Shown: positions 1 through 64,000 of the stretch, one piece after another
Position numbering within the stretch: position 1 is the first letter of the stretch
Layout of the letters: each line of letters opens with the position of its first letter
Origin: the human T2T-CHM13v2.0 reference genome, Homo sapiens
DNA length: 64,000 bases
Direction: 5' to 3' (one strand)
Assembly: GCF_009914755.1 (NCBI RefSeq)
Contig: NC_060945.1
Position numbers and translations under genes: made by a program
The notes under the pieces: model-generated
What the model saw: the letters and a program-made list of their open reading frames with translations, nothing else
The model's database searches: none
What the model was told of the DNA's origin: nothing

Positions 1-147
1 CTCACTTGAACTTCTAAAGCATAAAAGTAGAATGTGCTAGAAATGTAACATTCTGAGATAGGGAGGGACTGGCCAGAACAGTGTGGCCTCTGTTTCAGTT
101 CCCACCTAAAAACAGGATGTATTTCAATGCTTTAGCCCAGCAAGTCA

Positions 148-579
<432 letters not shown>

Positions 580-586
580 CTATAAG

Positions 587-938
587 TGTATTAGTCCGTC
601 TTCACGCTGCTGATAAAGACATACCCGAGACTGGGCAATTTACAAAAGAAAGGACTTGCAGTTTCACGTGGCTGGTGAACGTCTCACAATCACGGCAGAG
701 GGTGAAAGGTACTCCTTAGGTGCCTGCTGCCAGAGAGAATGAGGAAGAAGCAAAAACAAAAACCCCTGATAAGCCCATCAGATCTCGGGAGACTTATTAA
801 GCATCATGAAAATAGCACGGGAAAGACTGGCCCCCGTGATTCAATTACCTCCTCCTGGGACCCTCCCACAGCATGTGGGAATTCCGGGAGATAGAATTCA
901 AGTTGAGATTTGGGTGGGGACACAGCCAAACCATATCA
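587..938 (-). mobile_element. THE1A-like MaLR solo LTR
   Basis: tgtattagtccg...gggacacagccaaaccatatca termini; near-TSD ataag/atagg. Confidence 0.9.
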
Positions 939-2671
939 ATAGGTAATAAATCTGCCTCATGTAACTTGTGTGCATGGGTGTTCTATCTCACCAGACTCAT
1001 ACAAGCTCGTAACCAGTGCATGTTAAGCCTGCTTCACACTCTTCAGCATGCTTTGCTAAAAAGTTTTTGCCACGTTAATTTTTTAACATTGCATGAATTT
1101 GTAGACATAAAAATGAGAAAGCTTACTGAAGACACTCTACATTTGTTTCATACTCAATATAATATTTCTTCTTGAGTATAATAAGCTACCTAGCTTATAA
1201 GTTAATATATTTGGATAAAAACCAACTTAAAAACTTAGCTACATTTCTATGCAAACTAATCTTTCATCAAAGCTAATTAGTGATTTTAAAATGCTATCAA
1301 ATACCATCTTATCTTGTATAAGATTTTAAAATTTGGAAGGGTAGCTCAAAATCAATTTGGGTTAATTCAAATTACATCTCAGAAACTAGAGAGTTAAAAT
1401 AATTTTTTAAAAGGAACTTTATATATTGCCTTAACACTTTGTGAATAAAAATCTTTTATGTTTTTCTCCCTTTTATTTATGATCCTTGGATATCATTTGA
1501 GTTCTTGCTAAAAGCTGCCATTTTCATTTCTACAGCTTAATTGCTTACAAATTAATGATTCATAATATTTCACAATTTTCACTTAAATGGTCTGGCATAT
1601 ATTCCTATTGTAATCATGTCATAAAATTAAGGGGAAATTGAATGCCTTGCAGAGTCCGATAAAGACAAGTTCATTCTTTCTTGTGCAATGATTTCCTATA
1701 ACATTTGGAGTTATATCAAATCTAAATTTGTATTCTAAGCAGAAATTACATGTGTTTTTCCCGAACATGTGTTTTCTTATGCTCCTAACCTGTGAAATAG
1801 GAACTTATAAACTATTCTTTTAAAGGCAAGCATATCAATTTAGATGTCTTCCTTTGCAGAGAAAATCAGATACAAATAATCCTATGAAAATATAGTTGCA
1901 TAAGAGTGAACCATCTTATTGTTTATTTCAGATTTGCTCATACCAGCTTGTGTATATTGTTGAGACAGCTCACTGAATGGCATTATTCAATGGTTTCTCT
2001 TTGTGGCTCATCGCCTTTGAGACCATACTTATAAAGTACACCTAATGGAAGTGTCTTAGAGCCTTCTTAAGTGTTTTGCTGAGCCAGGAGAGGAACTGAA
2101 TTATAGATCAAAAGAACTAACGTGTTTCAGTTGGCAAAAGGTTGTCTTAGTCTTCACAGACTTGCCAATCTCTTCTTCCACCAATGAAGTATTTCACTCA
2201 GTTAGCTATAGGAAAGCATTTGTTTGTTATGAACAAATTACTTTAAATTCAACTCCTGACTTATTGCTGAAAATGTAATTTTCCTACACACACACAGACA
2301 TACACACACACACTTACACACATGCACACAAAGTAAACTCTGTCCTAATGTATTTGCCCAGTAGTTTTTTTTGCTTTGTTTTGTTTTTGTTTTAACTGAA
2401 CTGGGGCTGGCAGAAAAAAAGCAACAGAAACTGGAGAAAAATTAAAAGAGAAACAATATAAAGAATTTGATATAGGAATGACTAAGCTTACTTAAATGAA
2501 TTGTGAGATATAAACTTGTCAATATGATTTTGGTTGCAGAAGATTGTATATTACATAAGCTTCACAGATGACATGCATATCCAGAAACTACAGTAATTTA
2601 CAGGGGCAAACTCTGCAACTAAGAAAAGGAGACAGAACTGTTTCCACTCAATGCATTCCTCCATCAAAGAA

Positions 2672-2920
2672 CAAGGTAGCAAAATGGTTGAGAATTGCGT
2701 ATTTGGCAAGACACTGCCTATCTTTAACACCTGGGTATGCCACTTGCTACCTAACCTTGAACAAGTGACTACTTCTCTATGTTACATTTGTTTCATCTGT
2801 AAAATGGGGGTAACACTGATGTCTAGTATAAAATGCTGTTGGAGGTTTACATGAGATAATCCATATAAAATCTCTAGCGCAATGCCAGTCACATAGTAAA
2901 TTCTCTGTAAATATTAGTTC
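2672..2920 (+). mobile_element. MIR SINE
   Basis: MIR core gtttcatctgtaaaatggggg and 3' acatagtaaattctc...aaatattag. Confidence 0.75.
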
Positions 2921-3211
2921 TGACTATGCTTATAAGCACTTCATCTTCAAATGTGGAATTTTTGAATATTACAATGGGAAGGTATTGATTCATTATTTAT
3001 TCAATAAACATGCCTACTGTGTCTTCAAAAATAAGACCATAAAGGATGGTGAATTAAAAATAAAGTGCAGGAAAGGAATTATTTTTTTCTAATGTTATAT
3101 GATGGTTAGCACTGTACAGAAAAACAGACTCAACCCTCTAAATCAGTTGTCTGTTTTATTAAGGACGTATCATTTTCACAAGGGAATCTTGATAAATACA
3201 AATTTATCACT

Positions 3212-3870
3212 CCACTCACTCATTCATTCATTCATCCACTAAACAGTCCTTTACTTCTTACCTACCACACATCAGGCTAATGCTAAGAACTGATACAAAG
3301 ACTCAACCACACATGATCTGTGACTTCAAGAACATAGAGATCTTATGGTACGAAAGATATGTAAAGATAAATTATAATTAATTGACACAGCATGTGCTAC
3401 TTTGAGAGAATAAACCCAAAGCTGAATTTTAATGCAACTATTAGGTTTGAATAGGCAGAAAAGCAGAGAAAAGCATCTCTGGAATGGGAACACTTGACCC
3501 AGAGAAGAAAGAATGCAAGGAGATGCCAGGTTTGGAAATGGAGAGAAGCTTAGTGCTTAGCCAAACTTGGGAAGGGGCTTCAGTGTCAACCTAAGAAATT
3601 CAGCTTCCTAAAATTGTAGTAACAACAGGAAATTTTAAGCAGGGAGATGACTTTGTGGTAGGAAAGAAAATGAACTAGAGTGGGAAGGAAGTTGGAGATA
3701 CCAATGATATAGAGACTGTCCAGAGGTAGCTGCAATATTCAAGATGAGAAATAATTGAGCCTTAAATGATCTAGGGGGAAGAAGCTACAGAACAAAAAAA
3801 CACACAAAACTATGAAAGAGAGTTGCTAGTTAGAATCTTCGTGAGCAAGGGACTAAATATATTTCAGTGG
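3212..3870 (-). mobile_element. L2 LINE 3' fragment
   Basis: (CATT)n L2 tail followed by degenerate purine-rich L2 body. Confidence 0.6.
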
Positions 3871-4565
3871 AAGAAGTAGTATATCTTGTGATTTAGTGAT
3901 TCTCACATTTTAAAATTGAGGTAACTACTTTCTGACATGAAACTATAAGTGCAAAATTTTGATATAGATACTTAGAATTTGCCTTAGTTGTGAAGTAGCC
4001 TGTAATGTAAAGCATTTCTCTGAGAAACAAAAGTGGATTTTTCCTCTTAGTCAGAGTTTCTTGAAACCCACATGTGAAAGATGCCTTGATATAAAACATG
4101 TATGTTTTAACTTTGGGCTCAGTTTTGCAGGAATGTATCTGAGATGGAAAACCAGATGGCTATATTTCAATGTATTTTCTCTTCCATTTTATGGAAAATG
4201 ACCCATGATCTATTTTGGCTTACATGAGATTTACTCATAAATATATATGAGTATAATGCCTTGCAGCTCCTGTTTAATGCATTTATGAAAAATTTTTCAC
4301 TTTCTGGGAAGCTTTTCATTCAGGGCAGCTGCCTGGAAACACTTATGATCTCTGAGGAGAAGCTTTGAACGTGCACAGGCATTTTTAAAAATGGTATGTT
4401 GTTAGGCAACTAAAAATCACAAGCTCAACATGGTAGCATTATCTTTTTGTCAGAGGTGTGAACTGGCTCTTCCATAATCAGGCTTTCAACACTTGGAAAG
4501 TTTTTTTCTGAGTACGTATTTCCTCATCTGTAAAATAGGCGGGTTCTGTTCTGATTTCATCAAGT

Positions 4566-4621
4566 TATGATAAAAGAAAAGCACAGTAGGTAGGTATGAT
4601 AAAAGAAAAGCACAGTAGGTA
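4566..4621. repeat. Exact 27-bp tandem duplication (period 29)
   Basis: tatgataaaagaaaagcacagtaggta at 4566-4592 and 4595-4621. Confidence 0.95.
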
Positions 4622-4834
4622 AATAATCAATTATAGTGACATTTCTTCCTCTTCACTCCTTTTGCTACCCAAGTGACGTATCATACAGCAAGCTAACACT
4701 TGGTAGAATGCCAATTTAGTATGATACTGGTTTCCAGTTAATTTAGGACTATAAAAAGTGCTGGCAATGCCCAACTCAAACTTACGTTTGAATTGGCTTT
4801 TTAAATTGCTATATGTCATAAAGACCAGTTGATA

Positions 4835-5173
<339 letters not shown>

Positions 5174-6450
5174 TTAGAGTTCTTGAGATTATTTAACTGT
5201 AACTTATGGTAATTCAACTGGCCATAGTGACTATTCGTATGATGAAAGAGTATGTGATGAGCAACAATGAAATGAGATAGGTCCAACAGAGCTTTTCCAG
5301 GTGCAGATGCTCCCAGCCACGGACAGTCTGGCTGGTAGGCAAACATGGAATCCAGGGACTTCAAGCATCTCCACTCAGATCCATTTTGGAGGAGGCAAAA
5401 TGAAGTACCAGATGTTTGGGGGCAGATAAGTTCCAAAGAAAATGATTACTGAGAGTCAGTTAACCAGGCTGTCAGCTTCTGCAAACTCTATCATAAGTCA
5501 GTTGACTCCAGACTGCAAACTGGTGCTTAGGAATACCAATGATTGCCTCTAAAGGCAGAAATTAAATGCTTTGTACTGGACATTGCCAACCTTAAGTTCC
5601 CTGGTGCACTTGGGTACCACCATCCGGATGCTCTGAGTGTGAGGTGCCAAAGTGCCCTTGTATTTTCTGTAGTTCTCAATGGTTAGATGTCACACTCGGT
5701 TCCCTGAAGAAAATGTCTCTCTCCCAGTCCTGTGGGCATCTTATCAATTTATCATCATCAAGATTCAGCCTCAAGTTTCTTCCCATCTAAGGGGCCTGTT
5801 TAGAGCCTCTAAGCTTTCTGCTTTCAGAAAGCTACATATTCACTAGAGAGAATGGGTATCTATTCTGAATTTTCTCTAGTATGACGAGATTACTGTCTTA
5901 TATTGTTCTTCATTTCTTCCTAAGTGTCAGTCTTATCTCCCCAAGGAGATTGTAAGCGCCTTGGAGGCAGGGATCATGTTTTATATTCCTGGGGCCTCAC
6001 ATCCTTTGAATATACAATTGAGCAGATATTAAGAGATACTTAGTAATGGATTTATTGAACTTGAAATCTGAAACTGCTAATTCTAGAATTATTACCATAC
6101 ATTTGTGTATTTTTGGGGATTTTGCATAAAAATACTGTAGGTAGCTATATTCTTTTCACCTGCTCCCATAAACTATCAAAGTTTATGTCTCACGTATTTA
6201 GTTCTATCAGATATTGAGTTAATCACTTTTTTAGGAAGAAAGATTTTGGAGAAAGAAAGTTGGCTTCTTTACTCCATCTTCCTACTTTATATATTTGGAA
6301 TTTTTCATTAGACATGACTAAAGAAGTAGAAGGAGAAACAAAGATCTAACTTTTAAATTATTCACTAGGCCTGCACAGGTTTGGTATGCAGATTAGCTCA
6401 ACAGATAGAGGTAGATCAACATGGCAAATTAAAAATAATATCTAAGGTTT

Positions 6451-7315
6451 AATTCACACGTTGTATGACAGTCTCACTCTTCTATGTCAACCATGGACCT
6501 ATACCTTAGAATTTATTGTCTCCGCTCTTCCAAATTCTGTTCCTTCCAAATCCTTGGCCAGACATCCAGGACATTGGCCACTGAATGGAAATCTGTACAT
6601 ATTATCACTTTGGGCTACTTCTCTTTCCACAAAAAGTGAATGCTTAAGTTCACTGCTCATAGCTCTGCCCATTGGAAAGAATTTCCCTTTTTGCTCTTTT
6701 TCAAGGCCACTCCTATATGTGTCTATAGTGCAGCCACCATCCATTTCAGCCCAGGTAATGAGCCAACCAATCCATTACCTATGCTTGGACTTTGCCCTCA
6801 TCTTTCAGTTGTTTCAATTGTGCCCTTCATAGAACCATGACTGCAAGGCAGTCCCAGGTCCTCTTATCACCTGTTTTATCAGACCACATCTAGTACCATT
6901 TGTGTTAGTTAGTTCAGGTCCTCCAAGAAGCCCCTTCACAGATTTTACTAGGGAAAATCCCTGTGAGAAAAAATGGGGAGGAAGAACAGAGAGGCTGGGA
7001 GAGTCATCATACCCCACGCAAGTCTGACCATGAGGGAAGGAAAGAGAAAAGGAAGGTTGGGTGGAAGCGTCATAGACCAGTATGCAGTCTCAAGGAAGTC
7101 CAGCAAGAGACCACTGGGGAGTCCATGAGGCAGAGTTGCATGAAAAGAGAAGATATCTGTATCCTAATGTCAAAACTGCCTTAGCATCACTGTGCCTACG
7201 GGAAGCATGATGTCAGCTTAAACATGGTGATGGATTTCAAAGAACAGCCAGAGCCTCTGTGCATTACACTTCCTCTAGTTCGAATTCTGCAAGGTGCATT
7301 GTCATGGCCACCAAA
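6451..7315 (-). mobile_element. LTR16-type LTR (6901-7315) plus ERVL/HERV16-like internal RNase H fragment; copy A
   Basis: LTR16-like terminus aaggtgcattgtcatggccacc; minus-strand QWAE motif of ERVL RNase H; near-copy of 51154-52003. Confidence 0.75.
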
Positions 7316-7539
7316 TTAATGTTTCTAAAAACACATAAATTCTAAGCAATCTCAATTCACAATTCAGAATAGAATGTTCTGCATCAACTCAGGAGTTCTA
7401 TTCTTATGATATGAGATTCATGGGTAGAAATTAAAATGGACAATTTTATCTAACCACTATTAGCGAAAACTATAATTGGAACAAAATCTTTTTACCTCTT
7501 GCTCTCATGGATGTTTGGGTTTTTCAAATGTCTTTGTCA

Positions 7540-7775
7540 TTACTTGTGATTCACCTGCTTAGCACGTTCCTGTTCAACCTTTAAGCCTCTGGCTTACTTG
7601 CCTTCTTCCTGTGAAGCTCCATGGTATTGCACTCTTAACTGTGTTATGTCCCACTAGAATGTAATGTTTTTGAGGTCAGGAACTGTGCGTGTATGGTTTG
7701 TTGTTGTATATAATGTGCAGTATAATACCTGGTGCTTATTATGCATTCAGTTCATGTTTGTTAAACAAATGCATA
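7540..7775 (+). mobile_element. L2 3' end
   Basis: cccactagaatgtaa...gaggtcaggaac...cctggtgc...tgtttgttaaacaaatg. Confidence 0.6.
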
Positions 7776-8844
7776 GAATCATTGTCTTTAGGCACTACCC
7801 TACTTATAACGAATTGAAGAAATGATAAAATCCATTATTATTACAGCTATTTGTATGGTATAGAACAGACCTAATTTTCTATTATGTGATTTGGCTTCTG
7901 AAAATTTATTTACTCAATTCCTTTCTGTAGTTAGGTTCACATGCACCCATATTACATGAATATATTCATGCCATCTCAGAGATCATTAGGATGACAAAAA
8001 AAAAAAAAAAAAAAAAACATATAACGGCTATCAATTTTCCCCAAAAACCAGCAGGTATAAGCAATTGTTATTCACATTGTTCATTTTATAAGCAATATAG
8101 GAACTCTGCATTTAAATAGGAAAATTGAGTGATTTCTAAAATCAGAAGCTAATATATTTTGGATTATTATTTTAAAAAGTTTAAAGGATACATATATACA
8201 TCTGTAGGTTTCCTGGAGTCTCCAAATCAGGGATGCCAGCCATCCTAGAGTGTCACTAAAGTGAGAGGCAGCATGAACTTGTCTCAGATATGTTGGCATG
8301 ATTTAGGAGTGGGTAGGGATGGTAGAACAAGAGTGATCCAATATTTTAAAATATTTTCTTCTGACATAGTAATTACTGCATACATGACATCATGATTTTT
8401 TCCTCTTCACTCATTCTTAGCCTGTGGCACTCAACTCTCCTGCTAGGCAATCAGCACCAGGACTACTTTTGAAGTGGTCTGCTGCTGGGATGCATTCACT
8501 TGGCCTCTGCCTCTATATTGTTTTTGGTCACCTTTCCCATCTTTCTCTTACTATTCCCAATCCTTATCCATATGCCAGCCTGCTGGCTATGCCGAATTCT
8601 CACTCTGGCTTTCCTCTAATACTTGGCATCTGGGGCTGGAGCTCTTGCGCTGCAGGCTTCTTGCTGCTCTCTGGAGGCCCTATTCTACGGGAGCTGCTCT
8701 CAGCAAGCTGTCAAGTTAGAAAGGAAATAATGAAGCATTAGCTGAAGAGTCAATATCTGATAAGGCTTAATGTGCCAGCCCTAATGATAGTTTGCATTTT
8801 CTTCTGGGAATAGTTATTTGAAAACTGAAAAAAAAAAAATAGTA

Positions 8845-9148
8845 CCAGGATCCCCCTCTTTCCCCACCCTCCCCACCACCATGGATGCCAAAATCCACAG
8901 ATGCTCAAGTATCTTATATATAATGGTATAATATTTGCATATAACTTATGCATGTTATTCTATATACCTTAAATAACATCTAGATTACTTATAATCCTGA
9001 ATATAATGTAAATGCCATGTAAATTGTTGTTACGCTGCATTGTTTTTTAATTTATTTTTTCATTTCTTTTTAAAATATTTTTGATCCATACTTGGTTGAA
9101 TCTGTGGAGCCAGAACCTGTAGATACCAAGTGTTATCTGAGGACTGTA
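8845..9148. mobile_element. MER2 (TcMar-Tigger) DNA transposon
   Basis: ccaaaatccacagatgctcaagt...ttggttgaatctgtgga, typical of MER2. Confidence 0.8.
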
Positions 9149-10712
9149 TTTAAGGTGTAAGGTACAGGATAGTGTAGATTTGGGGGATAAGTAGCGTTTT
9201 CTGATATAAAGAAGGCTACCATCTAAGACCATCCGTGAATTGTTATTATAATCAGATAAAAAAGTCAAATAAAAATGAGTGAATATTTTAAAAAATTATG
9301 TGACTCATTTCTTTTGAGTAACTTGACAGCTATGGTCACATTAATTGTGTACAGAGATATAGCTTTAGCTGTTTCTTAGGAAATTTGAATTTAATTAAAC
9401 ATGAATAAAAAGCCAAAAAGATCTTTGTTTTATTAGTGTCTCTCCTTCAATTATCATAATAAAGAGATAATCTCCAGCAAAAACAAAACTAAAAAACTTT
9501 TACAATTAAAGCATACAATGTCCAATTTCCAACATTCTAAACTATCATTAAAACATTTATTTTTTTCTCTTTATTCCTTGCTGCAAGGAGTTATTTAAAA
9601 CTAAACCCAAAATATCCACTCCATAGCTCATCTAACCTGCATATAAATAGAGAATATATGTCAACTTTCAACTTACAGATTCACCAAGTAAAGGAAAAAC
9701 TTTTAATGATTTCAACTCTAGGAAGGAAATGTCTTAATCACCATAAAAATGGTGTCATTAGAAAAACAGTCTGTTTTATATCTTAATATTTGTAGCATTA
9801 TTTGCCCTGGTATTATAGTTTTTCATCAACCTAAGAAAGTGAGTTGTTTAACCTTATTATTGGATGCAAATAAGCATGTTTTTAAGGTACAGTATAGTTT
9901 ACTGTGTAATGTGTATCAAGGATGAAGCCAAGAGAAGAAAATAACTCATTAAAAGTGTCACTTGTTACTGCAGCAATAATCAATAGAGCATTAAACATCA
10001 CATCTTATTGCAATGAATGGGGAATAAACATGAAGTCCACAGTGCACTCTTGTAAATGGTATGACTTGTAAATGTCAGTGAGGACTTATTTAATACTAAA
10101 AGGCTATAAGAATTTGCAAAGGGAGTTTTAAAATTCATCCAAGATAGCTGAAGGTTACATGAAGAAAGGGCAGCTATATATAGCATGCACACACTCAGGT
10201 AATGTAAAATATGAATGGATGAAAAAGAACCAAACCTAATTCTAATTGGAGGGTTCATTATATTTGATATTCTAGAAAGAGCATGTATTGAGACCTGGAA
10301 GTTTGGCATTATGAATATTTTATTGCATATCTTGCTTTATATTCACTTTATATTCATATAAAGCAGGCTTTTTTTTTTTCCAATGTAAGCAGTGTATATG
10401 TATAGGTAGAGAGCAAAGAAAAATCTTACAGATTAATGCAGTTCAGAATACATCATTTAGGTGAATTGTATTCTCTTTCTGGAAGCTTCTTTTAAAATTT
10501 ATAATCTGCAACATCTCATTGCACAAAATTTCCATCTCTTCATCCAAGCAAGTTAAATTTGTCTTGATTTATCTGCATATTGATCTGTAAACCTGATAAT
10601 TGATAGGGAAGATTCTTGGAGATTTCTAAAGTCTGTCATTTTTATAGATGCAGACTTTCATGTAGCACAATCAGAACATTCTGACATAGAAAAAAAAAAT
10701 AATCAATGTATG

Positions 10713-11085
10713 TGATATAGTTTGGCTCTGTGTCCCCACGGAAATATCACCTTGAATTGTAATAATCCCCACATGTGAAAGGCGGGATCAAGTGCAAATA
10801 ATTGAATCATGGGGTTAGTTTCCCTCATGCTGCTCTTGTGATACTGAATGAATTTTCATAAGATCTGATGGTTTTATTAATATAAGGGGCTTCCCCCTTT
10901 TCTCAGTACATCTCTCTCCTGCTGCCATGTGAAGAAGGTTGTGTTTGCTTCCCCTTCTGCCATGAATGGAAGTTTCCAGAGGCCTCCCCAGCCATGCAGA
11001 ACTGTGAGTCGATCAAACCTCTTTCCATTATAAATTACCCAGTCTCAAGTAAGTCCGTTTAGCAATGTGAGAATGGACTAATACA
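10713..11085 (+). mobile_element. THE1D-like MaLR solo LTR
   Basis: tgatatagtttggctctgtgtcccc...ggactaataca; perfect 5-bp TSD GTATG. Confidence 0.92.
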
Positions 11086-11385
11086 GTATGTTAACAGGAA
11101 CCCTGGTGGCTTAACTCATTGTGGAAATGGACAGCATGGGTTACAAAACTCATATCTTAGAGAGGTTTGGCCATTATCAAAGCAAAATTCTCTTTCATGG
11201 GACTAGTTTTAGTTTCTCTCCATGGACTTATTTTGAGGTGAAAACAGTAGAGAAACTCCGTGGAAAATTTAGGTCTTTTGTCTTGAATATGCTATAGAGT
11301 TAAAAATGCAATATTACCCTTTTCACAAGTTTAATTTAGCATTCCTCATAATGGTTTATATTTCAAACAAAAAAAATTATCATAG

Positions 11386-13691
11386 TGTTTTAGTCCATTT
11401 TCGTATTGCTGTGAAGAAATACTCAAGACTGGGTAATTTATAAAGAAAAGAAGTTTAATGGACTCACAGTTCCACATGGCTGGGGAGGCCTCACAGTCAT
11501 GGTGGAAGGCAAGGGAGGAGCAAATGCTTACATGGCATCAGGCAAGAGAGCATGTGCAGAGAACCTGCCCTTTATAAAACCATCACATCTCAAGAGACTT
11601 ATTCACTATCATGAGAACAGCATGGGAATATCTCGCCCCCATGATTCAATTACCTCCCACCTGGCCCCTCTCATGACACATGGGGATTATGGGAGCTACA
11701 ATTCAAGATGAGATTTGGTTGGAGACAGAGCCAAACCATATAATTCCACCTCTAGCCCCTCCCAAATCTCATGTCCTCATATTTCAAAACCAATCATGCC
11801 TTCCAAACAGTTCCCCAAAGTCTTAACTTATTTTAGCATTAACTCAAAAGTCCATAGTCCAGTCTCATCTGAGACAAGGCAAATCCCTTCGACCTATGAG
11901 CCTGTAAAATCAAAAGCAAGTTGGTTACTCCCTAGATACAATGGGGGTACAGGCATTGGGTAAATACACCCTTTCCAAATGGGAGAAATTGGTCAAAACA
12001 AAGGGGTTACAGGCCCCATGCAAGTCCAAAAACAAATAGGATAGTCATTAAACCTTAAAGTTCCAGAATGATCTTCTTTGACTCCATGTCTCACATACAG
12101 GGTCATTCTGATACAAGAGGTAGGCTTCCATGGCCGTGGGCAGCTCTGTCCCTGTGGCTTTGCAGGGTACAGCTCCCCTCTTGGCTGCTTTCATGGGCTG
12201 GCATTGAGTGTCCGTGGCTTTTCCAGGCACACAGTGCAAGATGTCAGTGGATCTACCATTCTAGGGTCTGGGTAGTCCTCTTCTCACAGCTCCACTAGGC
12301 AGTACCCCAGTGGGGATTCTCTGTGGGGGCTCCAACCCCACATTTCCCTTCTGCACTTCCCTAGCAGAGGTTCTCCATAAGGGCCCTGCCCCTGCAGCAA
12401 ACTTCTGCCTGGACATCCAGGCATTTTCATATATCCTCTGAAATCTAGGTGGAGATTCCCAAATCTCAATTCTTAACTTCTGTGCACCTGCAGGCTCAAC
12501 ATCACATGGAAGCTGCCAAGGTGTGGGGCTTGCACCCTCTGAAGGAATGGCCTGAACTGTACCTTGGCATATTTCAGCCATGGGTGGAGTGGCTAGGACA
12601 CAGGGCAGTAAGTCCCTAGGCTGCACACAGCAGGGGGGCCCAGGGCCCAGCCCAGGAAACCATTTTTTTTCTCCTAGGGCTCTGGGCCTGTGATGGGAGG
12701 GGCTGCAGTGAAGGTGTCTGACATGCCCTTGAGACATTTTCCCCATTGTCTTGGTAATTAACATTTGGCTCCTCATAACTTATGCAAATTTCTGCAGCCA
12801 GCTTGAATTTCTCCTCAGAAAGTGGGTTTTTCTTTTTTATCACATCATCAGGCTGCAAATTTTCCAAACTTATCCTCTGCTTCCCTTTTAAATGTTAAGT
12901 TCCATTTCTAAATCATGTCTTTGTGAACACATAAAACTGAATCCTTTTTACCAGCACCCAAGTCACTCTTGAACTCTTTGCTGTTTGGACATTTCTTCTG
13001 CCAGATACTCTAAATAATCTCTCTCAAGTTTAAAGTCCCACAATCTCCAGGGAGGGGCAAAATACCACCAGTCTCTTTACTAAAGCATAGCAAGAACCAG
13101 TTTAGCTCCAGTCCCCAATAAGTTCCTTATCTTAATCTGAGACTACTTCCGCCTGGAATTTTGGGTCAAAGCCGTTCAACAAGTCTCTAGCAAGCTTCAA
13201 ACTTTTCCGCATCTTCCTGTCTTCTTCTGAGCCCTCCAAACTGTTCCAACCTCTTCCTGTTACCCAGTTCCAAAGTCTTTTCCACATTTTGGGGTATCTT
13301 TACAGTAGTGCCCACTACCAGTACCAATTTACTATATTAGTCCATTTTCATACTGCTATGAAAAAATACCCGAGGATGAGCAATTTATACAGAAAAGGAG
13401 GTTTAATGGACTAACAGTTCCACATGGCTGGGCAGACCTCACAAGCATGGTAGAAGGCAAAGGAGGAGCAGAGGCTTACACGGCAGCATGCAAGAGAGTT
13501 TGTCCAGGGGAACTGCCATTTATAAAACCAGCAGATCTCATGAGACTTATTTACTATTATGAGAACAGCATGGAAAAAACCTGCCTCTGTGATTCAATTA
13601 CCTCCCACTGGGTCCCCCCCACAACACATGGGGATTATGGGAGCTAAAATTCAAAATGAGATTTGGGTGGGGACACAGCCAAACCATATTA
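11386..13691 (-). mobile_element. Complete THE1C-like MaLR provirus (3' LTR 11386-11743, internal 11744-13332, 5' LTR 13333-13691)
   Basis: Two homologous LTRs flanking ~1.6 kb THE1 internal sequence; polypurine tract at ~11744; perfect TSD CATAG. Confidence 0.95.
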
Positions 13692-14166
13692 CATAGTATT
13701 CAGGCTTGTTTTAGGAGTTAGAAAAAGAGGAAGAGGGAACTGATATGTATGTTGTCAGCTCAGCTCCCAAGAAGCACAATTCTGTAGAATATGCCAAAGA
13801 CATCACAAGGTTAGCAGTTCAATTCTTCATACAAATGGATGCCATAATTTAGCGCCTTTTTTTTAACCAGCCAGTAAAAACTCTCACTTGCAACACAAAG
13901 ACAATCTTCAAGGCATGCAGTTGCCTTCTATTTCTAATAATTTCTGAAACATGGTAGTGTATTCACGATTTTATTTCAGATTCCATAACTGAAAATCATA
14001 ACAATAGAATAGAAAGTTCATTTTCACACAATGCCTAGAATTAAATAATGGTAAATTAACTAAATATATAGAGCAAGCCCAAAGAAGAGTAAGAAAAATA
14101 CTAGACAATAACAATAATGAAAACAGTGCTATGTGTGATGCATTGTGTTGAGATCTTTATACATGT

Positions 14167-14646
14167 TGTATGGGTTTCCCATTGCTGGTGTAACAAATTA
14201 CTACAAATTTGATAGCTTAAAATGACACAAATTTATTATCTTACAGTTCTGGGGGCTAGAAGTCTATAATGGTTACAGGGTTGTGTTCCTTCTGGAGGAT
14301 CTAGGGGGGAATCTGTTCTCTTGCCTTCTTCAGCCTCTCAAAGCTACCCCCATTCCATGGCTCATGGGCCCTTACACACTCTGACCTCTGCTTTAATCAT
14401 CACACCTCATTCTCTGAACTTGACCCTTCAGCCTCCCTTTTATAAGGGAGGGTCCAATTCAGAGACCATTTTACAATTCACATGGAAGTCTTGTGAATTG
14501 AATGGACTCACCCAGATAATCCAGGATACTTTCCCCATCTCAAGATCCCTACCTTAATACCGAAGTCCTCTTTTTCTTGTAACATATTCCCATGTCTGGG
14601 GATTGTGACATGGATGTCTGTGGGGACCATTATTTTACCTACCACA
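14167..14646 (-). mobile_element. MLT1 (C/D-like) MaLR solo LTR
   Basis: gtaacaaattactacaaatt...atttattatcttacagttctgg...ctaccaca; TSD catgt/catgg. Confidence 0.85.
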
Positions 14647-15619
14647 CATGGATATTGTGGAAATGATGTATTATTTCTGGCCCTGCTGTATATCCATTTT
14701 GACCTTTGTTACCTATTGCTTTGAAATTCTCTTTTCAATATTAGGGGAGGGGAGTAAGCCAACTTAATTACTGGATATTCAGGGAACAGGAATGATACTA
14801 CTTTACCAAGATCTTTGAACTCCATCCCAACAAATCTTTCTTCCACGAATCTAACACATCACAACACTGATTCCAACATAAAAGGATTAATTTTAATTTC
14901 CTTTTCCATTCAATTCCAACATGCATGTTTCTTGCAAAGGTGCAAATGAGCTGTGAAATGGTAGGATTACTAGAAAACATTTCTGAGAGAAGCAACATTC
15001 TGAAGAATTGATTCACAGGGAAGATAATAAAATTATGGCTACTTAAGGGGAATATATTTCTACTTGACAGACAATGGGATTGTAACTATTGAATTATCTC
15101 TGAGAAGAAAGATCATTACAGGGAAATCATGACAAGATGATGTCTTTCAGCATCCTGCCCACCATCTTACATCAGTACAGCTGTGCTTTAACTTAGAGAC
15201 ATGGTATTCATGCTGCTTTTGGGGAAAAATAAAGCATAAAATTACCTAGAATCCTTTGTTATGAGGTGTCATTTTCTATTATGCTTTGTACACTGACATT
15301 TCACAATAATAAAATTCTAAGTAGTCATGCCTCTGCCTTCAGGGTAGCTAAACCATGATTGAATGAAATTTACCTACTAAAGTCTGGTTTTCTGAATAAA
15401 AGAGGTCAGGACATAGACCCGTACTCTCCAAATTTCATGTTCTAGTAAAATCATTTAAATGAGATGTAGTTGTAACATATGAAAATAACTCTATGTTTCC
15501 ATTTTGTGTTACAACAATGGATTTTGAATCTCATATTTCAGACCTCAGTCACAAAGATAATTTTATACATTTTTGTAATTATGACTGGGGCCTTGCCCAG
15601 GCTAATTAACCTAGTTTCT

Positions 15620-15950
15620 CTTCTTCTACTAAAGGCCAGATCTTCACAAGTGTCCTGGGACACTCTGCCTCTCCTCTCCTCAGGGACTTTAACTCTCGAG
15701 TTATTATGTCTTGATCATGCATCTTTAAATTCTCCCTCTCAGCTGGATAATTTTCTTTAGGAGGCACATAACCTGCACTATCACCAACATTAAAAATTAA
15801 AACAAAACTAAAAGATAAACTTTCCTTTGATGCCTATCTTTCCAATACAAATTTTCTCCATTCCTTTATAGCCAAATGCTGTCAAAGGATTGTCTATACC
15901 CACAGTGTCTACTCTCTTTTGTTCCATTCAGCATTTCTTTGTCACTATCA
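15620..15950 (+). mobile_element. L2 fragment
   Basis: Degenerate pyrimidine-rich L2 ORF2 region (cctttatagccaaa...ttgtctatac). Confidence 0.5.
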
Positions 15951-16187
15951 TACACACTTTAGACAATAAGAAAAATATAGAGAAAATTTAGTAGTAACTT
16001 GTGTAATTCCTATCCACTTTTGTCAAATCCCAAAACTTTGGGAAATTTGTTTCACAATTTTTAAAAGTAAAATAACTGGTTAAAATAAACCCCTCTCTAG
16101 CCCCCAAATCCCATTCCAAGGTATCCGTGATATTCTGAATTTGTATCTACTGCTTATTATCAAGGTATTAATAAATAAGACATAGGG

Positions 16188-16615
16188 TGTATTAGGCCAT
16201 TATTGCATTGCTATGAAGAAATACCTGAGATTGGATAATTTACATTTTTTACAGAGGAGGTTTAATTGGCTTGTAGTTCTGTAGGCTGTATAAGCATGGC
16301 ACCAACATCACTTGGCTTCTGGGGAGGTCTCAGGGAGCACTTACTCATGGCAGAAGGTGAAGCAGGAGCAGGCACATCACATGGCAAAAGAAGAAGCAAG
16401 AGAGAGTTAGAGCAAGGTGCTCTACACTTTTAAGCAACCAGATCTCTCAACAACTCACTCACCACTGTGAGGAGAGCACCAAGGAGCTGGTGCTAAACCA
16501 CTTACAAGAAATCCACCCACATGATCCAATCACCTCCCACCAGGCCTCACCTCCAATACTGGGGATTACAATTCAACATGAGATTTGGGTGGGGACACAT
16601 ATCCAAACTATATCA
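16188..16615 (-). mobile_element. MSTA/B MaLR solo LTR
   Basis: tgtattaggccattattgcattgct...atccaaactatatca. Confidence 0.9.
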
Positions 16616-16731
16616 ACTATATTGTAGGGATATTACACAGTTCTTAAATCTCATGTAAATGGCATTCTTCTGCAGCTTCCTTTGTTCACTTAACAATATG
16701 TTTTTGTGATTTTTTTCCATGATGATGATGA

Positions 16732-16775
<44 letters not shown>
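16732..16775. repeat. (TATC)11 microsatellite
   Basis: Pure tetranucleotide run. Confidence 0.97.
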
Positions 16776-16776
<1 letters not shown>

Positions 16777-17905
16777 CTGGCTTACTCATTTTCCACTGCT
16801 GTATAGTTTTCTATTGTTTGAATTTGTGATAATATACTTATGCTTTCTCCTCTAGAATAATATACAGGTTGTTATTAATTTTGCTGTATGAAAACAAACC
16901 ATGCTGCAAAAAAAGTTCTTGTAAATTTTCTTAGGCATTACTCTAGTGAGAAGAATTAACAGGTTGTAGAATATGTGTGCATTCAAGTTTACTAATCAAC
17001 TTAACATGACATTGCAAAGTACCTTTCCAAGGTGAAAACACTTAGGTTATTGTCTTCCTTGAGACTACAAAACTCACCATGTTTCCCCTGCTATTTTTAA
17101 TTTTGGATTGAGAAATTATCTTCATCCTGGCTTTATCAGTGAGAATTCTCTGCTGCCAGAATGGAGGGTGTGTCAGGTACTCAAGTGTATCATCCGCCAG
17201 AAACAATTTTTATGTTAATTTCCCAAATTTCTTAGTTTAGTAAATTCATATCCCTAAATCCACAATATAGTGATTATAAATTCTCAGGTGAGATCCCTCC
17301 CTCCCCCAAGACCCATTAGAGACAGGCAAGATTTCTTGTTGTTACATATTTTTCTCCTAATCCATGTGTTCCATGAGGGGAAGCTTTTTGAGGATCATTG
17401 CATTATGCAATTTTGGGTTTTATTTTCAACTCACTTTACCATCTTCATAGCCTTCTCTTTTGTTCCTGTGTGGTTTTCCAGACTAAGCCCTGTTGTTACT
17501 GAAACTGGCAAGCTCACTGCCAGGGCAGCGACAGGATGCATCTGTGTTTGCCTCCTAGGTATTTCCCTGGCCTTCTCAGAAATTAGCCCTTCTTTTCAAC
17601 AATATTTGCAATATTTTATTCAGCATTTTGTAGCACAAGTTAGATTCATCTATGACAGACTTTGTAGCGCAAGGTAGACTCATCTATTGTCAGAGAGTAC
17701 ATACAATCAAAAAAGATGTCAAGTCCTAATTTTTCTCTCTAGCTAGCTTTCTCTTTTAAACTCTACCTGACTTACACATTTAGATGAGAGAATGTGTTGT
17801 CTAAGTGGAAAAGTTTAACATGTTGAGTTTAACTTATCCAAAAGTAGACTCTTTTAACATGTCAAGCTTAATATATGCACAGCTTGTCTCTTGGCTCTCA
17901 TAACG

Positions 17906-17970
17906 TGTGTACTAGTTAGGATGCTCCAGGAAATCAGAACTAATAGGAAGGATGGATGGATGGATAGATG

Positions 17971-18015
<45 letters not shown>

Positions 18016-18410
18016 AAAGATGGAGATTTATTATGGAAATTGACTCATGTAATTGTAGAGGAGCAGAGGTCCCACAACATGCTGTCTATAAGCTGGAGAT
18101 CCAGGAAAGCCAGTGGTTCTGTTCCTCCCAAGTCTGAAGGTCCAAGAACCAGAAGCACTAAAATCCAAGGGCAAAAGAGAATTGATGTTCCAGCTCAAAA
18201 AGAGAGAGAGAGAATTGATCTTTCACTGTCTTCTCATTCTATTGGGGCCCCACAACAGATTGGATGATGCCTGTCTATATTGGTGAGGCCTTCTTTATTC
18301 AGTCCACTTATGCAAATGCTAATCTCTTCTGGAAACATCATCACAGATACACTGAGAAATAATGTTGTATCAGCTCTCTGGGATATCCCTTAGCCCAGTC
18401 AAGCTGATAT
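17906..18410 (-). mobile_element. MLT2B/C-like ERVL solo LTR containing a (GGAT)n(GATA)11 STR at 17950-18014
   Basis: cagaactaatagga...gagatttattatggaaattgactcatg...cccagtcaagctga. Confidence 0.85.
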
Positions 18411-18559
18411 CTTGCTTCTCTTTTTCTTTGTCACTTCTGAGTCAATGTTGTCATAATCTACCTAGTTGTTTAGGCCAGAAACATGAGTGTCTTTTTGACT
18501 ATACACTTATCTCTATACTTGATGTATTACCAGTTGTACTAGATTCTTTCTTAAAAACA

Positions 18560-18988
18560 TACATGCTGGTTCCTGGTCTGTCTGAATTTTTCAGGCCTCA
18601 ATGTAAGCTGGCTTCCAGTGGGACTTTGTCAGTGGGAATCACTATAGGGTAATCGACAGTGGGAGAGACCTATAAATCTCGTCTTGAGCGGTATTCTTTG
18701 CAATAGCTTCATCACCTCCCTGGTTTCAGCTCCCTCTGGACTGGCCCATCATGGTTCCCACTTCTACCAAATGACTCAGCCTTGGATTCTGCTAGTATCA
18801 CTTCCTACCTTTAGTCCTCCAGCCTTAGGGTGGTGGTTTCTTGATGTTATTTCATTGTGTCACCACCAACTATGTTTAACTTCTTTTCCATTCCATTGTA
18901 GGGAAAACCAATTCTTTGTATTAATTTTTCTCATTTTAAGTTACTTAGAGTGGATTCTGCTTTTTTGGTTAGACTCTAACTGGTACAA
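18560..18988 (+). mobile_element. LTR33-like ERVL LTR inside an L2
   Basis: 3' end tacttagagtggattctgctttt...ctctaactggtaca resembles LTR33. Confidence 0.5.
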
Positions 18989-18989
18989 T

Positions 18990-19985
18990 ATATTCCCCCC
19001 CCCCCGGATTATTGCCAGGGAGCCTTCCAACTTGTATCCTTGCTTTCATTCTCAACTCTCCAATCTACTCGTATTACTGTAAATAGCTCATGTCATTGGA
19101 TTTTCACTGCGTTTAGAATGAAACATGAATTGCCTAACAAGAATTATAGGCTCACCTACAACTTTTCAGTCTCAGTCTATACCACACATCCCCGTTCAAT
19201 ATTTGGTAGCTCTGCTGTTGCTGGTACTTTTTCTTCTACTGAAAATGACAAGCACTTTTCTACTTCTGAAAAGTAGAAAACTTTCTACTTGGCACATACG
19301 ATGCCCTCTGCTTAAAATGCTATTCGCCTCTGAGTCCTAACTGAAGGTGATTCATCTTTTGGGCCTCAGTTTGAGTCACCTCCTTACAAATATCTTTTTT
19401 TTTTCTTTTTTTTTTTTTGAGATGGAGTCTCGCTCTGTCACCCAGACTGAAGTGCACTGGTGCGATCTCGGCTCACTGAAACCTCCACCTCCCAGTTTCA
19501 AGAGATTCTCCTGCCTGAGCCTCCTGAGTAGCTGGAACTACTGGCACGTGCCACCACACCCAGCTAATTTTTGTGTTTTTTGTTTTGTTTTGTTTTGTTT
19601 TTTAGCAGAGACGGGGTTTCACTATGCTGTCCAGGCTGGTCTCGAACTCCTGACCTCAAATGATCCACCTGCCTCGGCCTCCCAAAGTGCTGGGATTACA
19701 GCTGTGAGCCACTGCGCCCGGTCCCTCACAAATAGTTGATCACTGAAACCAAAGTACACCCGCTTGTTACCGGCTTTAGAGCACCTTTTGCTTCCTCGAG
19801 TGTTATCACAGTTTGAAATTATCTACTCACTTATGAATTAGTTGGTTCAGTGTCTTTCCCCAGTTTGGGAGCTCTGTGAATTTGGACTCGGGATGGGTCT
19901 GTTTCCCACTGTATCCTGTGTCCCCAGCAGTGTCTGACACAGAAGATGCTCCATCAATATTCGGGAATACATGTTAAATGCAACA
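18990..19985 (+). mobile_element. L2 3' region interrupted by Alu
   Basis: L2 3' end cactgtatcc...cagcagtgtctgacacagaagatgctccatcaatatt. Confidence 0.6.
19395..19723 (-). mobile_element. AluSx-like SINE
   Basis: Reverse Alu with T-tail; near-TSD cttacaaata/ctcacaaata. Confidence 0.97.
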
Positions 19986-21312
19986 ATAGAGGGATTCTTA
20001 ACGTTTATTTTTTCAAGCACATTAATAAATAATTAGTTTGGATTTGAAATTGAACACACTGGAGAATAGTTCATAATTGTGCCCAAACTGGATGGCATTT
20101 TTCTCACCGACCTGAGGCAGGATTTGATTTGCCTTCAGGTTGCCTAAGCAGCATGCTTTGCTCTTTTGCCTGGGTGCTCTTCATGAACTCTTGCATTTGA
20201 TACCTTTAGAAAGTAAAATAAAACAAGAGAAGCACTGGAGCGAACTCTCTTTAAATGCGAAAGGATTTTCTGGGTCGAAAAAGAGGCCTTTTTCAAGAAA
20301 TCCCCAGGAAAGCGTGGTTTCCTTACCCATTTCCATGATTCTTCTTCTCAGCAGGCTCTCCTAAAAATAGTTGCCATCTGTGGCTAAGAGCACCGCAGAC
20401 TGCAGGCCCCGAGGCGCAGCAAAGGTGGGTGTTCAAGCTAGAGGCTGGCATGCAGGTCTGGCTGGAAGGAAGAAACTATCAATAGGCTGAACATCAAATA
20501 AAACGAGCCGCGATTTAGTTAAGAAATTCCATTTAAACATCAGACACATGCAAAGACACCTTTAGGACTCACATAAAATTTTATTTCTTACCGATATCCT
20601 TCCTTGGGCACAGAAGACCAAATATACCATGATCTATAATTATCTACCTTTCTTTCTGTTTGAACAATGGCTTGTTGCCTAGAAACTGGGGTGATAGGTA
20701 TGCCATAAATACATGCTCGAAACAGCTCTTTTTTTTTTTTTTTTGCTGGATCAATTTTTTTTTCATACTGCTTCTATTGTTATGAAGGTTCATTAAAATA
20801 CATTCGTATTCTGGATTTGTTTGTTTGGAATAAGTACAAACTGTGTATGCCCAATTAAGTATGAATAAAATATTACAGTTTCATTTGCCTTTCAATTCAT
20901 TATCTGACATGACTTGGCTTCTATGGAAAACAACTATTTGTGTGTCATGGAAGAGTACACAGTTAAAAAGTTGTTTATCTAGCACTCTATCAGCTGGAAC
21001 TCTTCTAACTGATAATTTCTCCCACATGTAGTGCAATGAAAACTAGTATTTATAATGATGGTATTGAAAAACAAGGAATTATCACAAAATTAGTGAATTA
21101 ATACAATCTCATAATTTTATGTACCTGAGAACTGAGCCTCTGACAGATGATCTGCCCCCAGATGTCATGGTTAGTGATGGCTCTGGGACTGGAATTGGAA
21201 TTTTCTGATACCCATGCCAATGAACTCACCATCTTATCCCCTTGCCTGAAATTTCCTTCCATCTGCAAAATTTTGATTCTAAACGTACAGATCTGTCAGT
21301 GCCAGAAAATGA

Positions 21313-21638
<326 letters not shown>

Positions 21639-21665
21639 CTCTGTGGTTTTCTAATGTCAAAAGCA

Positions 21666-22189
21666 CTTTTTAAAATTTTAAATGTTTAAAATTTACATTT
21701 CAATACCTTTTTGGGGAACAGGTGGTGTTTGGTTACATGAATAAGTTCTTTAGTGGTGATTTCTGAGATTTTGGTTCACCTATCACCTGAGCAGTGTACA
21801 CCGTACCCAGTGTATAGTCTTTTATCCCTCAGCCCACTCCCACCATTTCCCCTGAGTCCCCAAAGTCCATTGTATCATTTTTATGTCTTTGTGTCCTCAT
21901 AGCTTAACTGCCACTTATGAATGAGAGCATAAAATGTTTGATTTTCTATTCCTGACTTACTTCACTTAGAATAATGGTCTCCAATTCCATCCAGATTGCT
22001 GCAAATGCCATTATTTCATTCCCTTATATGGTTGAGTAGTATTCCAGGGTATATATATGTATATACATATATCACATTTTCTTTATCCACTGGTTGATTG
22101 ATGGGCATTTGGGCTGGTTCTATATTTTTGCAATTGCAAATTGTGCTGCCATAAACATGCATGTACAAGTGTCTTTTTTGTATAATGTG
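21666..22189 (-). mobile_element. 5'-truncated L1PB1-like LINE
   Basis: ggggaacaggtggtgtttggttacatgaataagttc 3' UTR; 13-bp TSD aatgtcaaaagca at 21653 and 22190. Confidence 0.92.
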
Positions 22190-22939
22190 AATGTCAAAAG
22201 CATTTTAATGTCTCAGTCCTTTATCTTGTTAGTCACAGTGATTGTTCATGTAATAAACTCTGATGACAAATCCCTTTCAAGTCTTCTACATAATCAGAAA
22301 TCAGTTATACTGAATATTAGTTTTATTTTTTAAACCGTCATTATATTACAGTTGTCCACAAACAGAATAGATAAAAGTGTATGGAAGTCAGGAAGTGTAG
22401 TAATCAAACACTCATGCATTCACCGTACCAGGTAAGAACTAGCATATAATATTTGTTGAAGCTACCTTTGTGTTCCTCCTCCCCTTTGGGGTTAAGTAAA
22501 TTTGTCATTCTTGAGTCTTCAAAAATGTCTATATGTATAGGGTACATAGTAACTCTACCCAGTGCAATTAAACAGGAAATATTCCTCCATTACACTGTAT
22601 TCATGCACTAATTTATGCACTGAAACTATCATTCATTTATTCAATCCTTAATACCAATGTTAAAGCACTGCTTCAGAAGATATGGAGAGAGATTATACTA
22701 CATTAAGTAATATAATTTTATGCATTATAGAATAGAGTATGTATATGTATAATCAATATCTATATTTTTTCTCAAGATATTTTAACTATTATCAAAGGCT
22801 AGATGTTCAACAGGACATTATACATTTCTTTGATTTTTAAGTACTAACATTAATAATATCCATCAATTATTGGATGCTTAGTCCATGCTAGGCACTCTAT
22901 GATTACTGTCTCTTTTAATATTATGACAACCTTTTGATG

Positions 22940-23282
22940 TAGTTTATCATTTGGACCATGTGAATGACTGTAACAAGCATCGCAAAATCTCAGCAGCTTA
23001 ACAAAGAGAGATTTGTTTCTTACTCATCTCGAAGTCCCTTTTCTTTAAGCAGTGATTCAGGGATCCAGGCTTCTTCCTTTGGACCATTGGAGCCAAAGGG
23101 CTCATGGAACATTTTAGAGGCCAGGTCTGGAAATGACATGCACCTGTTCTGCTCACATGCCATTGACCTGAATTAATAACAGCATCCACGTGGTTCAAGT
23201 TAAGCTGGGAAGTGTAGTCTACCTGTGTGCCCAAATAGAAAATAAAATTATTTGGAAAACTCATAGTATTTTCTCTGCCACA
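22940..23282 (-). mobile_element. Old MLT1 (I/J/K-like) LTR within a MIR
   Basis: aaaatctcagcagcttaaca...cagggatccaggcttcttcc...tctctgccaca. Confidence 0.6.
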
Positions 23283-24600
23283 TAAATAAAATTAGGTGCT
23301 GTCTTTATTATTAATATTTTCAATTTATATTTGAGAAAGTCAAGGCTTAAAAAGATAAAAGGACTTGCTCATGGTAGGTAAATTGTTGAGCTAAGATTCT
23401 CAGAAGACACATCCTTACCTACTACACAATACAGTCTCCCAGCTCTTTCTTGAACAAATCAATGTTCATTATACCAGTGGTCTATATTGTTGTAACACAT
23501 TGCAACTAATAAGGAAAACATGCATGGATTTCCTTTAGAAATTAAATGATTGCTTAAGTATTTTTCTAAAATAAACCAGCATACCTACTTCTTGCATATT
23601 TTATTTTCTGAGTCATTGGCTTCGAGTAAATGATTTTGAGTGTTCATAAATCAGATGAAAACAAATTATTTGTTTTAACTGCATCAGGGATAATTAATTA
23701 TTGGACAATTTGAGCTTTTTAAAATTTTGCTTTGTGGAATTTAGACTCAGAGTTAAATATAACTTCCCTTAATGATGACTAAATTAAACGAAATTACAAC
23801 TGTCTTATCTACATGGATAATTGGGCCATCCACATGAGGCACTTCCAATTCTGAATTAATCATCTATTGCTTTTTTTCATAAGCTATGTTGATATTTTAC
23901 CACGACTTAGGACTAACTAAGGTGGTAAATTAAAAATCTGTTTTTTCATTTTGATGATAGCTCTACACAATTTCTATATTGGTGCAAATGTTGAGTTCTT
24001 ACATTTAGTTGGAAATATTTTTTAAATAACTTCATATGTAAATGTTATATGGAACCATTCTCCTTCACCTAGGAACTATATGGAATGTCCCAACTCCTTA
24101 ATATTCTCAAAATTTTTGGCACCAAGAAAGGATAATCAGAAATGAAACCAAATGTTGAGGTAAAAATCAAATAAGCACTATGTCCCTGTTCTCTCTTTTA
24201 GTGGAGTTGTTCAAAGTATCACGGTATTTGATAAGCCCAAATTCATGATGTAAGTTTTGAAATAATTATCAGTGAACAGCATTGTTCTCTGTTATGATTT
24301 ATAGAGTTGCTCTGAAGTTTTTGTTTTGTTTTGTTTTGTTCTGTTTGGAAGGGAGTGTGATAAAGAGAGCACTTTTGTCCCTAACTTGCTGTAGAGCTTT
24401 TCAAAAATTGTTAAATGTCTTGTAGGATGCTTTGTTGGCAAGCATGAGATAACTGTATTGACTTGTGTGCCTCAGCTCCAGAGAAAACAAAATTAGTTTA
24501 CTGGAGCAAAAAATGTTTTGAAAATTTATATAAATTCTACAAAGAAATGTCTAAAAACTTCTGATTTTGCACTGGACACCTCTCAGCCAAAATGGTAGAA

Positions 24601-25619
24601 TGGTCAGGGGTTGAATTGTGACCCCCAAAAAGATACTTTGAAGACCTATCCCATGTACCTGAGAATGTGACCTTATTTGGAAATAGGGTCTTTGCAGATG
24701 TAATCAAGTTATGATGAGGTCATTAGGATGGGCCCTAATCCAATATGACTGATGCCTTATAAGAAAAGGGAAGACTATATCAAGAGAAACACACAAGGAG
24801 AGAGCACCAGGTGGGCACAGATGTAGAGACTGAAACCATGTAGCTGTAAGCCAAGGATTGGACAGGATTGATGGTCGCCATCAGAAGCTAGGAAGAGGCA
24901 AGGAAATATTCTGTTACTGGAAAGGGGTCCAGATCCAGACCCCCAAAGAGGGCTCTTGGATCTCTTGCAAGAAAGAATTCAGGACAAGTCCATAGAGTAA
25001 AGTGAAAACAAGTTTATTAAGAGAGTGAAAGAATAAAGAATGGCCATTCCATAGGCAGAACAGTCCCGAGGGCTGCTGGTTGCCCATTTTTATGGTTATT
25101 TCTTGATTACACGCTAAACAATGAGATGAGTGGATTGTTCATGCCTCCCCTCTTTAGGCCATTTAAGGTATCTTCCTGACATTGCCATGGCATTTGTTAA
25201 CTATCATGGCGTTGATGGGAGTGTAGCAGTGACGACGACCAGAGGTCACTCTCATCACCATCTTGGTTTTGATGGATTTTAGCTGGCTTCTTTACTGCAA
25301 ACTGTTTTATCAGCAAGGCCTTTGTGGCCTGTATCTTGTGCCGATCTCCTATCTCATCCTGTGACTTTGGAATGCCCAACCTCCTGGGAATGCAGCCCAG
25401 TAGGTCTCAGCTTCACTTTACCCAGCCCCTATTCCAGATAGAGTCACTCTGGTTCAAAAGCCTCTGATATTTCTATCCAAAGACTCAGAGGGAGTGTGCC
25501 CCTATGAGTGCCTTAAGTTTGGACTTCTAGTCTTCAGAACTGTGCAAAAGTAAATTTCTGTTGTTTTAAACCACCCAGTTTGTGGTACATTGTTACAGGA
25601 GTTCTAGGAAACACATACA
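24601..25619 (+). mobile_element. MLT1B/C MaLR LTR split by MER41
   Basis: gaatgtgaccttatttggaaatagggtctttgcagatgtaat... resumes after 25469 and ends ctaggaaacacataca. Confidence 0.88.
24912..25469 (-). mobile_element. MER41A ERV1 solo LTR
   Basis: tgttactggaaaggggtccagatccagaccccc...cctctgata; near-TSD attc/tttc; has the A-type short junction ttcatgcctcccc. Confidence 0.88.
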
Positions 25620-26113
25620 AATGGCTGCAAGTCAAACATGCAAAAGGGAAAGCTGTTTTTACTTATTTGCTTCTCTTTTCTCTTGGGGTTGGAGGAGAAT
25701 CCCTGCCATGGAGCCAGCGACCTAGGGCCTGAGAGTGTGGCTTTAGGCCCTTGAGGTGGTGCCTCAAGTAACTCCATGGAAGTCACAAAAATCAAGTAGA
25801 TTAAAGACCTGAGTGTCCCCCCGCCCCTCCGCATGTTCTTATGATAATGGGAGTGGAGTTGGTGATCAGGTGGGCTGTTTGTTACAACAAAGTATTTGTA
25901 GAAGATAAAAGGTTTGTAAAACTAAGCAATACATCTTTTCTTCAACAAACCCTGTCTCACTTTCTGTTATGTGCCTGTGGTCCTCTCTACTGCCCAGGAA
26001 GCTGGGTCATTCCACTTTCTCTGATCTAAGAGAAATTGCAGAGATGAAGGAGGGCTTGGCAGTTCGGGGACTAGCAGCCGGTGGTCAGCATCAGAACCAG
26101 TACCATCAAAAAA

Positions 26114-26146
26114 CTGCAATGATAGTTGTCAACACTAGGTGGCACC
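26114..26146 (+). promoter_or_regulatory. Candidate CTCF site with upstream module
   Basis: CTGCAAT, 11-nt spacer, then ACACTAGGTGGCACC; motif match only. Confidence 0.55.
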
Positions 26147-27405
26147 ACAGCAAAGCCTGCAGACGCCCCAGTCTCCAAGGAGTGCCACGCATCCCTGTGC
26201 TAGGAAGTTATAGGAATTCTCCTTCATCTGTGCGTGCCTCTTGCTTTCAGTAACCTACACCTTTCCTTTCAAACAGAAGTGATGCCTACCTGTGGACTAA
26301 GGCAGGGTTCAGCCTTAGAATGGGCTCATAATTCCTAGAGAATCATGATCCTGTAGAAGCAGGTGAAAGCAAAGACACCTGGATGAAAAGTTGAGTAAAA
26401 AAGAAAGCACCAATACCTGTGCTTTGAGTCACTTCACGATGTCCCCACCGCCTCCCTAGCTAAGACAGCCCTGCCACTTTCCCTGCCCTCCCCCACTTTT
26501 GTATGTCCAATTGAACCCTTTCTACAAAAGTCCCTTGAGAATGCCTGTTGTTCTTCTGAGGATGCTGTTAATACTCACTTTAGACATCACCAGGAGGCAC
26601 CCAGTGCGGCTGGCTCCATCTCACAAAATGTGACTTCTGCGATCCCCATCCTTCTTTGTATTTCTGGAAACACATGAACTGTACATTGAGTTGGTAAGAT
26701 CCTTCCTGGAACTTACTCCTGACCACATGATCAAAGCCCTGTGTAGTTTTCATGGTATAAGGCAATAACTCTTACTTAAATTTATTGGTTCTTTTTATAT
26801 ACAAGAGAACAGGTCAACTGCAACCTGTGTTTTAAGCACATTCAAAATACATTATAATTTGTTTTCATTTAACTGTCATCAACTTAGGTGAAAGTCATCC
26901 TTTTTAAGACCTTTGATTTGGAAGGAGTTTTCTCACTTGTGTTACATATTATGCCTTGCCTTTAAAGGTAGTCTTCAAACAAATATAATAATGAAAATTG
27001 GTTTGTATTAATGTAGTGGTAAAAATTTAGGTCTAAGGAGACAGATGAATTAGGTTTCTCGAGTCAATTTGAATGCAACAAAAAAAATCTAGGTTTCTTA
27101 TTTATAACTCCTGCATTTTACAAATCTGTCCATTTGAAGCTGTGGGCTTACATAAATCTGTCACTTGGTACATCAAATAATCTGGGATTGCTTACAATTT
27201 AACCATTAAGATCTTTTCTAATGCAGCTCATTTTTTAGAAAATCGTATTCAAGCATAGATTGCTGGGTTTTATTTAAAATTAAGATTTTTAAGACACAAT
27301 ATTCTCTTTTATTTCAGCTTTAGATCCCTTCCCCAAACAGTAAAAATGCTCGCATAAAAATAAAATATTATGAACAGATTTAGTGGCAGCTGATTCTGGG
27401 TTAAA

Positions 27406-27420
27406 TGCTCCACCTTGTGG
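27406..27420 (-). promoter_or_regulatory. Candidate CTCF core motif
   Basis: Minus strand CCACAAGGTGGAGCA; motif match only. Confidence 0.4.
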
Positions 27421-27801
27421 TTGAATAAGGAAATTTACTTTTTAACTTTTTATTTAATGATGTTAATATGAAAGTTGTCTTCTCTTTTTGTCCTTGGAAG
27501 ACAAAGAGACTGCTGCTGCTGATGGTGAAATTATCCATAATGTGTATATAGATTCACCAAGAAGATATGATTTGGTGGCTTCAGAAGCCAGATTTCGGGG
27601 TACACCAGAGACTCAGCAATTGACATTGGTGCCATCTGGTAAAACGTGACCAAAATGAACCCCAAGTTAGTACCCTGAAGGTTTTACCCTTTGTGTAGAA
27701 ACGTTTCCTAAGTCATTCTACACAATAAATTAATACTACACAATTAATACCTGCACATATAGTCCAGAAGGAAATGAAATGGACAGGTGCCTGTGTGCGC
27801 G

Positions 27802-27803
<2 letters not shown>

Positions 27804-27851
<48 letters not shown>

Positions 27852-27864
27852 TGTGTGTGTGTGT
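27804..27864. repeat. (TG)n microsatellite, ~30 units, one interruption
   Basis: Direct reading. Confidence 0.97.
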
Positions 27865-28283
27865 AGGTGGGGTAAGGGGATAGGAAATTACAGCTCTGAG
27901 GGTGAAACTAATTTAGTTCTATTTTCAGAAGCCTCAAATCTCCACTCCCACTTCTCTTGCAGTATGCAGGAAGGAGGCTGGATCCCATCAATACCTAAGG
28001 AAAGCTCACTATCACTTGCTTTGGAAAATGGAAAATTCCATTCTCATCAGCTTTCTGCAGAACCTGGAGCCATCTCAGCCAACCAGAGTTCTTTCATCGA
28101 GATGGGCCCTACAGATGCTTTCTCCTTTCTTTTCATCCTAAAGAAATGCTACCCTCATATCTGTTTTTACTTCCATAAGCTTATTTTTCTTTTTGTCACA
28201 GAACTTCGTAGGTACATTTTAGGGCACATTAAATTTTAGCTAATACTTATTGCTTCCGAAATAATATCTGTTCTGGTTTTCAA

Positions 28284-28696
28284 TTGGCCATTCTTGCATT
28301 GCTATAAAAAATACCTGAGACTGGGTAATTTATAAAAGAGGTTTAATTGGCTCATGGTTTTGTAGGCAGTACAGGAAGTATGGTGCTGGCATCTGCTTGG
28401 CTTCTGTGGAGGCCTCAGGAAACTTACAGTCGTGGCAGAAGGCAAAGCAGGAGCAGGCACATGGCCAGAACAGGAGAGAGAGAGAGTCGGGGGTGAGGTG
28501 CCACATACCTTTAAACAACTAGATTTCACAAGAACTCACTCAGTATCTCGACAAGAGCACCAAGAGGCTGGTGCTAAGCCATTCATGAGAAATCCACATC
28601 CATGATCCAAACACCTCCCACGAGGCCCCACCTGCAACACTGGGGATTACAATTCAACATGAGATTTGAGAGGGAACAAATATCCAAATTATATCA
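28284..28696 (-). mobile_element. MSTA-like MaLR solo LTR
   Basis: ggccattcttgcattgctataaaaaatacctgagactggg...atccaaattatatca. Confidence 0.9.
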
Positions 28697-29023
28697 CCAT
28701 TGCATTTTATTGTTTTCTACCTTCAGTAAAATAGCTTCTGACAGCAAAATGAGTCACACTAGACCTCCTGAATTTAAGGAGAAAGGTGTGTGGTCTATTA
28801 ACATTTGTGTATTTTGTTGTCCTTTCCTTGAAAGTAGAAGATTCAGAAGGAAGTCCCAGGCCTCCTAGTCCCTTCCCCCTGTCTTTGCAAAGAGGATGAA
28901 GACGGTAATGCCCCATCTCAGGGAACATGTTCCTAACAGCCAGTTTAAAACCTTTAACACAGAAAGAGAAAGAAATAGTTTTGCTGAATTCATTTACTAG
29001 TAATATTTTAAAAGCAGTGTTTA

Positions 29024-29382
<359 letters not shown>

Positions 29383-29529
29383 TCAGAATGAGAAAATGAT
29401 GACAGTGGGCAGGCTGGCGGGCGACTGCAGATGAAATGTGGTGATTATGAAAAGTGTAGCATCTCTAGAGCCTTAGGCACATGCCTGGTTATGTGTTAAG
29501 AGCTATTCAAGAATAAGCTGTTCTAATAA

Positions 29530-29700
29530 TCACAACTCTATAAGATGGGGCTACTAGTGTCCCCATAAAATATAAGGAAACTGAGACATGGGGTCATTGT
29601 CACACCTCCCTAATGTCATATGGCTGGAAAGTGGCAAAGTCAGAATTTGAACCCAGGGTCCTTCTGCCTCCAGCATTCATGTTCTTCATCTCAACACTCT
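29530..29700 (-). mobile_element. MIR SINE
   Basis: aaggaaactgagacat...gtggcaaagtcagaatttgaacccagg. Confidence 0.7.
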
Positions 29701-31089
29701 CCCAGATTTTGTGGCAACAGTTGAAAATCAATATTGCCCTAAACCACTGTAATTTCAACAAAGATCTATGAACACCTATCATGTGTCAGGCCCGTGATGA
29801 ACTCTGAGGGCACTGAGATGGATGACCTGGTCCCAGCTGTCCAGCCTCTGGTGAGTCTTTTTCAGCCTGTGAACACAGCTGTGGGAAACCTCCAATACCA
29901 CACACAGCTTTTGCCCACCGGGCAGGCCCAACAAATGGCGTCTAGACACCACATACCATAGAGCCGCTGCCTTGCCAGCCATGAGGTCACACAACGCACT
30001 AGTCCACAGCACGCAAGCTGCCTTGGCGGCGTCTCAGGCCTGCTAATTGGGACAGGTGCAGAGTGATGACAGCGGGCCACCCACAGAGCTCTGGCACACT
30101 GGCAAAGACATGAGGAGCGGGAGGACAGGAAGAAGAGAAAGCCTGAACTGCAGCCTGGGCAGTGGTGGCTGGCAGATAAAAACATCCTTTATGCACCAAG
30201 AACTTGGCTATTTTTGGAATGGGCATTCCCTAATCTCTAAAGCAAATGGTAAAGCCTCAGGAAATGAGAGCCTATGAAAATATATGCCTACATGCAACCA
30301 CCAGCCTTCCAAACTGGAAAGATAATTTGCACATATACACACATACACGCACGCACAGACACACATACATACATGCACAAACACTCCGATAATTCTAGTA
30401 GAAGCTGTGGATCTTTGTAGGATGTAAAGGGAAATGCTACTTCAGGGACAACCATTTTAACAGGTTCATTTCAAATGGGTAGGTAAGAATTAGAAGTAAA
30501 AATAAAAGAAAGACCATCTCAGTTACAGGTTAACAGTTGGTTAGGAGACATCATGAAAATGCTAAAGGAAAAGGAGCAGATTTAGAAGAAGCATGTAAAG
30601 AAATAAAGTTGACCTTTCTAGATTCTGAAGTTATCGGCAGAATTGATCTAATGTAAGTATTGGCAGGAATATTGTAGGAAGACACCAAGAGGAATGAGAT
30701 AAGGTCACTTGATTGCAGGAATTTATAGTATAACAGGGCAAATCATTAAGAAATGTCTAAAGTTTTGGTGGAAAGACGCTCATTTTTATGTGAACTAATG
30801 GATGCTAATTTTCTTTCAAATGTATAACTGATATTGAATTTAAATGCTCAGCTACATGTAACATGCATTTCTGTTACAGTCTGTTAGGATCTCAGTGGGA
30901 CTTTAAGAAATAATAAGACATAGAAACATGACTCGTAATGAGAAGCTAAACACAAAGATAGCGTATATGATTTATATTATGCAACTTTTTTTTAAAGTTA
31001 GGAGGCAATCACAATTGCTTACTTAATCTAGGTACTTGCAATTAAGCCATGAGCTGAGTATCAGATACCTATTCATTTTCTCCACATCA

Positions 31090-31432
<343 letters not shown>

Positions 31433-31746
31433 TTAATAAGTCACCTCCTTTATTTCAAAAGCTTATGCTTTGCAACGTATTTATCAAAAAATACCTGACA
31501 ACTGCACTTCCGTTTGGATGTTGCAAGAATAAAATTAAGATAATATTCATGAAGTCTTCTGAGGCCCTTATTATAGATATTTTAGATAAATGTTTCATTG
31601 TTATTAGAAGCTAAAGCAATCTATTAAGTGCCCATGGCATTTATTTTTTAATCGTGAAAACTTGGAAGTTATTTGGTTTCTGTTGTAATTTTAATAGTTA
31701 CATTTGTAACACAAAAGATAAAGAAAATTTATTTGTTAATGTTTGC

Positions 31747-31747
<1 letters not shown>

Positions 31748-31792
<45 letters not shown>
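31748..31792. repeat. (TG)22 microsatellite
   Basis: Direct reading. Confidence 0.97.
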
Positions 31793-31794
<2 letters not shown>

Positions 31795-32260
31795 GATGAC
31801 TTATGCCCCGCAAAGATATTCAGCTCTTAGACCCTGTATCCCTGTGTAAGTTACCTTATGGCAATAGGGATTTTGCAGATGTGATTAAGTTACAGATCTT
31901 GAGATGCGAATATTATTTTGAATTATTCCAGTGGGCCCAGTGTAATCACCACAGGGGTCTTCATAAGAGGGAGAATTAGAGTCTGCAGCAGACAGCACCA
32001 TGGAAGCAAGAGGTTGCAGTAATGTTAAGAAGGGGTCATGAGCCAAGGAATGCAGGCAGCCGCTGGAAACTGAACAAGAGAGAGGAATATCTTCTCCCCT
32101 AGAACCTGTAAGAGGAACCAGCCCTGATTGCACCTTGACCTTCATCCAGGGAGACTGATTGTGAACTTCCGACATCCAGAAATATAAGAAAATAAATTTG
32201 TGCTGTCTTAAGCCACTAAGTTGGTGGCAATTTGTTATACAGAGCCCCAAGAAACTCATA
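31790..32260 (+). mobile_element. MLT1D MaLR solo LTR
   Basis: gttaccttatggcaatagggattttgcagatgtgattaag...aataaatttgtgctgtcttaagccactaag. Confidence 0.88.
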
Positions 32261-32409
32261 GTGTGTGTGTGTATACATTCATATACTCAATGATGTCTCA
32301 GATAATAAGGTGAATCAGATCAGCTGTCCCTTTGATTGAATTCAAAGTCAGGTTTTTTTCAATGATTCATTTTTTTTAAGGCATTTTGACATACTGTAGT
32401 ATGGTTTCT

Positions 32410-32707
32410 TTTTTTTTTCTTTTTTGAGACGGGGTCTCCCTCTGTCACCCAGGCTGGACTGCAGTAGCTGGGTCTCAGCTCACTGCAACTTCCGCCTCTG
32501 GGGTTCAAGCAATTCTCCTACCTCAGCCTCCTGAGTAGCTGGGATTACAGGCGTGTGCTACCACGCCCGGCTAATTTTTTTTTGTTTTTAGTAGAGACGG
32601 GGTGTCACCGTGTTAGCCAGGATGGTCTTGAACTCCTGACCTCGTGATCCGCCCGCCTGGGCCTCCCAAAGTGCTGGGATTACAGGCGGGAGCCACCGCG
32701 CCCAGCC
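32410..32707 (-). mobile_element. AluSc/Y-like SINE
   Basis: TSD agtatggtttct. Confidence 0.97.
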
Positions 32708-33429
32708 CAAAGTATGGTTTCTATAAAAGTCTAAACAAAACAAGGGTCAGCTCTTTTTCTCAAGGACATTATTATTTGCTGAATCTTCCACCATTACTGT
32801 ACTTTAGAGACCATGTGGAATTGTTTTTCACTGGGAGAAGGGGAGTTTACTTATTTAGGGTAATATTGGTGTAAAAGAATGTAGACACAAGCAAGCAGTT
32901 ACTCAATCTACAATTGTAAAGAAGGCTGCTAATGTCACCATAAAGTGGCTGGGTCCTGGATTCTTTCTGCCAGCACACAAAATGAGGATAGGCAACTCTC
33001 AGGGCAAATTGAAAGTTGACAAGGTTTGTCTGCAGGACCCTCCCAGACACCTTTTCTCTACATATCTTTTAAGAACAAGGCCTGCACATTTCTTGGTTCT
33101 AATATGCAACTCCTTTTCTGTTAAAATGGAGAGTATGATATTATATTTGCATTCATACAGAAACTAATTGATAATGAGAGAATAGGTTAAACTTTAATTT
33201 GCATTTATAATTCTTAATTATGGAGTATTTTGAGGCTATGATTAGCAATAGAAGAAAGCTGGAGACCTTCATGTGGTGATGTTGGGCATAAGACTGGTCC
33301 TGAAGCCTGCTCATGTCATTTTTAGAGTACCTTGGTGGTTTTGCTCAAAAGATGCAAAACATTCTAAAGAGTGACAACAGTCCTCTTCCCGTGGTATATT
33401 CATGTAGGCTAGCAAGAGCTGATTGTGAT

Positions 33430-33545
33430 ATATCCAAGAATTTAAAAATCCAGTTGTTACACAACTGGTAGCTGAAGACAACTATAGGGAGAACATTTAC
33501 ACCACAGAAATTGGCAAAAGCTCTAACTCAGGGCTTTTTTCCCCT
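33430..33545. mobile_element. MER63-like hAT DNA transposon fragment
   Basis: atttacaccacagaaattggcaaa...tcagggcttttt. Confidence 0.55.
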
Positions 33546-33704
33546 TCCCCTTCTGGGATGGCTTATATGCTCATTATAGTTTACTTCCTGTTCTCTCTTA
33601 AAAATAATCTTTCTTCTGTTCTCCCTGAGCTGCAAGACTTTTCACCAGGGACTTTGAGCCTACCCTCACTGTAATTTCTTTTCTGACCGCTGCTATTTCT
33701 TGGT

Positions 33705-34013
33705 CAGGGCTGGCTCAACCAATAGGTGCAGTAGACACCGCGTCTAGGGCCCATGATACTTTCAGGGGCCCAAGAAATATTTAATTTCTTTCCAAATTAT
33801 ATGAGAAATATAAATATAATAGCACATGCACATATGTAATATAACATATATGTGTATATATGTAAAATGTGTAATGTATAATGAATCTAGCCCATATTAT
33901 ATTCATCTACATAACCAACACATTCATAAAGTACAATTTCTGGTATTTTGTTATGGAGGAAGGAGATCACAAAGACAAGGTGCCTAGGGCCCACAGAAGT
34001 TATAATATGGCCT
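33705..34013. mobile_element. MER96B-like hAT MITE
   Basis: cagggctgg 5' end, repeated ctagggccca motifs, AT-rich core. Confidence 0.65.
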
Positions 34014-34329
34014 CCCGTAGGCCCTCTTCAGCCTCAGTCCAGAGTTGACTTAAAGTAAGTCTTGTTTTTTCAGGATGCACTTTTATAAAATTCACCTATA
34101 TGCTATAATGTATATTGGCAGCACCACTTCAGATGCCTGGGGGATAGGCACTACATTACCCTTAGAAGCCCGAGTTAAGTTCATGTTTGCATGTGCTTTT
34201 AAATATGTCTGGTTTTGATTAATACCATCTTGTATTTGTGATTCTTTCAAAAGATGGAAAAAACAGCAAAACCAATATATGGATTCCAATGAATGGAACA
34301 TCTGCTACCTTTGTTACATATTTCATATT

Positions 34330-34677
34330 TGGTATGATTTGGCTCTGTGTCCCCACCCAAATCTCATCTTGAATTGTAATCCCCATGTGTTGAAGGAGGG
34401 ACCTGGTGGGAGGTGAGTGGATCACGGGGGTTCTCATGATAGTGAGCGAGTTTTCACAAGATCTTATGCTTTAAAGGTGTTTGGCAGTTTCTCTCTTGGC
34501 CCAGTCTCTCTCTCTTGCCACCATGTAAGATGTGCCTTGCTTCTGCGTATGCCATGATTGTAAGTTTTCTGAGGTCTCCCCAGCCATGCAGATCTGTGAG
34601 TCAATTAAACCTCCTTTCTTTATAAATTACCCAGTCTCAGGTGGTATCTTTGTAGCAGTTTGAAAACAGACTATACA
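34330..34677 (+). mobile_element. THE1D/MSTA-like MaLR solo LTR
   Basis: Termini tggtatgatttggctctgtgtcccc...gactataca; perfect TSD ATATT. Confidence 0.92.
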
Positions 34678-35560
34678 ATATTCATGCTTAGTTTCCTACT
34701 TGCTTGTAATCATTCAATCCAATAGTAAGAATTTTAATGAATTATTCTCCCTTTGCTATCTTCTAGTTTATTCACATGTTCCCTCAGAGGTTTAGGTGTT
34801 TTTTTTTTTTTTTGTTTTTGCCTTTTGGTCTTTTCTTTTCTTTTTAATTTTTTTTTTTGTTTTCTTACTTTTTATTTATTTATTTTTTTGGAGAGCCAAT
34901 AGATAATATATATTTTTAAATTTATTGCAATAGCTTTAGGGGTACTAGTGGTTTTGGTTACATGGTTGAATTGAATAGTAGTAAAGTCTAAGAATTTTAG
35001 TGCACCTGTCACATGAGTAGTGCACGTTGTACCCAACAGGTAGTTTTTCATCCCTCACCTCCCTCTAGTCCTCCCCACTTCTAAGTCTCCATTGTCCATT
35101 TTACCACTCTGAATGCCTTTGTGTATCCATAGCTTAGCTCCCACTTATACATGAGAACATGCAGTATTTGGTCTTTTATTGCTGAGTTACTTTACTTAGA
35201 ATAATGGCCTCCAGTTCCATTCAAAGTTGCTGCAAAAGACATTATTTCATTCCTTTTTATGGCTGACTAGTATTCCATGGTGTATATGTATAACACATTT
35301 TCTTTATCCACTCATTGGTTGATAGGCACTTAGGATGTTCCCATATCTTAGAAACTGTGAATTGTGCTGTGAGAAGCATACACATACAGGTGTCTTTTGG
35401 ATATAGTGACTTCTTTTCCTTTGGGTAAATACCCAGCACTGGGAGTGCTGGATCAAATGATAGATCTACTTTTAGTTCTCTGAGAAATCTCCATACTGTT
35501 TTCCATAGAGGTTGTACTAATTTACATTCCCACCAGCAGTGTATAAGAATTCCTTTTTGC

Positions 35561-35885
<325 letters not shown>

Positions 35886-37808
35886 TCATCACATCCATGC
35901 CAAAATCTATTGCTTTTGACTTTTTAGTAATGGCCATTCTGGCTGGGGTAAGGTGGAGTCTCATTGTGGTTTTAATTTGCATTTTCCTGATAATTAGTGA
36001 TTTTTTTTCCATACATTTGTTGGCCATCTGTATTTCTTCTTTTTAGAAATGTACATTCATGTTATTTGCCCATTTTTAAATGGGATTATTTGTTTTTTTT
36101 CTTGCTGATTTGTTTGAATTCCTTATAGATTCTGGATGTTAGTCCTTTGTCGGATGCATAATTACAAATATTTTCTCCCATTCTACAGGTTGTCTGTAGA
36201 TTATTTCTTTTGCTGTGCAGAAGCTTTTTAGTTTAGTTAGGTCTCACTCACTTCTTGTTGTTTTTGTTGCATTTGTTATTGGGCCACAGTCATGAATTCT
36301 TTGCTTAGGTCAACGTTCAAAGGAATTTTTCCTAGGTTATCTTCTATAATTTTTATGGTTTCAGGACTTAGGTTAAAATCTTTAATCCAGCTTGAGCTAA
36401 TTATTGTGTATGGTGAAAGATAGACAGAGATTCAGCTTCAATTGTCTACATGTGGCCATCCAATTTTCCCAACACCATTTATTGAATAGGGTATCTTTTC
36501 CCCAATTTATGCTTTTGTATGCTTTGTCAAAAATTAGTTGGTTTTAAGTATTTGGCTTAATTTTTGCATTCTCTATTCTGTTCCACTGGTCTATGTATCC
36601 ACTTTTACATCAATACCATGCTATTTTGGTTAGGATAGCCTTGTATAATTTGCAGTCAGGTAATGTCATGCCTCTGGATTTGTTCCTTTGGCTTCAGATT
36701 GCTTTGACTATTTGGGCTCTTATTTGGTTCCCTGTGAATTTTAGGATTGTTTTGTCTAATTCTGCATTAGATCTGTAGATTGCTTTGAGAAGTATTGTCA
36801 TTTTCATGATATAGATTCTTCTAATTCATGAGCATGGAATGTATTTCCATTTGTTTGTGTCACCTATGATTACTTTCAGCAATGTTTTGTAGTTCTCCTT
36901 GTAGCAATCTTTCACCTCCTCAGTTAAGCGTATTCCTAGGTATTTGATTTAATTTTTTTTAGCTATTGTGAAGGGGACTGTATTCTTGATTTAATTTAAT
37001 TCTCTGCTTGGTCTTGCTGGTATATAGCAGTGCTACTGATTTGGGTACATTGATTTTGTAATATGAGACATTTCTGAATTTGTTATTCAGATCTAGCAGT
37101 CTTCTGGAGGTATCTTTAGAGTTTTCTAGGTATAAGACAATATTATCAGTAAACAGAGACAGTCTGACTTCCTCTTTTCCAATTTGGATTCCTTTTATTT
37201 CTTTCTCTTGTCTAATTGTTCTGACTAGGACTTCCAGTACAATGTTGATTAGAAGTGGTGAAAGTGAGCATTCTTGTCTTGTTCCAGTTCTTAGGGGGAA
37301 TGCTTTCAATTTTCCCCACATAGTATGATGTTGGCTGTGGGTTTGTCATATATAGCTTTTATTATTTTTAGGTATGTTGCTTGTATGCCTAGGTTTTGAG
37401 GGTTTTTATTGAAAAGGGATGCTGGATTTTAACTAACGCTTTTTCTGCCTCTATTGAAATTACCATGTTGTTTTTGTTTTAGTTCTATTAGTGATGAATT
37501 ACATTTATTGACTTGTGTACGTTGACTCACCCCTGCATCCCTGGAATGAAATCCACTTGATCATGATGATTATTTTTTAGGATGTGCTTTTGGATTTGGT
37601 TTGCTAGTATTTTATTGAGAAATTTTGCATCTATATTCATCAAGGACATTGGTTTGCAATTTTCCCTTTTTTTTTTTTTTTATGTCCTGACTTTTGTATC
37701 AGGGCAATATTGACTTCATAGAATAAATTAGGGAGGATATTTTCTTTCTCAATATTTTGGAATATTTTCAGTAAAATTGGCACTAATTCTTCTTTGACTG
37801 TCTTGTAG

Positions 37809-38147
<339 letters not shown>

Positions 38148-39773
38148 AAGCTTATTTTTTTGTTGGCAGTTTTTTCATTATTGATTCAGTCTCACTGCTT
38201 GTTATTGGTCTGTTCAGGATTTTGATTTATTTCTGATTCAAGCTAGAGGGGTTATATGTTTTTAGGAATTTATCCATTTCCTCTGGGTTTTCTAGTTTGT
38301 GTGCACAGAGGTGTTCATAATAGACACAAATGACCTTTTGTATTTCTGTGGTGTCAATTGTAATGCCTCCATTTTCATTTCTAATTGAGCTTATTTGAAT
38401 CTTTGCTTTATTTTCTTCATTAATCTAGCTAGTGGTCTATTAACTTTATTTTTTTAGAGAACAAACTTTTTGTTTCTATAATCTTTTGTATTTTTTTGTT
38501 GCAATTTTGTTTGGTTTTGCTCTGCTCTTTGTTATTTCTTTTCTTCTGCTAGCTCTGGGTTTGGTTTATTCTTGTTTCTCTATTTCCTTGTGGTGTGACA
38601 TTAGGTTGTCAGTTTGTGATCTTTTCGACTTTTTGACGCAGACATTTAGTGCTACAAACTTTCCTCTTATCACTTCTTTTGCTTTATTCGAAAGATTTTG
38701 ATAATGTGTCACTTATCATTCATTTTGAAAATTATTTACATTCCCATATTCATTTCATTGTTAACCTAACAATCATTCAAGAGTGGATTTTTTCAATTCC
38801 ATGTATTTGTATAGTTTTGTGGGTTACTTTTTGAATTGATTTCTAATTTTATTCTGCTGGGGTATAAGAAGATACTTGATATGATTTTGATTTTTAGGAT
38901 ATATTGAGACTTTTTTAATGGGCCACTATGTGGTCTATCTTGGAGAAAGGTCCATGTGCTGATGAGAAGGATGTGTATCCTGTAGTTCTTGGGTAGAATG
39001 TTCTGTAAATGATTCTTACATTCACTTGTTCTAGAGTTCAGTTTAAGTCCTGTGTTTATTTGTTAAGTTTCTGCATTGATGATCTGTCTAGTGCTGTCAG
39101 TGGAGCGTTGAAGTACCCCACTATTACTGTGTTGCTGTCTATCTCTTTTCTTAGGTCTAGTAGTAATATTATGAATCTGGGAGCTCCAGAGTAAGGTGAA
39201 TATATTTTTAGGATTGTCATATCTCCTTGTTGAATTGATCCTTTTATCATTATAACTTTCTTTGTCTTCTTTTAACTGTTGTTGCTTTAAGGTTTGTTTT
39301 ATATGATGTAAGAATAGCTATTCCTGCTCATTTTTAGTTTCCATTTGTGGGAAATATCTTTTTCCAATCTATTACCTTGAGTCTACAAGAATCCTTACAT
39401 GTTAGGTATGTCTCCTGAAGACAGCAGATATTTGGTTTGTAATTTTTTCTATCCATTCTGCCAATTTGTATCTTTTAAGCAGAGCATTTAGACCATTTAC
39501 TTTCAACACTAATATTGAGATGTGACATACTGTTCCAGTTATCACATTGATTATTACCTAGTGACTTTGTTTTATTTTTTGTGTTATTGTTTTATAAGCC
39601 CTGTGAGTTTTATGCTTTCAGGAGTTTCTATTCTGGTGAGCATCAACCTTTTGTTTCAAGACTTAGAACTAATTTTAGCATTTCCCGTTGGGCTGGTCTA
39701 GTATTGACAAATTTTCACATCATTTGCTAATCTGAGAAAGTCTATTTCTCCTTTACTTATGAAACTTAGTTTT

Positions 39774-39965
39774 TAAAATTTTTTTAAAGTTTTATTTTAG
39801 TTTCAAGTGTACATGTGCAGGTTTTTTCTATACATAAATTGCATGTTGTGGAGGTTTGGTGTACATATTATTTCATCATCCAGGTAATAAGCATAGTACC
39901 CAAGAGGCAGTTTTTCAATCCTCCCTCTCCACCATCTACCCTCAAGAAGGCCCCAGTATCTATTG
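39774..39965 (-). mobile_element. Short L1PA15/16-like 3' end nested in L1PB
   Basis: TSD tgaaacttagtttt/tgaaactcagtttt; same family as 46008-46360. Confidence 0.85.
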
Positions 39966-41589
39966 TGAAACTCAGTTTTGTTGGGTACAAAATTCTAAGC
40001 TGATAGTTATTCTGTTCATGGAGACTAAAGATAAGACCCCAGTTCCTTTTTGCTTGTAAGGTTTCTCAGAGAAAGAATAGATTTTCCTTTACAGGTTACC
40101 TGATGCTTTTGTCTCACTGCTCTTAGAATTCTTTCCTTCATGTTGAATTTAGATAGTCTGAAGAATATATGCATTGGTGGTGTCCTTTTTGCCATGAACG
40201 TCCCAGGAGTTCTTTGAGCTTTTTGTATTTGGATGTCTAAATCTCTAGCAAGGTCAGGGAAGTTTCCCTCAATTATTCCTTCAAATAGGATTTCCAAACA
40301 TTTTGCTTTTTATTCTCCTTCAGGAAACCAGTGATTCTTAGGTTTGGCTATGTTACATAATCCTATATTTCTTGGAGACATTTTTCACTTCTGATTCTTT
40401 TCTTCTTATTTTTGTCTGATTATGTTAATTGAAAAGTCTTTCCTTTGAGTTCTGAAATCTTTTCTTCTACTTGGTGTAGTCTATAGCTAAAATTTTCCAC
40501 TGCATTTCATAGTTCCCTAAATGTATCTTTCATTTCCAGAAATTATAATTGGTTTTTCTTAAAATATCTCTTTAGAACATTTTTCATTCATATCCTGAAT
40601 TGTATTTTTAAATTTATTTATGTTGGTTTTCACCATTCTCTTGTATTCCCTTGAATAACTTAATAATCAACCTTTTGAATTCTGTGTCGCAGATTTCAAA
40701 GATATCATCTTGGTTTGGCTCCACTGTTGGGAGTAAATGTGATATTTGGGGCTGATATAGAACCCGATTTTTTCATATTGCCAGAATCATTTTTCTTGTT
40801 CCTTCTCATTTACTTACTTTTTTTCTAATTATTTTTGAATTTACTTTTTATTTGACTGGGTTTTAAATTTTTGTTCCCCCTTGAGGATGAGACTTTAACA
40901 TTTATAAGCTGTTGTCATCTACCTTTGGCTGTAGGTGTTTTCAGTGGTGAAGACTTTGTGTGAGTTTTCAGTTGTAGAAAATCTTTGTGTGATGAATTGC
41001 TCTGATGAGGATTTAGTAATGATATGCTGGATGTGTGAGCAGATTCACTGTCTCCTGTGGGGCTGAAGTGGCAGAGGTCTCAGGAAGCTTATCTCATTTC
41101 CCAGTGGTGTGCACTTTTATAAATGTTTTCCCCACTGTTTTACTCACTGGGTTGAACAGTTCAGGCTTTGGGCCATTAGGAGGTGCCCATGAGGAAAAAC
41201 TGGCCAAGGATAAAGCAGATGGGTAAGTTCAATACCCCAGTGGTGACCAGAGGTCCCAGCTGGGGAATCTCTCAGTGAAATGCACTGAGGTCTTTTCAGA
41301 AGGAAGGGAGAAAGCCACCATACCTCCCCTTCAGGAAATTCATCCCAGTTACACTCTTGACCCCATGTTCCAGCTACTCAGATTAGACAAGCACCTCTTT
41401 ATCTGCTTCATGTAGACAGGGATGGTGACTCTACGTCTTGTGCAAGCCAAGCCTGAATCAAGGGCGCTCCTACTGTGGGGATGCATCCTGCAGTGTTCCA
41501 GAAAGGCTGTCTACGGATGCACCCATGCTAAGCTCCCATGGGAGACATTCAGCTATGTCTGGAGTGGCAGACGCGGGGGAGAAGAAATC

Positions 41590-42141
41590 AGTATTAGGGT
41601 TCTCTAAAGAAGCAGAACTAATAGGATATATGTATATAAGAAAGGGAGTTTATTAGGGAGAATTGACCCACATGATCACAAGGTAAAGTCCCATGATAGG
41701 TCATCTGCAAGTTGAGGAGCAAGGAAGCCAGTGGTGGATCAGTCCAAGTCCCAAAACCTCAAAAGTAGGGAAGCCGACAGTGTGGCCTTCAGTCTGTTGT
41801 TGAAGGCCTGAGGGCCCTGGCAAACCACTAGTGTAAGTCTAAGAGTCCAAAAGCAGAACTTGCAGTCTAATGTTTGAGGGAAGGAAGCATCCAGCACAGG
41901 AGAAAGATGAAGACCGGAAGACTCAGCAAGTCAGCTCCTTCCACCTTCTCCTGCCTGCTTTATTCTAGCTGCATTGGCGGCTGATTAGATGGAGCCCACC
42001 TAGATTGAGGGTGGGTCTGCCTCTCCCAGTCCACTAACTCAAAGGTTAATCTCTTATGGCAACACCCTCACAGACACACCCAGGAGCAATAATTTGCTTC
42101 CTTCAGTCCAATCATGTTGACACACAGTATTAACCATCACA
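41590..42141 (-). mobile_element. MLT2A ERVL solo LTR nested in L1PB 5' UTR
   Basis: gtattagggttctct...cagtattaaccatcaca; near-TSD aaatc/aagtc. Confidence 0.9.
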
Positions 42142-42754
42142 AAGTCCCCTTCTCCAAGACTGTTCATGAGCACCAGGGCTGCCTAACCGTTGAGGTAGAC
42201 CCCACAAACTTTCCACACTGAGTCCAGCACTGCTGCTGTGACTGCTGAAAGAAACTTTCCACAGTGAAAAGGTAGGGACCCAAGGCCTGAAGTCTGGTTT
42301 CTTTTGTCCCATGGAATGCTCCCTTAATGTGGTACATTCCCTCTTTTTCTAGGAGTAGCAGTCCCTGAGCACCAGCCTACTGTGACTCCTGCTGCTCCTC
42401 TGGGTCTAACCACCCAGTGGGGCTGCCATACTTTGATGCTGGGAATGTCTACAAGGGATCGAGTGATGTGACCTGTCCTTCAAGTCTCCCAGCACCAGAT
42501 CTGATAGGGGTGAGAGAGGAGTCATGTAGATTCTGTGAGATTCCTTGGTTATAAATAGCCTTAGTGTTGTGGCCTTCACAAATGCCAGCTGTACTGGTCA
42601 TGTAGACAGATTCAACACCTCCTGGTTAGCCAGTGTGACCACAGTCATGTTAGTCTCTATTCAAACTGGGGTTGCACAGAAGTTTTCTCCTTTGTGAGCA
42701 TGATGTTAACGGAACCGGCTGATATTGTATTGGGTTGTGTCATTTAACCTCTAG

Positions 42755-42768
42755 CCAGGAGGTGGCGC
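42755..42768 (+). promoter_or_regulatory. Candidate CTCF motif in L1 5' UTR
   Basis: CCAGGAGGTGGCGC; motif match only. Confidence 0.45.
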
Positions 42769-43837
42769 CTGCGAAAGACCACAAGCTGTGATAGCAGCAG
42801 TGGAATTTTTGCTTTTGCTTGCCTTTTGTTACCCAAGGAGGTGCTCTGGTGTTTGAAGTGATGTGTGGGGCCACGGAACTTTCAAATGTCTCTATCCATT
42901 GTGTTACCCTACAAGGACAGGTGGAGAAGCAAAGCCCGGCGGGGGTGGGTCAGGCCGTCTGTGCTCTGGCTTCCCATGTGGAGTCACAAGCAGCTGCCCC
43001 AGTGGAAATCAGAGGTCAGTTCCCCGGCCCCTGGGGTAATGTTCCACAGAGCAGCACAGCTGCTTCTGTTGCACAGAAGAATCCACATGGGGAGTGAAGT
43101 GTAGCAGGTGGCGGTAAGCCCCACTCTGCTCCCACACACTTGGCAAGGCAGGTCTCACATCAGCAGTGTTCTGCTAGCAGCAGCTTGCTGGGTTCCAGGC
43201 AGCCTGCAGTCAGAACTTCAGATTGCCCCAGGCCATAAGCTTTCCTGACCAAGACAGAAACTGGGCTTTCAGGCCACATTCATGAAGCAGAGGCCCTCAG
43301 CTTCTGTGCCTGTGGCTACAGCACACTTCCCAGTTACCCCTCAGTTCTGGCCGATGGGGTTCATCTCCGCTGAAGATTATATCGCAAATCTCAGTTGGGA
43401 GCTTCTCTCAAAATGTGACTGCCACCTGAGTTAGCTGGCAGACTTCTGCGATCTTCCCTGTGAGATAGGGTGAGGAATGGCTTCCCTCTGTCCCTGCTGG
43501 GGCCTGGGAGAACATGCAAAGCTGTCCAAATGCTGCTCCTTCTCATATGTTCCCCACCACCCACTAAATCAGTTCCAATTCTAGATAGAGTTAAGGCCTC
43601 CCCCCGTGGCCTGGATTGCTGGGATCTTCCATGGCAGTGTTTGTCATGGTGGCATTCTCTCCCCCTTCACACTCTGGAGGCTCACAGTTTTCCACCTGGA
43701 CCATGGTATAGGCTGCTGCCCAGCACTTCTTTCAAACGGTCTGTGATTTTATTCAGCTTTTCTAAGTTCCCGTGTTGCTTCTTGGAGAAAAGTTCACAGC
43801 GTGAATCTCTGTATTTTGTCTGTCCACATGGGCTGTC

Positions 43838-43873
43838 TTAAAATTTGTGATGTCATCTCCATATGGGATGAAG
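43838..43873 (-). repeat. Perfect 36-bp inverted copy of 44870-44905 (templated insertion)
   Basis: ttaaaatttgtgatgtcatctccatatgggatgaag is the reverse complement of cttcatcccatatggagatgacatcacaaattttaa. Confidence 0.95.
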
Positions 43874-43924
43874 CATGGAGGCAGGCTAACAATGCCTCCA
43901 ATTTGCTATGGGGGGGAGAAAACT

Positions 43925-44180
43925 ATTTTTAAAATTTTTAATGAACACATAATTGTACATATTTATGGGGAGCAATGTTATATTTCAACACATGTATACA
44001 TTGTGTAGTTATCAAACCAGGGTATTTGACTGTTCATCACTTCCGATATTTATCACTTCTTTTTGGTGTAAACATACAAAACCCTTTCTTCTGGCTATTG
44101 ATATATACAATGCCTTATTGAGAACCATAGTCAACCTACTGTGAAATAGGACAACAGAATATATTCTTCCTTTGGGTGTT
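43925..44180 (-). mobile_element. L1MA 3' end
   Basis: ataattgtacatatttatgggg...catgtatacattgtgta. Confidence 0.75.
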
Positions 44181-44335
44181 ACTTCTTTTTAAAAAAATAT
44201 AAGTTGAATTTAATCTTTATTAAAGTCTTGACAGTAGAGCACTTATTAGGGATGCCAACCAGAGCTGGTAACTCTGTGGTAGGGTTTGAGGGAAGGTGTG
44301 AAGCCCCTCTTTCTCAATAATATCTGAATCACAGG

Positions 44336-44749
44336 TTTCACGCGTGTCTGTGTGAAGAGACCACCAAACAGGTTTTGTGTGAGCAACAAGGCTGTTTATT
44401 TCACCTGGGTGCAGGCAGGCTGAATCCAAAAAGAGAGTCAGTGAAGGGAGATAGGGGTGGGGCCGTTTTATAGGATTTGGGTAGGTAAAGGAAAATTACA
44501 GTCAAAGGGGGTTGTTCTTTGGCAGACAGGGGTGGGGGTCACAAGGTGCTCAGTGGGGGAGCTTTTTGAGCCAGGATGAGCCAGGAGAAGGAATTTCACA
44601 AGGTAATGTCATCAGTTAAGGCAGGAACAGGCCATTTTCACTTCTTTTGTGGTGGAATGTCATCCGTTAAGGCAGGAACCGGCCATCTGGATGTGTACGT
44701 GCAGGTCACAGGGGATATGATGGCTTAGCTTGGGCTCAGAGGCCTGACA
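44336..44749 (-). mobile_element. HERV-H LTR7 solo LTR
   Basis: Minus strand tgtcaggcctctgagcccaagctaagcc...cacgcgtgaaa; TATAAAA, AATAAA and internal direct repeats present; perfect TSD ACAGG. Confidence 0.96.
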
Positions 44750-44884
44750 ACAGGCACTTGAAATTTCCCAATAAGAATCTTTTTTTTTTTTTTGGTCACA
44801 GTCATGTTAGTTTCTATTCAAATTCTTCCTTCTCTATCCTTCCTTCCTGCCCCATCATCCTCCCCATCCCTTCATCCCATATGG

Positions 44885-45050
44885 AGATGACATCACAAAT
44901 TTTAATGTACATAGGAATCACTGGGGTGGTTTATTAGGAATGCACGTATCTGGGCCTCAGCTCTAAGGATTCCAGTTCTGTATGGGCTTAGGGTGGGACT
45001 CGGAATCTGCATTTTTACTAGACCTTATTTCACGCTAATGCAGGCTTACA
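44885..45050. mobile_element. MER5A/B hAT-Charlie MITE
   Basis: gaatcactgggg...aatgca...ctgggcc...gggtgggactcggaatctgcatttt. Confidence 0.7.
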
Positions 45051-45159
45051 TTCTTAGTGGCTTATACAAAAGTATTTTCCAGATACTTTGCAAATCATGA
45101 AAAGTCCAGAACCAGGATATAAGAAATTTAGAAGACTATTGATGAAGACAATGGAATAT

Positions 45160-45400
45160 AATATTAATAGTTGCCATCAACTGACAGCGTAGAATATGCT
45201 TGATGTTTAACGCATGTTAATTTTCATCATTATACCAGTCCTGGAGGATAGGTGCTATTGTCACCATTTTACAATGAGAAAAGAGAGGCTGAAAAGGAAG
45301 AGTAATTGCCCATCTTCTCACACAGTAAATAGTAAGAATGAAATCTGAATCCAAATACAATCCCAAAGTCCTTCCTTTGAGGAAGAGAGGAAGTTTATCT
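45160..45400 (-). mobile_element. MIR SINE
   Basis: aggtgctattgtcaccattttacaatgagaaaagagaggct. Confidence 0.65.
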
Positions 45401-45715
45401 ACTGACTCTGATAACAATTAGTGACTAAGGCCATTTCTTGAATGAGTAATTCTTAGCCCGTTATAGAACCTACAAGACACCCCAAGTCTAAAAAATGTTT
45501 TGTTGTTGTTGTTGTTGTTTGGTGTGTTTACCTGTGTGAGACAAACTAACAACATAAGCCATGCTTCCTCATTTCTGTTTGGCAGCATGATTTCATAAGC
45601 CCCTATGTGTTGATATGTAGTTTTTTGGAGGGATTCTTTGTAGATAAAATAGGATAGAGTGCAAAGACTTTCATGTCTCTTGCCTGAGTCACTATATTCC
45701 TTAAAAATAAATGAG

Positions 45716-45968
<253 letters not shown>

Positions 45969-46007
45969 CTATAAGGAGATGTACTCTATAGTCCTCAGTA
46001 AGACTGT

Positions 46008-46360
46008 AGGTTTTTCTCAACTTTTATTTTAGTTTCAGGGTTACATGCGCAGGTTTGTTCTATAGAAAAATTGCATGTCGTGGGGGTTTGATGTACATAT
46101 TATTTCATCACCGAGATAATAAGCATAGTACCCAACGGGTAGTTTTTCAATCCTCAGCTTCCTCCCCGCCTACACCCTCTAGTAGTCCCTGGTGTCTGTG
46201 GTTCCCTTCTTTGTTTCCATGTGTATTCAGTGTTTAGCTCCCACTTATAAATAAGAACATGTGTTATTTAGTTTTCTGTTCCTGCACTAGTTCGCGCAGG
46301 ATAATGGCCTCCAGCTCCATCCATGTTGCTGCAAAGGACATGATCTCATTCTTTTTCTCA
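46008..46360 (-). mobile_element. L1PA15/16-like 3' end
   Basis: aacttttattttagtttcaggg...gctgcaaaggacatgatctcattc. Confidence 0.88.
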
Positions 46361-46460
46361 TTTTCTTTATTTCACTCATTTATCTAATGATTGATGATGT
46401 TGAGCATTTTTCTTTAATTTTTAAAAGCTTGATTTTTTCTTTGTCAATATTCATTTGATA

Positions 46461-47183
46461 TGTGTGATGAAAATGAGACCCTAAACCCCCCAAATAACTG
46501 AATGAAACCCCTGTTTGCCAAGGGGACTGCTGAGAAACCTTAAAAGCTACATCTCCTACCAAAACAGGATGAGAGGTATGACACATCTCATTACAACCCT
46601 TCTCTCAATAACTACCATTGGTCTTTCTTCCTTAAGGGCTAAACAGAAGCAAACCCAGTTGACAGCCTTGCTACGCCACTGATTTCAATCAACTGACTGG
46701 TACTGCAGCCAGACCTGCCTTCCTCCTTGTGGTTTCCACAAGCAGCTGATCAGTTTAACAACACATCCCTTCCTGACTTTTGACTACTGACCACAGACTG
46801 GTTCTGGTCAGTTGACAGAGCACAGGTTTCCTCTTTGTCCTCTATTTCATATTTTTACACATACAGCCCAATTTTAATGCATCTACACATTAAGTCTCTG
46901 CCCCAAAGTGAACATGGGAAATATGGAACATGCATGCTTGTTTAATGTCCACCTGTGAGAATATTCATAGCTCCTTCTACAACCTGTTAAATATGTATAC
47001 TTAGCCAATTCATTCAGCATAAATTTCTGTCTCATCCTTCTTCCTTCAAAGTACCTGTTTTTGGTCTCTAATGGAGGCTACACTTCCCAGCCTGTAGGAT
47101 GACCATCCTGCAGGCTTCAACCCTTTATGAGGAATAAATCTCTCTTCTCCAAATTTATGGATCTTGTGATTCTTCGGTTGACA
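46461..47183 (+). mobile_element. MER4-group ERV1 solo LTR (MER49/MER72-like)
   Basis: TG...CA ends, aataaa at ~47133, near-TSD gata/gatt; subfamily tentative. Confidence 0.7.
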
Positions 47184-47379
47184 GATTGTTCTCCAGAGCT
47201 TTCAGTTAAGAAGTTTTGAGCTCCTTCTTATTTTTATTTGACCCCAAGTGAATGTGTTCTTTCTTGGGTTAGTAGAAAAGGCAACTTCCTGTTCTACTGG
47301 GTATAGATTTGATTAAATTGATCTGGGTACTGGACACGTTCTGTTCAGCCACCTCCAATCAACATATAAGCAGCCACTG

Positions 47380-48390
<1,011 letters not shown>

Positions 48391-48490
48391 GGTATATATG
48401 AACTTGAACATTATGGATAATAATGGTTAATCATTATATAAATGTACATATGTATAAAATACTACATTTGGGCAGGTTTTAGGGAGTCAT

Positions 48491-48685
48491 CAGCAGTACA
48501 TGAGGCCAGTTGCTTCTGAATGGGCAAAGGAATGTCGTGGGTCACTCCTATACTTCTTCACTGTGAAAATGTTTTTCTGATTAATGTCTATGGAGTGTGG
48601 ACTTTCATGGCTGTAAATCAGGTATCCTATAAGCCCCCAGTTAGGAGTGCTGGCTGAACTGCTGCTCAGGAAAGGCAAACCACTC
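48491..48685 (-). mobile_element. ERVL integrase-region fragment; copy C, duplicate of 50608-50800
   Basis: Shared aggccagttgcttctgaatgggcaaag...gctcaggaaaggcaaacc. Confidence 0.8.
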
Positions 48686-48700
48686 ATTTATTACCATGTG

Positions 48701-48805
48701 TTAGGTTGGCACAACAGCAATTGCAGTTTTTGCCATTAAAAGTAATTGCAAAGACCGCAAAAGCTTTTAATGGCAAAACCTGCAATTACTTTTGCAGCAA
48801 CCTAA
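48701..48805. mobile_element. MADE1 (Hsmar1 MITE) with internal duplication, 105 bp
   Basis: Palindromic ttaggttgg...caacctaa with flanking TG/TA. Confidence 0.9.
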
Positions 48806-49169
48806 TAGTAAGATGGCAAATTATATACAATATATACTTTGTTTAACATCCTGATATGTTGGCTACATTTTAAAGGTAAATGCTTTCAATGCACCACCTA
48901 TTTCTATATTTCTATGTTTGCATACGCCTAAAGCATATAAATGTATATAAATAAATTTTTACCACAAATCGTTAAGTGAATAATGTACAAAAGGCATAAA
49001 ATTCAAATTTGTTTTTTTCAATACAACGACTAAATTAATTTATACCCAGGTTAGCAGGGGTTCCTTGTGTTTTCTAAATATTCTGTTAATGCTTGTGTTT
49101 AAGAGTGGTATAATAGATGAATATAAGAAGATTTTGTTCTAGGATTTTTGACTTATAAAACTCCCTTCA

Positions 49170-50520
49170 CTTTTATTTGTGGGAAGCCCAGACAGGTCAC
49201 TGGGGTACTGACTCAATACACAGAAATCATCTGAGGCCCATTGCCCATTTCAGTCTTTCATTTGATCCAGCAGTCAATGCAAAGCCACCTCATCAAGAAG
49301 TTATAGAAGCAGTAGCATATCTTATGAAAGTTGCAACTCATTTATTTCTAGGGTCTCTTTTAAAGTTAATGATTTCCCATGCAGACTCTTCTACTGACAA
49401 GCACTCAGTATTTCTCAGCTAATCGCATTCCTTCCCCTTCACACACATTACTATCCATTGCACAACACTCTTTAGAGCCAGCCACTCTCTAGAAGACTGT
49501 AATTGCTTACCTCTCTTAGGAAACTATCCAAGCCCTAAGCCCTACCAGGAGCTATTAGAAATTTCCTTGGCTATTCACAAAATTTGTTTGTTGATGGCTT
49601 AACCTCAAAAGAAAAAGAGATTTTCCAAGCAAGTTATAACAAACCTGAATAGGCTCTTGAAATATGTAAGCCACATCCAGAAATGAAATCAGTTCAAGTA
49701 GCAAAATTAATTGTTCTTGCCCATATCTGCCAGCTAGCAAAAGATAAAAGATCAAATGTTTGTACTAAAAGTAGATATGATTTTGAACTAGTACATGACT
49801 TCAAACACCATAGCACTTCCTAACTGCCACAGAAAATCCTATGAAAACAAATGAAAAATTTTGTATATGCTTCGCTATTACCTAAGGGGATAGACACAAC
49901 AGTAATGGAGTTTAACAAAAATGTTTCAGGATTTTATCCCCAATAGCAGAGATAAATTGGCAGTGATATTGATTCAACATTAGTGGGTAATTTAAAGAGT
50001 ATTTCCAAGGATGTTTGCATGTTTTGCTATCTTAGTCAATGTGGGCTGCTACAATAAAACATCAAAGACTAGGTGGCTTCTAACCAACAGAAACTTATTT
50101 CTCACAGTCCTAGAGTCTGAAAGTGTGAAATCAGGCTGCCAGCATAGTCGGATTCTGGTGAGGGCCTTCCTCTGAGCTTCACTGTTGTCTTCTTGTATCC
50201 TCATATGGTGAAAAGAGGGTGAGTGAGCTCTCTGGGGTGCTTTATACAAGAGCACTAATCCCATTCAAGAGGGCTTCACCCTCATGACATAATCACCTCC
50301 AAAAAGCCCTACCTCCTAGCTACCATCAAAACAAAGGTTAGGATTTCAACATCTGAATTTTGGGAGGACAACAAATGTGCAGTCCATTGCACCTACCTAC
50401 CAACAACACAATTCTTACAAGATGGTAGAAGTAAGAAATGAGAGGAACCACATGGGCTATGAGTAATGTTCTGGTAATTGTTTATTTTCAGGATGGATTG
50501 AGGCTTTCCCTGCAGTCTCT
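49170..50520 (+). pseudogene. Degenerate class I (ERV1) pol fossil: RT connection, RNase H and integrase
   Basis: RPIAHFSLSFDPAV...LFLGSLLKLMISHA in ORF 49177; QVAKLIVLAHICQLAKDKRSNVCTKSRYDFELVHDF at 49695-49802; FSGWIEAFP at 50485-50511. Confidence 0.82.
50028..50391 (-). mobile_element. MLT1A-like LTR inserted in the ERV1 integrase
   Basis: tatcttagtc...acagaaacttatttctcacagt...cagtccattgca. Confidence 0.88.
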
Positions 50521-50539
50521 GATATAATAGGCACACTTT

Positions 50540-52003
50540 GTCCTAAAGGATGGCAAAAAGAGTGACTTCTGAGCTGGGGCTTCTGTTGCCCTTCTGGAAG
50601 GCCATTCCAGTATTGCACAAGGCCAGTTGCTTCTGAATGGGCAAAGAAATGTCATGGGCCACTTCTGGACTCCTTCACTATGAAAAGTGTTTCCTGATTG
50701 GTGTCTGTGCTGTATGGAATTTCACAGCTGTAAGTCAGGCATTCTATAAGCCCCCAAATAGGAGCTCTGGCTGAACTTCTGCTCAGGAAAGGCAAACCCA
50801 TAACCCACAGGTGCCTATCTTGGTAAGAACAAATATTGATCCTCCATAATGGAAAGTGACTTGTTGATTTCCTTTGAGGAACAATGCTATCTCGAGGCTT
50901 TTTGTTGGTTTCCTTTGCGGATCAGTTGGACTCTCAGATGCAGCAGTAGCTACATCCGTGTTGGTCAATGAAAATCCATGTCGTAGGCCCCAAATGCAGC
51001 CTATATGTTTGTCACTATGACCACTCTGGCCATCATACTGTACTGGAGCGGCCGATGACAAAGGCCGGCTGATATCTCCTGGCTAAGTTGTTCTATGTGT
51101 TTGGTTGCTCAGTGCCTTTTCCACGGTGAATGTTTTAGATGATGTTAACACTGAATTCACATGTTGTATGACAATGTCACTCTCATGTGTCAGCCATGGA
51201 CCTCTACCTTAGAATTTCTTGTCTTTGTTCTTCCAGTTCTTTTCCTTCCAAGTCCTTGGCCAGACATCCAGGCCAGTGGCCACTTCAGGGAAATCTATAG
51301 ATATTCTCATCTTGGGCCACTTCTCCTTCCATACAAAGTGAATGACTAAGAGCACTACTCACAGCTCTGCCCATTGGAAAGAATTTCCCCTTTTGCTCTT
51401 TTGCGTGGCCAATCCTATGTGCGTGTAGTGCAGCCACTATCCATGTTGGCCCATGCACTGAGCCAACCCCTCCATCAGCCACTTTTTCCTCATCTTTCAG
51501 CTGTTGGAATGGTACTCTTCATAGAACCATGACTGCAAGCCAGTCGTAAGTGTCCCTCTTACCACCTGTTTACTCAGATCACAGCTGGTACCACTTGTGA
51601 TAGTTCAGGCCCTCCAACAAGCCCCCTCGAAGATTTTACTAGGGGAAATGCCTATGATAAAACATACGGAAGAAGAGCAGGGAGGCTGGGAGAGTCATCA
51701 TACCCCATGCAAGTCTGAGCCTGAAGGAAGGAAAGAGAAAAGGAAGGTTGGATGGAAGCATCACAGACCAGTGTGCAGTCTAATGGAAGTCCAGCAAGAG
51801 ACCACTGGGGAGCCCATGAGGCAGAGTTGCCAGAAGGAGTTCCCTGTATCCTAGGGTCAAAACTGCCTTAGCATCACTGAGTCTATGGGAAGCATGGTGT
51901 TGGCTCAAACATGGTGATGGATTTCAAAGAACAGCCAGGGACCTCAGTCAGTTCCACTGCCTCTAGTTAGAGTTCTGCAAGGTGGATTCTCATGGTCACC
52001 AAA
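50540..52003 (-). mobile_element. LTR16-type LTR (51596-52003) plus deleted ERVL/HERV16-like internal region (RNase H, integrase); copy B
   Basis: PBS-region ctggtaccact next to the LTR; DG...W.VAAL and QWAEL RNase H remnants. Confidence 0.78.
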
Positions 52004-52079
52004 ATATCCTTATATAGGCTCCTCCTGATGATTGCCTCATATAATTAACCCAGATTTCAGTCTTATAAAAATGAGCCTG

Positions 52080-52937
<858 letters not shown>

Positions 52938-53735
52938 TCAATCCTACCAGCAAAACCTAACCCATCAAGAATGAGGACAAATATTAGGATTATCACTGCT
53001 GAAATAATTCAGTTTGTTCTCTTTAGAGATTTTCCAGCCAGCTTTGCAACTGCTATTTAAGTCCACTCTAAAATATTCCTCATTTTAAGAAACAAATTAT
53101 CAGCTCATTTCTATCGAGATGTTCAATGCTTATATTCCCAGTGACTTCTATACCCCTTTAAATCACTGCTTGTTTATAAGAACACAACTTCTGCAACAAA
53201 ACAGTTTAAATTCATTAGCCGGGGTTGTCATGGTCAATTGCATAGTGTTTTATTTCCTTTAGCTACAGGGCAGTTTATAATGAACACATCTGACTGTGCC
53301 TAAATAAATATTGCATATGATAGTTCAAGTAAAAAATTCATGACGGAGGGGAAAAGCCAACCAGATCTCTGGAAAGAACCAAGATGTTCAATGTTGAGAT
53401 ATATTTTCATTGCTTCGCTTTGGTAATTTAGACTCTTGTCTTGAGGTACTCTTTCAAGAACTAATAACTACTTTTTTTTACCTGGTGATTGCCTGAGTTA
53501 CATTTGGCCAGGGGATGATTTCCAGGGTCTTAAGTGCTATTGCACGACCACTGTCACATCAGACGATTCAACAATTTCTTCTCTAACAAAAGGAGCAAAA
53601 AGGACTAACCCAAATCCAATTGCAATTTTCTCTAGACAAACTCTTGATTGGCAAAATTATGGGGATGCTAATGACCTGGATATTGTACATTCGTATTCTT
53701 CACAGTGATTGTCTCTACCCTTGGCCAAAAGAGAG

Positions 53736-54304
53736 TGTTGAGAGAGACAAAAGTACTCTTGATGGCTATCAGCTGAGCTGGCCTGGCTCTAACAATTAGG
53801 CCATGGTGTTCTGCTGAACATAAAGAATGTCACATAACACTGCATCAGACAAGGCCACTCTGCCTATGATAGCACAAGACAAAAACAAACCACTCCATAT
53901 TTATATCTGACTGAGCACAGCCAAAATCCAGAACACAGTGCAAACTAAGAAATAACCAGACATCCCTCTCCGTTAGCTAATACGAGTAACTGGTACTTCC
54001 TTACCAATTCTAGTGTGGCTCTACTTTATTTCTCCTGCCTTTATATAAAAATAATTAATACACTTCAAACATAGAACAGCCCTTACTTTGACAGCACTTA
54101 ATTCAGAGCACAGCCACGTGTTCTCAAATCTTCTACAAAATCATCTAACATAAGCTCCAGTTCTCTAACCTCCCACTACCACCCTCAACACAGAGATGCC
54201 CCATGGCTCACCATGTGTTCTTCCTCACAGCAAGAAGCAATTAAACTCACCTTTGTTTGACTACCAGTTTGTTTCTAGTAGACTCTGACTAGAGGACATT
54301 GATA
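53736..54304 (+). mobile_element. MER67-like ERV1 solo LTR
   Basis: tgttgagagagacaa...catcagacaaggccactctg...ctagaggacattgata. Confidence 0.7.
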
Positions 54305-54639
54305 GTTCTTATCTCAATTCTTAATTTTAATTATATCTTTCTTTTTTTTAGTTATTTGTTAACATTGGGTTACTTACAGATGATAACAGCAAGAATTGTG
54401 TTGATTTCATTCACTTTGCATTTGCAAAGCCTGGTATATTGAAATCTGTTAACAAATACTTGTAGAATGAATGGGGATTAAAGGAAATCTGAGAATAGGA
54501 AAAACACAATATATTTGACTTGAAAATTTTTAAAAATTATCTTCTTTTCTATGTAATACAGTATAAACCAGTTATGCCAAAGTTTGACAAGCCTAGAATC
54601 AACATCCTTACTTTATAAAGACTTACCTTAAAAGCATAA

Positions 54640-55115
54640 CCACTACAATGGAATATTATTTGACCATAAAAAGGAATGAAGTATGTACTGATACCTGATA
54701 CAACAGAGATGAATCTTGAAAACATTACACTAAGTGAAAAAAGCTAGTCACAAGAGACCATTTGATATATGATTCTATTTATGTGAAATGTCCAGAAAAG
54801 GCAAATCTGTACAGAAAGTTGTTTAGTGGCTGCCTAGGGCTGGGGGATAGAAGGATTGGATGTGATAGCTAAAGGGCATGATTTTTTTGTGGGGTAATGA
54901 AAATATTCTAGAATTTTTTGTGGTGATGGTTGTACAACTTTGTGAACATGCTAAAACCCATAAATCATACAATTTAAATGGGTGAATTATATGTATATAA
55001 TTCATATAATTATTTGTATGAATTTATATGTATAATTTATATCCTTATGTACATATAATTATATGTATAATTTGTATCCTTATATACATGTAATTCAATA
55101 AGACTATTACCCCAA
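54640..55115 (+). mobile_element. L1MB 3' end
   Basis: acaatggaatattatt...ataaaaaggaatgaagta...gtggtgatggttgtacaac. Confidence 0.85.
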
Positions 55116-55624
55116 AATAACCATCAATACAGCATTTTGTATCTACTAGAGATGTACTTTTGATATTTTTAGTGACATGAAAGCACATTATTAATATAAA
55201 GTTGTGCAAAATATGAAGACACAGAAATGACTACACAATGTGATGTGAAGTATATTTATAGACAGACAGAGAGGTCTAAAATAAAATGCCTTAAAATGTT
55301 AATGCTATTTTAGCTGCATTTCAAGTGATTTTTATTTTTAATTACACAGTTTTCCTATTTTCCAAGTATTCCATGATGAGAAGATATTACTTATAGTCAG
55401 AAATACGTTACAAAAATATTCTAAGTATTATAATTTTTTGTGACATAGTTTTATTGTTAAATAGAAAAAAACTTTTGGGTTCTTTCAAAGCAATCATACT
55501 TTACAGAGGACACAGGAAATATATATTATACATATACACATTAATGATTATGAAAAGGGTATCTTTTTTGACACATAATGATCACCTTCACAAGAGAATA
55601 GTATGTCAGAGATTGACACCTTCT

Positions 55625-56180
55625 TTTTTTTTATTATTATACTTTAAGTTCTAGGGTACATGTGCACAACTTGCAGGTTTGTTACATTTGTATACATGTG
55701 CCATGTTGGTGTGCTGCCCCTGTTAACTCGTCATTTACACTAGGTTATCTCCTAACGCTATCCCTCCCCCCATCCCTCACCCCATGACAGGTCCCAGTGT
55801 GTGATATTCCCCATCCTGTGTCCAAGTGTTCTCATTGTCCAATTGCCACCTATAAGTGAGAACATGCGGTGTTTGGTTTCCTGTCCTTGCGATAATTTGC
55901 TCAGAATGATGGTTTCCAGCTTCAACCATGTCCCTACAAAGGACATGAACTCATCCTTTTTTTATGGTTGCATAGTATTCCATGGTGTATATGTGCCACA
56001 TTTTATTAATCCAGTCCCTCACTGATGGACATTTGGGTTGGTTCCAAGTCTTTGCTATTGTGAATAGTGCCGTAATAAACATATATGTGCATGTGTCTGT
56101 AAAGCAGCATGATTTATAATCCTTTGGGTGTATACCCAGTAATGGGATGGCTGGGTCAAATGTTATTTCTAGTTCTAGAT
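55625..56180 (-). mobile_element. 5'-truncated L1PA (PA4-7-like)
   Basis: ttattattatactttaagttctagggtacatgtgcacaac; TSD gagattgacaccttct/aagactgacactttct. Confidence 0.95.
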
Positions 56181-56979
56181 AAGACTGACACTTTCTGATG
56201 GCATTTGGTTATAGCACTGGAGTAAAATTACCAGCAGAATCAAAGACAAAATCTTAATTTTTCATAACTCAACACTGATATATCTTTAAAGAAGACAGGA
56301 TAAAATGCTTGCCACTGCATTTATGACTTCCCAGAATTAAAAAAAAAAAACTTTAGGTTAAAAAATCTGAAAATCTTCTTTAAAACATAATTTAAGAATA
56401 TCTCAAGTGCTATGTAAAAACTCTAAATGCAAAATACTTATAACTTTTGCAAAGAAAATGTTGAAAACTACAAAAGAACTTGTAGAGAAGGAAAGAAAGA
56501 TTAATTTTTAGAGGATGAAGCTGGAAAAATGTTGTTTCCTATGAGAAAGAATACGAGGGAAGAGCAACAATTTTGGTAAATAATTGAAAAACTCTGCATT
56601 ATAAGATTCAGTAGGCTGCTAATGCGGTCCTTAACATGTGTACATAAAAAATAAGCAACACAGTTCCTGTCCTCAAGAGGCTTCATGCTACCTGGGGACA
56701 CTAAACAAAGACAGGTTCAAAAATACTTAAGGATGTTTCTGGAACAATGTGTGACTAACAGCAAATTCACATTACAAATATGAACAAGCACTGAGAATAT
56801 GCAGCAAAAGATAGAACCAGCCCTGCAATTCACGTCGTGCAAACCAGGTAGGTAGAATAGGAGGACATCCTGGGGCACAGGCGTAAAGGCTCTTTAGGAC
56901 CCAGAAGTACATTTTATTCTCCTCTGAGAATGGTCTTAATGGACCCAGCTACCCCCCAATTCATTGATCCTCCTGTTAA

Positions 56980-57717
<738 letters not shown>

Positions 57718-59199
57718 GCACACTTTCTTCTGACTCCTTAAAGACTTTACTTTTTAAGACATTTTAAGTATTGGAGCTCTGGTAAAAAAAATAAATAAAT
57801 AAATAAAAAAGAGGTAAAAAGTGTAATTAGTGTATCTGTACATTTTGTAAAATTCCGCAGTCGAAAGCAAGGATGGACTTTGTCTCTCCTTTTTTATTTT
57901 ACCTTATATATCTTAATTTCTTGACACGAGTTGTAGATTAATTTGATGTTTGATTCTCTTAAAATAGAGATAAGGAAAAGAATTTTCCTCTTTGCTGTGT
58001 CCATTATAAAAAAGGAACAGCCGGAAGAAACAATGATTTTGCTATCTTTTCATTTCCAAACATTTTTGAAAATTTGTCTTGGAAAGACCTTTTATATGCA
58101 TACTGAACGGTACTCATTTAAGTAGCCGATATCAAATCACTCTTTCTAGCAAATTTATTTGGTCAGTTTCTTAAAAATTTCTTTCATAGTAAATCCACCT
58201 GGAAGGCACACGAGGAGGATGATGTTCTTAGAACTCGGCTCTTGTTTGTTGCATGACAGGTGTTTCCACTGTCCTGGTGTGCATCTGGCAACAGCTGCAA
58301 CGAACCTTTTTCAGAATAAAGCCGTGTTTATCACTGTCCATGGTGAGGAACTTTGAGTCTTCATACAAGTGTTAAGTACAGGAGCTGGAAGAGACATGAC
58401 TTACTTTCTCAGAGGCTGGTTGTGCCCCCAGGCACTCCTGCAGTTCACCTGTTTTGGCATTTCAGACAGTGCACGCTTGGTCTCCAAAGGTAAGGAATTT
58501 GTGCTGCTATCTCTAATTAGCAGTAGAATATACTTATTTTTTCCAGCCTTGGATAAAATCATCCTGCTGCTTAGTCTGGCATAAAGCTTCTGTCAAAGTT
58601 CTGGTTAAAAAGAAAAGACATTTCCAGAGGGTAGTTTAGGAGACACGCTCTATGGCCACTCTTCTATGTAATTTAAATGTAATCTTTGGATTAAAATATC
58701 ATATGATGGCTGCAAAAGTCAATCGCAGCACCTCAGCATGCAATAAATTTACCTTCACTGGACTGTATTCTAATGTGCAGCTTGGGGTTTTTATCAAAGC
58801 CAAGCAAATTGAGGAACTGGATTTGTTATTAACACCACTTTTATGAACATCTTGCATTGCATCACTCTATAGTTCCAACCTCATGTCCCAGAAGAAAATG
58901 TATCTAAACATTTGGTACACCAGAGCCTTTGTATGGTTTGAGGAACTGATGTATTTCTTCTCTCAGGTAAAGCGAGAATGAGGTGTCACATTTTCCCCTT
59001 CACTTTGGATTCTAGGATGTATAGTTATGGCCTGTATCGATGCTAACTTAAGGTGTAGTATATTTGCTTTTCTCCTTTTTATTTTGTTTTCCTCCTTTTC
59101 TATGTTGTTGTTTTTATTGTGCTTCTTTTTTCCAGTAATTCCCTTTAAATCCTTGTGTTTTACCGTGGAAAAGAACAAACTTATGATATATATACATAT

Positions 59200-59493
59200 A
59201 TTTTTTTTCGAGACAGAGCCTCACTCTTGTCACCCAGGCTGGAGTGTGTTGGCTCGAGTTTGGCTCACTGCAACTTCCGCCTCCCCAGTTCAAGCAATTC
59301 TCCTGTCTCAACCTCCCAAGTAGCTGGGATTACAGGCACCCGCCACCACGCCCAGCTAATTTTTTGTATTTTTAGTAGAAACGGGGTTTTGCCATGTTGG
59401 CCAGGCTAGTCTTGAACTTGCGACCTCAAGTGATCAACCCGCCTTGGCCTCCCAAAATGTTGGGATTACAGGCGTGAGCCACTGCTCCCAGCC
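59200..59493 (-). mobile_element. AluSq/Sx-like SINE
   Basis: Reverse Alu dimer. Confidence 0.95.
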
Positions 59494-60949
59494 AATTTGT
59501 TTTCTTTTAAATGAACATTAAAAATGAGAACTGTATAAACCTAAAAAATTTTTCTGTCTTCTAAAAGTTCAACTCCATAGGTCCCTCTCATGAAAGAGAG
59601 AAATCAGCAGCCATCTAACCTGGGCAATAGAGAGCAGGCCACTCCAATCCCCCTCACAGACATTTCCAGATGCTAAGAAGTCTTGTTTGTAAGAGATATA
59701 AAAACATGATGATGGTCTCTTTCCTCCTTTCAATAATACGTGAAATTTCGTGAAATCTAAAGGCAGTTACAACGGTCAAAAGGCTTGTGATGTTATGCTC
59801 AACTCTACACAAAACTTTGACATACACCTTGCTATTATTTCTGTGGACTTATGAGTAGGGCATAGAAAATTTCAGTTTGGTAATTTAACTGAACTTTGTC
59901 TCTAAGATAGATTAAACATAGCTAGCTTTAGATGTTCTTCTCCATATTTTTAATATTTCAGTATATTTTGTATACTTCATTTCTGACAAAAAAAATTAGC
60001 TTCATACAAAACAAAAAAGGATTAGGCTAGGATGAATTTATAAATATAGTCGGTTTTTTTCCCCCTTTTAACCACTTCACAATGATTTGCTTCATTTGTT
60101 AGGGTTGGTCTAATACAGGCATTCTTTTATAATTTGTCATCTATATCAATTCATTTGACATTTTCCTGAAGTATCCAAAATGTGAAAGGAAGAATACATG
60201 AATAATTGGTCAGAACTGTCTTTGTAGGATTCAGGGCATTTCAATGTGGAGCTTCCCTGCGTTGACATTGCCATTAGGATTAACACTTGTAGAAAACCCA
60301 ATATAAAGCAAAAGACCTGAGATGATGGAGAAGACCTCAGGTGGATGCAACCAAAAATTGAGGCCGGTGCTGTTCTCAGCTTGACATCTGTATTCTGCCT
60401 TCTCTTTATACCATCTTTGAAGGCTTATTCGCTGTGACAATTCCTGACTCACAGATGTGTTTTGAGCCCTTCTCAACAGAGTAGCTAGTTGCCAGGTGGT
60501 GCGATTTTTTAAAATAGAAAGCTAGAGAGAGAGTTTATTTTCAGAACCAATCAATCAAGCCCTACTATACATGACAATAAAATAGGCATAAGAGAAAATT
60601 GTCCTGATAATTGTCACAGGCTTTGATGCTAGATGCTTAGATCTCTTATAAATTGTAGTCAGTGGGGTTTTGGGTCATATTTAATTTTATTTAGAAGAAT
60701 TAATGTACCATTTTAGCCCCGAATTATTAAATTTAAATATGTGCCACTAAATCTGGAGCCACATCTGAACTTAATTCATTTCATGTTTTTTGGTGACAAT
60801 TTGGGTGCATTCCCAATGATACTGCAAACATATGAAAGGAGCGAATGAACTGAAATATGGTGGAGGAACTGAGAGTTCTCCTTGCTCTTGAGCTTGCACA
60901 AAGCCCGAAGGGCTTGCACAAGGTTCTTGCTTAGAAATAAAGCTTCTTT

Positions 60950-61482
60950 AATCCAATTACTGGGTATATACCCAAAGGAACATAAATCATTCTACCATAA
61001 AGACACACTCACGTGTAGTTCATTTTAACGCTATTCACGACAGCAGGGACATGGAATCAACCTAAATGCCCATCAACGGCAGATTGGGGAAAGAAAATGT
61101 GGTACATATACACCATGGAATGCTATGCAGCCATAAAAAAAATAAAATCATGTATTTTGCGGGAACATGGATGGAGCTGGAGGCCGTTATTTGTAGCAAA
61201 GTGACACAAGAACGGAAAATCAAATGCCACATGTTCTCACTTATAAGTGGGAGCTAATTAATGAGAACACATAGGCACAGAGAAGGAAATAACAGACACT
61301 GGAGTCTACTTGAGGGTAGAAGGTGGGAGGAGGGAGGGAATCAGAAAAAAATTACTATTGGGTAATAGGCTTAATACTTGGGTGATGAAATAATCTGTAC
61401 AATAAACCCCATGACACAAGTTTACCGAGATAATGAACCTGCACATGTACCCCTGTACCTAAAATAAAAAATTTTAAAAAAA
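60950..61482 (+). mobile_element. 5'-truncated L1PA13-16-like LINE
   Basis: ttactgggtatatacccaaagga...gaacctgcacatgtacccctg...aaaataaaaa. Confidence 0.92.
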
Positions 61483-61739
61483 GACAGTCTTGTGACCTTC
61501 CTGAGAGAAAAATTATACCACACTGTCTAGAAAGCTTATCTTCTACTAAGCAATCAATTTCAGGAACATGCAGAATATTAAGAGGAAGTGGACAAACCCT
61601 TAGCCACTCAGAAGTGGAAACTATGAGAAGCCATTAAACAATACAAAGACTGTTAATACTATTTCTGTTTTGTCTAAATAATTCTGCTTCTAGGAATCTA
61701 TATAAAATTATATGCAAAATGTGTTATAGTAGAATTCTT

Positions 61740-61877
61740 TTTTTTATTTTTATTTATTTTAGCGACGAAGGCTCACTATGTTGCCCAGGCTGGTCTCAAA
61801 TTTCTGGGCTCAAGCAATCCTCCCCTCTTTGCCTCCCAAAGTGCTGGGATTATAGGCGTGAACCACGGTCCCCAGCC
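61740..61877 (-). mobile_element. FLAM (free left Alu monomer)
   Basis: Single left monomer; perfect TSD tagaattctt. Confidence 0.9.
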
Positions 61878-62079
61878 TAGAATTCTTAGTATTTGACAAA
61901 AACTGGGAATAACTTCGATGTCCAGTGGTATGGAATAAGTACATGTATCATTTGGGAAATTCCCTTCCCTACTTTTCTATGTAGGATTATTTATTTCCTG
62001 GACCCCACGTTGCTCTCTTTTTTGGTTTTACTTGTTTGTTTTGCTGGATCAGATCTTCTGGGGGCTCATCGAGAAAGAT

Positions 62080-62780
62080 TACAGAGAAAGGATGCAAACA
62101 CAGTAATGTTTTAGAATATTTTTGTCTAAAAATGGCTTTAATTCATACTTATACTTAATGGTTTGATCGGATATCAAATTTAGTTTGAAATATTTTTTCT
62201 CTGAGTTGTGAAGATATTATGCTCTTCACTTCTTGATTTCAGCGTTGCTGTTGAAAGTTCTATGTCATAATTTTTCATCCTTTTTATATGACCTTATTCC
62301 AGGGTTCTGATATTTTACAATATGCCTTAGTGAGATTACTCTTTTCTATATTGTACTTTGCTTTTTGATGGACTCTTTAAGTCTGAAGTTTCATGTTTTT
62401 TTAGTTCCAAAGCTTTTATTTATATTGTTTTCTAGTGTATTTTTTTTCTGTCTTCTCCCTATCTTGAACTGGACATTTGACTCCCTGGACTGGTCATCTA
62501 ATTTTGTTAACTTTTCTTTACAATTTTGCATCTTTTTTTATTTATGTTTTATCTTAAGGAAAATTTATCTGATTTTATTATTCATTCCTTTCATTGACTT
62601 TTTTTATTCTTGCCATCATATTTTTTGAATTTCCAGGAATCTTTTCTTAAGTATTGCTTTTTTGTTCACTATTCCATATATTAAAATTATGCTGCTTCAA
62701 TTTTCCTTATCCATAAATTTCTATTTTATATTATCATTTGTCTTTTACTGCTGCTTTTTGTGCAAACTTCTTAATATATG
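62080..62780 (-). mobile_element. Ancient L1M fragments
   Basis: T-rich degenerate L1 antisense (agcgttgctgttgaaagttc...). Confidence 0.5.
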
Positions 62781-62899
62781 TAGGATAGTAAAAAGAACAT
62801 ACTTTTGTCATTGTTGATTTTTTCTGTTGTATAGTTGGTGACTATGCTTCTGCTTCTTTCTTTTATCTTTCTTTCAGCTTACATTCCTTTTTTTCCAAA

Positions 62900-64000
62900 A
62901 TTTAACAGTTACCCACTCTATTACTTATATCTAAATAAATTGCAAATTGAACAAATACTTAAATATTTAAACAAAAATAAAAATTCTGAAAATTCATGAG
63001 GCAATTCGTTTATAACCTCAGAGTGAACAAGGCTTTTTAAACTGTTTTAAAATCCAAGGCAGCAAATAAATTAACTTTAACTACATTAATATAAAAATCT
63101 TCAATGCAAAAAATCATTAATTATGATTGACTCAGCATTTCTGCTTCTGGAAATCTATCCTATAGATATCTATACTCTACATATAACATTATGAAATTGT
63201 TTATAACGTGAAATACTGGAAGTGTGCATTAGTAATGAAATTTTTATTACTGTTGAATAATATGTAGCTAAAGAAAAACATGGCAATGCTTCCTGATAAC
63301 ATCAAATCCAAGGTATATTGTTAAGTGAATAAACCAAAATGCAGAATAGTGAATATAACAAGCCATTTTTTGTGCAAAAGGGAAAAATTAAAAATAAATA
63401 TATTGTATTTTCTTGTAATTTCATAAAGAAACATTGAAAAAAATAAGAAAATAAGAAAAGTAGTTTCTAAAGGTGGAAAAAAAGGGAAGAGCTTAGAAGT
63501 AGACCGGATAGGTGAGAGACTTCTCAATGCATGTTTTTGTATATTATTTTGATTTTTGTACCACATGAGTTTATATTCTATTCATTTATTAATATCAAAT
63601 ATATACAAAATAAAAATAGTCAATAAAATTCGAAAAAATATGTGTGAAACCTTTATGGAGAAAGTTATACAACTTTTAAAAGAAATAAATGAGATATATT
63701 ATATTCATGAACTGTAAAAGTCGGTTCTCCTCAAAATGATTTATGGAGTCAATTCATGCTTATTCCAAATTTTAAGATTTTTAGTGGAACTTGTCCAGCT
63801 GATTTAAAAATTTTAATGTAAGTTCCAAGATCTACCAATAGGTAAGATAATCCTGAAGAATAACAAATTGGAAAGACGTGTGTTCTGCCAAATATGTAGA
63901 CTTATTTTAAAGCTATAGTAATAAATACAGTACAGTCAGAACAAGGATAGGCACATAGATCAACAGAACAAATAATGAACTCAGAAACACTCTATGCATA
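62900..64000 (+). mobile_element. Ancient L1M(E) ORF2/3' fragments
   Basis: gactcagcatttctgcttctggaaatctatcc; agacttattttaaagctatagtaat...catagatcaacagaac. Confidence 0.65.

What the first reader, a model, noticed from the sequence alone, without database searches (positions are those of the whole stretch)
42634..44905. Cluster of locally templated insertions in the L1 5' UTR, all copied from one ~240-bp donor beside the LTR7
Seen: three short segments in the L1PB 5' UTR match a donor window at 44663-44905, 1-2 kb away. They are a 36-bp perfect inverted copy (43838), a 26-bp direct copy with a 7-bp fold-back (42634) and a probable 14-bp fold-back snippet (42706). Established: short templated insertions with template switching are the signature of polymerase-theta end joining or microhomology-mediated break-induced replication. 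Inference: this is a germline fossil of either one multi-switch repair event or a recurrent break/donor contact, possibly favoured by open chromatin at LTR7. High identity implies it is much younger than the host L1.
Basis: partly seen in the sequence, partly recalled or inferred. Interest (0 to 1): 0.8.

Follow-up and report, generated by a model that had tools for sequence, protein, structure and literature searches.

The report
Two nearby-copied patches in L1
An old L1 retrotransposon on human chromosome 21 carries two short foreign patches copied from one 109-base stretch of unique DNA 1 to 2 kb away, a scar of error-prone DNA repair or replication of a kind already known.

Summary
A perfect 36-nt inverted copy (43838-43873 of 44870-44905) and a 25/26 direct copy (42640-42665 of 44797-44822) are far above chance. 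Each occurs only at these two places in the whole genome. Both lie in the 5' UTR of a minus-strand L1 (about 34799-43915). They are absent from 19 of 19 and 24 of 24 informative genomic L1 copies. A blind scan of the 5' UTR found no other anomaly of this kind.

The true donor is 109 nt of single-copy DNA (44797-44905), 47 nt beyond a solo LTR. The two donor pieces sit either side of a 47-nt spacer in a pyrimidine-rich tract.

The 14-nt "snippet" at 42706 is at chance level. The 7-nt "fold-back" is inconclusive.

Identity of 61/62 makes the patches much younger than the L1.

Best reading: templated insertions made by template switching, probably one multi-switch replicative event (MMBIR/FoSTeS-like). 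Polymerase-theta end joining and two separate events remain open. No role for the LTR is shown. Orthologues and haplotypes could not be examined. This is a new example of a known kind and of moderate interest.

The parts
34799..43915 (-). Host element: an old full-length L1 on the minus strand. Its T-rich tail is at about 34799-34890 and its 5' terminus at about 43915. Younger repeats interrupt it.
   Evidence: Collinear blastn to two full-length genomic L1 copies from 34905/34934 to 43832. Tail read. The 5' end was fixed by alignment with 19 copies, which end in ...GCCATCTTGG followed by their own flanks.
42640..42665 (+). Acceptor 1: a 26-nt direct copy of 44797-44822 (25/26). It replaces about 17-18 nt of L1, for a net gain of 9 nt.
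   Evidence: D3; E = 7.5e-7. Absent from 24 of 24 informative L1 copies. Only two places in the genome. Flagged blind as a low-agreement stretch, 42634-42679.
43833..43876 (+). Acceptor 2: a 44-nt pure insertion about 40 nt inside the L1 5' end. It reads CTGTC + 36-nt inverted copy (43838-43873) + CAT. The short fillers repeat the 12 nt just upstream (CTGTC-CA-CATGG, 43820-43831).
   Evidence: I1; E = 2.2e-14. Absent from 19 of 19 L1 copies, and L1 sequence resumes collinearly after it. Flagged blind. Fillers read.
44797..44822 (+). Donor piece A, the template of the direct copy. It starts 3 nt after a T14 run (44780-44793).
44823..44869 (+). Uncopied 47-nt spacer between the donor pieces. It is part of a 58-nt tract (44823-44880) that is 88% pyrimidine on the + strand.
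   Evidence: Only 2 places in the 64-kb window are this strand-asymmetric; the other is the L1 tail.
44870..44905 (+). Donor piece B, the template of the inverted copy.
   Evidence: 44796-44960 is otherwise single-copy in the genome.
44336..44749 (-). Solo LTR lying between the L1 and the donor, with an intact 5-nt target duplication ACAGG (44331-44335 and 44750-44754). The names LTR7/HERV-H and the strand are my recollection and come from no call.
   Evidence: 39 other copies listed at 93-95% identity with sharp ends at query 37 and 450, 3260 first-look candidates, and same-strand pairs about 5.3 kb apart. Target duplication read.

Best explanation
After the L1 had already diverged, newly made DNA at two points in its 5' UTR was copied from another template instead of the L1. 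That template was a 109-nt stretch of unique DNA 1.0-2.2 kb downstream.

- At 42640, about 17 nt of L1 were replaced by 26 nt copied in direct orientation.
- At 43833, 44 nt were inserted: 5 nt and 3 nt that repeat the immediate flank, around 36 nt copied in inverted orientation.
- The donor stayed intact.

I take this to be one complex replicative repair event with about five template switches (MMBIR/FoSTeS-like). It visited the two sides of the donor tract on opposite strands and each time returned to the L1.

Shown: the patches are foreign to L1, unique in the genome, near-identical to a contiguous donor, and young.

Inferred: the direction of copying, one event rather than two, the enzymes involved, and germline origin.

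My odds: templated insertion by template switching, about 0.85. A single multi-switch event, about 0.55. A replicative MMBIR-like route over polymerase-theta end joining, about 0.55 against 0.30.
For: 1. The copies are not chance: E = 2.2e-14 and 7.5e-7 within the window.
2. Such copies are rare. With a gapped flank test there were 0 isolated exact repeats of 20 nt or more, 60-5000 nt apart, in 147,242 nt of 40 background loci. The window had 1, which is this 36-mer.
3. They are not an L1 feature. They are absent from 19 of 19 and 24 of 24 informative copies.
4. There is no third locus. Each sequence occurs only twice genome-wide.
5. A blind column scan of 42140-43960 against 19 copies found only three window-specific insertions of 4 nt or more. 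Two of them are these patches; the third is a 6-nt tandem duplication. The only low-agreement stretches are the two patches and the L1 end.
6. Direction. A and B are contiguous in the donor, 47 nt apart, while in the L1 they interrupt otherwise collinear L1 sequence 1172 nt apart. The reverse direction needs extra unexplained insertions in the L1 (inference).
7. Youth. Identity is 61/62, against about 75-77% pairwise identity for the L1 copies.
8. One event. If a second independent event chose its template uniformly within about 5 kb, the chance of landing within 100 nt of the first is roughly 0.04 (my rough arithmetic).
9. Complex germline templated insertions with several templates and both orientations are in print (PMC8421209, passages read).
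Against: - No orthologue or second haplotype was available. The ancestral state of donor and acceptors, the timing and the single-event claim are therefore inferred.
- Microhomology at the four long-range junctions is slight (0-3 nt by eye) and was not tested against chance.
- There is no copy-number change or larger rearrangement of the kind that usually accompanies MMBIR/FoSTeS.
- The flank-derived fillers (CTGTC, CAT) and the deletion-plus-insertion at 42640 look as much like polymerase-theta end joining of two breaks.
- The one mismatch may be a copying error, so the age could be near zero.
- The 95% interval of 1/62 (0.04-8.7%) does not exclude an age like that of the LTR (P = 0.14 at 5.5% pairwise divergence).
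Confidence: 0.55

Rival explanations
1. Two independent repair events (for example polymerase-theta end joining of two separate breaks in the L1 at different times) each used the same nearby stretch as template. This could happen because the stretch is habitually close in space or often single-stranded.
For: - The junction types differ: deletion plus insertion at 42640, but pure insertion with flank-derived fillers at 43833.
- The 26-mer has one mismatch and the 36-mer none, although this difference is not significant.
- The donor abuts a T14 run and an 88% pyrimidine tract. Poly(dA:dT) tracts are enriched around short-range template-switch sites in apes (PMC7954356, passages read).
Against: - It needs a coincidence of about 0.04 (my rough arithmetic) or an unproven standing contact.
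- Template distances of 1.0 and 2.2 kb exceed the 'immediate vicinity' described for theta-mediated insertions (PMC7368036 passage).
- No other patch from this donor, or from any other local donor, is seen in the L1 5' UTR.
Confidence: 0.25
2. Reverse direction: the L1 sites are the sources, and the unique stretch at 44797-44905 received two small copies 47 nt apart.
For: The geometry is formally symmetrical, and no outgroup was available to show that the donor is ancestral (searches show only that it is single-copy).
Against: - The L1 would then have had to acquire a 44-nt insertion of unknown origin. It would also need a 9-nt insertion plus a dense cluster of changes. Window identity to the other copies is only 0.31 at 42640-42654, against 0.56-0.62 in the flanks (these means include 3 copies that do not cover the site).
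- This makes four events instead of one or two.
Confidence: 0.05
3. The patches are not inherited old changes. They are either private to the source of this assembly (a recent germline, somatic or cell-line mutation) or an assembly error.
For: - Only one genome was examined.
- At 61/62 identity the age can be near zero, since the one mismatch could be a copying error (interval).
Against: - Nothing in the sequence suggests misassembly. The region is collinear L1, and the LTR has intact target duplications.
- A private origin would change the dating, not the mechanism.
Confidence: 0.1
4. Chance similarity, or shared membership of a repeat family.
For: None for the 36-mer and the 26-mer. It does hold for the 14-nt snippet.
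Against: E-values, genome-wide uniqueness, no flank homology, and absence from all compared L1 copies.
Confidence: 0.01

Closest known systems
MMBIR/FoSTeS template switching, including MMB-TI (MMBIR-linked templated insertions; Osia et al. 2021, PMC8421209, passages read)
   Same: [quoted passage not shown]
- Both orientations occur.
- Several templates can contribute to one event (up to five reported).
- Such events are found as germline variants without large rearrangement.
   Different: - The MMBSearch signature is an inverted copy whose template lies within 100 bp of the insertion. Here the templates are 996 and about 2130 nt away.
- One copy here is direct.
- The copies sit at two acceptor sites 1172 nt apart.
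- No copy-number change accompanies the event, unlike classic FoSTeS/MMBIR cases.
Short-range template-switch mutations, four-point model (Loytynoja & Goldman 2017, PMC5453318; Loytynoja 2022, PMC9435742; Walker et al. 2021, PMC7954356; passages read)
   Same: - A switch-and-return event leaves a reverse-complement copy of nearby sequence and creates a perfect inverted repeat.
- There is an association with poly(dA:dT) tracts.
   Different: - The model explicitly leaves out long-range and multi-round switching.
- The search is limited to tens to hundreds of nt, and one filter discards distances over 250 bp.
- Here the T14 run is at the donor, not at the departure point.
- The 26-nt copy here is direct.
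Polymerase-theta-mediated end joining (TMEJ) templated insertions
   Same: - A deletion with a templated insertion at 42640.
- Very short fillers that repeat the immediate flank at 43833 (CTGTC, CAT).
   Different: - Reported templates lie in the immediate vicinity of the junction (PMC7368036 passage).
- From my recollection, typical lengths are a few to about 30 nt.
- Here 26 and 36 nt come from 1-2 kb away.

Membership tests
Templated insertion (generic) | The inserted sequence is absent from the ancestral state | tested here: met
   The test is by proxy. 19 of 19 and 24 of 24 informative paralogous L1 copies lack the patches. True orthologues were not available.
Templated insertion (generic) | An identical or near-identical template exists elsewhere and is retained | tested here: met
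   36/36 and 25/26 identity to 44870-44905 and 44797-44822. These are the only other places in the genome.
Templated insertion (generic) | Microhomology at the switch points | tested here: inconclusive
   By eye 0-3 nt at the four long-range junctions. Not tested against chance. The L1's own pre-event sequence is unknown.
MMB-TI signature (MMBSearch) | An inverted copy of at least 10 bp with its template within 100 bp of the insertion | tested here: not met
   The 36-mer is inverted but 996 nt from its template. The 26-mer is direct and about 2.1 kb away. Definition taken from a PMC8421209 passage.
Four-point short-range template switch | A reverse-complement copy with switch points within tens to hundreds of nt (up to 250 bp in one filter) | tested here: not met
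   The distances are 996 and about 2130 nt, and one copy is direct. Limits taken.
FoSTeS/MMBIR complex rearrangement | Several template switches over kilobase or larger distances, in either orientation | tested here: met
   Two long-range excursions, one direct and one inverted, plus local fillers.
FoSTeS/MMBIR complex rearrangement | An accompanying copy-number change or larger rearrangement | tested here: not met
   The L1 is collinear across both sites. The LTR has intact target duplications. No inversion or duplication is present beyond the patches.
Polymerase-theta end joining | Dependence on POLQ | not testable with these tools
   This needs genetics. Sequence alone cannot assign the polymerase.
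Polymerase-theta end joining | A template in the immediate flank of the break | tested here: not met
   Not met for the 26- and 36-nt pieces, which come from 1-2 kb away. Met only for the 5-nt and 3-nt fillers at 43833-43837 and 43874-43876.
L1 (host element) | Collinear homology to genomic full-length L1 copies, with a T/A-rich tail | tested here: met
   No repeat library was available. The best genomic 5' UTR matches are only 74-77% identical.
   414 nt, 93-95% identical to the 39 other copies listed. Same-strand pairs about 5.3 kb apart on two chromosomes. ACAGG duplication. The family name itself is recalled, not tested.

The most novel reading that the evidence does not exclude
One low-processivity replication-restart track ran through the L1. 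It twice sent its 3' end 1-2 kb ahead to the two opposite strands on either side of a T14 run plus an 88% pyrimidine tract, and returned each time.

That would mark such non-B-prone, often single-stranded stretches as kilobase-range 'template hubs'. It would also point to a class of kilobase-range switch-and-return scars without copy-number change. The published detectors I read about cannot see such scars, because they limit the template to 100-250 nt from the insertion.
Probability: 0.2. Interest if true: 0.6.

Novelty: new member of a known kind. Interest (0 to 1): 0.35.

Why it matters
Templated insertions are the clearest sequence scars of error-prone break repair and fork restart.

- **A well-defined case.** The host is a repeat with many genomic copies, which stand in for the ancestral state. 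The donor is unique. Both the insertion and its source are therefore unambiguous without an outgroup.
- **A usable search rule.** Small switch-and-return copies can come from 1-2 kb away, beyond the 100-250 nt searched by the tools whose passages I read. The rule this suggests is: non-consensus patches inside repeat copies that match unique DNA within a few kb.
- **Limits.** It changes no principle, and no gene or annotated element is affected.

Tried and rejected
- **Inversion with duplicated breakpoints** (for the 36-nt inverted pair). Rejected, because L1 sequence is collinear on both sides of the insert and the LTR and its target duplication are undisturbed.
- **L1 5' junction filler, 5' transduction or twin priming.** Rejected. 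The L1 continues about 40 nt beyond the insert to its normal 5' terminus, it has its own tail, and the copies are far younger than the L1.
- **Subfamily-specific L1 sequence.** Rejected by the genome-wide searches.
- **Third snippet and LTR as donor.** Rejected as chance.
- **Homeology between donor A and the replaced L1 segment as a guide for the switch.** Only about 7-10 of 16 positions match, depending on gapping. Not pursued.
- **Hairpins as triggers.**
  - Acceptor 1 lies 5 nt after the left arm of an L1-internal inverted repeat (42616-42634 with 42746-42764). The single-strand DNA fold has z = -2.47, and 2 of 200 shuffles fold as well.
  - Acceptor 2 ends at the foot of a small hairpin at 43878-43899. 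That fold has z = -1.80, and 12 of 200 shuffles fold as well.
  - The donor has no structure (z = +0.64).
  - The result is suggestive only, and the geometry fits acceptor 2 better than acceptor 1.
- **Wider base-rate scan** of 400 kb of flanking chromosome. I used the 147 kb of loci already held instead.
Full report
**1. What is there**

- 43838-43873 is the exact reverse complement of 44870-44905 (36 nt, 996 nt between the arms).
- 42640-42665 repeats 44797-44822 in direct orientation (25 of 26, start-to-start 2157 nt).
- In a blastn of 44600-45000 against the whole 64-kb window, these are the only non-trivial hits besides an LTR-internal 31-nt repeat and T-runs. Their E-values are 2.2e-14 and 7.5e-7.

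**2. Anatomy of the neighbourhood**

- The host L1 lies on the minus strand. Two full-length genomic L1 copies align collinearly from 34905/34934 to 43832.
- A T-rich tail lies at about 34799-34890.
- The alignment gaps are younger insertions. One is a 547-nt dispersed repeat at 41596-42141. Two others I read as Alu from recollection.
- The L1 5' terminus is at about 43915, where 19 other copies end in their common terminal sequence followed by unrelated flanks.
- To the right lies an old dispersed repeat fragment on the + strand, about 43924-44173. I recall it as an L1-type 3' end.
- Then comes unique DNA, and then a 414-nt solo LTR at 44336-44749. The LTR is 93-95% identical to the 39 other copies listed, from 3260 first-look candidates. 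It has an intact ACAGG duplication on both sides.
- After the LTR come 30 nt of unique DNA, a T14 run (44780-44793), and then the donor.

**3. The patches are foreign to L1**

- Acceptor 2: all 19 of 19 aligned L1 copies lack 44 nt that the window has at 43833-43876. L1 sequence resumes collinearly afterwards.
- Acceptor 1: 8 of 8 informative copies and 16 of 16 read a shared 17-18-nt L1 segment where the window has the 26-mer. The sets do not overlap. One further copy diverges from 42638 on and is uninformative. The net gain is 9 nt.
- A blind column scan of 42140-43960 against the 19 copies found only three window-specific insertions of 4 nt or more. They are 9 nt inside the 26-mer, a 6-nt tandem duplication at 42807-42812, and the 44 nt.
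- The only 24-nt stretches with 45% or less agreement with the majority base were 42634-42679, 43820-43888 and the L1 end at 43910-43946. Overall agreement was 78.7% over 1821 positions.
- So the two anomalies of this L1 5' UTR are exactly the two stretches that match the donor.

**4. They are not a repeat family or a subfamily trait**

- In the whole 3.1-Gb genome, 43833-43932 and 44796-44960 each match only themselves and each other's 36-mer, at E up to 10.
- The 26-mer pattern with up to 2 mismatches occurs at these two places only. The reversed control gave 0.
- The tool warns that counts of repeats are lower bounds and that common words are skipped.

**5. Such pairs are rare**

I looked for exact repeats of 20 nt or more, 60-5000 nt apart, non-simple, and with no alignable flanks.
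- The 64-kb window has one, which is this 36-mer.
- 147,242 nt of 40 loci from elsewhere in the genome have none.
- A cruder ungapped test listed 17 pairs in the window. By my reading of their sequences, all but the 36-mer and a 27-nt tandem duplication at 4566-4621 are pieces of common repeats.

**6. What fails**

- The '14-bp snippet' at 42706 is TTAACGGA (inverted match to 44663-44670) overlapping GGAACCGGC (direct match to 44676-44684).
- It causes no length change against other L1 copies, and my scan did not flag it.
- Nine-mers are at chance level: 3 seen and 2.27 expected, with 91% of 500 shuffles having at least one.
- Composites of 14 nt or more, from two abutting matches of at least 7 nt with neighbouring donors, arise in 13 of 19 homologous L1 segments elsewhere and in 37 of 57 null chunks.
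- Nothing therefore shows copying from the LTR. The donor shrinks to 44797-44905 (109 nt).
- The '7-bp fold-back' is an 8-mer, 42634-42641, reverse complement of 44793-44800. It overlaps bases (GTGA) that other L1 copies already have there. I call it inconclusive.

**7. Junction detail (read)**

- Acceptor 2 reads ...CTGTC-CA-CATGG-G | CTGTC | 36-mer | CAT | GG-AGGCAGG... The fillers on either side of the 36-mer repeat the 12 nt just upstream. It looks as if the strand slipped back, copied 5 nt, left for the distant template, and came back a few nt behind where it had left.
- Acceptor 1 is a replacement: about 17-18 nt out, 26 nt in.
- Long-range junction microhomologies are 0-3 nt by eye. I did not test them.
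- Small L1-specific deletions lie nearby: 11 columns after 42592 and 5 after 43811. Five such internal deletions in about 1.8 kb make this weak evidence.

**8. Age**

- The copies and their templates differ at 1 of 62 positions (1.6%, 95% interval 0.04-8.7%).
- If the patches were as old as the L1 (pairwise divergence of copies about 23-25%), P(at most 1 difference) would be 1.8e-6 to 3.9e-7.
- At the LTR copies' pairwise divergence of 5.5%, P = 0.14.
- The patches are therefore much younger than the L1 and probably, but not provably, younger than the LTR.
- Because the polymerases in question are error-prone (established knowledge), the single mismatch could date from the event itself, so the lower age bound is zero.

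**9. Mechanism**

- Shown: two foreign, young, near-exact copies of a contiguous local template, one direct and one inverted, with the donor retained and no other rearrangement.
- This is the definition of templated insertion by template switching.
- I favour one multi-switch replicative event. Two independent events would have to choose templates 47 nt apart within several kb (about 0.04 by rough arithmetic). Complex germline events with several templates and both orientations are in print (PMC8421209).
- If one nascent strand made both patches, the templates were opposite strands on the two sides of the 47-nt spacer. The spacer lies in a 58-nt tract that is 88% pyrimidine, one of only two such places in the window, and it sits next to a T14 run.
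- That geometry fits lagging-strand templates of diverging forks. It equally fits the two resected sides of a break in the tract. This is inference only.
- Polymerase-theta joining of two breaks is the main alternative, given the flank-derived fillers and the deletion-insertion. However, its reported templates lie in the immediate vicinity of the junction (PMC7368036).

**10. Comparison with what is known**

I read passages, not whole papers.
- The four-point model explicitly leaves out long-range and multi-round switching (PMC5453318).
- Its search is restricted to tens to hundreds of nt (PMC7954356).
- One of its filters discards distances over 250 bp (PMC9435742).
- MMBSearch calls inverted copies with templates within 100 bp. 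It finds about 100 germline events of 25 bp or more per person, some with up to five templates (PMC8421209).
- Poly(dA:dT) tracts are enriched around short-range events (PMC7954356).
- Our case shares the process but lies outside those search ranges. One of its copies is direct, and it spreads over two acceptor sites.
- Long-range switching as such is the core of FoSTeS/MMBIR. So this is a new example of a known kind, not a new kind.
- Four literature searches turned up no catalogue of kilobase-range switch-and-return insertions without copy-number change. That is not proof that none exists. Supplements were not opened.

**11. Limits**

- No primate orthologues, other human haplotypes or reads could be consulted.
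- Direction, branch, single event against two events, and germline status therefore rest on parsimony.
- Repeat family names are recalled, not tested.

**12. Verdict**

- Novelty: a new member of a known kind. Interest: 0.35.

Noticed in passing
window 41596-42141: A 547-nt dispersed repeat is inserted in the L1. It is absent from two full-length L1 copies. It is 85-88% identical to the 39 other copies listed, from 4897 first-look candidates. The family was not identified.
   Followed up: partly
window 4566-4621: An exact 27-nt tandem duplication with 29-nt spacing. Apart from the 36-mer, it is the only isolated exact repeat of 20 nt or more in the window that is not part of a common repeat.
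   Followed up: no
window 42592/42593 and 43811/43812: The window's L1 lacks 11 and 5 columns that other copies have, 47 nt and 21 nt to the left of the two acceptor sites. They could be part of the same repair event or unrelated old deletions. There are five such internal deletions in about 1.8 kb.
   Followed up: partly
window 42616-42634 with 42746-42764, and 43878-43899: L1-internal inverted repeats sit next to both acceptor sites. The first has a 19-nt stem around a 111-nt loop that holds acceptor 1 (DNA fold z = -2.47). The second is a small terminal hairpin that starts just past the end of the acceptor 2 insertion (z = -1.80 for its 146-nt context). Similar motifs are visible in other L1 copies.
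   Followed up: partly
window 42807-42812: A 6-nt tandem duplication (TTTTGC) specific to this L1 copy. It lies between the two acceptor sites.
   Followed up: no
window 44331-44335 and 44750-44754: The solo LTR has a perfect 5-nt target-site duplication, ACAGG. The pre-insertion sequence can therefore be read straight across it.
   Followed up: yes
window 34799-44749: The masked-repeat list supplied with the finding covers almost none of the L1 body, the 547-nt repeat or the LTR. All of these have hundreds to thousands of first-look genomic candidates. The 19% masked figure therefore greatly understates the repeat content here.
   Followed up: partly

What the first reader, a model, noticed from the sequence alone, without database searches (positions are those of the whole stretch)
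43827..43878. Perfect 36-bp inverted templated insertion flanked by a CATGG duplication
43838-43873 is the exact reverse complement (36/36) of 44870-44905. It follows a 6-nt linker (gctgtc) and sits between CATGG repeats at 43827-43831 and 43874-43878. The donor end overlaps an ancient MER5 element, so 44870 is the source and 43838 the copy. The result is an inverted repeat bracketing ~1 kb that contains the whole LTR7, which could form a stem-loop or prime an inversion.
Basis: seen in the sequence. Interest (0 to 1): 0.7.

Follow-up and report, generated by a model that had tools for sequence, protein, structure and literature searches.

The report
Twin DNA-repair scars, one template zone
A 36-base piece of human chromosome 21 is present twice, flipped and 1 kb apart, with the extra copy interrupting an old L1 element, and a second 26-base patch in the same L1 matches DNA only 47 bases from the first source; both are likely harmless scars of error-prone germline DNA repair, a known kind of mutation.

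Summary
The inverted pair is real: 43838-43873 is the exact reverse complement of 44870-44905, and these are the only two copies in CHM13. The left copy interrupts the 5' end of an old L1: 28 of 29 paralogs have 9 nt where the window has 53, a net gain of 44. The right copy runs into a MER5-like element end, so it is the source. The junction is not a clean target-site duplication plus random linker: both 5-nt pieces flanking the 36-mer re-copy the left flank in order. The 1 kb between the arms is not inverted. New: a second, direct 26-nt patch (42640-42665, 25/26 to 44797-44822) sits in the same L1. The two sources lie 47 nt apart, on either side of a strong purine/pyrimidine tract. Best reading: template switching during germline break or fork repair, the class of short local 'doublets' / repair-mediated duplications (Pace 2009). 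It is likely neutral, and a 36-bp arm is unlikely to drive an inversion. Age and polymorphism could not be tested. The shared source zone is the only unusual part.

The parts
43838..43873 (+). Patch A core: 36-nt inverted copy of 44870-44905 (acceptor)
   Evidence: 36/36; only two places in CHM13 at <=3 mismatches; absent from 29 of 29 L1 paralogs aligned across the site
43833..43878 (+). Whole inserted tract A: 5-nt re-copy of 43820-43824, the 36-mer, 5-nt re-copy of 43827-43831; net +44 nt, so about 2 nt of the site were lost
   Evidence: chance that both 5-mers match the 16-nt left flank in order about 5e-5, in any order or strand about 8e-4
43820..43831 (+). Local left-flank template of the two 5-nt pieces
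44870..44905 (.). Donor A; its right end (44893-44905) is part of the terminus of a MER5-like element
   Evidence: profile of 29 family copies, built without the window row, aligns across 44893-45024 (E 0.005) and 44902-45022 (E 4.5e-16)
42640..42665 (+). Patch B: 26-nt direct copy of 44797-44822 in the same L1; net +9 nt, replacing about 17 nt
   Evidence: 25/26; two places in CHM13 at <=3 mismatches, reversed control 1; 38 of 43 paralogs have 25 nt where the window has 34; lowest-identity 26-nt window of the L1, 10/26 against mean 21.8, SD 2.4
44797..44822 (+). Donor B, right after a T14 run and 47 nt left of donor A
44823..44878 (.). Pyrimidine/purine tract between the donors (89% C+T over 56 nt) with a long-loop G-quadruplex motif on the minus strand (44850-44878)
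   Evidence: joint highest 56-nt skew in the window; 1 of 10 long-loop G4 motifs in 64 kb, not among the 4 strict ones; structure not tested
39964..43915 (-). Old L1 element (ORF1 remnant 39964-40482, long 5' region, 5' end near 43915) that holds both patches; split by an LTR at about 41590-42141; it may extend further left
   Evidence: Pfam PF02994 E 5.9e-20, PF17490 E 2.4e-15; paralogs at 68-77%; 84% match to the paralog majority
44336..44749 (-). Solo LTR (LTR7/HERV-H type and strand by recall), 5-nt target duplication at 44331-44335 and 44750-44754
   Evidence: 40 of 40 scored places (39 besides the window's own copy) at 93-95%, 3266 candidates; flanks
44893..45024 (.). MER5-like DNA-transposon remnant (name recalled)
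   Evidence: 58 motif matches genome-wide against 2 for the control; profile hits
42692..42719 (+). Candidate third patch (unproven): mutation cluster with a 14-nt two-piece match to the LTR at 44663-44683
   Evidence: 13/26 to paralog majority; null 12 of 1117 windows for a 350-nt zone but 197 of 1117 for 3 kb

Best explanation
The 36-mer at 43838-43873 is an extra, inverted copy of 44870-44905 that interrupts the 5' end of an old L1, likely written in by template switching during germline repair of a break or stalled fork. Shown: which copy is source and which is acceptor, the net +44 nt, the two 5-nt re-copies of the left flank, and the unrearranged inner 1 kb. Inferred sequence of events: a 3' end synthesising the minus strand leftwards copied 43831-43827, jumped to the minus strand of the donor about 0.6-1 kb back (fold-back on single-stranded DNA, helped by imperfect microhomology), copied 36 nt, returned 2 nt further on, copied 43824-43820, then slipped back and joined the left arm. 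Polymerase theta or an MMBIR-type process are the likely agents; the enzyme cannot be read from sequence. Patch B (42640-42665) is a second scar of the same kind, from a source 47 nt away; a shared cause (one repair episode, or a fragile purine/pyrimidine tract used twice) is likely but not shown. No function is expected.
For: Exact and unique pair. Empty site in L1 paralogs: 28 of 29 have 9 nt against 53. The donor end belongs to an older repeat; 8 of 29 family copies align to the donor end at score >=25, all reaching into the 36-mer. Right-junction microhomeology with the donor's continuation: 8 of 400 random flanks score as well. Both 5-nt pieces match the left flank in order. No poly(A) in the insert. 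The 5' end of the L1 (43878-43909) is collinear with the body in 7 paralogs that give a separate hit there and in L022, which aligns through. Pace et al. 2009 (PMC2671141; parts 1-4 of 8 read) describe 824 such proximal duplications, distance peak about 1.2 kb, with microhomology, filler, deletion and sometimes TSD. Osia et al. 2021 (PMC8421209; introduction, part 1 of 2 of section 10, section 15) report multi-template germline events with microhomeology. The two pairs are the only two-copy short doublets among 40 candidate pairs from the window plus 80 loci.
Against: No outgroup or population allele was seen; the empty site is inferred from paralogs about 16% diverged, so a few junction bases are uncertain. 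Microhomeology was found at 1 of 4 junctions tested: left of A 94 of 400, both ends of B 400 of 400; paralog-to-donor similarity at B is at chance, 116 of 500. The donor is farther away than the 50 bp of typical polymerase-theta insertions (PMC7165422, passages) or the 100 bp of classical MMB-TI. The direction of synthesis is a choice, not a result. A and B differ in orientation, so they need different template strands.
Confidence: 0.85

Rival explanations
1. Clean staggered break: both ends kept CATGG (a true 5-nt target-site duplication), one end folded back to copy the donor, and the 6 nt are filler. Same class of event, different junction history.
For: CATGG on both sides; Pace Table 1 has microhomology+TSD+filler in 2 of 39 proximal cases; the window's L1 copy has 16 ten-base bins with deletions against paralogs in 1.7 kb, so a prior small deletion is possible.
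Against: Needs a separate 3-nt deletion at the exact site (28 of 29 paralogs have 9 nt) and leaves the match of 43833-43837 to 43820-43824 to chance (about 3% for one 5-mer).
Confidence: 0.2
2. Patches A and B are unrelated events of different age whose sources are adjacent by chance.
For: Opposite orientations; B has 1 mismatch, A none; such events number at least in the hundreds to thousands genome-wide (0.62 per Mb of TE DNA at >=50 bp), so some coincidences must exist; Pace saw no clustering (chromosome scale only).
Against: They are the only two unique short doublets in 64 kb, and none with exactly two hits was found in 260 kb of other loci (3.2-kb pieces under-detect); sources 47 nt apart on either side of the joint strongest purine/pyrimidine tract; 1 mismatch in 62 is compatible with one age.
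Confidence: 0.25
3. The inverted pair is the by-product of a 1-kb inversion made by staggered cuts, or of inverted-repeat recombination.
For: Staggered-break inversions leave inverted duplications at both ends (general knowledge).
Against: The inner segment starts with the L1 5' end in the same orientation as the L1 body on the left, and the MER5-like homology runs unbroken across 44905.
Confidence: 0.02
4. RNA-templated or L1-mediated insertion (target-primed reverse transcription) of a short local transcript.
For: A 5-nt repeat flanks the insert; an LTR and an L1 promoter are nearby.
Against: No poly(A/T) tail, no T-rich/A-rich endonuclease-type site; none of 39 proximal duplications inspected by Pace had a tail; the flank re-copy fits DNA synthesis.
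Confidence: 0.05
5. Assembly error or cell-line mutation private to CHM13.
For: 36/36 identity allows a very recent origin; no second genome was examined.
Against: A three-piece junction with a 1-kb-distant template is not a typical consensus error; the neighbouring patch B already carries a mismatch.
Confidence: 0.04

Closest known systems
Repair-mediated duplications (Pace, Sen, Batzer, Feschotte 2009, PMC2671141)
   Same: Acceptor interrupts a transposon; single donor within 5 kb (996 nt; their peak about 1.2 kb); filler, small deletion, microhomology; no poly(A).
   Different: Below their 50-bp pipeline cut-off, and not among the 30 chr21 mentions of their Table S1 (hg18 position about 27.0 Mb estimated from recalled offsets). 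They describe one acceptor with two donors, not two acceptors with adjacent donors, in the parts I read.
Doublets (Thomas et al. 2004, PMC478600; not held; seen only as cited by Pace; details recalled)
   Same: Short (<100 bp) unique exact pair about 1 kb apart.
   Different: As I recall, most doublets are on the same strand; pair A is inverted, pair B direct.
MMBIR templated insertions, 'complex' class (Osia et al. 2021, PMC8421209)
   Same: Inverted copy, several templates in one insert, microhomeology, found as germline variants.
   Different: Their search and the yeast signature use templates within 100 bp; here 996 nt (about 580 before the LTR inserted, if the patch is older than the LTR).
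Polymerase theta templated insertions (PMC7165422, passages) and yeast fold-back inversions (PMC11724301, abstract)
   Same: 3-30 bp flank-templated pieces from aborted synthesis rounds fit the two 5-nt re-copies; short inverted copies arise by fold-back.
   Different: The 36-mer comes from well beyond the 50-bp flank used to define these products.

Membership tests
Short local doublet / locally templated insertion | Short near-exact pair, unique in the genome, within a few kb | tested here: met
   A; B
Short local doublet / locally templated insertion | One copy is an insertion into otherwise continuous sequence | tested here: met
   L1 paralog empty sites: 28 of 29, 38 of 43
Short local doublet / locally templated insertion | Empty orthologous allele in an outgroup or in the population | not testable with these tools
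   no relatives are held for this genome
Repair-mediated duplication (Pace 2009) | Interrupted transposon, one donor, within 5 kb, no poly(A/T) | tested here: met
Repair-mediated duplication (Pace 2009) | Junction marks: microhomology, filler or deletion | tested here: met
   filler 5+5 nt and about 2 nt lost; microhomeology at the right junction 8 of 400
Repair-mediated duplication (Pace 2009) | Insertion of at least 50 bp (pipeline cut-off) | tested here: not met
   net 44 nt; so it works like an RD but is outside that catalogue
Classical MMB-TI (Osia 2021) | Inverted template within 100 bp | tested here: not met
   996 nt; definition
Classical MMB-TI (Osia 2021) | Microhomology at both junctions | tested here: inconclusive
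   right yes, left 94 of 400
Polymerase theta templated insertion | Template within 50 bp of the break | tested here: not met
   met by the two 5-nt pieces, not by the 36-mer; definition
Polymerase theta templated insertion | Dependence on POLQ | not testable with these tools
   historic event
L1-mediated (target-primed) insertion | Poly(A) tail and endonuclease-type site | tested here: not met
Staggered-break inversion | Segment between the inverted copies is reversed | tested here: not met

The most novel reading that the evidence does not exclude
One non-B-prone purine/pyrimidine tract (44823-44878) exposed its flanks as a shared template, and a single germline repair or break-induced-replication episode wrote two, possibly three, separate patches (43833-43878, 42640-42665, perhaps 42692-42719) into an L1 up to 2.2 kb away without any rearrangement: a copy-neutral, kilobase-scale cluster of templated insertions inherited in humans. 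If the third patch is real, the episode postdates the LTR, because it matches a base that this LTR copy shares with only 1 of 12 close paralogs.
Probability: 0.35. Interest if true: 0.55.

Novelty: new member of a known kind. Interest (0 to 1): 0.3.

Why it matters
As a single insertion it is one more of hundreds to thousands of neutral repair scars, in a gene-free stretch about 100 kb from ADAMTS1. Its value is as a well-resolved fossil: L1 paralogs give the empty site and the three-piece junction can be read base by base. If the two patches share a cause, it suggests a testable question for ape and pangenome assemblies: do short templated insertions come in clusters that reuse one exposed donor zone, and are those zones non-B DNA? 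Catalogues with a 50-bp or 100-bp cut-off would miss such cases.

Tried and rejected
Direct DNA searches of the genome with the donor region found only the window itself, and blastn/nhmmer against held loci found no MER5 relative; a 21-nt motif search was needed to collect family copies, so that set is biased towards copies like the window in the motif, not at the terminus. Inversion of the inner 1 kb: rejected. Microhomology at three of four junctions: not found. Pre-existing similarity between the L1 family and donor B: at chance. Third patch: a free search gives such a 14-nt composite in 109 of 136 L1-sized queries, so it is not claimed. A hairpin right of the insert (43876-43883 with 43893-43900; fold z -2.05) could explain 2 junction bases by snap-back, fewer than the flank re-copy explains. 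The donor minus strand has no notable fold (z +1.1; G-quadruplexes are not modelled). Pace Table S1: locus not among chr21 rows. Osia supplement: 4 'chr21' mentions (2 shown, both count tables) and no hit for my estimated coordinate prefixes; uninformative, as coordinates there may be written otherwise. No paper holds LTR7 + ADAMTS1 + chr21. Searches for a shared-donor cluster gave no listing that names one; I saw listings only, and the library lacks most subscription papers. A background survey on long stretches was not possible; it rests on the window plus 80 loci of about 3.2 kb.

Full report
Observation. The pair is as described: 43838-43873 is the exact reverse complement of 44870-44905, 996 nt apart, with CATGG at 43827-43831 and 43874-43878. 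The longer exact inverted matches in the window are a microsatellite and Alu-type pairs (Alu name recalled). Chance expectation is about 8e-13, and the 36-mer occurs at just these two places in CHM13 at up to 3 mismatches.

Which copy is new. The left copy lies about 40 nt inside the 5' end of an old minus-strand L1 (ORF1 remnants at 39964-40482, Pfam PF02994 and PF17490). A genome search with 43500-43920 returned 40 scored places of 245 candidates; the paralog matches stop at or before 43832. I aligned the 29 paralogs that came with loci: none holds the 36-mer, 28 of 29 have 9 nt between positions 43825 and 43879 where the window has 53, and one has 22. The net gain is 44 nt. On the right, a profile of 29 copies of a MER5-like family (of 58 motif matches; window row left out) covers 44902-45022 at E 4.5e-16 and, in reverse, 45024-44893 at E 0.005, so 13 nt of the 36-mer continue the element's terminus. 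Pairwise, 8 of 29 copies align to the donor end at score 25 or more, each reaching into the 36-mer.

The junction. A single-CATGG empty site would leave 6 nt, 3 short of the family. This L1 copy has 16 ten-base bins with deletions in 1.7 kb, so a prior deletion at this spot is possible but unlikely, while loss of a few bases at a repaired break is common (25 of 39 proximal cases in Pace Table 1 list a deletion). Five of the six linker bases repeat 43820-43824, and the second CATGG repeats 43827-43831: the insert reads as a re-copy of 43820-43831 in which the 36-mer replaces the middle 2 nt. The chance of both 5-mers matching the 16-nt flank in order is about 5e-5 (flank length chosen after seeing the match). 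The bases right of the 36-mer also resemble the donor's continuation (8 of 400 random flanks score as well), the left junction does not (94 of 400). This is the pattern of several short rounds of synthesis on different templates.

No inversion. The L1 5' end (43878-43909) is collinear with the L1 body and the MER5-like homology crosses 44905. The 36-bp stem forms in a single-strand fold of 43800-44940, as it must; nothing shows that it forms in cells. From general knowledge a 36-bp arm at 1 kb is well below the length that supports efficient homologous recombination. No gene is annotated in the window (hub annotation).

A second patch. 42640-42665 matches 44797-44822 at 25 of 26, same strand; these are the only two places in CHM13 at up to 3 mismatches, the reversed control giving 1; chance about 4e-5. 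It is the least family-like 26-nt window of the aligned L1 (10/26 against mean 21.8, SD 2.4; 51 paralog loci after dropping 2 duplicates); 38 of 43 paralogs have 25 nt where the window has 34 (2 duplicate rows of the 45 dropped), and their best ungapped match to the 26-mer is 16/26. So it is an acceptor too. No microhomology was found at its ends. The acceptors are 1172 nt apart, the donors 47 nt. Between the donors lies a 56-nt tract of 89% pyrimidine, joint highest skew in the window, with a long-loop G-quadruplex motif, 1 of 10 in 64 kb. In a survey of the window and 80 other loci (260,652 nt), 40 candidate pairs were found, 33 of them family-like; only these two had exactly two hits, and 5 others had 3-4 hits and short spacings of 59-165 nt. 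The short loci under-detect pairs more than 1-2 kb apart, so this is no firm base rate.

A possible third patch. The next least family-like window, 42692-42717 (13/26), has a 14-nt two-piece match to the LTR at 44663-44683, including a base found in only 1 of 12 close LTR paralogs. Random 34-nt windows do as well in 12 of 1117 cases for a 350-nt zone drawn after the fact, 60 for 1.1 kb, 197 for 3 kb and 457 for 10 kb. I do not claim it.

Age. No mismatch in 36 nt bounds the age only loosely: under about 23-51 million years at 2.2e-9 to 1e-9 per site per year; 1 in 62 for both patches gives 0.1-20 or 0.2-45 million years (match ends are set by mismatches, which biases young). Human-specific or polymorphic status is possible, not shown. 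The LTR differs by 5-7% from its nearest paralogs; its order relative to the patches is unknown.

Mechanism. Shown: direction, net size, flank re-copies, no rearrangement. Inferred: leftward synthesis of the minus strand with an excursion to single-stranded donor DNA behind it (fold-back gives the inverted copy), return, slip and join; polymerase theta or MMBIR-type synthesis. Patch B needs the other donor strand. One episode, or repeated use of a fragile tract, explains the adjacent donors better than chance (my odds: one episode 0.35, reused zone 0.4, chance 0.25).

Comparison. It works like the repair-mediated duplications of Pace et al. 2009 (PMC2671141: parts 1-4 of 8, passages, chr21 rows of Table S1) but is below their 50-bp cut-off and not in their chr21 rows. 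It fits the 'doublets' of Thomas et al. 2004 (not held; seen only as cited). It resembles the complex germline MMB-TIs of Osia et al. 2021 (PMC8421209: abstract, introduction, part 1 of 2 of section 10, section 15, one supplement search) and polymerase theta insertions (PMC7165422, passages; PMC11724301, abstract) except for the distance. Two acceptors with adjacent donors did not appear in what I read or in the listings; supplements and subscription papers that I could not see, including population variant tables, may list this site. Repeat names L1 subfamily, LTR7, MER5, MLT2 and Alu, and older-assembly coordinates, are recalled.

Verdict. A real, likely neutral templated insertion of a known kind, with a refined junction and an unnoticed twin. 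Interest 0.3; the shared-donor cluster would merit about 0.55 if apes or haplotypes show one episode.

Noticed in passing
window 42640-42665 and 44797-44822: Second templated patch, direct, 25/26, in the same L1; source 47 nt from the first source.
   Followed up: yes
window 42692-42719: Mutation cluster in the L1 with a weak two-piece match to the LTR at 44663-44683; may be a third patch.
   Followed up: partly
window 41590-42141: An LTR (MLT2-like by recall) splits the L1; paralog alignments jump across it, and near-identical 5-mers flank it.
   Followed up: partly
window 16732-16775 and 17971-18014: Two tetranucleotide microsatellites in opposite orientation 1.2 kb apart give a 44-nt perfect inverted repeat; the right one sits in an LTR-like context, so probably independent expansions.
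   Followed up: no
window 43925-44190: Fragment like an older L1 3' end directly beyond the L1 5' end; paralog L018 shows a similar neighbour.
   Followed up: no
L022 (G000:C5:106372097-106375405), at the site matching window 43826-43878: This paralog has its own 13-nt gain at the same place in the L1 5' end, next to the small family hairpin; 1 of 29.
   Followed up: no
L036:3145-3170 and 3285-3310: 26-nt inverted pair, 1 mismatch, 114 nt apart; may be a small transposon's terminal repeats or another templated copy.
   Followed up: no
G000:C21:25190614-25192097 (beyond the window, near ADAMTS1): Another copy of the same L1 5' region lies about 100 kb away, just outside the annotated 3' end of ADAMTS1.
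   Followed up: no
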